In this document: positions 1 to 49,064 of the stretch, one piece after another
Position numbering within the stretch: the first letter of the stretch is position 1
How the letters are laid out: each line of letters opens with the position of its first letter
DNA from: Planctomycetota bacterium
GTDB taxonomy: Bacteria; Planctomycetota; PLA2; JAEUHO01
NCBI GenBank assembly: GCA_965223505.1
Contig: CBDCWP010000035.1
Coordinates: 1 to 49,064 of the forward strand
Direction: 5' to 3'
DNA length: 49,064 nt
Made by a program: the position numbers and the translations under genes
The notes under the pieces: generated by a model
What the model was told of the DNA's origin: nothing
Databases searched by the model: none
What the model saw: only the letters and a program-made list of their open reading frames with translations

Positions 1-891
1 CGCGTTGCGATTCCCCTCGGGCGTCGGCGGTGGCGTCGGTTCCGTCTCCGCCGGCTGCGGTTCTTCTTGGTCGGCGGGTGTGACGTGCGGCTCGAGCGCG
101 GGCTGGGGGCCACCTTCGAGACCAGCCGCCTCGACCGGCGCATTCCCATCGGGCGCGCTTCCACTTGCGTCGTCGTCGAACGCGAACACGTACGCCGCGA
201 CGGCGGCGACGACGACGGCCAGAGAGATGGCAACCACCTTGTTCATCACGAGGACTCCCACGAGTGCGGCAGCACCCCCCTTGGCGGCGGTCGACGAAAG
301 CGCGGCGGACGTCAGCGTCTCCGGTCCTTTGAGACCGTGCAAGAGCGGCAGCGCGGCCACGATCGTTCCCGGCTCGCGGCCCAAGCGGCGCCGCAGCTCG
401 GCCATCGCCTTGTGCACGCGCAGCCGGCACGCGTTCTCCGAGACGCCGAGCACCTGCGCGACCTCGCGGTATTCGAGGTCGTGGAGATAGCGCAGGACCA
501 CGGCTTCGCGCTGTGCTTCGCTAAGCTCCTTCAGCGCGGCTTCGACCTCGTCGGCGTCCCGCGGCTCCGGGGCCTTGACCTGGCGCCGTCCGGCATAGAC
601 CTCTTCGCGACGCTTGCGCCGGCGGTTGCTGCGATGGAGCATCAGCGCCTGCAGCCGCACCGTTCGGGCGATCCAAGCGCGCAGCCCGACGCGAACGGGC
701 TTCTCGCCGCGCTCGCCGGCGAGCTTGGCCAAGGACTCCTGCACCACGTCGTCCGCCTCGTCCGGCCGGCAGCCCATGCGCCGCGCCAGGTCCGTGGCGA
801 AGCGCACGTGAGGCCGTACGAGCGCCTCGAACGCGTACTCGTCGCGTCCGCGTTGCCAGCTCTGCCAGAGTTGGTGATCTGCCTGGTTCAC
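1..891 (-). CDS. ECF sigma factor with TM helix and C-terminal extension (runs off the left window edge)
   Basis: Not in the ORF track because it has no stop in the window. Manual translation from GTG 891: MNQADHQLWQSWQRGRDEYAFEALV...EADDVVQE...LRAWIARTV (sigma2), LSEAQREAVVLRYLHDLEYREVAQVLGVSENACRLRVHKAMAELRRRL (sigma4), then TM VVAISLAVVVAAVAAYVF and a Pro/Glu linker. Confidence 0.9.
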   Translation of the reverse strand, partial: MNQADHQLWQSWQRGRDEYAFEALVRPHVRFATDLARRMGCRPDEADDVVQESLAKLAGERGEKPVRVGLRAWIARTVRLQALMLHRSNRRRKRREEVYAGRRQVKAPEPRDADEVEAALKELSEAQREAVVLRYLHDLEYREVAQVLGVSENACRLRVHKAMAELRRRLGREPGTIVAALPLLHGLKGPETLTSAALSSTAAKGGAAALVGVLVMNKVVAISLAVVVAAVAAYVFAFDDDASGSAPDGNAPVEAAGLEGGPQPALEPHVTPADQEEPQPAETEPTPPPTPEGNRNA

Positions 892-900
892 TGCGAGGTA

Positions 901-926
901 CTTGCCGGCCACGCCCCCGATGTTTC
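901..926 (-). promoter_or_regulatory. Candidate ECF-type promoter (GAAAC-N15-GGCAAG)
   Basis: Ends 9 nt before GTG 891. A similar element (GCAAC-N16-GGCAAG) ends 9 nt before the paralogous sigma start at 42971. Confidence 0.4.
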
Positions 927-1098
927 CCTGAAATCGCGGGCGCGTAAAGGCACGCATGTCCAACGGGCCCGTCGAGCAGCGTGGCGATGTTCGTGTCCCG
1001 TTCCCCACGCCACACCGGCGTGGCGCGGCCCTCGTCCTCGACCGACAGTAGTCTGTTGGATCCTGGGGGCGCCGCACCCCGGGGGCGGACCTGGGACG

Positions 1099-2025
1099 AT
1101 GACGGACACGACTTCGAACAGCCAAGTCAAGCAGCGCGTCGGTGACATCGCCGGCATGTTCCTGGGGAGCGTGTTGCTCTTCGCGTCGTTCTCCAAGCTG
1201 ATCGACCCGGCCGCGTTCGTCGAGCTCGTCGAGTCCGAGGGGCTCGACTTCCTCTTCCCAGGCCCCGTCGTCGCCTACATCGGCATTGCGCTCGAGGTCG
1301 GCCTCGGCGCCGCGTTGCTGCTGTGCATCCGGCGGCTGCCGGTCCTGCTCCTGACGACGGCGCTCGTCCTGTTCTTCGTGTTCCTCACCGGCCGCGCCTA
1401 CGTCACGGGATCCGACGAAAGCTGCGGCTGCTTCGGCAACCTCCTCGATCGCACGCCCGCCGAGGCGTTCTGGCAGGACTTCGCGCTCATGGTGCCCGCG
1501 CTCTGTCTCGCCTATCTCGGGCGGCGCGCAGGAACCGGGTTCCCGATCGTGCGCGCAGGCGCGGTGGTCGGTCTGATCGGCTGCGCGCTCGTCTTCACCG
1601 GGATGGCGCCGAACCTGCCGCTCGATGGTCTGGCGACCCGCCTGGACGTCGGCGACGAGGTGGCCGAGATTTGCGCGGGTCACGGCAAGGACCGGGAGTG
1701 CCTCGACGGCTGGATTCCGGAGCTGGCCGAGGGCGAGCACATCGTGGTCCTCGCCGATGTCTCCGATCAACAGTTCTGCGACACGACGCAGCCGATGATC
1801 GACTTCGTCATCGAGTCGCCGGACGCCTGGCTGTGGGTGCTCACGTCCTGCGCAGAAGAGGACCGGCAGTGCTTCCACCTCGAGCACGGCCTGCAGGTCC
1901 GCGAGGCGCCCCCCGGCCTCATGCGCAGTCTGTATCGCCGCCTGCCCCGCAGCTTCCGGGTCCGTGACGGAAAGGTGACCGAAACGTTCGACGGCCTGCC
2001 GCCACTGGGGAAATGGTCGCAGTGA
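1099..2025 (+). CDS. MauE/DoxX-family redox membrane protein with C-terminal soluble domain
   Basis: Real start is probably ATG 1099 (MTDTTS). Several TM helices, SFSKLIDP and the CGCFG motif typical of MauE. Confidence 0.8.
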   Translation: MTDTTSNSQVKQRVGDIAGMFLGSVLLFASFSKLIDPAAFVELVESEGLDFLFPGPVVAYIGIALEVGLGAALLLCIRRLPVLLLTTALVLFFVFLTGRAYVTGSDESCGCFGNLLDRTPAEAFWQDFALMVPALCLAYLGRRAGTGFPIVRAGAVVGLIGCALVFTGMAPNLPLDGLATRLDVGDEVAEICAGHGKDRECLDGWIPELAEGEHIVVLADVSDQQFCDTTQPMIDFVIESPDAWLWVLTSCAEEDRQCFHLEHGLQVREAPPGLMRSLYRRLPRSFRVRDGKVTETFDGLPPLGKWSQ

Positions 2026-2079
2026 TCCGCGCGTTGGGTCTCTCCCACGGTTCGACCTCGGACCGATCGGGGGAGTAGC

Positions 2080-2940
2080 ATGACGCCGGAGTCGAGAATG
2101 TCGGACTCGATGCACATCCTTGCCGGGCGACGGGTCGCCTTGGGGCTCGTCGCGACGTGCCTGGCGGCTGCCGTCTGGAGCGGCCACGCGCGCGCCGACG
2201 GCGAAGCGCATTCGCAGTGGAAGGGCTTCCATGCGCGGGGCGAGTACGTCGTGCAGATCGGCGACGACGAGCTGCAGCCCAAGGATCTGCTGCAGATCCC
2301 GCGGCTCGCCTCGTTCCTGATCCTGAGCGACGAGGTCGACGACGCGATTCTCATCCAGGTGCGCGGCAAGACCGTGCAGCGCCTGGACAAGAAGTACACC
2401 GTGCGCCGCAAGGACGACAATGTGTATCTACTGGCCGACACCGAGTTCGAGTCCGTGGGCACGTTCACGCTGCAGGGTGCGGTGATCACGTTCGCGCTGG
2501 ACGGCAAGTCCGTGCGCATCAAGCCGAACCCGCCCCTGACCGGGCTGCACAAGGCCGAAGAGGTGCTCGAGCACAGCCCGCAGTACGAGCGATCCAAGCC
2601 GAAGAACATCGACCTGGGCCGCCTGGAAGAGGTCGCGAAGGAGAAGCAACCGATTCAGGTGGTCGTGTACTTCGGTTCCTGGTGCCCGTCGTGCAAGCGC
2701 TACGTTCCCTCCATCCTCGGTGTCGACGACAAGCTCGAGGACGCGGGCGTCAAGTTCACGTACTACGGGCTGCCGAAGCCGCCGCAGGCGTGGAAGGACG
2801 CCACGCTGGTCGAGGCGGGCGTGAAGAAGCTGCCGACGGGCATCGTGACGCGCAACGGACGCGAGCTCGGCCGCATCATCGGCAACGACTGGCGCACGCC
2901 CGTGCGCTGCCTCGAGGCGGTGCTGCGCAAGAGCGACTAG
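2080..2940 (+). CDS. Exported thioredoxin-fold protein
   Basis: Signal peptide (..GHARA), C-terminal VVVYFGSWCPSC CxxC and KLPT cis-Pro loop. Start could be 2098 or 2110. Confidence 0.8.
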   Translation: MTPESRMSDSMHILAGRRVALGLVATCLAAAVWSGHARADGEAHSQWKGFHARGEYVVQIGDDELQPKDLLQIPRLASFLILSDEVDDAILIQVRGKTVQRLDKKYTVRRKDDNVYLLADTEFESVGTFTLQGAVITFALDGKSVRIKPNPPLTGLHKAEEVLEHSPQYERSKPKNIDLGRLEEVAKEKQPIQVVVYFGSWCPSCKRYVPSILGVDDKLEDAGVKFTYYGLPKPPQAWKDATLVEAGVKKLPTGIVTRNGRELGRIIGNDWRTPVRCLEAVLRKSD

Positions 2941-3825
2941 CTAGCGTCCCCTGCGCCGGCGCGCGGCGTGGATGGAATGCACCAGCGTCGCCAGCAGGAT
3001 GATCGCCGCGCCGGCCCGCGACCACGGCCCCGGCACCTCACCGTGCACGATCCACGCCAGGAACGTGTTGAGCACGGGTTCGAGAAGCAGCAAGAGCGCG
3101 CCTTCCAGCGCGTGCACGTGGCGCATGCCCGACGTCATGAACACGTAGGCGACGCCGATCTGCATGACGCCGAGGTAGCCGATCCACGCCCAGTCGGTGG
3201 TCGTCGCTCCGACCACGGGTAGCGCCAGCGGCAGGCACACGACGAACACGATCAGGTTGCCGGTGACGGCGGCGTTGGCGGCGGCGCCGGCGGGCGATCC
3301 GCCCTCCCGCCCTTCCTCGCGCGCGAGCCAGCGCAGCCCCGCGACCGTGAGCGCCCACGTGACCGCCGAGCACGCGCCGACGACGTTGCCCAGGAACGGA
3401 TCCGACGCGGTGGCCTGCGCGGCCTCCCGGCCGGCGAAGAACAGGGCCAACCCGACCGCCAGCGCGGCCATGAAGAAGAGGTCGTTGCGCCGAATGCGCT
3501 CCTTCAAGAGCAGCGGCGAGACCAGGAGCAGATACAGCGGCGCGGTGGACTGGAGGAAGATCGCGTTCGCCGCCGTCGTGAGCTTGTTGGCGAGCACGTA
3601 CATGATCAGTGTGGCCGCGTACGCCAGGCCCACGACCACGCCGCGCCACGACCAGTGGCGTCGGGTCGCAGGCAGGAGCACCAACAGCGTGAGCGCCGCG
3701 AGCCCGGAACGGAAGCACGCGACCTGCCAACCCGTGAGACCGCACGCCTTGATGGCGGCGCCGCCCGTGGAGAAGAGAGCGGCCGCGGCCAACATCTGCA
3801 AGCGGGCGCGTGTCTCGTGTTCCAT
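2941..3825 (-). CDS. DMT/EamA family transporter
   Basis: About 10 TM helices in two EamA repeats; TTAANAIFLQSTAP, LLKERI and LLEPVLN motifs. Confidence 0.9.
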   Translation of the reverse strand: MEHETRARLQMLAAAALFSTGGAAIKACGLTGWQVACFRSGLAALTLLVLLPATRRHWSWRGVVVGLAYAATLIMYVLANKLTTAANAIFLQSTAPLYLLLVSPLLLKERIRRNDLFFMAALAVGLALFFAGREAAQATASDPFLGNVVGACSAVTWALTVAGLRWLAREEGREGGSPAGAAANAAVTGNLIVFVVCLPLALPVVGATTTDWAWIGYLGVMQIGVAYVFMTSGMRHVHALEGALLLLLEPVLNTFLAWIVHGEVPGPWSRAGAAIILLATLVHSIHAARRRRGR

Positions 3826-3838
3826 TCGCGGCGAGGGC

Positions 3839-4759
3839 TCAGCGGCCCCAGCGGCTGCGGACGTAGCAGTCGGGGTGGGCGCGCTGGAACTCCTCGACCC
3901 ACTCCTTGCTCACGGCCGTCGCACCGAGCTCGAGGTGATCGAGTGCCTCGAGCCCGTCGAGGTACGGCGGCGACTCCGAGATCTTGGTGCCCCAGAGATC
4001 GAGGCGCACGAGCTTGTCGAGCCGGCCGAGATGCGCCAGCCCCTCGTCGGTGATCCGCGTGTAGTTGAGCCGCAGGAACGCCAGCGTCGTCATGTCGCGG
4101 ATGTGCTTCACGCCTTCGTTGCCCACGGCGGTCATGTTGACGTCCAACCACTCGAGCGGCATGTCCCGAATGATCGCCATCCCCTCGTCGGTGATCTTCG
4201 TCTCCCGTAGACCGAGACTGCGCAGCTTGTCGAGATTGCGTACGTGCCGCAGCCCCTCGTCGGTGACCTTCGTCTTGCGAAGCTGAAGCTCCTTGAGGTT
4301 CTTGAAGTGCACGAGATGCGCCAGGTCTTCGTCCGTGACGTCGAGCCCGGTCAGGTCGATCTCCCGCAGGTGCCGCGCGGTCTCGACCGGCATGTCGTCG
4401 AAGGACTTGGGGTCGAGCCTGCGCAGCCACGCCAAGGGTTCCCGGAGCGCCGCGAGCTCGGCCGCCCGCTCCTCGTCGGGGCTGGTGAGCTTGGCGATCT
4501 CGGCCCTGAGGCGCGCGATCTCCGCGTCGCTCTTTTCCATCTCGCGCTTCAGCGCCTCCAAAGCGGCGGGGCCGACCGACCGGCTCTCGGGCTCGAGCTG
4601 CGGCCCGGGCGGCCCTTGGGAACCGCCCTCGACCACGGAATCAGGCTGCGCGAACTGCCCTTCCTCCTCGTCGTCGACGATCAGGGCGACGACGACCGCC
4701 GTTCCGAGTCCCAGAATGAGCAGTAGGCCGAGCAGCAGGCTCGCGAGGGGGTTGTCCAT
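3839..4759 (-). CDS. Membrane-anchored leucine-rich repeat protein
   Basis: N-terminal TM, coiled coil, then ~24-aa repeats LxxLxLxxTxITDEGLxxL. Confidence 0.85.
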   Translation of the reverse strand: MDNPLASLLLGLLLILGLGTAVVVALIVDDEEEGQFAQPDSVVEGGSQGPPGPQLEPESRSVGPAALEALKREMEKSDAEIARLRAEIAKLTSPDEERAAELAALREPLAWLRRLDPKSFDDMPVETARHLREIDLTGLDVTDEDLAHLVHFKNLKELQLRKTKVTDEGLRHVRNLDKLRSLGLRETKITDEGMAIIRDMPLEWLDVNMTAVGNEGVKHIRDMTTLAFLRLNYTRITDEGLAHLGRLDKLVRLDLWGTKISESPPYLDGLEALDHLELGATAVSKEWVEEFQRAHPDCYVRSRWGR

Positions 4760-4783
4760 TCGCCGCCAGCGTAATGGAACCCG

Positions 4784-6325
4784 CTACTTGGCGCGAGGCG
4801 CCGCCTTCTTGGACTCGACGACGCCCGTATGCGCCGCGTTGCCGCCCCAGGTGCTCCACCCGTCGTACGCGGCCTTGCCCGTGTCGATGCAGACCAGGCG
4901 GCCGTCTTGCGTCCCGACGTAGATGCGGCCGCCGACGATGGCCGGCTGCGATCGAATGGGGGACGCGACCGCGTAGCGCTCGGCGATCTTCCCGTCGGCC
5001 GGGTCGATGCGCAGCACCTCGCCCTTCAACGTCGCGATGAACACGAATCCGCCGGCGGCGGCCGGCGACGAAGCGAGGAACCCGCCCGCTCTCCTGAGAT
5101 CGCCGTCGATCTTGACCGCCCAGCGCGTCGCGCCGGACACGGGATCCGTGCATACGAGCTCGTCGCCCATGGTGTTGAAGTTGTTGCCGGGCATCGACAT
5201 GCCGCGCGAGCCTTGAAACGCCTGCAGCGTGGACACGCGGCCCTGGCCGATGTTCGCCAATCCCGCGGCGGCGTTCGCAGCGGCGGGCGCGGCGCCGCCG
5301 AAGCCGTTCATCGCGTCCATGGCGACGCCTTTCTCCTCGTAGTCGGATCCGGCTTGCACGCTGCGATCCAGATACTCGGCCTTGCGGGCCTGGACCTCGT
5401 AGGAGACCGACCGTCCACTGGTCGAGAGGGCGCGCAGCGCCTCGCGTGCGAGCTGCTCGTCCATGCCGTCGATGCGCGCCGAGAGGAACATGCGTCCGTT
5501 CGCGACGATCGGCGCCGATGTCGCGCGCTGCTTGACGGCCGAGAGGACCTTGCCGGTCGCCTGGTCGAACATGTACACGGTGCCGCTGAACGAAGTCGCG
5601 TAGAGCACCTTGCCGACGGCGATCGGCGCCGACATCACGTCGCTGTCGATCCAACGTTGCCATAGGATCTTCCCGGTCTTCAGCTCGAACGCGCCGAGCA
5701 CGTGCGTCGGCGGAACGTACTTCTTCGGCGTCTTGTTCTGCGGCGCCGGCGCGTGGCCGGCGGCGGGGTACGACGTGAAGACGATGCCGTTCGCGATGGT
5801 CGGGGTCGTCAGGAGCGGGTCACCGAGCCAAAGCGACCAAAGCTGCTTGCCCGTGTTCGCGTCGACGGCGAAGACCGTGCAGGACTCGGTGTTGAACACG
5901 ACGACGTCGTCCTCGACGACGGCGGAGGTCGGACCGTCGTCGTCGAGATTGATGCCCCAGCGCAGCGCGCCGGTCTTGGCGTCGAAGCAAAAGTACTCCT
6001 TGCTGTGGAAGCCGCCGCTCACGAAGACGCGTCCGTTGCTCACGGTGGGCGTCGGAACGGGCGCGTTCGCCGGCAGCTTGACCGAGAAGCCTCTCTCGGT
6101 GCGGGTGACGGCGCTCGCCGGGAGCTGCCGCGCGGTGACGTGCCCGGCGCGGAACTTCGTCGGCGGCGCGGTGAACGCCTTCGAGTTGACGTAGCGCACG
6201 GCGTCGATGACGTCCTGCGGCGCCGGGGGCGCCGGCTTCTTCTTCTCCTTCGGCTCCTCGCCGGCGAGGCCGGGGGACACGAGCAAGCCGACGCAAAGCA
6301 CGGACAAGACGGCGGAACGCAACAT
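4784..6325 (-). CDS. Exported PQQ-binding-like beta-propeller protein (BamB-like fold)
   Basis: Signal peptide; repeated FDAKTGALRW / VDANTGKQLW / FELKTGKILW blades. Confidence 0.85.
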   Translation of the reverse strand: MLRSAVLSVLCVGLLVSPGLAGEEPKEKKKPAPPAPQDVIDAVRYVNSKAFTAPPTKFRAGHVTARQLPASAVTRTERGFSVKLPANAPVPTPTVSNGRVFVSGGFHSKEYFCFDAKTGALRWGINLDDDGPTSAVVEDDVVVFNTESCTVFAVDANTGKQLWSLWLGDPLLTTPTIANGIVFTSYPAAGHAPAPQNKTPKKYVPPTHVLGAFELKTGKILWQRWIDSDVMSAPIAVGKVLYATSFSGTVYMFDQATGKVLSAVKQRATSAPIVANGRMFLSARIDGMDEQLAREALRALSTSGRSVSYEVQARKAEYLDRSVQAGSDYEEKGVAMDAMNGFGGAAPAAANAAAGLANIGQGRVSTLQAFQGSRGMSMPGNNFNTMGDELVCTDPVSGATRWAVKIDGDLRRAGGFLASSPAAAGGFVFIATLKGEVLRIDPADGKIAERYAVASPIRSQPAIVGGRIYVGTQDGRLVCIDTGKAAYDGWSTWGGNAAHTGVVESKKAAPRAK

Positions 6326-6464
6326 GCAGCTCTCCCTGAACAGCGGGGGTCCCTCGATTGGACCCGCACCGAGTTCAACGGTTCACGCCGGGTCCTGTTC
6401 GTCAGCGGTTTGCAAAACCCGAAAACGAAGGGCCTGAAACGCCCGAGGGGCGGGCGGACATAGG

Positions 6465-8666
6465 GTGGTGTCCGTGGGTACTCCCTTCACCAACCTCGAT
6501 GCGCGCCGGCTCCTGGCCGACGGCCGCGGGCTTCGGCGCCTCGCGCGCCGCATCCTCAAGGACGCGACCCGTGCCGACGACGCCGTCCAGGACGCCTGGC
6601 TGGTCGCGCTCGACAAGGCGGGCGGCGAGCCGTCCGAGCCGTGGCTGCGAGGGGTCGTGCGCAACACCGCGCGCAACGCCGCCCGCGGCGATCGACGTCG
6701 TGGCACGCACGAGGCGCGCGTCCCGAGCGGGCCGGGGCCGAAGAGCCCGGCCGACCTCGCCGAGCAGATGGAAGAGCATCGCGCGCTCGTCGAGGCGCTG
6801 ACCGAGCTGCCGGAGCCGTATCGAACGACGTTGTGGATGCGCTACTTCGCCGGTCGTTCACCGTCTTCGATCGCGAAGCACTTCGAGGTGCCGGCGGCGA
6901 CGGTGCGTGTTCGCTGCAAGCGCGCATTGGCCCTGTTGCGACAACGGCTGGATTCGCGGCACGACGGCGACCGGCGCGGTTGGATGGCCGCGCTCGTTCC
7001 GTTGTCGGGCGTCGGGGGACTGCGCACGGGCGTGCTTTGGAGCATGCTCATGACGGCGAAGACGAAGTTGGTGGCGGCCGGCGTTCTCGTGTTGGTCCTG
7101 CTCACGGCCGGCGTGCTCGTGTGGTTGCCCGACGACCAAGGCGAGCAACCGGACGCGGACACGGAGCTCGTCGCCGAAGGGGAGCAACGCCCCGAGCTCG
7201 CGCCGCTCGAGGCCGGCGGGGCGACCGAGGACGAACCGATCGACGACGAGGTCGACGATTCCGCATCGGACGAGGTCGAAGGCGACCGCACGCCGGAGCC
7301 GCAGAACGAGCCGGAGGACGGCGTCCCGCTCGGCGGCCGGGTGTTCGGTGCGGACGGCAAGCCCTTGTCCGAAGTGACCGTCTACCTGGTGCCCAAGGAC
7401 ACGTCGAAACGCGGACCGAGGTTCGATCCGGTTCGCGTTGAGACGACGAAGGACGGACGCTGGAAGTTCGTCGCGCCTCGCGACTACCGCGACTACTGGT
7501 TCGCGGCCGCGCCCAAGAGCCACGCGGGGTTGTTACATGCGTTCGTGGACGGGGCGTCGGTCGTACCGGACACGCCGGTCGAATTCCGCTTGAAGGCCGC
7601 GTTCGAGCGCACGTTCATCGTCGAGAGCGTGAGCGGGCGCGATCTGGAGCAGCTACGGATCGGCGCCATCCCGCGCGACGTGGACAAGATCGTCACCTGG
7701 CCCGGACCCGGGGAGCCCACGATGGGATCCTGGGGCGTCGGCTTGGGGGACGATCGCCGCTGGACCGTCAAGCTGCCGTACGACGGCCCCATCCGGGTCT
7801 CCGTGGCGGCGCACCGCTTCGCGACCGAGGTGTTCGTCGTCGACGAAGGCGATCGACGCCCGGAGATCCGCGTCGCCTTGCGCGACTCGAGCATCGTGCG
7901 CATCCGCGTGAAGGGCTTCGAGCCGGAGACCGGGTGGATCAACGCCACGCTCCACGTGGTCGGCGGCCCGCTCGACGGTCACCAGTTCGGCAGCGCGGGC
8001 ATGCGCGACGGCATCATCGAGTTTCGGTCCCGCGTCGGGCCCGGGACGTACCGCGCGAAACTCTACTCGCAGGTCATCGAAACGAAGTTCATCGAGCCGA
8101 TCGTCGTGGAGGGGTATGGACAGACGGTCGAGCTCGAGACGTCCGTTACGCGCAAGACGGACATCGGCGAGCTCACGATCCGTGTGCCCGCGTCGCGCGA
8201 GCGCACGCAGCACCCGTGGTATCTCATCCGGCGCAAGGCCGACGGTGATTGGACGGCGGCGTATTTCTTCGCCACGCGGGAGAGCGAGCTGCTCTGGCGC
8301 TTCCTCGACGCAGGTCGCTACGACATCGTCATTGCGAACGAGCAGATGAACCTGTGCGCGGCCCTGCGAGGCGTGCGCGTCCTGCCGGGGGAGGTGACGA
8401 AGCTGTCGCCGGTGTTCGGGCGGGCCGTGTCGAAGCGGATGCCGAAGCTCGCGCTCGTCCTCGACGAGATCGCGCGGGCGGACGTGCTGGGGCCGGACGG
8501 CGGCACGCTGCCGCTGTATTCGGCGCGCGGCCAGTCGTGGGGTGTCTCTGCGATGCCGAGCGCCGGCACGAAGCTCGGCCCCTTCCCCGAGGGCGTGCGC
8601 ACGCTGCGCCTCACGCTGAAGAACGGCAAGACCGAGGACGTGGAGCTCGACGACGCGCAGAAGTAG
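6465..8666 (+). CDS. ECF sigma factor fused to TM helix and extracytoplasmic beta-sandwich (carboxypeptidase-regulatory-like) domains
   Basis: ADDAVQDAW and PWLRGVVRN (sigma2); LPEPYRTTLWMRYF...TVRVRCKRALALLRQRL (sigma4); TM LVAAGVLVLVLLTAGVLVW; GRVFGADGKPLSEVTVYL. Confidence 0.9.
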   Translation: MVSVGTPFTNLDARRLLADGRGLRRLARRILKDATRADDAVQDAWLVALDKAGGEPSEPWLRGVVRNTARNAARGDRRRGTHEARVPSGPGPKSPADLAEQMEEHRALVEALTELPEPYRTTLWMRYFAGRSPSSIAKHFEVPAATVRVRCKRALALLRQRLDSRHDGDRRGWMAALVPLSGVGGLRTGVLWSMLMTAKTKLVAAGVLVLVLLTAGVLVWLPDDQGEQPDADTELVAEGEQRPELAPLEAGGATEDEPIDDEVDDSASDEVEGDRTPEPQNEPEDGVPLGGRVFGADGKPLSEVTVYLVPKDTSKRGPRFDPVRVETTKDGRWKFVAPRDYRDYWFAAAPKSHAGLLHAFVDGASVVPDTPVEFRLKAAFERTFIVESVSGRDLEQLRIGAIPRDVDKIVTWPGPGEPTMGSWGVGLGDDRRWTVKLPYDGPIRVSVAAHRFATEVFVVDEGDRRPEIRVALRDSSIVRIRVKGFEPETGWINATLHVVGGPLDGHQFGSAGMRDGIIEFRSRVGPGTYRAKLYSQVIETKFIEPIVVEGYGQTVELETSVTRKTDIGELTIRVPASRERTQHPWYLIRRKADGDWTAAYFFATRESELLWRFLDAGRYDIVIANEQMNLCAALRGVRVLPGEVTKLSPVFGRAVSKRMPKLALVLDEIARADVLGPDGGTLPLYSARGQSWGVSAMPSAGTKLGPFPEGVRTLRLTLKNGKTEDVELDDAQK

Positions 8667-8672
8667 CGCGAC

Positions 8673-9809
8673 TCAGTCGCCCGTCAGCACCAGCCCCGGG
8701 GTCGCGCGCGTCAGGAAGAGGATCGCGAAGCACGTGTCCGTGATCCGCATGTACGACGGTCGCCGGTCGGGGGCGTTCTTGTTCGTCCAGCTGCCGTCGC
8801 CGCGCTGCTCCGCGAGGATGAACGTCGCGCCCTTCGGATACCAGGCGTGCTCGCCGATGGTGTCGATGTCGAGGATCTTGCCGACGCGCTCGATCGAGTA
8901 GAGGTAGTAGTAGAGCCACGTGTCGAGGCCGATGATCTGGCTCTGGTCGTTGTCCACGTTCCGGTCCACGCGGAACTTCCTGGCCAACCACGCGAGTCCC
9001 TTGACGATCGCCTTGTGCTTCCCGGGGTTCTTCTTCCCCAGTGCGTGCCAACACAACGCCACGCTGCAGACCCCCGCGCACGTCAACGACGCGTACCCGC
9101 CCGCGTCCTGCTCGCCGCCGTACACGTAGCCCCAGCTGCCGTCGCGCTGCTGGTACTTCACGATGTAGCCCAGCGCCGCCTTCCACGTGGCGTCGGGAAC
9201 CTCGATGCCGCAGTCCAAGCAGGCCTTCAGACCGAGAATCGCGAACTGCGTGTTCGAGAAGTCGCCCTTGCCCTTGCGCTTCGGCGCGACGCGCTTGATC
9301 TGGATCTTCTCCGGAAGCGGCTCCGCGTCCGGGCCGGAAGCGAACGGCGGCGCTACCTCGACCGGCTTGGCGAAGCCGTCGGCCCACACCGGATAGCCCC
9401 ACTCGCCTCCGGGAAGCTGCGTGTCGACGAGCCACTGCGCACAGTGCGCGAGCCGCCGGCGGTGGCGCTGCGGGTCGATCTTGCGCAGCGCCATCGCCAT
9501 CGTCGCGACCCGGTACGTGTACGCGAGCTCGCACGAGCCCAGCTGCTTCAAACCCTCCTTGAACGTCTTGTCGCCGACGGTGACGCCGCTGTGTGCGAGC
9601 GTGAGCATCACGAGCTCGATCGTCGCGTTCCACTTCGTCGCGCCGACGTCGCCGTCCGCGAGCGCGCTCTTCAGGTACGCGGCGCCCGACGACACGGCCT
9701 CTGCGACGGCGCGGCGCGACGGCCCGTCGTTCGCCCGTGCGGCGTCGGGCGAACCGACGAGCAGGAGCAGCAGCGCGAGTGCCGGGCACGCGCGTCTTGC
9801 CGCTCTCAC
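8673..9809 (-). CDS. Exported prenyltransferase/squalene-oxidase-repeat (alpha-barrel) protein
   Basis: GTG 9809 overlaps the upstream TGA. Signal peptide; QW-like repeats QLPGGEWGY, QQRDGSWGY, QRGDGSW; DFSNTQFAILGL; YYYLYSIERVG; DTCFAILFL. Confidence 0.8.
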   Translation of the reverse strand: MRAARRACPALALLLLLVGSPDAARANDGPSRRAVAEAVSSGAAYLKSALADGDVGATKWNATIELVMLTLAHSGVTVGDKTFKEGLKQLGSCELAYTYRVATMAMALRKIDPQRHRRRLAHCAQWLVDTQLPGGEWGYPVWADGFAKPVEVAPPFASGPDAEPLPEKIQIKRVAPKRKGKGDFSNTQFAILGLKACLDCGIEVPDATWKAALGYIVKYQQRDGSWGYVYGGEQDAGGYASLTCAGVCSVALCWHALGKKNPGKHKAIVKGLAWLARKFRVDRNVDNDQSQIIGLDTWLYYYLYSIERVGKILDIDTIGEHAWYPKGATFILAEQRGDGSWTNKNAPDRRPSYMRITDTCFAILFLTRATPGLVLTGD

Positions 9810-10864
9810 TTGCCGCTCTCTTCCGGCGCTTCGCTTTCCGCGTCCTTCTCTTCGGCCTCGCGCGCGGCGGCGGCCGCCGCCTTCTCGGCGTCTCGATGCG
9901 CGCGCTTGATGCGCAAGATGAGCTTGCTGCGGTGCCGCATCCAGTCGCCACGCAGCATCGACCCGTACTTCGACAGCTTGTCCTCGTTGAACCGCAGCGC
10001 CTTCATGCGCCCTTTGGCCATCTCCGCGAGCGCCTTCTTCGCGAGTGCTTGCAGGTCCTCGACCTCGGGGAACGCGGCGACGCGCTCGGCCAGGCGCTCT
10101 TCTTCCGCTTGCTGCGCCGCGGCGACCCCGGTCCGCAGCGTCCGCATGTCGTCGAGAACCGCCAGGCGCGCCGCCTCGATCTCCTCCTTCGCGTCGTGGA
10201 TGCGCGCGAGGATCTCGGCGCGTGCCAGGGCGCGCTCCTCCTTCCAGATGCGGTGCCGCTCGATGCGCGCCGCGCGCTCGATCTCGATCTGCTGCTTGAG
10301 GTAGTTGATCTGCAGCTGCCAATGAGCCGAGACCTTCACCTTGCCGTTCACGATCTTGATCTTGATCTTCGCCTGCAGCTGCTTGAGCTTGTGCTCGCTC
10401 GCCGTGGGGCCGTAGAGACTCGGCTCGGGGTGCGCGCGGTCCCACGCCCGCAGGGCCGCGTCGGGCGACATGTCGATGGAGTCGTAGCCGGCGGGGATCC
10501 CGCCCAGCTCCGTGTGCAGGCCCGCGGCGTGGCGTACGAACGTGCTCCACGAGTCGGCCATCAGCATCAACGCGAGCGCTCCGTCTTCGGTGAAGAACCA
10601 GCGTTTGTCCGCCAGCATCTCCTTGATGCGGTTCCGCATGCGCTTCACCCGGGACTTGACCCGGCTGCGCCAGACGCGGTGGATGGCGCCGCGCGCCTCG
10701 TGCTTGTCCGGCTCTTCGGCGTAGCCCTTCAGCGAGTCCTGGACGTCGAACAACGGGTCGCGCACGTCGGTCGGCGGCGGCTCTTCCTCGGGCTCCGCGA
10801 GCGCCGGGGCCGGCCAGGCGGCGAGGATGAGGACGAGAAGAACCCACACGTGGAGAATGCGCAT
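9806..10864 (-). CDS. Exported helical/coiled-coil hypothetical protein
   Basis: ATG 10864 gives MRILHVWVLLVLILAAWPAPALA signal peptide; Ala/Glu/Arg-rich helical C-terminus; translationally coupled to the next gene. Confidence 0.75.
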   Translation of the reverse strand: MRILHVWVLLVLILAAWPAPALAEPEEEPPPTDVRDPLFDVQDSLKGYAEEPDKHEARGAIHRVWRSRVKSRVKRMRNRIKEMLADKRWFFTEDGALALMLMADSWSTFVRHAAGLHTELGGIPAGYDSIDMSPDAALRAWDRAHPEPSLYGPTASEHKLKQLQAKIKIKIVNGKVKVSAHWQLQINYLKQQIEIERAARIERHRIWKEERALARAEILARIHDAKEEIEAARLAVLDDMRTLRTGVAAAQQAEEERLAERVAAFPEVEDLQALAKKALAEMAKGRMKALRFNEDKLSKYGSMLRGDWMRHRSKLILRIKRAHRDAEKAAAAAAREAEEKDAESEAPEESGK

Positions 10865-10924
10865 CAGGCCCGCAATGGTAGCAACGCCGTCTTCTCGCCG
10901 GGGCCGCCGAGTACCGTACCGGGC

Positions 10925-11599
10925 ATGCAGCGCGGCACGATCATCGCCTGGCTCCTCGTGTCGGTGCTCGCCTCCGCGTGTACGCAGGCGCAGGCGCCGG
11001 TGTGGTGTCCCGAGAGCGGTGCGCCGTTGCCCGCTCGCGTGCATCTGCGCGTCGACGGCGAGGCGCAGCGGCGCAGTCTCTCGTGCGAGAGCCGAAGCGC
11101 CGTGGACCTCATGGCGTTCCACGGCGTTCGCGTCGACGAGGACACGTTCTTTCAGGGGCTCGCGCGCTCCGACAACCCGGCGCTCGGATTCGTCGGCGGC
11201 GTCGACGAGCCGGGCGAGCGGCTTCCGCCGCACGGGTACGGCGTCTATGCCGGCCCCGTCGCCGAGCGCATGACGGCGTTGGGCGTTCGCGCGAGGGCGC
11301 ACGAGGCGCGGGACATCGACTGGTTGCGACGCGAGATCGCGCAGGGGCGGCCCGTCATCGTCTGGGCGACGGGGTCATTGACGGCGCCGCGGCCGGTCGT
11401 GATGCGCGACGCGGCGGGAAGGGCGTTTCGCGCCGTCCGAGGCGAGCACACGTTTCTGGCCGTCGGCTATCAGCCCGGGATCATTCGGCTGCTCGATCCC
11501 GCCACCGGCAAGGAGAAGTGCGCGTCGATCGAGCGGTTCGATGCGTCGTGGGCGGTGCTGGGCCGTATGGCGCTCTCGGTCGATCAGCGGTCCTTGTAG
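10925..11599 (+). CDS. C39-like cysteine peptidase (lipoprotein)
   Basis: ATG 10925; lipobox-like LASAC; Q..SLSCESRS (Cys), GRPVIVW, GEHTFLAVGY (His), LLDP (Asp). Confidence 0.8.
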   Translation: MQRGTIIAWLLVSVLASACTQAQAPVWCPESGAPLPARVHLRVDGEAQRRSLSCESRSAVDLMAFHGVRVDEDTFFQGLARSDNPALGFVGGVDEPGERLPPHGYGVYAGPVAERMTALGVRARAHEARDIDWLRREIAQGRPVIVWATGSLTAPRPVVMRDAAGRAFRAVRGEHTFLAVGYQPGIIRLLDPATGKEKCASIERFDASWAVLGRMALSVDQRSL

Positions 11600-11907
11600 C
11601 GCCCGCCGCCTTCGCGCCCGCACAAGCAGTCCGCCGGGCCGCGCGTGTAGTAGTACCCTTCGCACTGGTCGCCGCAGTTGAAGATCCGGTTCCACGTCGG
11701 CGTGAGCGCCACCTCGCCCTCGTCCAGGTTCTTCCCCTCCGGAGGCCAGAAGCAGGTGCACTTGCGGCACCACGACGAGGTGACGTCGCGCCGATAGTCG
11801 TAATTCGCCTCCGAGACGTCGTCGCAACAGAAGGTTCCCGAGCATCCGCCGAGGACGACGAGGACGCCGAGTACGAGGGTCAGAATCGAAGCGCGTTGCC
11901 AGCTCAT
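11584..11907 (-). CDS. Small Cys-rich lipoprotein, unknown function
   Basis: Hydrophobic signal ending VLGGC; 10 Cys in 107 aa. Confidence 0.65.
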   Translation of the reverse strand: MSWQRASILTLVLGVLVVLGGCSGTFCCDDVSEANYDYRRDVTSSWCRKCTCFWPPEGKNLDEGEVALTPTWNRIFNCGDQCEGYYYTRGPADCLCGREGGGRYKDR

Positions 11908-12062
11908 GCCCGAATCCTACTCACCGCGATGGTGGGTCGCGTTCCCGAAAATGCCTGCCTCTTCATGGACGAGGGCCCGATCGGGCTTCTTCCCACCGGC
12001 AGTATTGTTCTTGTTTGTCGCGATCTCGTCTCCTCGAAGCTAGATCGGTAAGATCCGCCGCC

Positions 12063-12575
12063 ATGCGCAGCACGGTCCTCGTCCTCGTGGTCTGGCTTGC
12101 GGGATGCGGCAGCACCCAGGCCTACCAAGGTCCCGCGCGGCCCGAGAGCCAGGTCGCGGTCGTCATCCCGGACAGCCCGCGACTGCGGCAGTGGGACGCG
12201 CCCCTCGCGCCGACCCCCGATGCCGGCGGGCAGATCTACATGCGGCTCGGCGACGTCGGCGTGGGCAAGACGAGCGATCGATTCAAGGTCTTGCCCGGCA
12301 CGCACACGTTCACGGTCTCGTATCGCGAACATCGAACGCCCGTTGCCGGTCGCCGGCTCGAGACGAAGCCGATATCGCTCTCGTTCCCGGTGCAGGCAGG
12401 ACGCGAGTATCGCGTCCGCGGCGCGGCGCTCTATCCGCCCGGAACGCACGCAACACGACCTGCGGATCCGGCAGCCGGATACCGCGTACGCATCTGGGCG
12501 GAGGACCGGACCGAAGGCAAGGTCGTGAAGATGGTCGAGGTGCCGACCGCTTCCATCCTCTTGATCGAAGACTAG
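12063..12575 (+). CDS. Hypothetical lipoprotein
   Basis: MRSTVLVLVVWLAGC lipobox; beta-rich domain (VLPGTHTFTVSY, AGREYRV). Confidence 0.75.
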   Translation: MRSTVLVLVVWLAGCGSTQAYQGPARPESQVAVVIPDSPRLRQWDAPLAPTPDAGGQIYMRLGDVGVGKTSDRFKVLPGTHTFTVSYREHRTPVAGRRLETKPISLSFPVQAGREYRVRGAALYPPGTHATRPADPAAGYRVRIWAEDRTEGKVVKMVEVPTASILLIED

Positions 12576-12577
12576 CG

Positions 12578-13294
12578 GTGCCGGCCACACTGCCGCCCTT
12601 CGTACCGTTCGGAACGGCGCACTGGATCGCGCTGCTCGTTCTCGTCGCCGGCGGATTCTTCGTGATCGGCCCGCTGGGTGTCCGCGCGAGCGCGCGGGTC
12701 CGCCGCCGCACGGCGATCGGTCTCGTCGTCGTCCTGCTCATCGGCGAGGCCGGCATGCACGTGTACGACGCCGCGCGCGGCATCTGGTCCTTGCAGACGT
12801 CGCTACCGCTCGACATGTGCACGCTCGGCATTTTCGTCACTGCGCACGCGTTGCTCACCTCGAGCAGGATCAGCTTCGAGATCGCGTTCTTCTGGCACCT
12901 CAGCGGCAGCGTGCACGGCATGATCACGCCGGACATCAGGGTGGGCTTTCCCGAATTTCCGTTCTTCAACACGTTCATCGAGCACGGCGTCTCGCTCATC
13001 GGCGTGCTGTTCGTGATGGCGACGACCTCGCTGCGGCCTTCCTGGGCCTCGATATTGCGCGTGTTCCTCTTCTCGCTTGCATTGCTTCCGTTGGTCGCCC
13101 TCGTCAACTGGGCGATCGACGCGAACTACTTTTTCATGCGCGAGAAGCCGCACGGCGACAATCTGACCTCGATCCTGCCGGGTTGGCCGTGGTACTTCCT
13201 GCTGCTGATCCCCATCGCGCTCGGCCACTACGTCGTCATCTACCTCGTCTACCTTGGCCTGTTCCGGCGGCGCGCAGCCGCTACGCGCGCATAG
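12578..13294 (+). CDS. YwaF/TIGR02206-family integral membrane protein
   Basis: GTG 12578; PFGTAHW, LPLDMC, MITPD, FIEHG, ANYFFMREKP and PGWPWY motifs. Confidence 0.85.
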   Translation: MPATLPPFVPFGTAHWIALLVLVAGGFFVIGPLGVRASARVRRRTAIGLVVVLLIGEAGMHVYDAARGIWSLQTSLPLDMCTLGIFVTAHALLTSSRISFEIAFFWHLSGSVHGMITPDIRVGFPEFPFFNTFIEHGVSLIGVLFVMATTSLRPSWASILRVFLFSLALLPLVALVNWAIDANYFFMREKPHGDNLTSILPGWPWYFLLLIPIALGHYVVIYLVYLGLFRRRAAATRA

Positions 13295-14054
13295 CGATCA
13301 GCGCGATGTTGTCCTGACCGCCGGGGTTCCCGTCGACGCCGCGCAGCGCGAGCTCGGTCAGCGTCGTCACGAAGTGCTCCGGATCGCCGCTACTCGACGC
13401 ATGGAGCGACTGGAGGTGCCCTGGCCGCACCGACGTCTCGGGCCGGCCGTAGTGGCACTCGTCGATGCCGTCGGTGAACACGACGACGAGGTCGCCGGGC
13501 GACGCGCCGAACTCGAAGCAATTCGCGTTGTCGAGGGCGAGGCTACGCGGCCGCGCCGGAGAGACGAAGCGGATTGACCTCTCGTTCAATGCCTCGAAGC
13601 CGTCGTCGCCGACCCGCACGCACGACGAGTCGCCGTACGACATGCCGAAACCCCGACGCCGCTGCCGGTCGTACGTCACCACCACGAGCGTCGTCGCGGA
13701 CGGCGACGCGGTGGCGCCTTCGTCGGCGAGCGACGTGACGACGTCGTTGAGCGCCCGCGGCGTCGGGATCGGCGCCACGACACGGGCCGCGAGCAACTCG
13801 AGCAGCCGGTGACCGGACACGTCGCCGTAGTGCGCGTCCGCCACGGCCGCCAGGCAGAACGTGCCGTCGTCGACGGCGAAGAGCGCGTCCTCGTTCGGCT
13901 GCGCGGCGTCTCCCTTGGCGGCGAGACTCGGCGACGCCGGGTCCGACCCGACACTGAGGCTGCAGGCCGTGCTGCCGTCGTTGAGCAGACGACATACGAA
14001 CGAACCGTAGTCTGTGTGCGATCGCCCGAGCAAGAGCAGCTTGTAAGGCTCCAT
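13281..14054 (-). CDS. PP2C/SpoIIE-family protein phosphatase
   Basis: NEDA, AVADAH, YGDS, FTDGI and GGQDNIALI metal-binding motifs. Confidence 0.85.
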   Translation of the reverse strand: MEPYKLLLLGRSHTDYGSFVCRLLNDGSTACSLSVGSDPASPSLAAKGDAAQPNEDALFAVDDGTFCLAAVADAHYGDVSGHRLLELLAARVVAPIPTPRALNDVVTSLADEGATASPSATTLVVVTYDRQRRRGFGMSYGDSSCVRVGDDGFEALNERSIRFVSPARPRSLALDNANCFEFGASPGDLVVVFTDGIDECHYGRPETSVRPGHLQSLHASSSGDPEHFVTTLTELALRGVDGNPGGQDNIALIAMRA

Positions 14055-14369
14055 GGCGCGAGCATACTAGCGTGGGTCAGTTTGCAGCTACGCGCGTGCA
14101 TGCGGCTTGCCGGATGCTCGTCGGCGCTTCGCCGACCGCCCCGCTCTCGTCCTTGCGTGGACTGCCACGCGGCGTCTCTCATCGGCTTTGCGGCGACTTC
14201 GCCCCGACATGCCGACCACGACCGGGCAGCCCCTGCGACGGCACGTATCGCCGCCGATCTGCCCCTTCGTCCAAGTGACCCACTGCCGAGCATACGGCGC
14301 TATTCCCTCGCCGAGTTGAGCCGTATAGAATTCGGCTTCGAGTGTGTCGCGCAACGTCGAAAGGGACGC

Positions 14370-15851
14370 TTGAGCCGGATCATCCCCTCGCACTGGGGCC
14401 ACCAAACGAAGTTCCGCACGGAGGCCCAAGCGCTTGCCAACTCGATCTTCGACGAGCTGGATCCGTCACTGCGTCCCAACGTCCTGCTCGTCGGCCTCGT
14501 GTCGGACCACGACAAGGACCTGTATCCCCTGTTCGTCGACGCGCCCGGCCAGGACTACTCCCCGAATCTCTTCAGTGAAGCCAGCCGCCGCGCGCGCGAG
14601 CTGCGCGCGAAGACGTACGGCGAGAACGGCGACAGCATCGATCCGCTCGAGAAGCGCCGCATCGTGCTGGACACCTGGCGCCTCGCCGTCGAGGAGGTCC
14701 TGGCGGAGAGCGACGACGCCACGAAGGTCGTCTCGTTCTGCTCGGCGCCCCGGCCCGTCGAGGAGTTCCTGGTCTCCACGGTGCTGCAGCTGGACCGCAA
14801 CGCCTGGCGGGCGTACTTCGCGCTGCGCCAGGACGAGGACGATCAGCAGGCGGCGCGGCCCGCGAGCCTGCTCGAGGCCACGGTCCTGCAGTACATGCGC
14901 AAGTGCGCGGTCGGGCTGGCCGAACGGCATGCCGGCATGTACGAGTCGGTTCAGGACCTGGACCACGAGGAGATCTTGCGCGCGGCCGGCCGCATCCTGG
15001 CGGACTACCCGGCGCTGGGCGGGCAGCGCGACCTGAACCTGCGCGGGCTCTTCAACGCGTGCAACACCATCTCGTCGCTGCGATACGAGGGCGGGGCGGG
15101 CGTCGGCGCCCTCATCATCTCCCAGCCCGGGCACGAAGGCGTGAAGGTGCGGGTGAAGCTCCGTCGGCCGGTACGGCTGTACGACTACACGGCGGTGCGC
15201 AAGATGCTGGAGACGACCCGGCCCGGCTACGCGCTCTTGAGCGACGGCGCCGTGGTCTACGGCATCGGCGCGCTCAATCTGGCCTATTCCGTCCCGGGAG
15301 AGAGCCTGTTCCAGGTCAGCTTCCAGCAGCACTACGTGTGGGAGCTCAGCTACGGCGCGCGTGTGCTCATGCGCGTGAGCTACGGCCATCCGCGACTGCC
15401 GCGCTTGTCGATCAACGAGGGCCGCTTCCGGGTCGCGATCACGCGCACCTTCGGCATGATGGAGTCCGATCAGTTCGACCGGTTGTGGGAGATGGCGCTC
15501 GCGGCGACCAAGCAGGCGCACGGGACGATTCTCGTGATCGGCGAGAATGCTGCCAAGGAGGCCGAGCGGCTCGCGAAGCAGTCCGCACCGATCGACCCGA
15601 TCCAGGTCGACGAAGAGGGGTTGCTCGCGTTGAGCAGCGTCGACGGCGCGATGTTGATGGACCCGGACGGCGTGGTCCACGCGTTCGGCGTGATTCTCGA
15701 TGGGCGCGCGTCCACGAAGGGCGACCCGGCTCGCGGCGCCCGTTTCAACTCCGCGTTGCGCTACGTGGACTCGAGCGAGTCGCCCTGCATGGCGATCGTC
15801 GTGTCGGAAGACGGCGGCGTGGATGTGATCCCCGGGCAGCGTCGTTCCTGA
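14370..15851 (+). CDS. Diadenylate cyclase (DisA_N/DAC domain) with long N-terminal domains
   Basis: TTG 14370 after GAAAGGGA RBS. C-terminal HGTILVI, SVDGAMLMD, GVILDG, RGARFNSA and IVVSEDG match DAC motifs; no TM seen. Confidence 0.85.
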   Translation: MSRIIPSHWGHQTKFRTEAQALANSIFDELDPSLRPNVLLVGLVSDHDKDLYPLFVDAPGQDYSPNLFSEASRRARELRAKTYGENGDSIDPLEKRRIVLDTWRLAVEEVLAESDDATKVVSFCSAPRPVEEFLVSTVLQLDRNAWRAYFALRQDEDDQQAARPASLLEATVLQYMRKCAVGLAERHAGMYESVQDLDHEEILRAAGRILADYPALGGQRDLNLRGLFNACNTISSLRYEGGAGVGALIISQPGHEGVKVRVKLRRPVRLYDYTAVRKMLETTRPGYALLSDGAVVYGIGALNLAYSVPGESLFQVSFQQHYVWELSYGARVLMRVSYGHPRLPRLSINEGRFRVAITRTFGMMESDQFDRLWEMALAATKQAHGTILVIGENAAKEAERLAKQSAPIDPIQVDEEGLLALSSVDGAMLMDPDGVVHAFGVILDGRASTKGDPARGARFNSALRYVDSSESPCMAIVVSEDGGVDVIPGQRRS

Positions 15852-15905
15852 TCGACCGCCTCGTCCACGCGGGCGTCTTCGGCCCCGGCCTCGAAAATGT
15901 GCTCC

Positions 15906-15933
15906 TTGGGCACGGCCCCCGGGTCGCTAGACT
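15906..15933 (+). promoter_or_regulatory. Candidate sigma70-type promoter TTGGGC-N16-TAGACT
   Basis: -10 TAGACT lies ~6 nt before the first hairpin of the structured intergenic element. Confidence 0.45.
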
Positions 15934-15939
15934 GACGGT

Positions 15940-16165
15940 GCCGCAGCCAGGCAGTTGGGCGGCTGTCGGCGGTCGCGTCGACGGACGTGGCACACACATG
16001 GCGCCGGGGTGGACGACCCCAGGTTCGAAAGGAGGTGATCGATGGTTCATCGTGGCTTATGGAGGGTCTCCGGCTAGCGGAGCAGCCGACGGGCTGAGTC
16101 CTCTCGATAGGACCGCCTTTCGAAGACACACGGGCGGGTCTCCACAGGGGGATCCGCCCGTTTCT
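15940..16165 (+). ncRNA. Candidate structured small RNA or sORF-containing transcript
   Basis: Series of hairpins, GAAAGGAGGTGATC at 16027-16040, upstream promoter-like element and downstream terminator hairpin. Confidence 0.5.
16042..16077 (+). CDS. 11-aa sORF MVHRGLWRVSG
   Basis: ATG 6 nt after the GGAGG core of an unusually long SD; TAG at 16075-16077. Confidence 0.4.
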   Translation: MVHRGLWRVSG

Positions 16166-16166
16166 C
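16130..16166 (+). terminator. Intrinsic terminator-like hairpin
   Basis: CGGGCGGGTCTCC-ACAG-GGGGATCCGCCCG (13-bp stem, 2 G-U pairs) followed by TTTCTC. Confidence 0.6.
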
Positions 16167-16228
16167 AATTCGGGACGATCGTGTATTGGGACGAAGGGAA
16201 CAGTGGGCGCGACGCTCACCTGGGGGAT

Positions 16229-16282
16229 GTAGGGGCAGCCCTTGTGGCTGCCCAATCGGGCCACCACGAGGGTCGCCCCTTC
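16229..16282. repeat. GTAG-family REP doublet (REPIN/BIME-like), copy 1
   Basis: GTAGGGGCAGCCCTTGTGGCTGCCC plus an inverted, degenerate second REP type (GAAGGGGCGACCCTCGTGGTGGCCC). Confidence 0.85.
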
Positions 16283-16364
16283 AGCCAAGGCGCGCGCGCA
16301 GTCTTGTAGAGAACCGGGCGCAGGAGCGGGGGCAGGGCCAGACCCGATTCGGTATGCTCTGCGA

Positions 16365-19300
16365 GTGAACCGCTACGCGCTGCTGGCCGGAATCTTGTTG
16401 GTCGGCCTGACGTCGCCGGGCACCGCCGAAGAAGAGCCCTTCCTCACCGTCGATCAGCTCGTAGACCACCCTGCGCCCTGGTTTGAGTCGGTCACCCCGA
16501 AGGCGATGCGCGACGCGACCACGCTGCGGATGGCCGTCGTCCTGATCGAGTTCCCCGATCGCAAACACGACCCTCGCACGACCCCCGACGGCGTGCGCGA
16601 GATGCTCTTCTCGCGCGGTGAACACGTGCAGGGCGCCGACGGCAAGGCGGCTCACGGCTCCCTCGCCGACTACTACGCCGTCCAGTCCTACGGCCGCCTC
16701 GCCGTCGAGGGCCACGTCTTCGACTGGATGGAGATCGAGACCCCCGTCGCCGCGCTCCTCCAGATGCCCATGGTCAACACGCGCGGGAAGTACCGCGAGG
16801 TCGCGCTGGCGACACTGCGCAAGCGCGAGGGCGAGGACGTGCTCGCGGGCTACCACGCGATCTGCTTCGTGGGCGCGGGCGATCCGGGGCGGCGTGGGCG
16901 CGGGCTCTGGCCGCATCGCGGCAAGATCGAGGACGTGCCCTACATCCAGCTCTCCGAGGTCTACCCAGCGGATCAGCTGCTGCAGGTCGGCGTGCCCGCG
17001 CACGAGTTCGGGCACCTGTTCGGCTTCAAGGACATGTACGGCATCCGCAACCCGTTCCGCGGGCCGGGCCCGTGGAGCCTGATGGCGCGCGGCACGCACG
17101 GCGGCGAACCCTCCGAGCGCACGCGGCCCTTCTCGATGTGCGCGTGGTGCCGCACGCAGATCGGTTGGCTGAAGCCGGTGACCGTGGATCCGCGCGTCGC
17201 GCGCAAGGTCGTGTTGCGGCCGACGCTGTCCGGACCGCGTCAGGCACTGCGGGTCCTCGTCAAGGAAGACGGGTCGGAGTATTTCCTGCTCGAGGTGCGC
17301 AAGCGGGAGGGCTGGGAGACGGATCTTCCTGACGAAGGCCTGTTGATCTGGCACGTGGGGGAGCGCCGCAACGTCGAGGGCTTTCCGGTTCGCGAGTACG
17401 ACACGATCCTCGAGCAACCGCATCCGCTCGATGTGAACGGCGCCACGACGCGCTACGCGGCGTTCAGCTGCTGGCCAAAGCCGGGGCAGAGACACTTCAC
17501 GCCGGATTCGTCGCCGTCCAGCCGCTCGAAGTCCGACGATGCGCTGCCGGTCTTCCTACGCAACATCACGCGCCGCGAGGACGGCTCGGTCGAGCTCGAG
17601 ATCGGTCCCGGTCCGACGCCCGGCCTGATTCCGGCAACGAAGATCGAAACGCGCACGCGTCGTCTCGTGCCGATCCTCCTGCTCGAGGAAGACGACACAC
17701 CGCCGGACGGCGCGTCCCCGCGCGACATCCGGCGCGAGATCGACAAGATGCTGCTGTCGCAAGGCGCCTACATCGGGAAACGCCGCTCGCTTCATCGCGA
17801 GGAGGTGGCCGGCAGCCTGCGCGACTACGTGGAAGAGGCGACCTGCCTGCGCGAGTCGCTGAGCGGACCGGGTGTCAAGCGATCGGACGGTCCGTGGACG
17901 ATCGTGCCCGCCGGGTCGCTCGCCGATCCCGCGCAGGCGATTCGACAGGCCCTGCCAGAGAAGGAAGAGCCCGAGCTCGTCATCGCCTTTGCCGCCCTGC
18001 CGGTGCGCGACGAGCGCTACGAACGCGGCACGCTGACGGACGGGACGCCGTATCTGCTCGTTCGCTGCGGTGACGGGCACTTCGGCCACGTCGGGCCGAT
18101 GGCGCGTTGGTGGATGGAGGTCACGCGGGGTCCCGCGCGTCACGGCCTCGACGACGACTGCCTGCTCGGCACGGGCTGGCGCGGCGCCGGGGACACCGGC
18201 CCCCGCCGGCCGTTCCACCCGTGTCTTCACTGCAAGCTGCGCGCGGGTTGGCTCCATCTCACGACGAGCGACCGGCTGCGGCCGCTCGAGATCTACGGCG
18301 AAGCGGCGTGGAGCGCGGACGGCGCCTCGATGATGGTCAAGCGGGCCAAGGTCGGCTTCGAGGCGGACCGCGAAGCCGACTTCGACACGCCGCAGATCGT
18401 GGACATGACGCGCGACACGGCGTACCCGACGCTGGCCGACGTCCGTCGTTCGTTGCTCGAGGTCGGTCACTCGACGTCCACGGTCGGTCGCACGCTGCAC
18501 AACCGTCCGATCTACCTCGTGCGCATCGCCGCGCCCGGGAGCGTGCACCCCGACGAGCGGCCCGCGATCCTGATCACGGCCGCGCTTCACGGCAACGAGG
18601 CGTCGACGGTGCCCGCCGTGATGACGTTCGTGGAGCAAGTTCGGCCGCGCTCGGACCGCACCATCTACGTGATGCCGTGCGTGAACGCCGACGCGTACGA
18701 GGACTTCGTCTCGAAGCCGTACACCGTGTGGCGCCCCCGCGCGAACATGCGGCCCGTCGACGACGACAAGGACGGCAAGCTCGACGAAGACGGCTACGAG
18801 GATCTGAACGGCGACGGGCAGATCGGCTTCATGCGCCGGCTCGAAGACGGCAAGTGGAAGATGCTCGGTCGCGAAGGCATCGACAACGACGAGGACGGGA
18901 AGTTCTCGGAGGACGTTCCCGGCGGTGTCGATCTCAACCGCAATTTCCCCCAGGGCTGGCGGCCCGGGCGCGGCATGTTCGGACTGTCGCGCGGCGTGGC
19001 GCCCTTGTCCGAGCCCGAGTCGAAAGCCGTTGCCGACGTCCTGCGCTCCCATCCCAACATCGGGCTCGTCGTCGACGTGCACAACGACGCGGACTGCCTC
19101 TTCATTCGCCTGGGCAATCCCGCGGACCGCAAGACCGACATCGCCTCGCTGCCGGACTACGCGTGCTACCGGCCGGTCATGGACATCGCCGAAGACGTGT
19201 TCGGCTATCCGACGCGGCGCTGCGGCAACGCAGGGCTGTTGGCCGTATGGGCGTACGAGGCCAACGGCATCCCGGGCACGATCCTCGAGATCGGCAACGG

Positions 19301-21117
19301 CGCGGGCAAGCGCGCACCGGCGGCGGGCGATGCCGAGGTTCGCAACGCGTGGTCGAGGCGACACTTCGACGTCGACGGCTGGAACGACTGGAAGCCGTTC
19401 GACCATCCCCAGCTGGGGGCAATCGAGATCGGCGGCGACTGGAAGACGTTCGTGAAGCGCAGTCCGCCCGCCGGTCACGCACTCGGTGTCGTCTGCGCGC
19501 GCACCCGCCACTTCCTGGATCAATGCGTGGACGCGCTGCCGCGACTGCGCCTCGATGTCGAGACCGGCACACCGCCGACGTTGGTGATCACGAACGAAGG
19601 CGCGCTGCCCACGGCTTCGCATCGGCTGCATGCGCTCGAGCCGTCTCGAGCGCGCATCGTGCTGTCGGTCGAGCCCGGTGCCGCGATTGCGAAGCTCCCC
19701 GAAGACGCGGTCGTCCTGCAGCGCAACGCGTTCGAGGTGCGCGTGGCGTTGCCGGCGCTTCCGGCCGGGGGCGCGCACCGACTGACGCTCGACGCCAGCC
19801 GCGAGATCGTCGCCCGCGTCTTGCCCGGTGGCCCGATCGGCGGTGCGTTGTTGCGTTGGCGGCCGGACCCGAGCGCCGGCGGGGACGTCAAGATCGTCCA
19901 GATGGACGCGCACAGCTCGCACTACGTGCTGCACGTGCCGGCGTCCTACAAGAAGGGTGCGAAGGTGCCGTTGCTCGTGGACCTGCACGGCGCGGCGCCC
20001 GTCACGCGCGGCCCGGCGCGCATCTCCGTTCGGCCCTGGAAGAGCCTGTGCGCCGAGCACGGGTTCATTCACGTGTTGCCGCAGTCGCGCGCCCGCGCGT
20101 GGGGCCACACCGACGGCGACGAGGCGTTCGTCAACGCGTGCATCGAGCACGTGATCGAGAGCTACGACATCGACGAGAAGCGGATCTGGCTGACCGGCTT
20201 CTCGGCCGGCGCCGACTATGCGCTGCACTTCATGACGCAGGATCCGAAACGATTCGCCGCCGCCGCGCCGATGATGCCGGGGCAGTTCCTGTACGGGCGC
20301 GCGGGGCGCGGACTGTCACGGGAGGGGCTCGAGAACTTGAAGGAGATCCCGCTCCTCTACGTCACGGGCAGCCGCGACGTGCGTCGCGGCACCGTACGCA
20401 AGATCGTGTTCACGCTGCGCGAGATCGGTCTGCAGTCGCACATCCGTGAGGTGCCCGACGTCGGTCACGAGTTCCCGGGGCAGGCGGAGTACGCGCGCAT
20501 CTACGCGTTCCTCTCCGGCACAGACGAGTCGGGCGACGCGATTCCGGAGTTCGAGCTCGCCAAGAAGGCGGTGAAGGGTGGCCACGTCGTCATCGCGCCT
20601 GCGAAGAAGGCGAAGGGCACGGTGGTCGTGCTGCCGAGCAAGGATCCGCCCGAGACCCGGCCGGAGCTACGGGGCGTACGAGCAGGTTGCCGCCGGCGCG
20701 ACGAAGAACGGCTACACGGTGTTGCTGCCGTGGAGCGAGAAGGGCTACGACGCCGCGTTGCTGAGCGCGTGCGTGAAGGCGGCCAAGGCGCCCAAGCCGG
20801 TGATCCTGTTCTCGCACGGCGGCGCGGGGAGCCCCGTCGCGCACCTCGGAGGCGGCGCCGTTGACGGGGCTGTGCTCAGCGGACCGCGCGGCGCGTTCCT
20901 GCGGGCGATCGAGAGGCAGGAGATCGCGATCCCTACGATCGTGTTGGTGGGGGGACGGTCATTCGAGCTGGAGAAGCTGAAGACGGCGATCGGCAAGCGC
21001 GTCGAGGAGAACGCGCCGATGGAGATGGTGATCGTCGAGGGGACGCGTCTGTATGAGCCGCCGCCCGAGTCGCGCATGGAGCGAACGCTGCGCGAGATCA
21101 TGGGGCGGGTGCGGTAA
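16365..21117 (+). CDS. Secreted multidomain hydrolase: M6 metalloprotease + degenerate M6 + M14 carboxypeptidase + alpha/beta esterase + degenerate hydrolase (one frameshift)
   Basis: GTG 16365 with signal peptide; PAHEFGHLFGFKDMY, WSLMARG (M6); LHGNE, GVDLNRNFP, DVHN (M14); LLVDLHG, TGFSAG, GHEF (esterase). An extra G in GGGG 20671-20674 joins it to the ORF ending at 21117. Confidence 0.85.
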
Positions 21118-21175
21118 CGACCCCGTGGACGTGCGCGTGATCGGGGTTGATCGCGAGCGCGCGTGCGAACACGAC

Positions 21176-21227
21176 CGGATCCGGCATCGGGACGGGCATC
21201 GGGACGGGCATCGGGTCCGGGCTCGGA
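21176..21227. repeat. Short tandem repeat (GGCATCGGGACG units) between convergent genes
   Basis: ccggcatcgggacgggcatcgggacgggcatcgggtccgggctcgg is seen directly. Confidence 0.6.
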
Positions 21228-21234
21228 CCGCGGA

Positions 21235-21471
21235 TCAGCGCCGCGGAACGACCTGAATGTGCAACACCGGCTGATGCTTCAGGCAACCCCAGAGGTGGGA
21301 CCGATCCGCCGGACCCGTCTCGTCGTTGATCAGCCAATACCCACCCTTGCGCGTCGGATGCGCATACGCGTCGATCGGCCCCCCGGGCGCCAGCTCCGGC
21401 GGCGTCAGGTCGTGCGCGCACAGCGGACACGTGTGCGCGGGAAACAGGCCATGTTGAATCGTCTCGGCCAT
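21235..21471 (-). CDS. Small hypothetical protein (78 aa) with CxxC, possibly metal-binding
   Basis: MAETIQHGLFPAHTCPLCAHDL...LWGCLKHQP; GC-rich third codon positions; fills an otherwise empty gap. Confidence 0.55.
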   Translation of the reverse strand: MAETIQHGLFPAHTCPLCAHDLTPPELAPGGPIDAYAHPTRKGGYWLINDETGPADRSHLWGCLKHQPVLHIQVVPRR

Positions 21472-23176
21472 GACTACACTCGCGACAACACGCTGGATTC
21501 TACGTTTGCGCACGATTCGCGTCACCTGCCTCGTCCTGCTGGTCCTCGCCGGCTGCATCGCCCGCCCGCACCAACGGCGCCCGCGGCCGCCCCTCGAGTG
21601 CGCCGTCGCAACCGTGCACCCGCTGGCCACCCAGGCCGGTCTCGATGCCGTCGCAGCCGGCGGTAACGCCGTCGATGCCGCCATCGCCGCCGCCCTCACT
21701 CTCGGCATCGTCGACATCCACAACTCGGGCATCGGCGGCGGCTGTTTCCTGATGATCCGCCGCGCCGACGGCGACGTCCTCGTCATCGACGGTCGAGAGA
21801 CGGCGCCCGCCGCCGCAACACGCGACATGTACGTTCGGGACGGGGCCGTCGATCCGACGCTCAGCGTGGAAGGCGCACTGGCCGTCGGCGTTCCCGGCTC
21901 GCTCGCGGCCTTCGACCACGCCGCCCGCGTCGCGGGTCGGCTGCCGCTTCGCGCGGCGCTTCGCCGTGCCGCGACGCTCGCCGAAGGCGGCTTTCCGATC
22001 GGCATGCGGCTCGCAGAACGATTCGCGTCGAAGCAAGCCGCCCTTCGCAAGCTCCCCGCGACGCGCGCCGCCTTCCTCGACCCCGACGGCAACGCCTGGC
22101 CCGAGGGTCACGTGCTGAAACAGCCCGATCTCGCGAAGACGTATCGCGCGATCGCCCGCGAGGGCGTCGGGCACTTCTACGGCGGCGCGTTCGCGCGCAA
22201 GCTCGAGACGTGGATGCGCGCCAACGGCGGCGTCGCGACCGCGAAGGACTTCGCCGACTACCGGATTCGACGGCGCGAGCCCGTCCGAAGCCGCTACCGC
22301 GGCCACGAGATCCTCGGCTTCCCGCCGCCCAGCTCCGGCGGCGTGCACGTCGCGCAGATCCTCACGATGCTCGAGCGCTTCGAGCTCGCCTCGCTCGACG
22401 AAGCCACCCGGCGCCACGTCGTCGCGGAAGCGATGAAGCTCGCGTTCGCCGATCGCGCGCACTGGCTCGGTGATCCGGCCTTCGCCGACGTACCCAAGGG
22501 GCTCTGTGCCGACGGGTACTGCGAGAGCCTGTCGGCGAAGATCCGCCTCGATGCGGTCGTCGACGTCGAGTCCCATGGTTCGCCGCCGAACGCGGACGAG
22601 GATCTCTTCAAGCACACGACCCACATCGCCACGGCCGACAGCGCAGGCAACTGGGTGGCGCTCACGACCACCATCAACACCTCATTCGGCTCCAAGGTCG
22701 TGATCCCCGGCACGGGTGTCGTCATGAACAACCAGATGGACGACTTCTCCGCCCGACCCGGCGTGCCCAACGCGTACGGCCTCGTCGGCGCCGAGGCGAA
22801 CCGCATCGCGCCCGGCAAGCGACCGCTCTCGAGCATGAGCCCGACACTCGTGCTGCGCGACGGGCATCCCGTCCTCACGCTGGGCGGCGCCGGCGGCCCG
22901 ACGATCATCTCACAGGTCGTTCAGGTCCTCATCTACGTCATCGACCTCGAAATGGACTTGCTTGCGGCGCTCGCCGCGCCACGCATCCACCATCAATGGC
23001 GCCCGGACGAGCTGCGCCTCGAAGACGACGTGTCCGCGTCCGTGCGGCGCGCGCTGGAACGACTCGGCCACCGCGTCGCGGTGACGGACGCGATCGGCGT
23101 CGCTCAGGCGGTCGGCGTCGATCGCGGGGGACGCCTGGTCGCGGTGCGTGAGCCCCGGCTGACCGGCCCCCAATAG
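21470..23176 (+). CDS. ggt: Gamma-glutamyltransferase
   Basis: GGNAVDAAIA, SGIGGG, IDGRETAP, PPPSSGG, HTTH (Thr nucleophile), NNQMDDFS, KRPLSSMSP. Lipobox LAGC; the start may be TTG 21506. Confidence 0.95.
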   Translation: MTTLATTRWILRLRTIRVTCLVLLVLAGCIARPHQRRPRPPLECAVATVHPLATQAGLDAVAAGGNAVDAAIAAALTLGIVDIHNSGIGGGCFLMIRRADGDVLVIDGRETAPAAATRDMYVRDGAVDPTLSVEGALAVGVPGSLAAFDHAARVAGRLPLRAALRRAATLAEGGFPIGMRLAERFASKQAALRKLPATRAAFLDPDGNAWPEGHVLKQPDLAKTYRAIAREGVGHFYGGAFARKLETWMRANGGVATAKDFADYRIRRREPVRSRYRGHEILGFPPPSSGGVHVAQILTMLERFELASLDEATRRHVVAEAMKLAFADRAHWLGDPAFADVPKGLCADGYCESLSAKIRLDAVVDVESHGSPPNADEDLFKHTTHIATADSAGNWVALTTTINTSFGSKVVIPGTGVVMNNQMDDFSARPGVPNAYGLVGAEANRIAPGKRPLSSMSPTLVLRDGHPVLTLGGAGGPTIISQVVQVLIYVIDLEMDLLAALAAPRIHHQWRPDELRLEDDVSASVRRALERLGHRVAVTDAIGVAQAVGVDRGGRLVAVREPRLTGPQ

Positions 23177-23362
23177 CGCTTCGTGCGCTTCGCCGGCGCA
23201 GTCCCGCCCAAATGGTGCCCCTCGTGAAACACCGGGACTTTTTCTACGCTTATCAGGGAGCCCCGGGGGACCAGCAGTCGCGTCGACCGCCCGTCCCAGG
23301 GCATGGAGTTCGAAAAGCACATCGCCCCTGGGCCTGCCCCGGGGTGGCTCTGGAGGTTTGCA

Positions 23363-25348
23363 ATGTTCAACAATGCGCGCACGGCGCCCGCGGTCCTGAT
23401 CGCCCTGATGGCGTTCGGTCTGGCCGCGTGCGGAGGCGACGAGCCGGCGGCGACGACGGCCAAGGTCGCCTTCTACTCGCAGCCTGCGGCCGACGTCTGG
23501 ATCGGCGGCGAGGTCAAGGGCAAGACGCCGATCACGGTCGAGCTGCCCGCGGGCGATCACCAGATCGCGTTCAAGGCCGACGGGTTCGCCGACGAGAGTC
23601 AGAAGCTCGCCGTCGTGGGCGGGAAGCACCAGACGCTCTCGGCCTCGCTGGCTCTGGCGGAAGGCGCGTCGAAGGAGGCGTTCAAGACGCTGCTCGCGAG
23701 CCTCGACGCCAAGATGGAGAGTCCCGACAAGATCGAGACCCATCGTGGCGGCAACAACGAGCTGATCACCATCTTCTGGCCGCAGGGCCAGATGCGGATG
23801 GAGGCGATCAAGACGCTCCGAATCGACACGGGACCCGACTACGAGTTCGACGGCGAGCTGGTGGTGAAGAAGGGCAGCAAGGAGCTCTACCGGAGCAAGT
23901 TCGAGCCCGAGTTCACCACGACGTGGGCCGATCTGCCCGCGAACGTGCTGGAGAACCTGAAGTACGGCTCGACCTACAAGATCGGCGTCGAGTTCACGGG
24001 CAAGAAGAAGAAGAAGTCGGTCTGGGTCAAGTTCAAGCCCGTCCGCGGCGCCAAGGCCGAGCGGGGCATCGCGAAGCTCGTCGCGAGCAAGCACTTCCTG
24101 CGGCAGAAGCCCTTCTACCGCGAGATGGCGGTTGCCGAGAAGCTGCTCAACTACCGCCTGTACGCCGAGTACCTGATGTACTCGCTCGACATCCTCAACC
24201 GGAACCCGGAGAAGACGCAGCCCTTCCGCAACATCGTGCTGGCGTGCCAGCGCATGGACCTCAAGGGCACCGAGCTGTACGAGGTCGCGAGCCAGTTCGT
24301 GAGCGGCAAGGGCCAGCTGAAGCCCGTCCAACCCAGCGCGAACATGCCCGAGGCCAGCGGCCCCCGCACGGCCATGCAGCTGCCGAACACGGTTCGTCAG
24401 AACCAGGGGGACCAGAACGCCACCTCGGGTCCGCGCCCCAACGGCGCGTACCTGCCGCCGATGGCGGAGGAAACGGGCGCCGCGTCGTCCAGTCCCACCG
24501 TAGCGGGCGCCGGCGCGCCGCCTCCGGGCGTCACCGCCGAAGGCGGTCTGCCCCCCGGTCCGGAGAACCAAGGTGAGCCGGGTGCGAACTTCGAAGCGGA
24601 GATCCTGGCGCTGAACGCCGTTGCGAGCGGGTTGGCCGCGCAGGCCGACGAGCTCGAGAACGAAGCGGCGCGGCTCGACGAGCAGGCAACGCGACTCGAG
24701 GAGGCGGAAGCCGCGGCGATCGCAGCCGAGGCTTCGACGCGCAGCGCACAGAGCACGGTGGACGCTGCTCAGGTCGCGTTGGACGCGGCCCGCACGGCCG
24801 CCGATGCGCCCGGGGCGACTGCGGCGGACCGCGACGCGTTCGATGCGGCGCAGCAGGCGTTCGACCAGGCCATGCAGGCCCTCGATGTCGCGGCCGAGCA
24901 ACAGCGCGAGGCGGAGGACATCGTTCGCCAGCAGGTGCACGCGGCCGGCGGCTCGCCCGATGAGCTTCGTCGGCGCGCCAACGAAGCGATTCAGCTGGCG
25001 GACCAGATGCGGATCCGCGCGAACGAGGCGGGCGAAGCTGCCGAGCACGCGACCCACCATCCTGCGGAGCGCGCCGAGCTCGCGGCGCAGGCCGCCGCCG
25101 CGCGTCAGCAGGAGCAGCTGCTGTCGCTCCAGCGGCAGGCGGAGCAGGCCGACGCCTTGCTCATGGCAGCCGGCACGGCCTTGAATGCCGCGAACGAGAC
25201 CCTCGCGGCGGTTCTCGCCAACCCGGCATCCACGGCGCAGGAGCGGGATGCCGCCAACCGCGCGGTGGAAGAAGCCGACCAGCGCATGCAGGACGCCGAA
25301 CGCATCGCGGCCGAGAAGCGCACCGCCTTCGAAGAGGCCAGTCAGTAA
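23363..25348 (+). CDS. PEGA-domain lipoprotein with Ala/Glu/Gln-rich coiled-coil tail
   Basis: GGAGG RBS then ATG 23363; lipobox GLAAC; PEGA (SQPAADVWIGGEVKGKTP..LPAGDHQI..ADGF). Confidence 0.8.
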   Translation: MFNNARTAPAVLIALMAFGLAACGGDEPAATTAKVAFYSQPAADVWIGGEVKGKTPITVELPAGDHQIAFKADGFADESQKLAVVGGKHQTLSASLALAEGASKEAFKTLLASLDAKMESPDKIETHRGGNNELITIFWPQGQMRMEAIKTLRIDTGPDYEFDGELVVKKGSKELYRSKFEPEFTTTWADLPANVLENLKYGSTYKIGVEFTGKKKKKSVWVKFKPVRGAKAERGIAKLVASKHFLRQKPFYREMAVAEKLLNYRLYAEYLMYSLDILNRNPEKTQPFRNIVLACQRMDLKGTELYEVASQFVSGKGQLKPVQPSANMPEASGPRTAMQLPNTVRQNQGDQNATSGPRPNGAYLPPMAEETGAASSSPTVAGAGAPPPGVTAEGGLPPGPENQGEPGANFEAEILALNAVASGLAAQADELENEAARLDEQATRLEEAEAAAIAAEASTRSAQSTVDAAQVALDAARTAADAPGATAADRDAFDAAQQAFDQAMQALDVAAEQQREAEDIVRQQVHAAGGSPDELRRRANEAIQLADQMRIRANEAGEAAEHATHHPAERAELAAQAAAARQQEQLLSLQRQAEQADALLMAAGTALNAANETLAAVLANPASTAQERDAANRAVEEADQRMQDAERIAAEKRTAFEEASQ

Positions 25349-25373
25349 GGGGATTTTGAGAGGCCTCTACGTC

Positions 25374-25465
25374 GGGGCGCGGGCGACCACCCGCGCCCCG
25401 GTCTTCCCCTTTTCGTGCATTCACTCCAGAAGGCCGGCGCCCGGCGAGGCGCCGGCCTTCCTTTG
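25374..25465 (+). terminator. Two GC hairpins after the PEGA lipoprotein gene
   Basis: GGGGCGCGGG/CCCGCGCCCC (25374-25399) and GAAGGCCGGCGCC/GGCGCCGGCCTTC (25429-25460), each followed by a pyrimidine tract. Confidence 0.55.
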
Positions 25466-25523
25466 CGTATCGACCGTATCGACCGCCCTGGCCCGGCGAA
25501 GAGGAGGGGTATCATCCTCCCCC

Positions 25524-26087
25524 GTGTCCCTCGGCCAGACCCAACGCCTGATCCTCGATGCCATCGGTGGCGACGAGCACTCCCGCAACGAGCTGCTCGA
25601 CCACCTGTGGCCCCGGACCGTTCTGTGGGTCGCGAGCCAGATGTCCGCGGCCCTGCGGGCCAAGACGGAGGCCGAGGACATCGCCCAGGAGATCCTCCTC
25701 TCGGTGCACAAGAGCTTCGCCGCCTTTCGCGGGGAGGACGATCGGTCGTTCTTCGCCTGGTTCTTCCGGATCGCGCGCAACCGGATCGCGGACGTGGCGA
25801 CCTACGAGGGGGCCCAGAAGCGCCAGCCGGTCCCGCGTATGGCGTTCTCCCAGACGTCGCCCTCCACGCCGATCGTTCGGAACGAACAGCTCAGGATCAT
25901 CCGCGAGGCCGTCGAGACCCTGCCCGAGGACTACCGCACGGTGATCCAGCTCGTGCGGCTCGAGGAGCTGCCCGTGCCCGAGGTGGCCGAGCTGATGGAG
26001 CGGTCGGAGAACGCCGTCCGCATCCTGTATTGCCGCGCCCTGAAGGCCATGCGCGCCGCCATGAAGCCGGACGAGTCCGTCCCCTAG
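25524..26087 (+). CDS. ECF sigma factor (kinase-associated)
   Basis: GTG 25524; EAEDIAQE, FFAWFFRIARNRIAD, LPEDYRTVIQL..EVAELMERSENAVRILYCRALKAM. Confidence 0.9.
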   Translation: MSLGQTQRLILDAIGGDEHSRNELLDHLWPRTVLWVASQMSAALRAKTEAEDIAQEILLSVHKSFAAFRGEDDRSFFAWFFRIARNRIADVATYEGAQKRQPVPRMAFSQTSPSTPIVRNEQLRIIREAVETLPEDYRTVIQLVRLEELPVPEVAELMERSENAVRILYCRALKAMRAAMKPDESVP

Positions 26088-26145
26088 GGCACAAACCCGG
26101 AAGGGACGAAATGCTGCCGCCTCCCCTCCGCCTAGATCAGATGCC

Positions 26146-28242
26146 ATGACGCCGCAAGAAACGGATCCCCTCGTCGCCGAAGCCCTGGCGGACTATCACC
26201 GTCGCCGGGCCCTGGGTGAGTCCCCCGACCCGTCGACCTACAAGGAGCGGCTCGACGACTCCTACGAGGACTTCGTCGACGTCTTGGCCGCCGAGGCGAT
26301 GTTCGACGACCTGCTCGAGCCGGCGACCGAGCTCGAGCTGCCGCGCCCGTTCGGGGAGTACACCCTGCTGCGCGAGCTCGGGCGGGGTGCGGTCGGCGTC
26401 GTCTACGAGGCGTTGCACCGCAAGCTCGGCCGCCGCGCGGCGCTCAAGGTCCTGCGGACGGGGTTCGACACCGACCAGCTCGCAAAGGACCGCTTCCTGC
26501 GGGAGGCGAAGGCCTGCGCACAGGTGCGGCACGACTCGATCGTAGAGATCTACGAGGCGGACGAGGTCCAGGGGCGGCCGTTCTACGCCATGGCGCTGAT
26601 CGAGGGGCGCACCATCGAGCAGATCCTCAAGGACGGCGAGGAGCTCGATCCGAAGGCCGTATGCGGCGGCCTGGCCGGCATCGCCGAGGCACTGCAGCGG
26701 TTGCACGACGCCGGCATCGTGCACCGGGACGTCAAGCCCTCCAACGTGATCGTGCAGCCCGACGGCCGCATGGTCCTGGCCGACTTCGGCCTCGCGCGCA
26801 CCGCCGTCGCCGAGACGTTGTCCCGGACGGGCACCGCGCTGGGAACGCCGCTGTACATGAGCCCGGAGCAGATGCTCGGGCAGCGCGAGGAGATCGACGG
26901 ACGTTCGGACGTCTACGGGCTGGGCGCGACGCTCTACCAGGCACTGTGCGGCGTTCCGCCCTTCAAGACCGGCGAAGTGCAGGCGCTCATGCGCATGGTG
27001 CTCTCCGAGCGCCCGCAGGATCCAGGCGTGCATCGCGATGGGCTGTCCCAGGAGTGCGGACGCATCGCCCTGAAGTGTCTCGAGAAGGAGAAGAACGACA
27101 GGTACGCCACCGCCCGTGCACTGCAGAAGGACCTGCTCGCGTTCGCCGAGGGTCGCCGCGTCGAGGGGCGCCCGCTCTCCGGAGCGCAACGTGGACTGCG
27201 CGCCGTGCGCAGGCATCCGCTGATCGCGGCGGCCGCCGTTCTGCTGGTCGGGTTCGGGATCTGGCAGCTCTTCCTGCGGCCGCCGCAGCCCGCGTGGCTG
27301 ACGGCGCAGGTATGGCCCGAAGCTTCGCTGCACATCAACGACGGCGAGCCGATCGAGACTCCCGTCAGCAGGTACGAGGTGGCGTCCAACCGTCGCTACA
27401 CCCTGAAGTTCCAGGCAGAGGGATTCGCCACGCACGTACTGGACTGGCATCCCGAGCCCGACGAGAAGAACACCATCAACCTCAGCCTGCGGCCGGTGAC
27501 GCGCGCGGCGCTCGAAAAGGTGTCGCAGCGTCTCGAGATCAAGCCCGAGATGTACGAACAGGGCAGCGGACCCCGGAGCGGTCCGGAGGATCGAGACGGC
27601 GTCGGGCTCCTCTATCCGCGCGGCCGCGTCCGCATGGAGGACCTCGAGGCGTTCGCGGTGTTCGTCGAAGAGAAGTACCTCCCGGGCCGCATCGTCTTCG
27701 AGATCGGCGACGAGGTCGTCTCGGATGAGCCGTTCCCGGAACCGGAAAACTCCTTCACCGCTTTGCCGATCCCGCAAAAGTTCCTGGACCGCGTGATGCC
27801 GGGTGACGTCGTCAAGTGGAGCTACCTCTACGACGAGACGGACCGCGAGCGCACGACAACGACGTTCGAGGTCATCGGAGACGAGGCGCACCGCGAGATC
27901 CGGCACCGGCTTGCCTTGATCCCCGTCGACGACGGAAGCGACGCGCAGATCTCGAAGAATCTCCGCGCGCTTCGGTTGCGCGTGTACCGCCAGGCCGGTC
28001 TCGATACGGCAGTGTTCCTGAGGCTGACCGAGAGACGCACGATTCCAGCGTACGAGAAGGGCCTCGATCCGACGAGCGCGTCGGACCTGGAGGCGATGTT
28101 GATCCTGCGCGACAGCATGACGAATCTCTTCGAGAACGACATGAGCGTTCCCACCGAGCAATGGGCGGTCGGCGAGGCGCTGCGCCAGGAGCGCTGGGAT
28201 CCAGAGGTGTGGTCCTCGCTCGTTCGCGACTCGGACGGATAG
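26146..28242 (+). CDS. Hanks-type Ser/Thr protein kinase with TM and PEGA-like ectodomain
   Basis: GRGAVGVVY, ALKVL, HRDVKPSN, DFG, GTPLYMSPEQ, DVYGLG; TM LIAAAAVLLVGFGIWQLF. Confidence 0.95.
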   Translation: MTPQETDPLVAEALADYHRRRALGESPDPSTYKERLDDSYEDFVDVLAAEAMFDDLLEPATELELPRPFGEYTLLRELGRGAVGVVYEALHRKLGRRAALKVLRTGFDTDQLAKDRFLREAKACAQVRHDSIVEIYEADEVQGRPFYAMALIEGRTIEQILKDGEELDPKAVCGGLAGIAEALQRLHDAGIVHRDVKPSNVIVQPDGRMVLADFGLARTAVAETLSRTGTALGTPLYMSPEQMLGQREEIDGRSDVYGLGATLYQALCGVPPFKTGEVQALMRMVLSERPQDPGVHRDGLSQECGRIALKCLEKEKNDRYATARALQKDLLAFAEGRRVEGRPLSGAQRGLRAVRRHPLIAAAAVLLVGFGIWQLFLRPPQPAWLTAQVWPEASLHINDGEPIETPVSRYEVASNRRYTLKFQAEGFATHVLDWHPEPDEKNTINLSLRPVTRAALEKVSQRLEIKPEMYEQGSGPRSGPEDRDGVGLLYPRGRVRMEDLEAFAVFVEEKYLPGRIVFEIGDEVVSDEPFPEPENSFTALPIPQKFLDRVMPGDVVKWSYLYDETDRERTTTTFEVIGDEAHREIRHRLALIPVDDGSDAQISKNLRALRLRVYRQAGLDTAVFLRLTERRTIPAYEKGLDPTSASDLEAMLILRDSMTNLFENDMSVPTEQWAVGEALRQERWDPEVWSSLVRDSDG

Positions 28243-28361
28243 GTCCGCGTAAGCGTCTCGGACACAGCTTTTGCACCGCGCCGGGGAACCGCCGCGCGCG
28301 CGTTTCCATCTGACCCCTCGTGCCCGCATCGAGCGGCGCACGAACGTCGAGGAAACGCACC

Positions 28362-29588
28362 ATGCATCGCTTCGTCCTTCCACTCTTCGTCCTGCTCGCG
28401 ATCTCGATCGCGGCCCGTCCGGCGCACGCGCGCATCAAGATGGCGGCTCTGCCGGAACGCGAGCGCGTCGAGATCCAGCTCGACAACGGCCACTTCACGC
28501 TGGTGGAGGAGGAGCGCATCGTGCCGCTGCTCCAGGCCACGAACATGGTCGATTTCAGCTGGTCGAACACGCAGATCGACAAGCGCTCGATCCAGTTTCG
28601 ACCGATCGCGATCCGCACCGGTGGCGCGTTCCGGCCGATCAAGACCCTCGACGGCAAGTCCGAGGTCGCCGTCGTCAACGTCGCCTATCCGCCGAACGAG
28701 AATGCGCTCGTGTGGGAGGTCTTCGCCCGCAAGGCGTGCGCGCTGAAGGTCCGCGTCAGCTACCTGATCTCGAATCTCACCCGCGCGTTCGCGTACCGCG
28801 CCCAGGCGGACGAAGACGAGACCCGGCTCGTGCTGAAGAAGATCGTTCAGCTGCGCAACTACTCGGGTGAGGAATTCGGGCAGGCGGGCGTGTGGGCCGG
28901 GTTCGGTCCGAAGTTCGACAAGCACGTCGGCGACCAGGAGGACATCAAGATGCTCCTGCAGCGCTTCGACGGCGTGCCGATCACCAAGACCTATATCTAC
29001 GACTGGTACGCCCACGGCGCGCTGAATCCCGACAAGCCGTTCGCTTCCAAGGTGCTGATGCACTATCAGCTGCGCAACGACGAGAAGAACGGCCTGGGGC
29101 GCTATCCCATGCAGCCCGGCAAGGTGCGCATCTTCATCGAGGACGGTCGCGGCGGTGAGGCATTCCTGGGCGAGGACTGGACACCGCTCACGCCCATCGA
29201 CGGCGACATGCGGCTCTTCCTCGGCGAGGCACGAGATGTCGTCTGTACGCGCACCATCCGCGACAACGTCCGTCACGAGATCCAGGGCAACCTCTTCGAC
29301 CAGGAGCTCTGGATCCAGTACGAGATCGAGAACTTCAAGGACGAGGCGGTGCAGCTTGACATCGTGGAGCAGATCAACCGTCTGGCAAAGCAGTACGGAC
29401 GCTCGCCGCACGGCCATGCCGAGTGGGTGCTGGGCGAAGACACCTCCGACGGCATTGCGCTGTCGTACGAACGCGGCGGCGCGTTCCCTCAGCTCAGCGT
29501 CAAGCTGCCTGCGCGCCCTGAAGATCCGAACGAGAAGGTCGAGAAGCGCGTCGTCGTCCTCCACCTCACGATCAAGAACCTCTGGTAG
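28362..29588 (+). CDS. Exported DUF4139-like protein
   Basis: Signal peptide; TLVEEER, FSWSNTQID, PMQPGKVRIF and FLGED; clear paralog of the next gene. Confidence 0.75.
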   Translation: MHRFVLPLFVLLAISIAARPAHARIKMAALPERERVEIQLDNGHFTLVEEERIVPLLQATNMVDFSWSNTQIDKRSIQFRPIAIRTGGAFRPIKTLDGKSEVAVVNVAYPPNENALVWEVFARKACALKVRVSYLISNLTRAFAYRAQADEDETRLVLKKIVQLRNYSGEEFGQAGVWAGFGPKFDKHVGDQEDIKMLLQRFDGVPITKTYIYDWYAHGALNPDKPFASKVLMHYQLRNDEKNGLGRYPMQPGKVRIFIEDGRGGEAFLGEDWTPLTPIDGDMRLFLGEARDVVCTRTIRDNVRHEIQGNLFDQELWIQYEIENFKDEAVQLDIVEQINRLAKQYGRSPHGHAEWVLGEDTSDGIALSYERGGAFPQLSVKLPARPEDPNEKVEKRVVVLHLTIKNLW

Positions 29589-29602
29589 CCGAAGGAAACG
29601 TC

Positions 29603-30934
29603 ATGAAGCGCACAGCCATCGTCTCGATCTTCGTGTTGCTCGCCGGCGCAGGACGCGCGTACGCGAAGAACGTCGATCTCGTCACGCTGCCGGATCGCGA
29701 GACCGTGCAGCTCACCATCTACAACTCCGAGGACATCACCCTGGTCAAGGAGACGCGTTACATCACGCTCAAGAGGGGTGCGAACCGTCTGCAGTTCTCA
29801 TGGGCCAACACGCTGATCGATCCTTCCAGCGTCGAATTCCGGCCGTTGGAGCACGCCGGCGACATCGAGGTCGCGCACACCACGTTCCCGGGGCAGAAAC
29901 CGCAGCACCTCATCTGGACGATCGCCTCGAAGTACGAGGGACAGGTCAAGGTCGAGGTGAGCTATTTCACGAGCGGTCTGACCTGGAACATGGACTACGT
30001 GGCGGTGACGGGACCGGACGAGAGGGACATGCGCTTCCGTGGCTTCGTCCGCGTGTTCAACCAGTCGGGCGAAGCGTACGAGAACGCCGAGGTGCGGCTG
30101 ATCGTCGGCTCGATCAACCTGGTCGAGAAGATCGCCGACCTGGCGCGCAGGAAGGGCATTCCGACGCCCGCGGCCGCGACGCCGGAGTACGACCAGCTGC
30201 GCATGGACGCGATGGAGAAGTCGATCGGGATGGCGGGTCGCCGCGCGCGGGATCAGCGCGAGGGCGCCAAGAAGATCGTGAAGGAAGGGCTCAGCGAGTA
30301 CTTCATGTTCACGGTCGACGGCACGGAGACCCTTCAGAACGGCTGGTCGAAGCGCATGCCCGCGGTCGACGCGCACGACATGAAATTCGAGATTCTCTAT
30401 CGCATGCGCGACTTCCAGTACGGTCCGCGGCCGGTCCGCTTCTTCGTCTGGCACAACGATGCCGAGCATCACCTCGGCGACGCGCCGCTTCCGAACGGGC
30501 TCGTGCGCGTGTTCCGCGAGAACGGCAACGACGGACTCAGCTACCTGGGACAGCAGCTGCTTCGCTATGTTCCGATCAAGGCGGAGATCGAGGTGAACCT
30601 CGGCCCCGACGATCTCGTCGTCTACGAGACGAAACAGGGCAAGACGGAACGGCGCAACTTTCGCTTCCATCGGGGCGGTGTCGTGGGCTGGGACGAACAC
30701 GCCCAATGGCGCGACCGAATTCGCAACTACCGCAAGGAGCCGATTCGTTTCGATCTGCGCCGGCGGTGGCAGGGCCACGTCGACTACGACGTCGAGCACG
30801 CGACGACGCTGTTCGACTTCCAGACAATCGAGGCGTCCTTCGAGATCGCGCCCCGCGGTAGCGCGACGTACGAGTACGCGGTCACGCGTCATCTCGGGAA
30901 GAACGGCTCCCAGAATCGAATCGAGTTGAGGTAG
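29603..30934 (+). CDS. Exported DUF4139-like protein
   Basis: Signal peptide; VQLTIYN, TLVKETR, IDPSSV, SYFTSGLTWNMDY and PLPNGLVRVF. Confidence 0.8.
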   Translation: MKRTAIVSIFVLLAGAGRAYAKNVDLVTLPDRETVQLTIYNSEDITLVKETRYITLKRGANRLQFSWANTLIDPSSVEFRPLEHAGDIEVAHTTFPGQKPQHLIWTIASKYEGQVKVEVSYFTSGLTWNMDYVAVTGPDERDMRFRGFVRVFNQSGEAYENAEVRLIVGSINLVEKIADLARRKGIPTPAAATPEYDQLRMDAMEKSIGMAGRRARDQREGAKKIVKEGLSEYFMFTVDGTETLQNGWSKRMPAVDAHDMKFEILYRMRDFQYGPRPVRFFVWHNDAEHHLGDAPLPNGLVRVFRENGNDGLSYLGQQLLRYVPIKAEIEVNLGPDDLVVYETKQGKTERRNFRFHRGGVVGWDEHAQWRDRIRNYRKEPIRFDLRRRWQGHVDYDVEHATTLFDFQTIEASFEIAPRGSATYEYAVTRHLGKNGSQNRIELR

Positions 30935-30992
30935 GGGCGACCTTCGTGGTCGCCCAGTCGCCCAATTGGGCAGCCACAAGGGCTGCCCCTAC
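30931..30992. repeat. GTAG-family REP doublet, copy 2
   Basis: GTAGGGGCGACCTTCGTGGTCGCCC ... GGGCAGCCACAAGGGCTGCCCCTAC. Confidence 0.9.
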
Positions 30993-31004
30993 AGAAAGAG
31001 TTCC

Positions 31005-31550
31005 CTACTCGTCCAGGCGCCGCCGCGAGTCCGGAACGCTGCTGCCCCGGTGCTTCCAGCCGCAATAGTCGACGATCTGATCCTGTAGCGCCTTGCCGCG
31101 CTTCTTCGACGTCACGTTCATCATGAAATGGCGCTCCTTGCCCGTCAGCACCACGTCGAAGCTCTGCACCTTCAGGCTCGGATACGTCTCGTGGACCGAC
31201 TCCGATCCCGTCGGCATCGCGATCTGCGTCACTAGATCGACGCCGTCGAAGTCCTCGAACCGGCCGACCTGCTCCGGGTTCAGCCCCAGCAGCCCCTTCT
31301 TGCGGCTGATCGTCTGCTCCTTGGCGTCGAACTTGTAGATCGGACAGCTGAACATCCCGCGAATCGCCTCGATCGTCAGGAAGAGGCCGCCCGCGAGCAG
31401 CGCGATGCCCGGCGCGAGGTAGGCGATGCCGTCACCGCCCTTGAACGCGATCAGCAGGATCCCGCCGATGAGGCACGCGTCGCCCGCGAACAGCTGCATG
31501 AAGCGGCGCCTCGTGATCGGAGCGGTCCGGACGTGGAGCGGCTGCGCCAT
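31005..31550 (-). CDS. Hypothetical membrane protein (2 TM + soluble domain)
   Basis: ATG 31550; two hydrophobic helices followed by a beta-rich domain. Confidence 0.7.
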   Translation of the reverse strand: MAQPLHVRTAPITRRRFMQLFAGDACLIGGILLIAFKGGDGIAYLAPGIALLAGGLFLTIEAIRGMFSCPIYKFDAKEQTISRKKGLLGLNPEQVGRFEDFDGVDLVTQIAMPTGSESVHETYPSLKVQSFDVVLTGKERHFMMNVTSKKRGKALQDQIVDYCGWKHRGSSVPDSRRRLDE

Positions 31551-31591
31551 ACGGGTGTTGTACACCGCGCACAGCCGCCCTCAAACGGCGG

Positions 31592-33859
31592 CTACTTCGC
31601 CAGCGACTTGGCCTTGGTGACGACGTTGAGGAACTCGCGCCGCAACGACCCTTCGTCCTCTCCGACCAGCGGCTTCGCGATCTCGAGCACCGCGTCGTAG
31701 TTGGTCTGGCCCAGGTGCGCCGAACCCCGCAGCAGCATGCCGAAGCCCGCCACGGCCGCCGCCCACTGAAAGTCGTCGTCGGCCTTCTCGAAGCTCAGGC
31801 CCTCGTCCATGGCGAACTGCTCCATGAGCACGCTGCGCAGGCTCTCGGGCTGCTTGTAGCGCAGGCGCAGCTTGAACAGCGCCTTGCTGTCCGCCATCGG
31901 CGGCTGCGCCTTCTCCTTTTCGGGCTCGGCGTCGGCCGGGTCCACGAACGGGTTCGGATCCACGCGCGGCCCGGGCAGGTGGATGCCCGCCGGCACCAGC
32001 TCGTAGAGCGCCGTGACCGTGTGCCCCGCGCCGATCTCACCCGCGTCCTTCGCGTCGTCGTTGAAGTCGCGTGCGGCCAGGCGCCGGTTCTCGTAGCCGA
32101 TCAGCCGGTAGCCGGCGACCCGCTTGGGGTTGAACTGCACCTGGATCTTGACGTCCTTGGCAATCGTCACCAGCGCGCCGGTCAGCTCTTCGACGAAGAT
32201 CTTGCGCGCCTCCTTCTCGCCGTCCACGTACGCGTAGTTGCCGTTGCCCTTGTTGCTGAGCTCCTCCATCTGGGCGTCCTTGAGGTTGCCCTGGCCGAAC
32301 CCCACGACGCTCAGGAACACGTTCGACTTGGCCTTCTCCTGGATCAGGGCGACCAGCCCGGCGCGGTCGGAGATGCCGACGTTGAAGTCGCCGTCGGTCA
32401 GCAGCACCACGCGGTTGACGCCGCCTTCGATGAAGTGCTTCTGCGCTTCGTCGTAGGCCATCTGAATGCCGGAGCCGCCGTTGGTCGAGCCGCCCGCGCG
32501 CAAGCCGTCGATGACCTTGGCGACGTTGTCGAACTCGCCTGCGGACGTGGAGGCCAATGCGACCTGCGCCTGGCCCGCGTAGGTCACGATGCCGACGCGG
32601 TCGTCGCCGTCGAGGGACTCGAGCATCATCTTCAGGCCCTTGACCGCAAGCGGCAGCTTGTTGGCGTCGCGCATGGACCCCGACACGTCGACGAGGAACA
32701 CGAGGTTGGCCGAGGGACGCTCGTGCGTCTCCATGGTCTTCCCCTTGAGCGCGACCCGTGCCAGCCGGTGCTGCGGGTTCCACGGGCACGCAGCGATCTG
32801 CACGTGCGCTGCGAACGGATGCGTCGCGTCGTCCGCGGGCGCTTCGTACGCGTAGGGGAAGTAGTTGATCAGCTCTTCCACCCGCACGGCCTGCGGTGGG
32901 GGCAGCCGGTTGTTCTGCACGAGGAAGCGACGCACGTTGGCGTACGAAGCCGTGTCCACGTCGATGCTGAACGTCGAGGTGTGCACGTCGATCGTACGCG
33001 TGAACGGGTTCTCCCGGACGCTGTCGTAGGCCTCGGTGCCGGGGATGGTCACGCGCGGGTTGAAGCCCTCAGAGCCGAAGCCCCCGTGACCCTCGCGACC
33101 GAAAAACCTCCCGTGCGGCGCGCTTCCGGCGCTGCCGTAGTGCAGGTTCCACGAAACGCCGTCCACCGGCTTGCTGTCGGCGCCCCCGTTTCCGCCGCCG
33201 GCGACACCCGTTCCGCCCATGACCAGCCCGATGCTCGGTGTCGTGGGTGTCGGCGGCGGCGGTCCCGGCGGGATGAGACCGCCCGGCTCCATCGTGACGG
33301 TGCTCGGCCCTCCGCTCTCGGCCACCGGGCCCTGGCCCCGCGTCTCGTACGTACGTGCCGCCGTCGCGCCTTCCAGCAGGGCGCGCCTCGCCGCGGCCTC
33401 CTCGGTGACCTCCATCAGCGTCTCGTCGACCGTCGTCTGCGGATCGCCCACGGATTCGGCGTTGTCACCGTCCCCGGCAAAGAGCATGTGTCCCTCCTCC
33501 GGCGGGCTCCGGAAGCCGTTCTCCGACCCGCGCGTCTGCGAGGCCAGCACCAGCACCGGCACCGCGACCAACACGGCCGCTGCGACTGCCAAACGCCCGT
33601 AGCCGCCTCCGCTCGACGCGGTCGAGACCGACGCGTCGGACGCGTCGAGAATCGCGGCGCGCTGTTCGGCCTTCAGCGCCGGCGTGCCTTCGACGGTAAG
33701 TTCCTTCTCCATGCTCGTCGCGAGCGCGCGCAGCGCTTCGATCTCGGCGGTGACGGCGTCGTCGCCTGCGATCTCCGCTTCGAACGCGGCCCGTTGTTCG
33801 TCGTCCAGCTCGCCGAGCACGTACGCCGTCAGGCGCGGGTCATCCTTGTCGATACGCAT
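31592..33859 (-). CDS. Anti-sigma domain + TM fused to YfbK-like VWA protein
   Basis: ATG 33859 overlaps the sigma TGA. LTAYVLGELDDEQRAAFE (anti-sigma-like, no Zn Cys), TM, STFSIDVDTASY, VRVEELINYF, MIDAS DVSGS..TDGDFNVG, DAGEIGAGH. Confidence 0.9.
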   Translation of the reverse strand: MRIDKDDPRLTAYVLGELDDEQRAAFEAEIAGDDAVTAEIEALRALATSMEKELTVEGTPALKAEQRAAILDASDASVSTASSGGGYGRLAVAAAVLVAVPVLVLASQTRGSENGFRSPPEEGHMLFAGDGDNAESVGDPQTTVDETLMEVTEEAAARRALLEGATAARTYETRGQGPVAESGGPSTVTMEPGGLIPPGPPPPTPTTPSIGLVMGGTGVAGGGNGGADSKPVDGVSWNLHYGSAGSAPHGRFFGREGHGGFGSEGFNPRVTIPGTEAYDSVRENPFTRTIDVHTSTFSIDVDTASYANVRRFLVQNNRLPPPQAVRVEELINYFPYAYEAPADDATHPFAAHVQIAACPWNPQHRLARVALKGKTMETHERPSANLVFLVDVSGSMRDANKLPLAVKGLKMMLESLDGDDRVGIVTYAGQAQVALASTSAGEFDNVAKVIDGLRAGGSTNGGSGIQMAYDEAQKHFIEGGVNRVVLLTDGDFNVGISDRAGLVALIQEKAKSNVFLSVVGFGQGNLKDAQMEELSNKGNGNYAYVDGEKEARKIFVEELTGALVTIAKDVKIQVQFNPKRVAGYRLIGYENRRLAARDFNDDAKDAGEIGAGHTVTALYELVPAGIHLPGPRVDPNPFVDPADAEPEKEKAQPPMADSKALFKLRLRYKQPESLRSVLMEQFAMDEGLSFEKADDDFQWAAAVAGFGMLLRGSAHLGQTNYDAVLEIAKPLVGEDEGSLRREFLNVVTKAKSLAK

Positions 33860-34401
33860 CACTTGGTCCTTCCACTGGTGGCGGGCGAGAGGGACTCGCC
33901 CATCTGGGCGCGCAGGGCCTTCATCGCGGTGTGGAGGATGAACCCGACGTTGCCGACCGAGGCCCGGGTCACCACGGCGATCTCGCGGTAGCTCAGTCCG
34001 TCCTGGAACTTGAGCCGCACCATCTCCTGTTGGCGGGGCGAGAGCCGTTCGATGCACGCCATGAGGTGCGTGCGTTGATCGGCGGCTTCCGCCTTGTGGG
34101 TGGGGGGCGCGTCGTCGCTTTGCTTGGTGTCGAGCGTGGCATCGTCGAGTGCGTGCATCCGTCCGTCCTTGCGCAGGTGGTCGATGGACCGATTGCGGCA
34201 CACCGTGTAGAGCCACTGGGCGAGGTGGTCCTCGACGGCGTCGCGGGGCTGCGTGCACAAACGCAAAAAGCAGTCCTGGACGATGTCGCGGGCGGCCTCG
34301 AGATCGCCGACCCGGCGCCGGGCGTACCGCAGCAGCGGGCCCTCGTACTTGTCGAGGGCCGCGGCCAGCCACACCTTGCGGTCCGGGGGGCTCGTGCTCA
34401 T
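33859..34401 (-). CDS. ECF sigma factor
   Basis: ATG 34401; ARDIVQDCF, WLYTVCRNRSIDHLRK, LSPRQQEMVRLKFQDGLSYREIA. Confidence 0.92.
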   Translation of the reverse strand: MSTSPPDRKVWLAAALDKYEGPLLRYARRRVGDLEAARDIVQDCFLRLCTQPRDAVEDHLAQWLYTVCRNRSIDHLRKDGRMHALDDATLDTKQSDDAPPTHKAEAADQRTHLMACIERLSPRQQEMVRLKFQDGLSYREIAVVTRASVGNVGFILHTAMKALRAQMGESLSPATSGRTK

Positions 34402-34477
34402 GGGGCGCGTTCGTCGGTCTCCACCTGCTCTACGCGGAGGACACGTCCTTATTAGAGCCGATCCCTGGCGGTTCGCG

Positions 34478-34567
34478 GGCGGGGCCACGCCCGGGCCTAC
34501 GGCAACGGCGTTCGTCACGCGCCGCTGAGGTGTCGCCGGCGGGGCCTCGCCCCGCCCCGACGGCAAC
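34478..34567. repeat. Two degenerate direct copies of a palindromic REP-like unit
   Basis: ggcggggccacgcccgggcctacggcaac and ggcggggcctcgccccgccccgacggcaac; on the minus strand they begin GTAGG/GTCGG. Confidence 0.45.
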
Positions 34568-34639
34568 TGCGTCGTCGCGCGCCACCGGGAGCCACCCTCG
34601 GATACCCTCTCGGCAGACGCGCACCAAGGGAGCCGACGC

Positions 34640-35224
34640 ATGAGTGACGAGGGCATCCGCATCGTGGTCGTACAGGGCAGCGTGCGGCCGGGCAACTACA
34701 CGGGTAAGGCCGTCGCGCTGGTGCTCGACGAGCTCAGCAAGAACGGCATCGCCGTCGATCACGTCGATCCCACCGACATGGACCTCGCATTGCCCGGCAA
34801 GCCCGGCGGCAACGAGGCCGCGTCGAAGCTGCAGGCACTCGTCGGAAGCGCGACCGGCGTCGTGCTCGCGACCCCCGAGTATCACGGCAGCTACAGCAGC
34901 GGCATGAAGCTGGTGATCGACAACCTCGGCTTCCCGTCCAGCCTGTCGGGCAAGCCGGTGGCGCTGTTGGGTGTCGCGGCCGGCGTGATCGGCGCAATCA
35001 AGGCGTTGGAGCACTTGCGAAGTGTGTGTTCGCACGTTGGTGCGATCGTGCTGCCGGGGCCGGTCTCGGTCGCCGGCGTCATGAAGGTGTTCGACGAGGA
35101 CGGCAACTGCCTGGACGAGAGGGTCGAGGAGCGCGTACGCGGCGTGGCGACGGCGTTGTTGGACTACATCAAGGGCGCCATCTGCCCGGCGATCGCACTC
35201 GAGCGCCTCGTTCGCGAGTCCTGA
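34640..35224 (+). CDS. NAD(P)H-dependent FMN reductase (flavodoxin-like)
   Basis: GSVRPGN, LATPEYHGSYS, GKPVALLG. Confidence 0.9.
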   Translation: MSDEGIRIVVVQGSVRPGNYTGKAVALVLDELSKNGIAVDHVDPTDMDLALPGKPGGNEAASKLQALVGSATGVVLATPEYHGSYSSGMKLVIDNLGFPSSLSGKPVALLGVAAGVIGAIKALEHLRSVCSHVGAIVLPGPVSVAGVMKVFDEDGNCLDERVEERVRGVATALLDYIKGAICPAIALERLVRES

Positions 35225-35257
35225 CCGACACGATCCCCGAGCCCGACGACGACGCGA

Positions 35258-35836
35258 CTACTTGGGATAGCTCCCTCTCTCCTGCATCCACTTCGACACC
35301 GCCTTCATCCGCTTGCGGTACTGATGCGGCGGCTCGAACGGCACCGGTCCGGCCGTCTTCGCCGCGGCCCGCACGCGCGCCGCCTGCGCCGGCATCCCGT
35401 TGTCGCCGTAGTGACTCACGTTCTCGACCGCCATGCGCGCCGTCACCGCCAACACCGAGTAGTTCTTTCCGTCGAGCAACAGATAGCCGAGCGTTCGCCC
35501 GTACGGATCCTTCTGCCCGGACCGCAAGAGCTGCACGCGATCCGCGACCGCGATGCATCCGCGCAGGAACCCGGCCGCTTCGTAGCCGAACGGCTGCGGA
35601 TAGGGGAGCTCGTGCTCGAGGTGCATCACCTCGGGAGTGTCGATGCCCAGGATGCGCACCTCTTCGCGCCTTCTCGTCCAGTGAATCGCGACCGTGTCCC
35701 CGTCGTCGAAGCGCAGCAGGGACTTCGGAACGTCCACCGCAGGCGAGCGGGCTTCCGCCGGATCGGGACTCGACCCGATCAGGAGTTGGACGGCGATCAG
35801 CAGGGTCGCGATGACGAGAACGAAGGCGATGCGCAT
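35258..35836 (-). CDS. Thermonuclease (SNase) family protein, exported
   Basis: DGDT, VRILGIDTPE, DPYGRTLGY. Confidence 0.9.
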   Translation of the reverse strand: MRIAFVLVIATLLIAVQLLIGSSPDPAEARSPAVDVPKSLLRFDDGDTVAIHWTRRREEVRILGIDTPEVMHLEHELPYPQPFGYEAAGFLRGCIAVADRVQLLRSGQKDPYGRTLGYLLLDGKNYSVLAVTARMAVENVSHYGDNGMPAQAARVRAAAKTAGPVPFEPPHQYRKRMKAVSKWMQERGSYPK

Positions 35837-35909
35837 GGGGGACTCCTTGGGTGCGCCGCGATCCTAGCGATCCGCGCGCGCGGAGTCATCGCGCCGACGG
35901 GTGTCCGGG

Positions 35910-36518
35910 TCACTCCCCCGTCTTCGCGTCGCTCTCCTGCGCCTTCTTCTCGGCCTCTTCCAGGTCGATCGACGCCGAGTTGATGCAGTAGCGCAGTCCC
36001 GTCGGATTCGGGCCGTCGTTGAAGACGTGTCCCAGGTGTGCGTCACAGCGGCTGCAGCGCACCTCCGTGCGGATCATGCCGTGGCTCTTGTCCTCGATCT
36101 CGGTGATGTTCGCGCCTTCGAGCGGCTCGAAGAAGCTCGGCCACCCGCAGCCGGAGTCGAACTTCACGTCGGACTTGAAGAGCGGAAGGCCGCAGCAAAC
36201 GCACTCGTACGTGCCGTCCGTCTTGGTGTTCCAGTACTTCCCCGTGAACGCGCGCTCCGTGCCGGCCTGCCGCGTCACGCGGTACTGCTCGGGCGAGAGC
36301 TGCTCGCGCCACTCCTCGTCGGACTTGACGACTTTCTCGGACACCCCGGGCCTCCAAACGTTGGACGCTTCATCGACGGTCGCCGCCGGCGGAAGTTTCG
36401 GCGCGTTGTAGGGCGTCGCGCCGGCGTTGTCGTCGCGGTCTTCGCCGGCGTTGATGTAGACGGCGGCCAGCGCGAACACGGCCGCCAACGCTGCGATCCA
36501 GATCCAGGCGAGTTTCAT
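35910..36518 (-). CDS. msrB: Peptide-methionine (R)-S-oxide reductase with N-terminal signal/anchor
   Basis: [34 protein letters not shown]; two CxxC Zn motifs. Confidence 0.97.
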
Positions 36519-36552
36519 GCCCCGATTCTAGCCGACGGGCCGGGGCGTCTTC

Positions 36553-37527
36553 CTACGCGCGCGTCTGAAGGTCGAATGTCCGGATTCGCCCGCCCGTCTT
36601 GCGCGGCGTGACCGTGCCGCGCCACTGCCACGGGACCTCGAGCGGATCGCCGTCGATGACCAACTCGAACGACGCCTCGCCGCCCTTGCTCACGCGCACC
36701 GGCTCGCCGATCGGGAAGAAGACCTGGTGCCAGTGGGTGCCGCGCTTCCACGGGCTCGTCGTGATGTGCGTCTGCGCTGAGAGATCCGCGGTGAACCAAC
36801 CCACGAAGCCGTGCAGGTTGCCCGCGCGGGTGAAGCGAAACGTCGCCCTCTGGCGTTTCGGAAGCCGGTTGATCGTCAAGCAGTCGATCGACGAGATGCA
36901 CTGCGGCATCGCCAGCCGCGTCGGCGTCTCGTCGGCGAACATGTAGACGCTGTTGTACGAGAGCTGCTGGTACGGCGAGAAGTCCATGCCGTCGTAGGCG
37001 CGCTTCCAGTACGTGATCCCGTCGTACAGGCTCTTGCCTTGCACGGGCGCGATCATCTGGTCGAAGCGGCTCGGCAGCATCCGGCCCTTGGGCTTGAGCA
37101 TCTGCCTGCGCAGTCGCGCCATGACCGCGACGATGCCTTCGTCGAACCCGAAGTACCCGAGCAGCTCGCACAGGATGACGTCGGCCTTCACCTTCGGAAG
37201 ACGGCCTCGGCGCAGGTCCATCTTGTGGAACTCGATGTTCGCGTCCGGGAAGTTGGCCGCCTTCACCTCGCGCGCGAACTCGACCACCGGGCTCGCGTCG
37301 ATGCCGATGACGCGCTTGGCGCCGCAGCGGTGCGCGAGAAACGCGAGGATGCCCGTGCCCGTTGCGGCGTCGACGACGACGTCGCCCGGCTTCACGACCT
37401 CCTTGATCGCCTTGGTCATGAGCCGCAGCCGGCTCTTGTCCTCGAGCATGGTCTGATGCGAGCTGAGATCGAAGCCGTTCGAGTCCGGATCCGAGTGGAT
37501 CTCTTCCATGTGCGCGGCGGGCGGCAT
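36553..37527 (-). CDS. Protein arginine N-methyltransferase-like SAM methyltransferase
   Basis: HQTMLEDKSR, VVVDAATGTGIL, ADVILCELLGYFGFDE (double-E loop), LKPKGRMLP, GFVGWF, GTHWHQ (THW loop). Confidence 0.85.
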   Translation of the reverse strand: MPPAAHMEEIHSDPDSNGFDLSSHQTMLEDKSRLRLMTKAIKEVVKPGDVVVDAATGTGILAFLAHRCGAKRVIGIDASPVVEFAREVKAANFPDANIEFHKMDLRRGRLPKVKADVILCELLGYFGFDEGIVAVMARLRRQMLKPKGRMLPSRFDQMIAPVQGKSLYDGITYWKRAYDGMDFSPYQQLSYNSVYMFADETPTRLAMPQCISSIDCLTINRLPKRQRATFRFTRAGNLHGFVGWFTADLSAQTHITTSPWKRGTHWHQVFFPIGEPVRVSKGGEASFELVIDGDPLEVPWQWRGTVTPRKTGGRIRTFDLQTRA

Positions 37528-37608
37528 GCGTCGGGTGTGTCCTGTTCCTTCGAAGGCCCGAAGGGTACGACCGATCCGGAGCCTCGTTGGGTTATTCGCT
37601 ACGGTTTC

Positions 37609-37640
37609 GATGTACGGACCGGGGGGCTCGAAGCGTCAAA
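37609..37640 (+). promoter_or_regulatory. Candidate ECF promoter, copy 1 (GATGTACGG-N16-CGTC)
   Basis: Same motif and spacing recur at 38264-38292. Confidence 0.7.
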
Positions 37641-37680
37641 CCTCGTTCGGGTACGCTTGCCCCTCGTACGGAGACATGTC

Positions 37681-38265
37681 TTGAGCGATCGCGAGCTGGT
37701 CCGGCGCTGTATCGACGGCGAAACCGGTGCGTGGAACACGCTCGTCCGCCGGCATCTCGATCTGCTCTACGCCTTGGTCGCGAAGATCCTGAGGCCTCAG
37801 CTCCAGTTCGAGGCCGAACCCGAGATCGAAGACGTGCTGCAAGCCGTCTTCACCAAGCTCTGGGCCGATGATCGCCGACGCCTGCGCGCCTTCGAAGGCC
37901 GAGCGAGGCTTTCGACCTGGCTCGTCGTCATCGCGCGCCGGGAGGCGCTGGATCGACTGCGCGGCCGCGGCATTCGGGAGCGCTCGAAGGCGGACTACGA
38001 CATCGTCATGGCCGCGGCCGTGTCTTCCGAGGACGACGTCGATCCCGTGCACGCCTCCGAGCGAGCGGAAGAGCAGGCCGCCGTGGGCGCGGCGCTCGCC
38101 CAGCTGCCGCCCCGTGATCGGCTGCTGCTGCAGCTGATCTACGGCGAAGACTGCGCCTACGCCGAGGTCGCCCGGCTGCTCGACGTGGCGGAGAACTCCA
38201 TCGGGCCGATGCTGCAGCGCGCGCGCAAGCGCCTGCGCACCGTGCTCGAGAAGGAGACGACCTGA
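37681..38265 (+). CDS. ECF sigma factor
   Basis: TTG 37681 (LSDRELVRRC); EIEDVLQAVF, LRAFEGRARLSTWLVVIARREALD, LPPRDRLLLQL..YAEVARLL..RARKRLR. Confidence 0.92.
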   Translation: MSDRELVRRCIDGETGAWNTLVRRHLDLLYALVAKILRPQLQFEAEPEIEDVLQAVFTKLWADDRRRLRAFEGRARLSTWLVVIARREALDRLRGRGIRERSKADYDIVMAAAVSSEDDVDPVHASERAEEQAAVGAALAQLPPRDRLLLQLIYGEDCAYAEVARLLDVAENSIGPMLQRARKRLRTVLEKETT

Positions 38266-38295
38266 TGTACGGCTTTCGACCCTCGCCCCGTCGAA
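38264..38295 (+). promoter_or_regulatory. Candidate ECF promoter, copy 2 (GATGTACGG-N16-CGTC)
   Basis: Starts within the sigma stop codon; followed by GGAGG and ATG 38314. Confidence 0.7.
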
Positions 38296-38313
38296 TCCGG
38301 AGGCCACAAGGCA

Positions 38314-41300
38314 ATGCGTGACTCCAACGATCTCCGTCCGAACGACGCGTGTTTGCGCGACGAAGACCTGGCCGCCCTCGCCGAGGGCCGGCTGGATGCG
38401 TCCGCGCGCGAGAACGCCGAACGACACCTCTCGAATTGCGCGGCATGCCGCCGCGCCGTGGTGGACGTGACCCGCGTCGTTGCGGAACAGGCGAAAGTGG
38501 AGCCGCCCGCCGAGCTGGCCGACCGGATTCTGGCCGCGACGCCCGAAACGGCGTCGCCAACGCGAGGGGGCACGATGTTGTCACTGAGGTCGTGGACGGG
38601 TTGGGCGGCGATCGCCGCCGTGTTGTTGGTGGGCATCGGCGTGATCGCCGGGTTTGGACAGCAAGATGAGGAGTCGTCGCGCGCCGACGACGGCGCCGTT
38701 CGGCCCGCTCCGCGCGTTGCCGACCTGCCCGAGGCGACGCCCGCGAACGCGGACGAGGTCGTCGTGCCGCCGCGACTACCGAATCCGGGCGGCCACGTGG
38801 AAGGCATGGAGCGCTACCTCGCGCACGTCTCCACGGACAAGTCGCTCTACAAGCCCGGCGAGCGCATGCTGGCCCGCGCCGTCCTGCTCAACGCGTTCGA
38901 TCGCAGGCCGTTCGCGACCGAGACGACCGCGACGTTCGAGGTCAAGTCGGCGCGCGGCGAGCTGATTCACACCGAGCTTTGCCGGATCGCGGACGGCGTC
39001 GCCGGGTTCGGGTGGGACATCCCGTCCGACCAGACCGGCGGACAGTTCGAGCTGAGCGTGATGGCGCTGAACGGCGCGCCGCCGGCCAAGGCCGAGTTCG
39101 ACATTCGCGCGTATCGCGCGCCGCGGCTGCGGACCGATCTGCAGTTCCTGCGCAAGGCGTACGGTCCCGGCGACGAGGTCGTCGCGACGCTCGAGGCATC
39201 GCGTGCCGAAGGCGGGATTCCCGCCGGCGCGAAGGCGGTCGCCGTCGCCCGCGTGGACGGCGTCGAGGTGCATCGGGAAGAGGTGACGTTGGACGCCGAG
39301 GGCCGCTGCCGGGTCGACTTCACGTTGCCCGCGAAGATCGAGGTCGGCGCCGGCACGTTGGCGCTCGCGATTCTCGACGGCGGCGTCCAGGAGACGGCCG
39401 CGAAGACGATCCCGATCGTCGTCAACAAGCTCGCGATCGAGTTCTTCCCGGAGGGCGGCGAGCTCGTCGCCGGGCTGGACTGCGGCGTCTATCTCTCGGC
39501 GCGCACGCCGAAGCAGGAGCCGGCCGACGTCAAGGGCCGCATCATCGACGAGTCCGGAAACGACGTCGCGACGTTCGAGACGGCGCATGAGGGCCGTGGC
39601 CGCTTCACGTTCGAGCCCAAGGAAGGCGCGTCGTATCTCGCGGTCGTCGATCATCCGGCCGGCATCACCGATCCGTTCCCGTTGCCGTCGGTCGCGTCGT
39701 CGGGCTTCGTCCTGACCGCCCAGCACGACGTGACGGACGCGGGGGCGTCCGTCGTCATCGGCGTGCAGTCGTCCGTCTCCACGGCGGCGACGGTCGGGTT
39801 GTTCCTGCGCGAGCGCGAGCTCGACATCAAGCCGGTTCGCCTCTCCGCGAACGAGGCCGTCGCCGTGCGGCTGGACCCGCAGGAGCGGGCGGACGGCGTG
39901 CTGCGGGTGACGCTGTACGACGCGGAGGGGGAGCCGCGGGCCGAGCGGTTGGTCTTCCGCCGGCCCGATCGAGCGCTCAACGTCGAGCTCACGCCCGATG
40001 CCGACAAGACGGTGCCGGGCGGGCGCGTGCGCGTGAACGTGCGCACGACGGATCATCTCGGTCGCCCGGTTGCCGCCGTCGTCGGGGTGGCCGCGACGGA
40101 CGACGCGGTGCTCTCGAAGATCGACCCGCGCGAGCGCGCGCCGCGTTTGGACGCGCAAGCGTTGCTCGGTGCCGAGGTCTCGGAGCTGCGCGATCCGCAG
40201 GCGTATCTGGACGGCAGCGCGGACGGCGCGCGCAACGTCGACCTGTTGCTCGCGACCCAGGGCTGGCGCCGATTCTGCTACCAGGATCCGGCCGCGTTCT
40301 TGAAGGCCGAGGAAGACAGGGCGCGTACGGTCCTGGCGCACCACAACCCGTCTGCGGAGAAGTTGCTCGAGCTGCTGAAGGACCAGGAGGTCTGGGACAT
40401 GGCGGCCGAGGGCGAAGAAGCCGGAGGCGAGCCTCCGGTGGGCGCGCCGATGCCGGGTGCGGCGGAACGACCGGATGAAGGCGATCGTGGTGCGGCGGAC
40501 CCGGCCGCGGGACCCGTCCTGCCGCAGGGGCCGCCCCAGGCCCCGGGTCTTCGGGAGCCCGCCGAGCCCGAGCCGCGGGCGCCTCCGGTCGCGGATCCCG
40601 CGCCGCCGGCGTTGGAGCCGATGCCCCAGCCCGCGGCCAAGCCGCGGCCCAGGGGTGACGGAGACGAGGACGACGACATCGCCGCCGACTTCGAGGCCCC
40701 CGAACTGCTCGAACGCGAGGTCGCCCACAAGCGTCTGCTGCGGCTGCGTCGGCGTGACGAACCCGCGTGGTTCCGCCTGTACGCACATCGCGCCCCGCAG
40801 GATCGTCCCACGGGCGAGCGTCGCGACTTCACGGAGACCGTGTACTGGAACGCGGCGCTTGCAACCGACGACCAGGGCCGGGCGACGTTCGAGTTCGACG
40901 CCAGCGACTCGATCACGACGCTGCGCGTGCGGGCGGACGGTGTCACGAAGGACGGTGCGCTCGGCGTCGTCGACGCGACGGTCGAGGTACGGCGTCCGTT
41001 CTACGTCGAGCCGAAGTTCCCGCTCGAGGTGACGGCCGGCGACCACGTCGACCTGCCGCTCATGTTCGTCAACGGGACATCGGAGCCGATGAAGGTGACC
41101 TACAGCGTCAGCGGCGAAGCCGAGGGCCTGGACGGCGCGCTGTTCGTGAAGGTCGCCGGCGATGCGAGCGTCCAGGTCGCGGCGGACTCGTCGGCGCGGC
41201 TGATCCTGCCGATCGACGTCGGCACGACGAGCGGGGACGCCGTTCTGCTGATCGAGGCGGCGGCGGGCCCGTACACGGACACCGTCGAGCGCAACATCAA

Positions 41301-42897
41301 GGTCGTGCCTGCCGGCTTCCCGATCCAGGAGAGCTTCGGCGGCGTGCTGGAGCGCATCGTCGAGCACGAGATCGAGCTGCCCGACGACATCGCCGACGGG
41401 AGTCTCACGACGGAGGTGACGGTGTATCCGTCGCCGCTCGCCTCGCTCACGGAGGCGCTGGCGGCGTTGCTGCGCGAGCCGTACGGCTGCTTCGAGCAGA
41501 CCAGCTCGTCGAACTACCCGAACGTGATGGCGCTGCAGTACATGGCGTCGCACGAGGGCGTGGACCCGGCGTTGGTCAAGCGCGCCAGGACGCTGCTGGA
41601 CAAGGGCTACAAGAAGCTCGTCTCGTTCGAGTGCAAGCAGAAGGGGTACGAGTGGTTCGGAGGCGATCCGGGACACGAAGCGCTGACGGCGTACGGCGTG
41701 CTCGAGTTCGCCGACATGAGCCAGGTGATGGACGTGGACCAGGCGATGGTCGAGCGCACGCGCAAGTGGCTGCTCTCGCGCCGCGACGGCAAGGGCGGGT
41801 TCGAGCGCAACAGCCGCGCGCTCGACTCGTTCGGCAGTGCGCCGCAGGACATCACCGACGCGTACATCCTCTGGGCGCTGACCGAGACCGGGCAGGACGA
41901 TCTCGACAAGGAGATCGCGAAGCTGCGCGAGCGCGCTTCGGCGTCGAAGGACGCGTACCTCTTGGCGCTCGCCGCGAACGTGTTCTGGAATACGGGCGAT
42001 CGCGAGACGGCGCACGGCGTGATGAAGAAGCTCTCGGAGCTGCAGGACGAGACCGGTGTCGTGAACGGCGCCGCGACGTCCATCACGCGTTCGGGCGGCG
42101 AGAGCCTTCAGATCGAGGCGACGTCGCTGACGATCCTGGCGTGGCTGCGCACCGACAAGCACACGCGCGAGATCGAGAGTGCGATGCGCTGGTTGTCGGG
42201 ACGTTGCAAGGCGGGGCGCTTCGGTTCGACGCAGGCCACGATCCTGGCGCTGAAGGCGATCACGGCGTACGACAGCCAGCGGGCGCGGCCGAAGGTGCCG
42301 GGCGTGGTGCACCTGGTGGTGGACGGCGCGTCGGTGCACGAGGTGCCGTTCCCGGCCGGGGCCGAGGAGCCGATCGTGATTCCGAGCTTCGCGTTCAAGC
42401 TCGCTCCGGGGCCGCACACGGTGCAGCTGCGCATGGAGGGCGGCGCGGACATGCCGTACTCGATGACGGTGCGCTACAACGCGACGACGCCCGTGTCGGC
42501 GGCGGGATCTCCGCTTTCGATCGAGACGTCCGTGGCGCAGGCGAGGGTCGCGGAAGGCGAGCCGGTCGAGGTGCCGGTGGTCGTGCGCAACGACACGTCC
42601 GAGGGCATTCCGATGGCGGTGGCGATCGTGGGGATTCCCGGGGGTCTCGAGGTGCGCGCGGAGCAGCTGAAGGAGCTGGTGAAGGAGGGCCTGGTGGACG
42701 CGATCGAGACGCGCGGCCGCGAGGTGATCCTCTACTGGCGCGCGATGGCGCCCGACGCGAAGCACGCGCTGAACCTTTCGTGCATCGCGGCCGTGCCGGG
42801 CACGTACGAGGGGCCGGCGTCGCGCACGTACCTCTACTACACCGACGAGGAAAAGGTGTGGGTCGAGGGCCTCCAGGTCGAGGTGACGGCGAAGTAG
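38314..42897 (+). CDS. Zinc anti-sigma (HxxxCxxC) + TM fused to alpha-2-macroglobulin-family thioester protein
   Basis: HLSNCAAC at 38425-38448; TM WAAIAAVLLVGIGVIAG; TDKSLYKPGE (MG domain), IRAYRAP, FFPEGG, RRDFTETVYW, SDSITT, thioester PYGCFEQT (41488-41499), FGSTQAT, C-terminal PGTY..YLYY. Confidence 0.93.
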   Translation: MRDSNDLRPNDACLRDEDLAALAEGRLDASARENAERHLSNCAACRRAVVDVTRVVAEQAKVEPPAELADRILAATPETASPTRGGTMLSLRSWTGWAAIAAVLLVGIGVIAGFGQQDEESSRADDGAVRPAPRVADLPEATPANADEVVVPPRLPNPGGHVEGMERYLAHVSTDKSLYKPGERMLARAVLLNAFDRRPFATETTATFEVKSARGELIHTELCRIADGVAGFGWDIPSDQTGGQFELSVMALNGAPPAKAEFDIRAYRAPRLRTDLQFLRKAYGPGDEVVATLEASRAEGGIPAGAKAVAVARVDGVEVHREEVTLDAEGRCRVDFTLPAKIEVGAGTLALAILDGGVQETAAKTIPIVVNKLAIEFFPEGGELVAGLDCGVYLSARTPKQEPADVKGRIIDESGNDVATFETAHEGRGRFTFEPKEGASYLAVVDHPAGITDPFPLPSVASSGFVLTAQHDVTDAGASVVIGVQSSVSTAATVGLFLRERELDIKPVRLSANEAVAVRLDPQERADGVLRVTLYDAEGEPRAERLVFRRPDRALNVELTPDADKTVPGGRVRVNVRTTDHLGRPVAAVVGVAATDDAVLSKIDPRERAPRLDAQALLGAEVSELRDPQAYLDGSADGARNVDLLLATQGWRRFCYQDPAAFLKAEEDRARTVLAHHNPSAEKLLELLKDQEVWDMAAEGEEAGGEPPVGAPMPGAAERPDEGDRGAADPAAGPVLPQGPPQAPGLREPAEPEPRAPPVADPAPPALEPMPQPAAKPRPRGDGDEDDDIAADFEAPELLEREVAHKRLLRLRRRDEPAWFRLYAHRAPQDRPTGERRDFTETVYWNAALATDDQGRATFEFDASDSITTLRVRADGVTKDGALGVVDATVEVRRPFYVEPKFPLEVTAGDHVDLPLMFVNGTSEPMKVTYSVSGEAEGLDGALFVKVAGDASVQVAADSSARLILPIDVGTTSGDAVLLIEAAAGPYTDTVERNIKVVPAGFPIQESFGGVLERIVEHEIELPDDIADGSLTTEVTVYPSPLASLTEALAALLREPYGCFEQTSSSNYPNVMALQYMASHEGVDPALVKRARTLLDKGYKKLVSFECKQKGYEWFGGDPGHEALTAYGVLEFADMSQVMDVDQAMVERTRKWLLSRRDGKGGFERNSRALDSFGSAPQDITDAYILWALTETGQDDLDKEIAKLRERASASKDAYLLALAANVFWNTGDRETAHGVMKKLSELQDETGVVNGAATSITRSGGESLQIEATSLTILAWLRTDKHTREIESAMRWLSGRCKAGRFGSTQATILALKAITAYDSQRARPKVPGVVHLVVDGASVHEVPFPAGAEEPIVIPSFAFKLAPGPHTVQLRMEGGADMPYSMTVRYNATTPVSAAGSPLSIETSVAQARVAEGEPVEVPVVVRNDTSEGIPMAVAIVGIPGGLEVRAEQLKELVKEGLVDAIETRGREVILYWRAMAPDAKHALNLSCIAAVPGTYEGPASRTYLYYTDEEKVWVEGLQVEVTAK

Positions 42898-42934
42898 GAG
42901 GCCGGCGGAGCCGAGAGAAAAAACCCGGAACCGT

Positions 42935-42961
42935 GCAACGCGGAGGCGTGCCCGTGGCAAG
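42935..42961 (+). promoter_or_regulatory. Candidate ECF-type promoter (GCAAC-N16-GGCAAG)
   Basis: Ends 9 nt before ATG 42971; matches the element at 901-926. Confidence 0.4.
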
Positions 42962-42970
42962 GATGGGTAC

Positions 42971-45529
42971 ATGGCACGCCGACTCGAGTCCCTCTTCGTT
43001 CGCTACCGCCGCCGCGGGGACGTGGCCGCCCTGGGCAAGGTCTTCGATCAGGCCGCCCCCGAGATCCTCCGCGTCGCCATGCACTTCGCGCGGCATCCCG
43101 TCGAGGCCGAGGACCTGCTGCAGGACACCTTCCTGACCGCGATCGCCCGCGCCGAGACCTACGACGCCGACCGCCCGCTCACGCCCTGGCTGATCGGGAT
43201 CCTCAAGAACCACGCGCGCAAGCTCGGCCGCCGGCGCAGGCGGGATGCCGGGACCGCCGCCGATGTCGAATCGGCCCTCGTCGCAGACGAGCCGTGGATG
43301 GACGTCACGTGGAGCGACGAGGTCGCCGGCGCCGTCGAAGCACTGCCCGATCCGTATCGCCAGGTGCTCGTGCTCCGCCTGCGCCACGACAAGTCGCCCG
43401 CAGAGATCGCCGTCCTGCTCGACCTGCCGCCGGCCACGATTCGCTCGCAGCTGCACCGCGGGCTCGAACGCCTGCGACGCCGCCTGCCGCCGGACGCATG
43501 CGTACTCGCGGCGCTGCCCGTCGGCGTCGGACTGCAGGGCATTCGCGAGACCGTGCTCGCGAGCGCGACCCAGGCCGCGGTCGTGTCGAGCACCGCAACG
43601 GCCACACTGCTCACCGGAGGCCTCGTCATGACGAAGAACACCATGATTGCCGCCGGCGCCCTCGTCGCCGTGCTGCTGTTCGGCGGCGTCGCCTGGTTCG
43701 GCGGCGTCTTCGATGCCGACGACGAGAAGGAGAACGATCGAGCCCTTGCCCAGACCGCGAGCGATGCCGATCGCGGCGCCGACGCTGCCGACGGCCCGTC
43801 CGCCACGCTCGTCGGCAACCGCGACTCGATCGACGGCGATCCGGCGCCGATCAGTGCACCGTCCGAGGGGTCGGCGGATGACGGCGAAGGCGTGTGGCCG
43901 CCGAAGCGCGAGATTCCCGCGGACAAGGGCAGCGTCGCCGGCACGATCACGTTCGAGGACGGCACGCCGGTCGCCGGTGTGACCGTGGCCCTCTGGGGTT
44001 CATCCGCCATCGCGGCCGAGACCGACGCGCAGGGCCGGTACCACATCCACGCGGACTGGGTGCATGCGCGGTCGGTGTATCTGTGGCTCGGGCGTGACGA
44101 CCAGCCCGAGTACCTCGGCTTGATCCTCTCGACCGACGTGAAGATGCGCAACGGCGAGCTCGTCCTGCGCGACATCCGGGTCAAGCGCGGCCTCGATCTG
44201 AAAGCGCGCGTCGTGGACGCGCGGACGAGAGAGCCGATCGAAGGCGCGAGCGTCGTGCTGCGCTGCCAACCGCTCCGGCAGGGGCAGGCTTCGTCGGGGT
44301 TCTACCGGACCGGGGCGGACGGGAGCTTCCACTTCCCGTACGTGCCCCGCGGCGTCTACACCGTGGAGCTGGCGTGCGAGGGATACGAGGGCAGCGTCGA
44401 GGCGTTCGACCTCACCTACGGCCGGCTCCCCACGGAGCTGACCTTGCTCGCGTCGCGTCCGTTCGTCATCCAGTTCGAGAACCTGCCCCCGAGCGCGATC
44501 GGCACCACCGTCTCCGTGGACCTCTCGCGCATGGACCAAACCGCCTTCTCCGTGATGACCGACGCCACGGTTGCTCGCGACGGGACGCTGCGCGTGGACG
44601 CCCCCGAAGCGGGCCGGTATCGCCTAACGCTCTTCAGGTCGAGTCATCTGCCGCGTCTCGAGCGCGACGTCGAGATTCCCGAAGGGCGCCTGGAGCCCCT
44701 CGTATGGAGGCTGCCGAGCGGTGCGCACGTCGTCGGCTCGCTGCGTGACGCCGAGGACGAGCCGATCGTCGATGCGCAGGTGTCGATCGGCGGCGCCGCC
44801 GGCAGTCCCAAGACCGACGACGAGGGAGCGTTCGCGTTCTCCTACGTCCCGACCGGCGAGCGCACAGTCAAGGTTCACGTCGGCACGGCGTGGTTGAACA
44901 TCGGTCGCGTGACGGTCGGCAGCTCGGGAACCGTACGCGCGGATCTACGTGCGGCGGGTTCGTGCGCGTTGACGGGGCGATTCCTCGTCGGCGGCACGCC
45001 GGTCATGTGGACTGAAGGCGGGCTGAAGATTCGCGACCTGAACGCGGATCGCGAGATCGCTACGGCACGGCCCGACAAGACGGGCGGCTTCCGTGTTCCG
45101 CTGCTACCGGCCGGGACCTACGAGATTCACGCGTGGTGCTCACGGGGCGCGCCGAAGAAGGTGCAGGTCGTCGTGGCGAACGGCGACGTGAAGGACGTCG
45201 GTGCGATCGATCTCGTTGCGTTCGAGCGCGTCCCGGTTCGGTTCGTGTTGCCCAACGGCGGGACGGTGCCCGATCAAATCTCGGTGCAGGCCTTCGATCC
45301 GGCCGAGCTGCCGAAGCGCGTGCCCGCGTTCGCGCTGTCGGACGGCGAGAAGCTATGGATGGCGCCGTACCTGACGCGCGAGGCGGACGGCGTCGCCTGG
45401 GTGGAGCGGCTCACGCGCGGCCGTGTGCGCATCGAGTTCGTCGCCGAGGGATTCGAGACGGCGGCGATCGATGTCGAGGTGAGGCGCGGCATGAGCGAGC
45501 CGATCGCAGTGCAGTTGGAGGCGAAGTAG
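42971..45529 (+). CDS. ECF sigma factor fused to TM and repeated carboxypeptidase-regulatory-like domains
   Basis: EAEDLLQDTF, PWLIGILKN, LPDPYRQVLVLR..TIRSQLHRGLERLRRRL; TM; repeats GTITFEDGTPVAGVTV, RVVDARTREPIEGASV, GSLRDAEDEPIVDAQV. Confidence 0.92.
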   Translation: MARRLESLFVRYRRRGDVAALGKVFDQAAPEILRVAMHFARHPVEAEDLLQDTFLTAIARAETYDADRPLTPWLIGILKNHARKLGRRRRRDAGTAADVESALVADEPWMDVTWSDEVAGAVEALPDPYRQVLVLRLRHDKSPAEIAVLLDLPPATIRSQLHRGLERLRRRLPPDACVLAALPVGVGLQGIRETVLASATQAAVVSSTATATLLTGGLVMTKNTMIAAGALVAVLLFGGVAWFGGVFDADDEKENDRALAQTASDADRGADAADGPSATLVGNRDSIDGDPAPISAPSEGSADDGEGVWPPKREIPADKGSVAGTITFEDGTPVAGVTVALWGSSAIAAETDAQGRYHIHADWVHARSVYLWLGRDDQPEYLGLILSTDVKMRNGELVLRDIRVKRGLDLKARVVDARTREPIEGASVVLRCQPLRQGQASSGFYRTGADGSFHFPYVPRGVYTVELACEGYEGSVEAFDLTYGRLPTELTLLASRPFVIQFENLPPSAIGTTVSVDLSRMDQTAFSVMTDATVARDGTLRVDAPEAGRYRLTLFRSSHLPRLERDVEIPEGRLEPLVWRLPSGAHVVGSLRDAEDEPIVDAQVSIGGAAGSPKTDDEGAFAFSYVPTGERTVKVHVGTAWLNIGRVTVGSSGTVRADLRAAGSCALTGRFLVGGTPVMWTEGGLKIRDLNADREIATARPDKTGGFRVPLLPAGTYEIHAWCSRGAPKKVQVVVANGDVKDVGAIDLVAFERVPVRFVLPNGGTVPDQISVQAFDPAELPKRVPAFALSDGEKLWMAPYLTREADGVAWVERLTRGRVRIEFVAEGFETAAIDVEVRRGMSEPIAVQLEAK

Positions 45530-45577
45530 AGCGGGTCGTCCCGCCGTGCCGGGAGCCGGGCCGGTACCATTGCGCCC

Positions 45578-46159
45578 GTGGATCCTGTCGCCGCTCGAAG
45601 CGAGCTCGTTCGCGGACTGCAGCTCGCCTATTCGGGCGAGTGGGGCGCCGTGCGGGCGTACCTGGGGCATCGCGCGTTCGCGGTGAACAACACGGCGGAA
45701 CGCAATGCGATCACGCGGATCCTGAAGGACGAGCTGCTGCACCGGCGCTGCATCCTGAAGATGCTCGATCAGGTCGGGAGCAGTCCGGATCCCAAGGCCG
45801 AGAAGAAGCTCGATCGCGTCGGCCGATTCATCACGCTGATCTGCCGGTTCGGCGGCTGGTACATCCCGATGTACGGCGCGGCGCGGCTCGAGGCGGACAA
45901 CATCGTCGAGTACGAGATCGCGGCGCGCTTGGCCTGGCACGCCGGGCTGCGCGACTGGATCGACGATCTGCTCGAGATGGCCGAGGTCGAGTGGGATCAC
46001 GAGCACGTGTTGCGCGGGTTCGCGTCATCGCACTGGCTGTGGCGGTTCTCGCCGAAGTGGCCGGTCCCGGCCCTGCGTGAGCAGATCCGCGCGAGCTTCG
46101 ACGCATGGACCCGCAGCCCGACCGACGTCGAGCGCCGGAAGGCGTGGTTGGTGCGGTAG
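45578..46159 (+). CDS. Ferritin-like di-iron protein (Coq7-like motif pattern)
   Basis: AYSGEWGAVRAY, DELLH and EVEWDHE (two ExxH motifs). Confidence 0.75.
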   Translation: MDPVAARSELVRGLQLAYSGEWGAVRAYLGHRAFAVNNTAERNAITRILKDELLHRRCILKMLDQVGSSPDPKAEKKLDRVGRFITLICRFGGWYIPMYGAARLEADNIVEYEIAARLAWHAGLRDWIDDLLEMAEVEWDHEHVLRGFASSHWLWRFSPKWPVPALREQIRASFDAWTRSPTDVERRKAWLVR

Positions 46160-46242
46160 GGGCAGCCCTTGTGGCTGCCCAACCGGTCATCCGATCGCGA
46201 CGGGTCGACGAACGCTTGGGCGACCACGCTGGTCGCCCCTAC
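46156..46242. repeat. GTAG-family REP doublet, copy 3
   Basis: GTAGGGGCAGCCCTTGTGGCTGCCC ... GGGCGACCACGCTGGTCGCCCCTAC. Confidence 0.9.
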
Positions 46243-49064
46243 TCCCACGCGCCGATCTTGCGCTGCCAACGCCCCAGGAACGCGTTCACACGGTCGCGGT
46301 GCGTCTTGTAGTAGACCGTCCCCATCACGAAGACCACGCCCACCAACAACACCAACAGTCCGACCGATGTCAGGCGCATCGTGTGCTCCATCGCACGCAG
46401 CAACCGATAGAAGATCGACGCCAACGACACGACGAGGCCGCCGAAGCCCATCAACAGGAACAGCCGCACGCGCAACAACGCGCCCGCCGCCATCGACGCC
46501 AGGCACAATGCGAACAACGTCACGTTGAACGCGATCGTGTGGCTGTCGTCCGCCAACGCGTAGTACCCGGCGCTCGCCAGCATCGACAGATGCGCCGCCG
46601 CCCGGACGCGGTTGCGCGTTGCGACCGTCATGTAGCGCCGCAGCATCTGGACCAACGCCAGCACGCCGAGACCGACCGGAATGACGTACGCGTGTGCTTG
46701 GCGGAACTCGAACTTCGAATGGAACGTGATCAGCACGAACGCCACGAAGCCCGCGATCGCGACGATGCGGTACGGCGACTCGCGCTCGTCCTTTCCCATG
46801 TACGAGAACATCAGGCTCTGCAAGCCGACCACGACCAGCATCACGTCCGTCCCCAGGTCGTTCGCCAGCGTCCAGAGGACCGCGAACGCCGGCAGCAGGA
46901 ACAGCCCCGGCCACAACGCGCGGCGTACGTCTCTCGCGCCGCGATCGATGTACGGCTTGCTGCCCGACAGCAGCGTCGACAGCACGAGCACGGCCCACAC
47001 GTCGTACTCGGCGCGCCACATGCCCGGGTTCGTCTCCGAGACGAACATCCGCAGCGAGATCAGGAATCCGATGCCGCAGAGCTGCAGCAGCGTCATGGCG
47101 ACCGCCGGACGCCGCTTCGCGTACGCGCTCCAGCCCTCCCAGCCGATCGCGGCGTACAGCGCCAGGAACATCCAGTGCTCGCGCACCAGCAGCTCCGACA
47201 GCCCGTGCAAGCTGTGCAGCAGCGCCGTGACGGCGAGCGCCACCCAAACGCCGCACCGGCCGATCGCCCCGCCCGACGTCATGATCACCGAGCGCGTGTG
47301 ATCGATCAGCCGTGGGACACCGGGCGTGAACAGCGACACGCTCTGCGGCAGGTGCGTCGCGCACCACCGCAGCCCCGCGGCGATGCCCACCAGCACCAGC
47401 GTCGCCCAGCCGATCGCCCAGGGTTCGATCGCCCTGTCGATCGACGCGTTCGGCCCGATCAAGGCGAAATACGTGAGCCACACAGGCAGGAACAGGAACA
47501 GCGCCGCCACGCAGCGCTCGCCGGCATGCTCGGGCGTGTCGTGTTCCTGGGGCGTCTGGTTCGCGAGCGCCGCCGCCAAGCCCACGACCCACAGCCCCGC
47601 GACGCTCCAAAAGCTCGTGATAGAGCGCGTGCCCGAAGCACAGGACGAAGAGCGCCGTTGCGGCGGCTTGCAGCGCGCGCACGTTGAGATGCCGCCCGAT
47701 GAACGCGTGCACGGTCAGCGCCAGCGCCCACAGCCCCAAGACGATCCACACGACCGCGTTCACGGCAACGTAGCTCTCGATGAAGAAGTCGGCGTGCAGC
47801 GCGATGAAGAGCTCGATGCCGGCCACGGCATGCAGCCATCGGTTGCGGCGCAGGAATGCCTGGTGGAAGACGACGGTCGCGACGCCGGCCAACAGCGGCG
47901 CGAACGCCTTGGGCATCGCCGGTTCGCAGTTGCTCAGGCCCCAGATCGCGGCGGCATGCAGCGCGACGAGCAGGAAGGTGCCCCAGCTCGCGCGCGACTC
48001 GGTCCACTCGGCTTCGCTCAGCGCGCCGATCCGCCGGATCCCGGTCCGAAGCGGCGACTTGCTGCTGCTCACCGCCATCCAGAAGTGCGCCAGCGCGACC
48101 GCGCACCAGGCCGCCGGCACCGGATCGGAGAACGGGCTCAGGCCCGGGAGCCACGTCAGCAGGAAGAAGCTGCCAATCATGAGCGCCAAGCCGCCGAAGT
48201 AGCTCAGCCAGAGCGACGCGCCGAGGCCGCGCAGCCGCACCATCACGAGCCCGAGCAGCATCACCAACGGCGCGTTCCAGTGGTAGGCGTCGACCTGAAC
48301 CGGGTCGTTGTGGAAGAACACCGCCTGGAACGCCGGGCGCAGGATGTACAAGCCCAGCAGGATGAAGCAGATCACACGTGCGCTGTTGCGGTAACGCTCC
48401 GCGACGTCGTGGTGCGTGGCGTACCAGCGTCTCGGCGCGGGCGTAGAAGAACAACGCGGGCATGCCGAGCGCGAACATCGCCGTCGCCGGCGTGCGCAGG
48501 AACGGAACGAGCAATGCGAAGCACCCGATCGCGAACGCGAGCCCGTAGTGGTACATGCCCTCGCACAGCCGCACGTACGGCTTGACGCCGGGATCCCTCG
48601 CGCGCGCGACGTACCGGAAGTAGAAACCCGCCAGCACTGCGATCACGCCGGAGATGAGGAACCGTTGCCACTGGATCTGGCCGAGGTCCGGATGGGTGAA
48701 GTAGTTGAACGTCAACAGCATCAGGACGAGCCCGGCCAATGCCAGGCAGCCGCGGCTGATGTACGTGCGAATGCGGAACGACTTGATCGCCATTCGCAGC
48801 GCCGTGAGCTCGGCCAGCGTGATGATCAGGCCCAGGCACACGACGTGCGGGTCCGAAAGCCCCACGACGCCAGCCGTTCGCCGAACAGCGCGCGCACTGC
48901 GAACACGTTGCCCATCGTCACGACGACGATCGCGACCGCGTGCAGCACGTGCCAACGCATGCGCAGCGCCACCGCCACCAGCGTCGCGGCGCTCAGGTAC
49001 GGAATCCACGTCCACGCGGCGTCGCCGGTCAGCGCCGAGGATTCGGCGTGCATCGCGGACGCGA
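46239..49064 (-). CDS. Large polytopic membrane protein, 5' end outside the window, with three frameshifts
   Basis: Continuous hydrophobic sequence spread over four track ORFs; frame switches at about 48860-48863, 48424-48425 and 47609-47612. Confidence 0.75.

Follow-up and report, generated by a model that had tools for sequence, protein, structure and literature searches.

The closest described counterpart of the RNA reported here is CC2171 (RF01867), a stand-alone small RNA of Alphaproteobacteria with a 13–16-nt complement to the 16S tail and a start codon 5–7 nt later. Its open reading frame (ORF) is short and poorly conserved, and a structured 3′ part and a terminator complete the layout, which is present in 23 of 23 extracted matches. 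A preprint gives its function as unknown (bioRxiv 10.1101/2022.01.24.477521). It belongs to a different phylum from the Planctomycetota family described below. Other short independent transcripts, including SgrS/SgrT, RNAIII/hld, SR1/SR1P and rnTrpL/peTrpL, combine a regulatory RNA fold with a translated small ORF; their ORFs are longer (14–43 codons), and they have conserved peptides or known base-pairing targets. We know of no dual-function small RNA with a full-length anti-SD complement or with the triad of SD, anti-SD and ORF-internal pseudo-SD. Two further systems engage the ribosome through related elements. The STAB-SD of Bacillus thuringiensis cry3A, an SD-like element with extended 16S complementarity, holds the 30S subunit and starts no normal gene; it lies at the 5′ end of a long mRNA and lacks a start codon or ORF. 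The mccA minigene of microcin C operons has a strong SD, an ORF of 7 codons and, behind it, a hairpin terminator, and yields an abundant, ribosome-stabilised short transcript; MccA requires a C-terminal Asn and the neighbouring mccB–E genes.

Here we describe an autonomous RNA unit of ~225 nt (227 nt, 15940–16166 on the + strand, read from the positions of the window, the 49,064-nt stretch of Planctomycetota DNA that was analysed). Like the dual-function small RNAs, it may both be translated and act as RNA: its sequence shows signs of a read ORF and of a conserved fold. Unlike STAB-SD, it has a start codon, an ORF of fixed length and its own terminator; unlike mccA, its peptides have variable C-termini and its neighbours are not of the mccB–E type. 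We tentatively propose, with a little less than even confidence, that it is an independent gene for a regulatory RNA that is translated, engages ribosomes and gates its own SD, and whose conserved task is ribosome capture.

Comparison with CC2171 was made in both directions. RF01867 scored 20.9 bits against the window, below its gathering score of 75 (E = 0.035 for 801 nt and 0.054 for the genome), with only the SD and the terminator contributing to the match, and in the reverse test the covariance model of the Planctomycetota family scored Sphingobium CC2171 at 24.4 bits. The ORFs of CC2171 run to 18–32 codons and start M-S-[H/S/N], as against 9–14 codons in the Planctomycetota family, and the SD of CC2171 falls within the first 15 model positions, whereas ~85 nt of hairpins precede it in the Planctomycetota RNA. 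The shared layout is a likeness of design and no proof of common descent. Descent by way of a shared GACGGG motif had been suggested by three motif-bearing alphaproteobacterial loci, which were chosen by a pattern demanding the motif; the idea was dropped because in the unbiased sample only 3 of 23 CC2171 matches carry it.

The RNA unit and its match to the 16S tail

A first-pass annotation of the locus had proposed a promoter-like TTGGGC-N16-TAGACT, a series of hairpins, a 14-nt complement to the 16S tail, an 11-residue ORF with the sequence MVHRGLWRVSG (16042–16077) and a terminator hairpin, all of which we recovered with the exception of one hairpin discussed below (Table 1). A hexamer of the TAGACT/TAGAAT/TATATT/TACATT type occupies the same alignment position as the −10 box in 12 of 12 family sequences, and the −10 boxes of the sister family are of the TATTCT/TACTCT type. 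The 5′ start of the RNA would accordingly lie near 15940. At the other end, the 14-bp terminator stem corresponds to helix 4 of the family model (97.6% of cells paired), where both sides have changed in 12 of 13 pairs; the T tracts are longer in several relatives. Simple consensus scans called no promoter at the locus, because the −35 hexamer has only three of six matches, and no terminator, because the T tract is short. The putative promoter and terminator are assigned on conservation and not on such scans.

Table 1 Features of the RNA locus (positions in the window)
Feature	Position	Strand	Description
−35-like hexamer TTGGGC	15906–15911	+	3/6 consensus bases; no clear conservation in relatives
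−10 box TAGACT	15928–15933	+	16-nt spacer from TTGGGC
5′ hairpin 1	15940–15970	+	In MFE fold; stem retained in RNAalifold consensus of 12 relatives
5′ hairpin 2	15972–15991	+	8-bp stem, GACG loop; in MFE fold; stem covaries
Hairpin 3	16003–16024	+	GGGG...CCCC with GACG within loop; directly 5′ of SD; in MFE fold
Helix P1, 5′ strand	16025–16032	+	Pairs with 16116–16123 in MFE fold; sequesters 5′ half of SD
SD element GAAAGGAGGTGATC	16027–16040	+	14-nt perfect complement of 16S 3′ tail
Mini-ORF MVHRGLWRVSG	16042–16077	+	11 codons + TAG; ATG start
ORF-internal GGAGG (pseudo-SD)	16061–16065	+	Last sense codon 6 nt downstream
Hairpin H5	16083–16096	+	5-bp stem, GACG loop; directly after stop codon; in MFE fold
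3′ switch strand	16109–16129	+	GGAC..., anti-SD-like CCTTTCGAA (16116–16124), then GACAC
Intrinsic-terminator-like hairpin + TTTCTC	16130–16166	+	14-bp stem 16130–16161; in MFE fold

The 14-nt complement can be called exact because the 16S tail was taken from the genome's own 16S gene, which ends ...GGATCACCTCCTTTCT; the tail is identical in five of five related 16S genes. Across the whole genome (5,154,780 bases), no other non-rRNA locus has tail complementarity of at least 13 nt, and three other loci reach 12 nt. The complement extends over at least 11 nt in 45 of 50 family members and at least 13 nt in 25 of 50, and this long anti-SD complement is the best-conserved feature of the RNA family. 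In the window the ATG stands 1 nt past the 14-nt element and 6 nt past its GGAGG core, and in 49 of 50 members the start codon lies 4–9 nt past the core. The spacing of the start codon behind the SD is optimal.

A segment of 11–16 nt that is the most conserved of the RNA, and far longer than translation needs, would suit a ribosome decoy or stabiliser that works without productive translation. Such a super-SD would hold the 30S subunit as a sponge, a hibernation aid or a STAB-SD-like shield against 5′ decay, and the ORF would be a by-product of structural constraints. Also in favour of a decoy, the GACGGGC loops, which do not vary, and a stretch reading CGUGGCUU are complementary to the 16S strand beside the decoding centre; an 8-mer match to the decoding strand occurs in 25 of 49 members as against 5.7 in shuffles, although these are short conserved motifs in related sequences and the match may be due to chance. 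The near-constant position of the start codon (49 of 50) is hard to explain without translation, as are the interchange of three stop codons and the whole-codon changes in length, and at one ribosome per RNA very high copy numbers would be required for a decoy to matter. We therefore regard this explanation as improbable. Of the 30S-sequestering RNA first suggested for the locus, the long conserved complement stands, and the translation-like ORF argues against a pure decoy.

The same complementarities allow a more elaborate and distinctly doubtful proposal, that the RNA is a dedicated small-subunit ligand with several points of contact on 16S rRNA. All of the single-stranded 3′ tail would be occupied by the 14-nt element, and the GACGGGC loops together with the CGUGGCUU of the ORF would pair with the decoding-centre helix strand to which they are complementary (16S positions 1417–1433 in this genome). 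The RNA would thereby single out 30S subunits with a still-open decoding centre, that is, immature, inactive or hibernating ones, and could serve as an RNA checkpoint, a chaperone or a ribosome parking site with the mini-ORF as its release route. Such a ligand would operate in a phylum that appears to use SD-led initiation only modestly, and the related CC2171 design would act likewise in Alphaproteobacteria.

Distribution and genomic neighbourhood

No Rfam 15 family, including tmRNA, 6S, SRP, riboswitches and leaders, matched anywhere in the 49,064-nt window at its gathering score, and at a permissive threshold the only matches besides CC2171 (the best, at 20.9 bits against the required 75) were at chance level. 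This agrees with the initial impression that the RNA is unlike tmRNA or 6S. A 6S-like RNA was considered separately and rejected: RF00013 was unmatched genome-wide at E ≤ 0.1, and the fold has no stem closing the 5′ to the 3′ end. Our literature search found no description of the RNA family, and a search with the 12-nt motif returned only papers quoting the universal 16S reverse primer. On these searches the family is uncatalogued.

Covariance models found one copy in the genome of the window and a single copy each in most genomes searched from the family (23 of 29) and from the class (31 of 40), the class-level sample being the same 40 genomes as the order-level set. In a sample of the phylum, 23 of 151 genomes were positive; outside the class the count was 17 of 144, of which one was judged false, leaving 16 of 144. 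A pattern search gave further matches in Planctomycetia/Planctomycetota MAGs among the matches listed, most of which were unrelated strong-SD genes. The homologues collected keep the pattern of an SD followed by a small ORF, with an ORF of 9–14 codons in 49 of 50 members. The Pfam families that flank the RNA vary between loci, with no conserved partner gene nearby. Synteny is patchy: an FTCD gene lies upstream in three genomes of two families. As judged from sequence, the RNA is a stand-alone, conserved, single-copy family in many Planctomycetes, and the stand-alone structured RNA with maximal SD and small ORF first proposed from a single locus is borne out by its conservation in single copy, its variable flanks and its fold (z = −3.89).

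The variable surroundings bear on whether the unit acts in cis. In the window the next gene downstream lies on the same strand and encodes a peptidase M6-like protein, and a short ORF, alternative pairings and a terminator make up the parts list of a ribosome-dependent attenuator; the mini-ORF could thus be a leader peptide and the terminator the attenuator of the peptidase M6-like gene. Yet the downstream gene varies between loci, and at 2 of the 12 loci of the family it is oriented convergently. The terminator stem begins 53 nt beyond the stop codon, and a terminating ribosome would therefore leave the stem untouched. Nor was any anti-terminator pairing with the terminator arms seen in the MFE folds of 32 members. 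A cis-acting leader is very unlikely.

The genome also speaks to the suggestion that the RNA is a sponge titrating CsrA/RsmA through GGA motifs. The seven GGA triplets noted at the outset are indeed present in the 227 nt (15940–16166), and the SD resembles a CsrA site. However, a search of the 92.47%-complete genome turned up no CsrA gene (PF02599), and the controls for this search, E. coli, B. subtilis and T. maritima, were positive. Conservation extends to just three of the seven GGA sites, one each in the SD, in the ORF-internal GGAGG and in the 3′-strand GGAC; all three lie in or beside helices, two of them within helices and not in loops. The sponge proposed by the first-pass annotation has accordingly lost almost all credibility.

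The mini-ORF and its peptide

A script located an ORF of 9–14 codons at the equivalent position in 47 of 50 members, and two corrections by hand raised the count to 49. With those corrections, the members start with ATG (33), GTG (13) or TTG (4) and stop with TAG (32), TAA (11) or TGA (7). Length classes differ by whole codons, with one lineage of 3-nt insertion and at least two lineages of 3-nt deletion. The ORF thus appears to behave as a read frame, with conserved length, frame, start and stop.

The peptide seems, by inspection, to be weakly conserved. Two congeners with near-identical flanks differ in four of the first five residues after Met (MDKRG... versus MGLCD...), and one codon alternates between Arg and Cys through a C/T change. 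The internal GGAGG is conserved as RNA and is read in three frames, depending on lineage (GGA GGN, CGG AGG and TGG AGG). A loose peptide pattern nevertheless recurs, consisting of Met, a small residue, a basic pair, L/P/W and then S/P/T, and counts against dismissing a role for the peptide. A type I toxin mRNA was considered and rejected: the peptides are basic, 9–14 residues long and without hydrophobicity, as opposed to a hydrophobic membrane peptide of ~20–60 residues.

These observations can be weighed against a micropeptide mRNA, in which the basic peptide of 9–14 residues would itself be the effector, for example as an arginine-rich RNA- or ribosome-binding peptide, and the perfect SD and the SD/anti-SD fold would set only its amount and timing. 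In favour of this explanation, 49 of 50 members conserve the length and frame of the ORF, the spacing of its start, and its stop, the loose pattern recurs across families, and the analogous alphaproteobacterial CC2171 RNAs carry their ORF right behind a perfect SD, with 22 of 23 starting M-S. Against it stand the radical residue changes between close relatives. The basic pair and the Pro-Ser are moreover encoded by GGAGG and CCGUCC stretches whose conservation is at the level of RNA: the frame in which they are read varies, and they covary with the 3′ strand. No partner gene is conserved in the neighbourhood, and 10–12 residues that vary so much leave very little room for folding or binding in a specific way. 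We consider an effector peptide unlikely, though a contender to be taken seriously. Of the micropeptide mRNA first suggested, then, the conserved ORF length, start and stop remain, and the peptide sequence is only weakly conserved; a mixed reading fits better because of that weak conservation. In it the ORF would be translated, but engagement of the ribosome probably matters more than the peptide.

Alternative pairings and a proposed self-gating cycle

The + strand folds at −119.1 kcal/mol as against −99.75 ± 4.98 kcal/mol in 200 shuffles, none of which folded as well (z = −3.89), and the − strand has z = −2.98. The hairpins previously noted at 15940–15970, 15972–15991, 16006–16020 and 16083–16096 all occur in the MFE fold, and the last three carry GACG in their loops as described. 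A fifth, at 16098–16113, is absent from that fold, in which the stretch pairs with the ORF, although a local 5-bp stem is possible there. Among 12 relatives, the outer pair of 5′ hairpin 1 shows a double change in eight; 5′ hairpin 2 has five pairs with double changes, each in two to five sequences, and its GACGG loop is invariant or nearly so. Hairpin 3, helix 1 of the model, is paired in 85.8% of cells, with three of four pairs doubly changed in 30 sequences. Downstream, GACG occurs within 42 nt past the stop codon in 38 of 50 members. Pairing of the GACG loops with a CCGUC in the ORF was rejected: in one genus the ORF site varies while the 5′ loop stays invariant, and covariation thus gives the pairing no support.

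The pyrimidine-rich 3′ strand repeats the CCUUUC with which the 16S tail ends and has two potential partners. In conformer 1 it pairs with the SD flank (helix 2; 87.6% paired, five of nine pairs doubly changed in 30 sequences), and in conformer 2 with the ORF (81–83.5% paired, 5 of 17 pairs doubly changed in the same number of sequences), where the internal GGAGG is able to pair with it. The pair counts lean towards the model because the alignments were fitted to it. The two switch helices covary only modestly, and the counted sequences are kin and not independent. As modelled, the SD and ORF pairings of the 3′ strand are two alternatives, both compatible with the 30 sequences. Constrained folds of the window RNA are 7.8 kcal/mol apart, with the closed form predicted to be the more stable, and those of most of 22 members of the same family are ~5 kcal/mol apart or less. 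Bistability of the window RNA is a thermodynamic guess from these models.

For a translated RNA with a self-gating SD, these pairings suggest the following cycle. The RNA would be transcribed from its own promoter and end at its own terminator, as inferred from their positions. In the closed form the 3′ strand would lie on the SD, and in the open form on the ORF-internal GGAGG. A 30S subunit would dock very tightly on the open form, and the 11 codons would then be translated. The passing ribosome would unzip the ORF from the 3′ strand, and the freed strand would snap onto the vacated SD, shutting the site until the RNA refolds. From docking, unzipping and re-closure it would follow that the RNA is a self-gating, ribosome-sensing unit onto which one ribosome is loaded at a time. 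Its output would be a ribosome-dependent change of shape that makes the anti-SD-like strand and the GACG loops, which are invariant, accessible to a trans-acting partner; alternatively, ribosome occupancy itself could be the output. In either case the short basic peptide would not be the product that matters.

Planctomycetes are understudied and hard to study, and our literature search found no small RNAs described in them. If the proposed reading is true, they contain a widely kept, single-copy bacterial RNA built on the ribosome's mRNA-docking tail, and one more family would join the short list of broadly conserved bacterial RNAs. The RNA would offer a natural test case for how a maximal SD behaves in vivo, from capture, pausing and release to self-gating by an internal pseudo-SD. 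The alphaproteobacterial CC2171 'sRNA', long known but unexplained, has a short ORF behind a perfect SD in every extracted match (23 of 23), and because it always has this arrangement, it and the Planctomycetota family may by analogy define a general class. Such a class would be tractable in Caulobacter or Sinorhizobium, for which both genetics and Ribo-seq are available.

Locus and distribution of the RNA

The RNA (about 15940–16166, plus strand) occupies a 490-nt gap bordered by two plus-strand genes (see the table). The upstream gene is a candidate c-di-AMP synthase, with a DisA-type diadenylate cyclase domain preceded by DACNG and DACNH sensor domains. The 50 nt at 16231–16280, between the RNA terminator and the peptidase gene start, make up an almost perfect inverted repeat; either strand would form a GC-rich hairpin, and both gave 'MIR820' matches at chance level.

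Features of the RNA locus and of FTCD genes at homologous loci
Feature	Position	Strand	Remark
Upstream gene, diadenylate-cyclase-type	13809-15851	+	DACNG, DACNH, DAC domains
TTGGGC	15906-15911	+	
TAGACT	15928-15933	+	16-nt spacer from TTGGGC
5' hairpin 1	15940-15970	+	
5' hairpin 2	15972-15991	+	GACG loop
Hairpin 3	16003-16024	+	GACG within loop
GAAAGGAGGTGATC	16027-16040	+	SD, 16S-tail complement
ATG of mini-ORF	16042	+	
Internal GGAGG of mini-ORF	16061-16065	+	
Stop TAG of mini-ORF	16075-16077	+	
Hairpin 3' of stop codon	16083-16096	+	GACG loop
CCTTTCGAA	16116-16124	+	3' strand
Terminator stem	16130-16161	+	14 bp, then TTTCTC
Downstream large ORF	16242-20864	+	peptidase M6 (immune inhibitor A-like) catalytic domain; start approximate
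FTCD gene, locus L002	1868-3136	-	
FTCD gene, locus L006	591-1310	+	
FTCD gene, locus L168	1-1284	+	

The plus-strand fold of the RNA lies far below that of shuffled sequences (z = -3.89, 0 of 200 shuffles as good), with a weaker minus-strand fold (z = -2.98). The proposal that this is a stand-alone unit is supported by a -10 box that aligns in all 12 family sequences, by the terminator, which is the best-covarying helix (changes on both sides in 12 of 13 pairs), and by varying flanks; simple consensus scans called neither promoter nor terminator. Flanking genes encode a DAC cyclase, M6 and M28 peptidases, a CitMHS transporter, GDPD, an ABC ATPase, a HAD hydrolase, histidine kinases, GCS2, SIR2, Der GTPase or nuoA/B, depending on the locus. 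In three genomes, representing two distant families, a formiminotransferase-cyclodeaminase (FTCD) gene lies immediately upstream in the same orientation; no other neighbour recurs. At 2 of 12 family loci the next gene is convergent, and a role as a cis attenuator appears very improbable.

Infernal searches for a known family returned zero Rfam 15 matches at the gathering score across the whole window, and literature searches turned up no description of the RNA family. The search for homologues with the SD and small-ORF pattern recovered a family conserved in the class and the wider phylum. By DNA search, 11 of the 24 other genomes in the taxonomic family have homologues; the source genome, from an uncultured lineage, has one copy. 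R1, a covariance model of the RNA core, gave exactly one strong match in each of 23 of 29 genomes of that family, spanning 12 of 16 genera. Of the 40 genomes in the order it matched 31 (8 of 11 in the sister family among them), the class sample being the same 40 genomes. R2, a further model based on 30 members, matched 23 of 151 genomes in an evenly drawn phylum sample (6 of 7 within the class, 17 of 144 outside); for both models absence means 'not found', because genomes are incomplete and model sensitivity is limited. Sixteen of the 17 matches outside the class share the layout, and the other, in genome G055, is a coding region. In a pattern scan, the contigs among the matches listed were Planctomycetia or Planctomycetota MAGs by title, which carries no information on how the family is distributed.

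Complementarity to 16S rRNA and the mini-ORF

The source genome's own 16S gene ends in ...GGATCACCTCCTTTCT, a tail identical in this and four related genomes (5/5), and the 14-nt complement reported in the first-pass annotation is exact against it. Within 5,154,780 bases, complementarity of at least 13 nt occurs at the RNA locus alone, antisense of the 16S gene aside, and 12 nt is reached at three further loci (C28:11805 (+), C34:32753 (-) and C40:10853 (-)). By a crude count, rough because ORF starts are uncurated, a strong five-mer SD precedes the first start in 14% of 2137 long ORFs versus 7% at a shifted control, suggesting that initiation in this genome is not usually SD-led and that a strong SD marks only a minority of genes.

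Analysis of 8-mers matched the 16S 3' tail in 48 of 49 family RNAs; 25 of 49 complemented positions 1417–1433 of the source genome's 16S (locus L044), a strand leading into the decoding-centre helix, versus a mean of 5.7 in dinucleotide shuffles. The source of these matches is the invariant GACGGGC loops together with a CGUGGCUU stretch within the ORF. The ORF stretch CGTGGCTT and GACGGGC-type loops complement adjacent parts of the 16S strand, in the window at 15980–15987, 16052–16059 and 16088–16094, which underlies an improbable reading in which the RNA would grip 16S at more than one place; such short motifs in related sequences may match by chance, and this is a lead rather than a result.

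Of the 50 members whose ORFs were compared, 30 come from the class, 18 from the phylum-wide search and two from the pattern scan. The SD core lies 4–9 nt upstream of the start codon in 49 and 11 nt upstream in one. A script put the frame at 9–14 codons in 47, a count that two hand corrections (G004 and G026) raised to 49; one member has 18 codons. After corrections, starts are ATG (33), GTG (13) and TTG (4), and stops TAG (32), TAA (11) and TGA (7). Length changes by whole codons (+3 nt in one genus, -3 nt in at least two lineages). Start spacing, start and stop usage, codon range and whole-codon changes together mark the mini-ORF as a frame that is probably read; that the RNA is instead an untranslated 30S decoy or stabiliser, for all its 16S complement, seems improbable.

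The encoded amino acids appear weakly conserved. Two congeners with nearly identical flanks differ at 4 of 5 residues after Met, and one codon alternates between Arg and Cys through C/T. The internal GGAGG is retained as RNA, its frame varying by lineage (GGA GGN, CGG AGG or TGG AGG), and the codons for a recurring 'basic pair, then Pro-Ser' coincide with precisely those stretches whose pairing partner is the 3' strand. A true micropeptide gene, to which the marks of a read frame also point, is an unlikely but appreciable alternative.

The count of seven GGA triplets was confirmed. The CsrA/RsmA sponge suggested from them is undercut, because CsrA (PF02599) was not detected in the source genome (assembly 92% complete), and we give it almost no credence; 6S RNA (RF00013) was likewise not detected in that assembly.

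Comparison with CC2171

At a permissive threshold, the best and only meaningful Rfam match of the window RNA is the Caulobacter sRNA CC2171 (RF01867), resting on the common SD block and terminator; with a score of 20.9 bits and the cut-off at 75, membership was rejected. The Rfam 15 paper (PMC11701678) mentions CC2171 only as a table entry; a preprint reports it expressed in Methylorubrum, with the conditions affecting it not identified (bioRxiv 10.1101/2022.01.24.477521). At E ≤ 0.001, RF01867 matched 22 of 151 sampled alphaproteobacterial genomes, five above cut-off. All 23 extracted matches (loci L187–L210) carry a 13–16-nt 16S-tail complement followed by a start codon and an 18–32-codon ORF, which begins Met-Ser in 22, often Met-Ser-His. 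CC2171 is thus the nearest known RNA by design, although the window RNA falls below its membership score and GACGGG after the stop, an apparently common motif, occurs in just 3 of 23. The catalogued 'sRNA' itself resembles a small-ORF RNA or one with a dual function.

Predicted alternative folds and a possible translational switch

The 3' strand, GGAC.GCC-UUUCGAA-GACAC, ends in a copy of the final 16S-tail bases and has two possible partners. In conformer 1 it can pair with the SD flank and first half (for example, UUCAAAAGG with CCUUUUGAA and UUCGGAAGG with CCUUCUGAA); in conformer 2 it can instead form a long helix with the ORF, in which GUG faces CAC, the internal GGAGG faces CCUUU, and CCGUCC faces GGACGG. 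Across 30 sequences, in model-fitted alignments of non-independent kin, 87.6% of cells are paired in conformer 1, with double changes at 5 of 9 pairs, and 81–83.5% in conformer 2, with double changes at 5 of 17, CGACC with GGUCG included. Both pairings are compatible with the sequences. Near-identical sister sequences split between the conformers in unconstrained minimum-free-energy folds, and for most members from the same taxonomic family the predicted constrained energies of the two lie within about 5 kcal/mol of each other; for the window RNA, conformer 1 is favoured by a predicted 7.8 kcal/mol.

An SD, an anti-SD copy and an ORF-internal pseudo-SD would be the three components of a classic translational switch. 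With the third one lying within the ORF, any ribosome translating it would have to free the anti-SD strand from the ORF, and the freed strand could then shut the SD site behind it. The sequence features and their conservation are observed directly; from them we infer that the RNA is transcribed, translated and able to switch, along with any effect that follows. Maximal docking, a fixed and very short track and weak peptide conservation lead us to favour, at somewhat less than even confidence, an RNA that may act through ribosome engagement.
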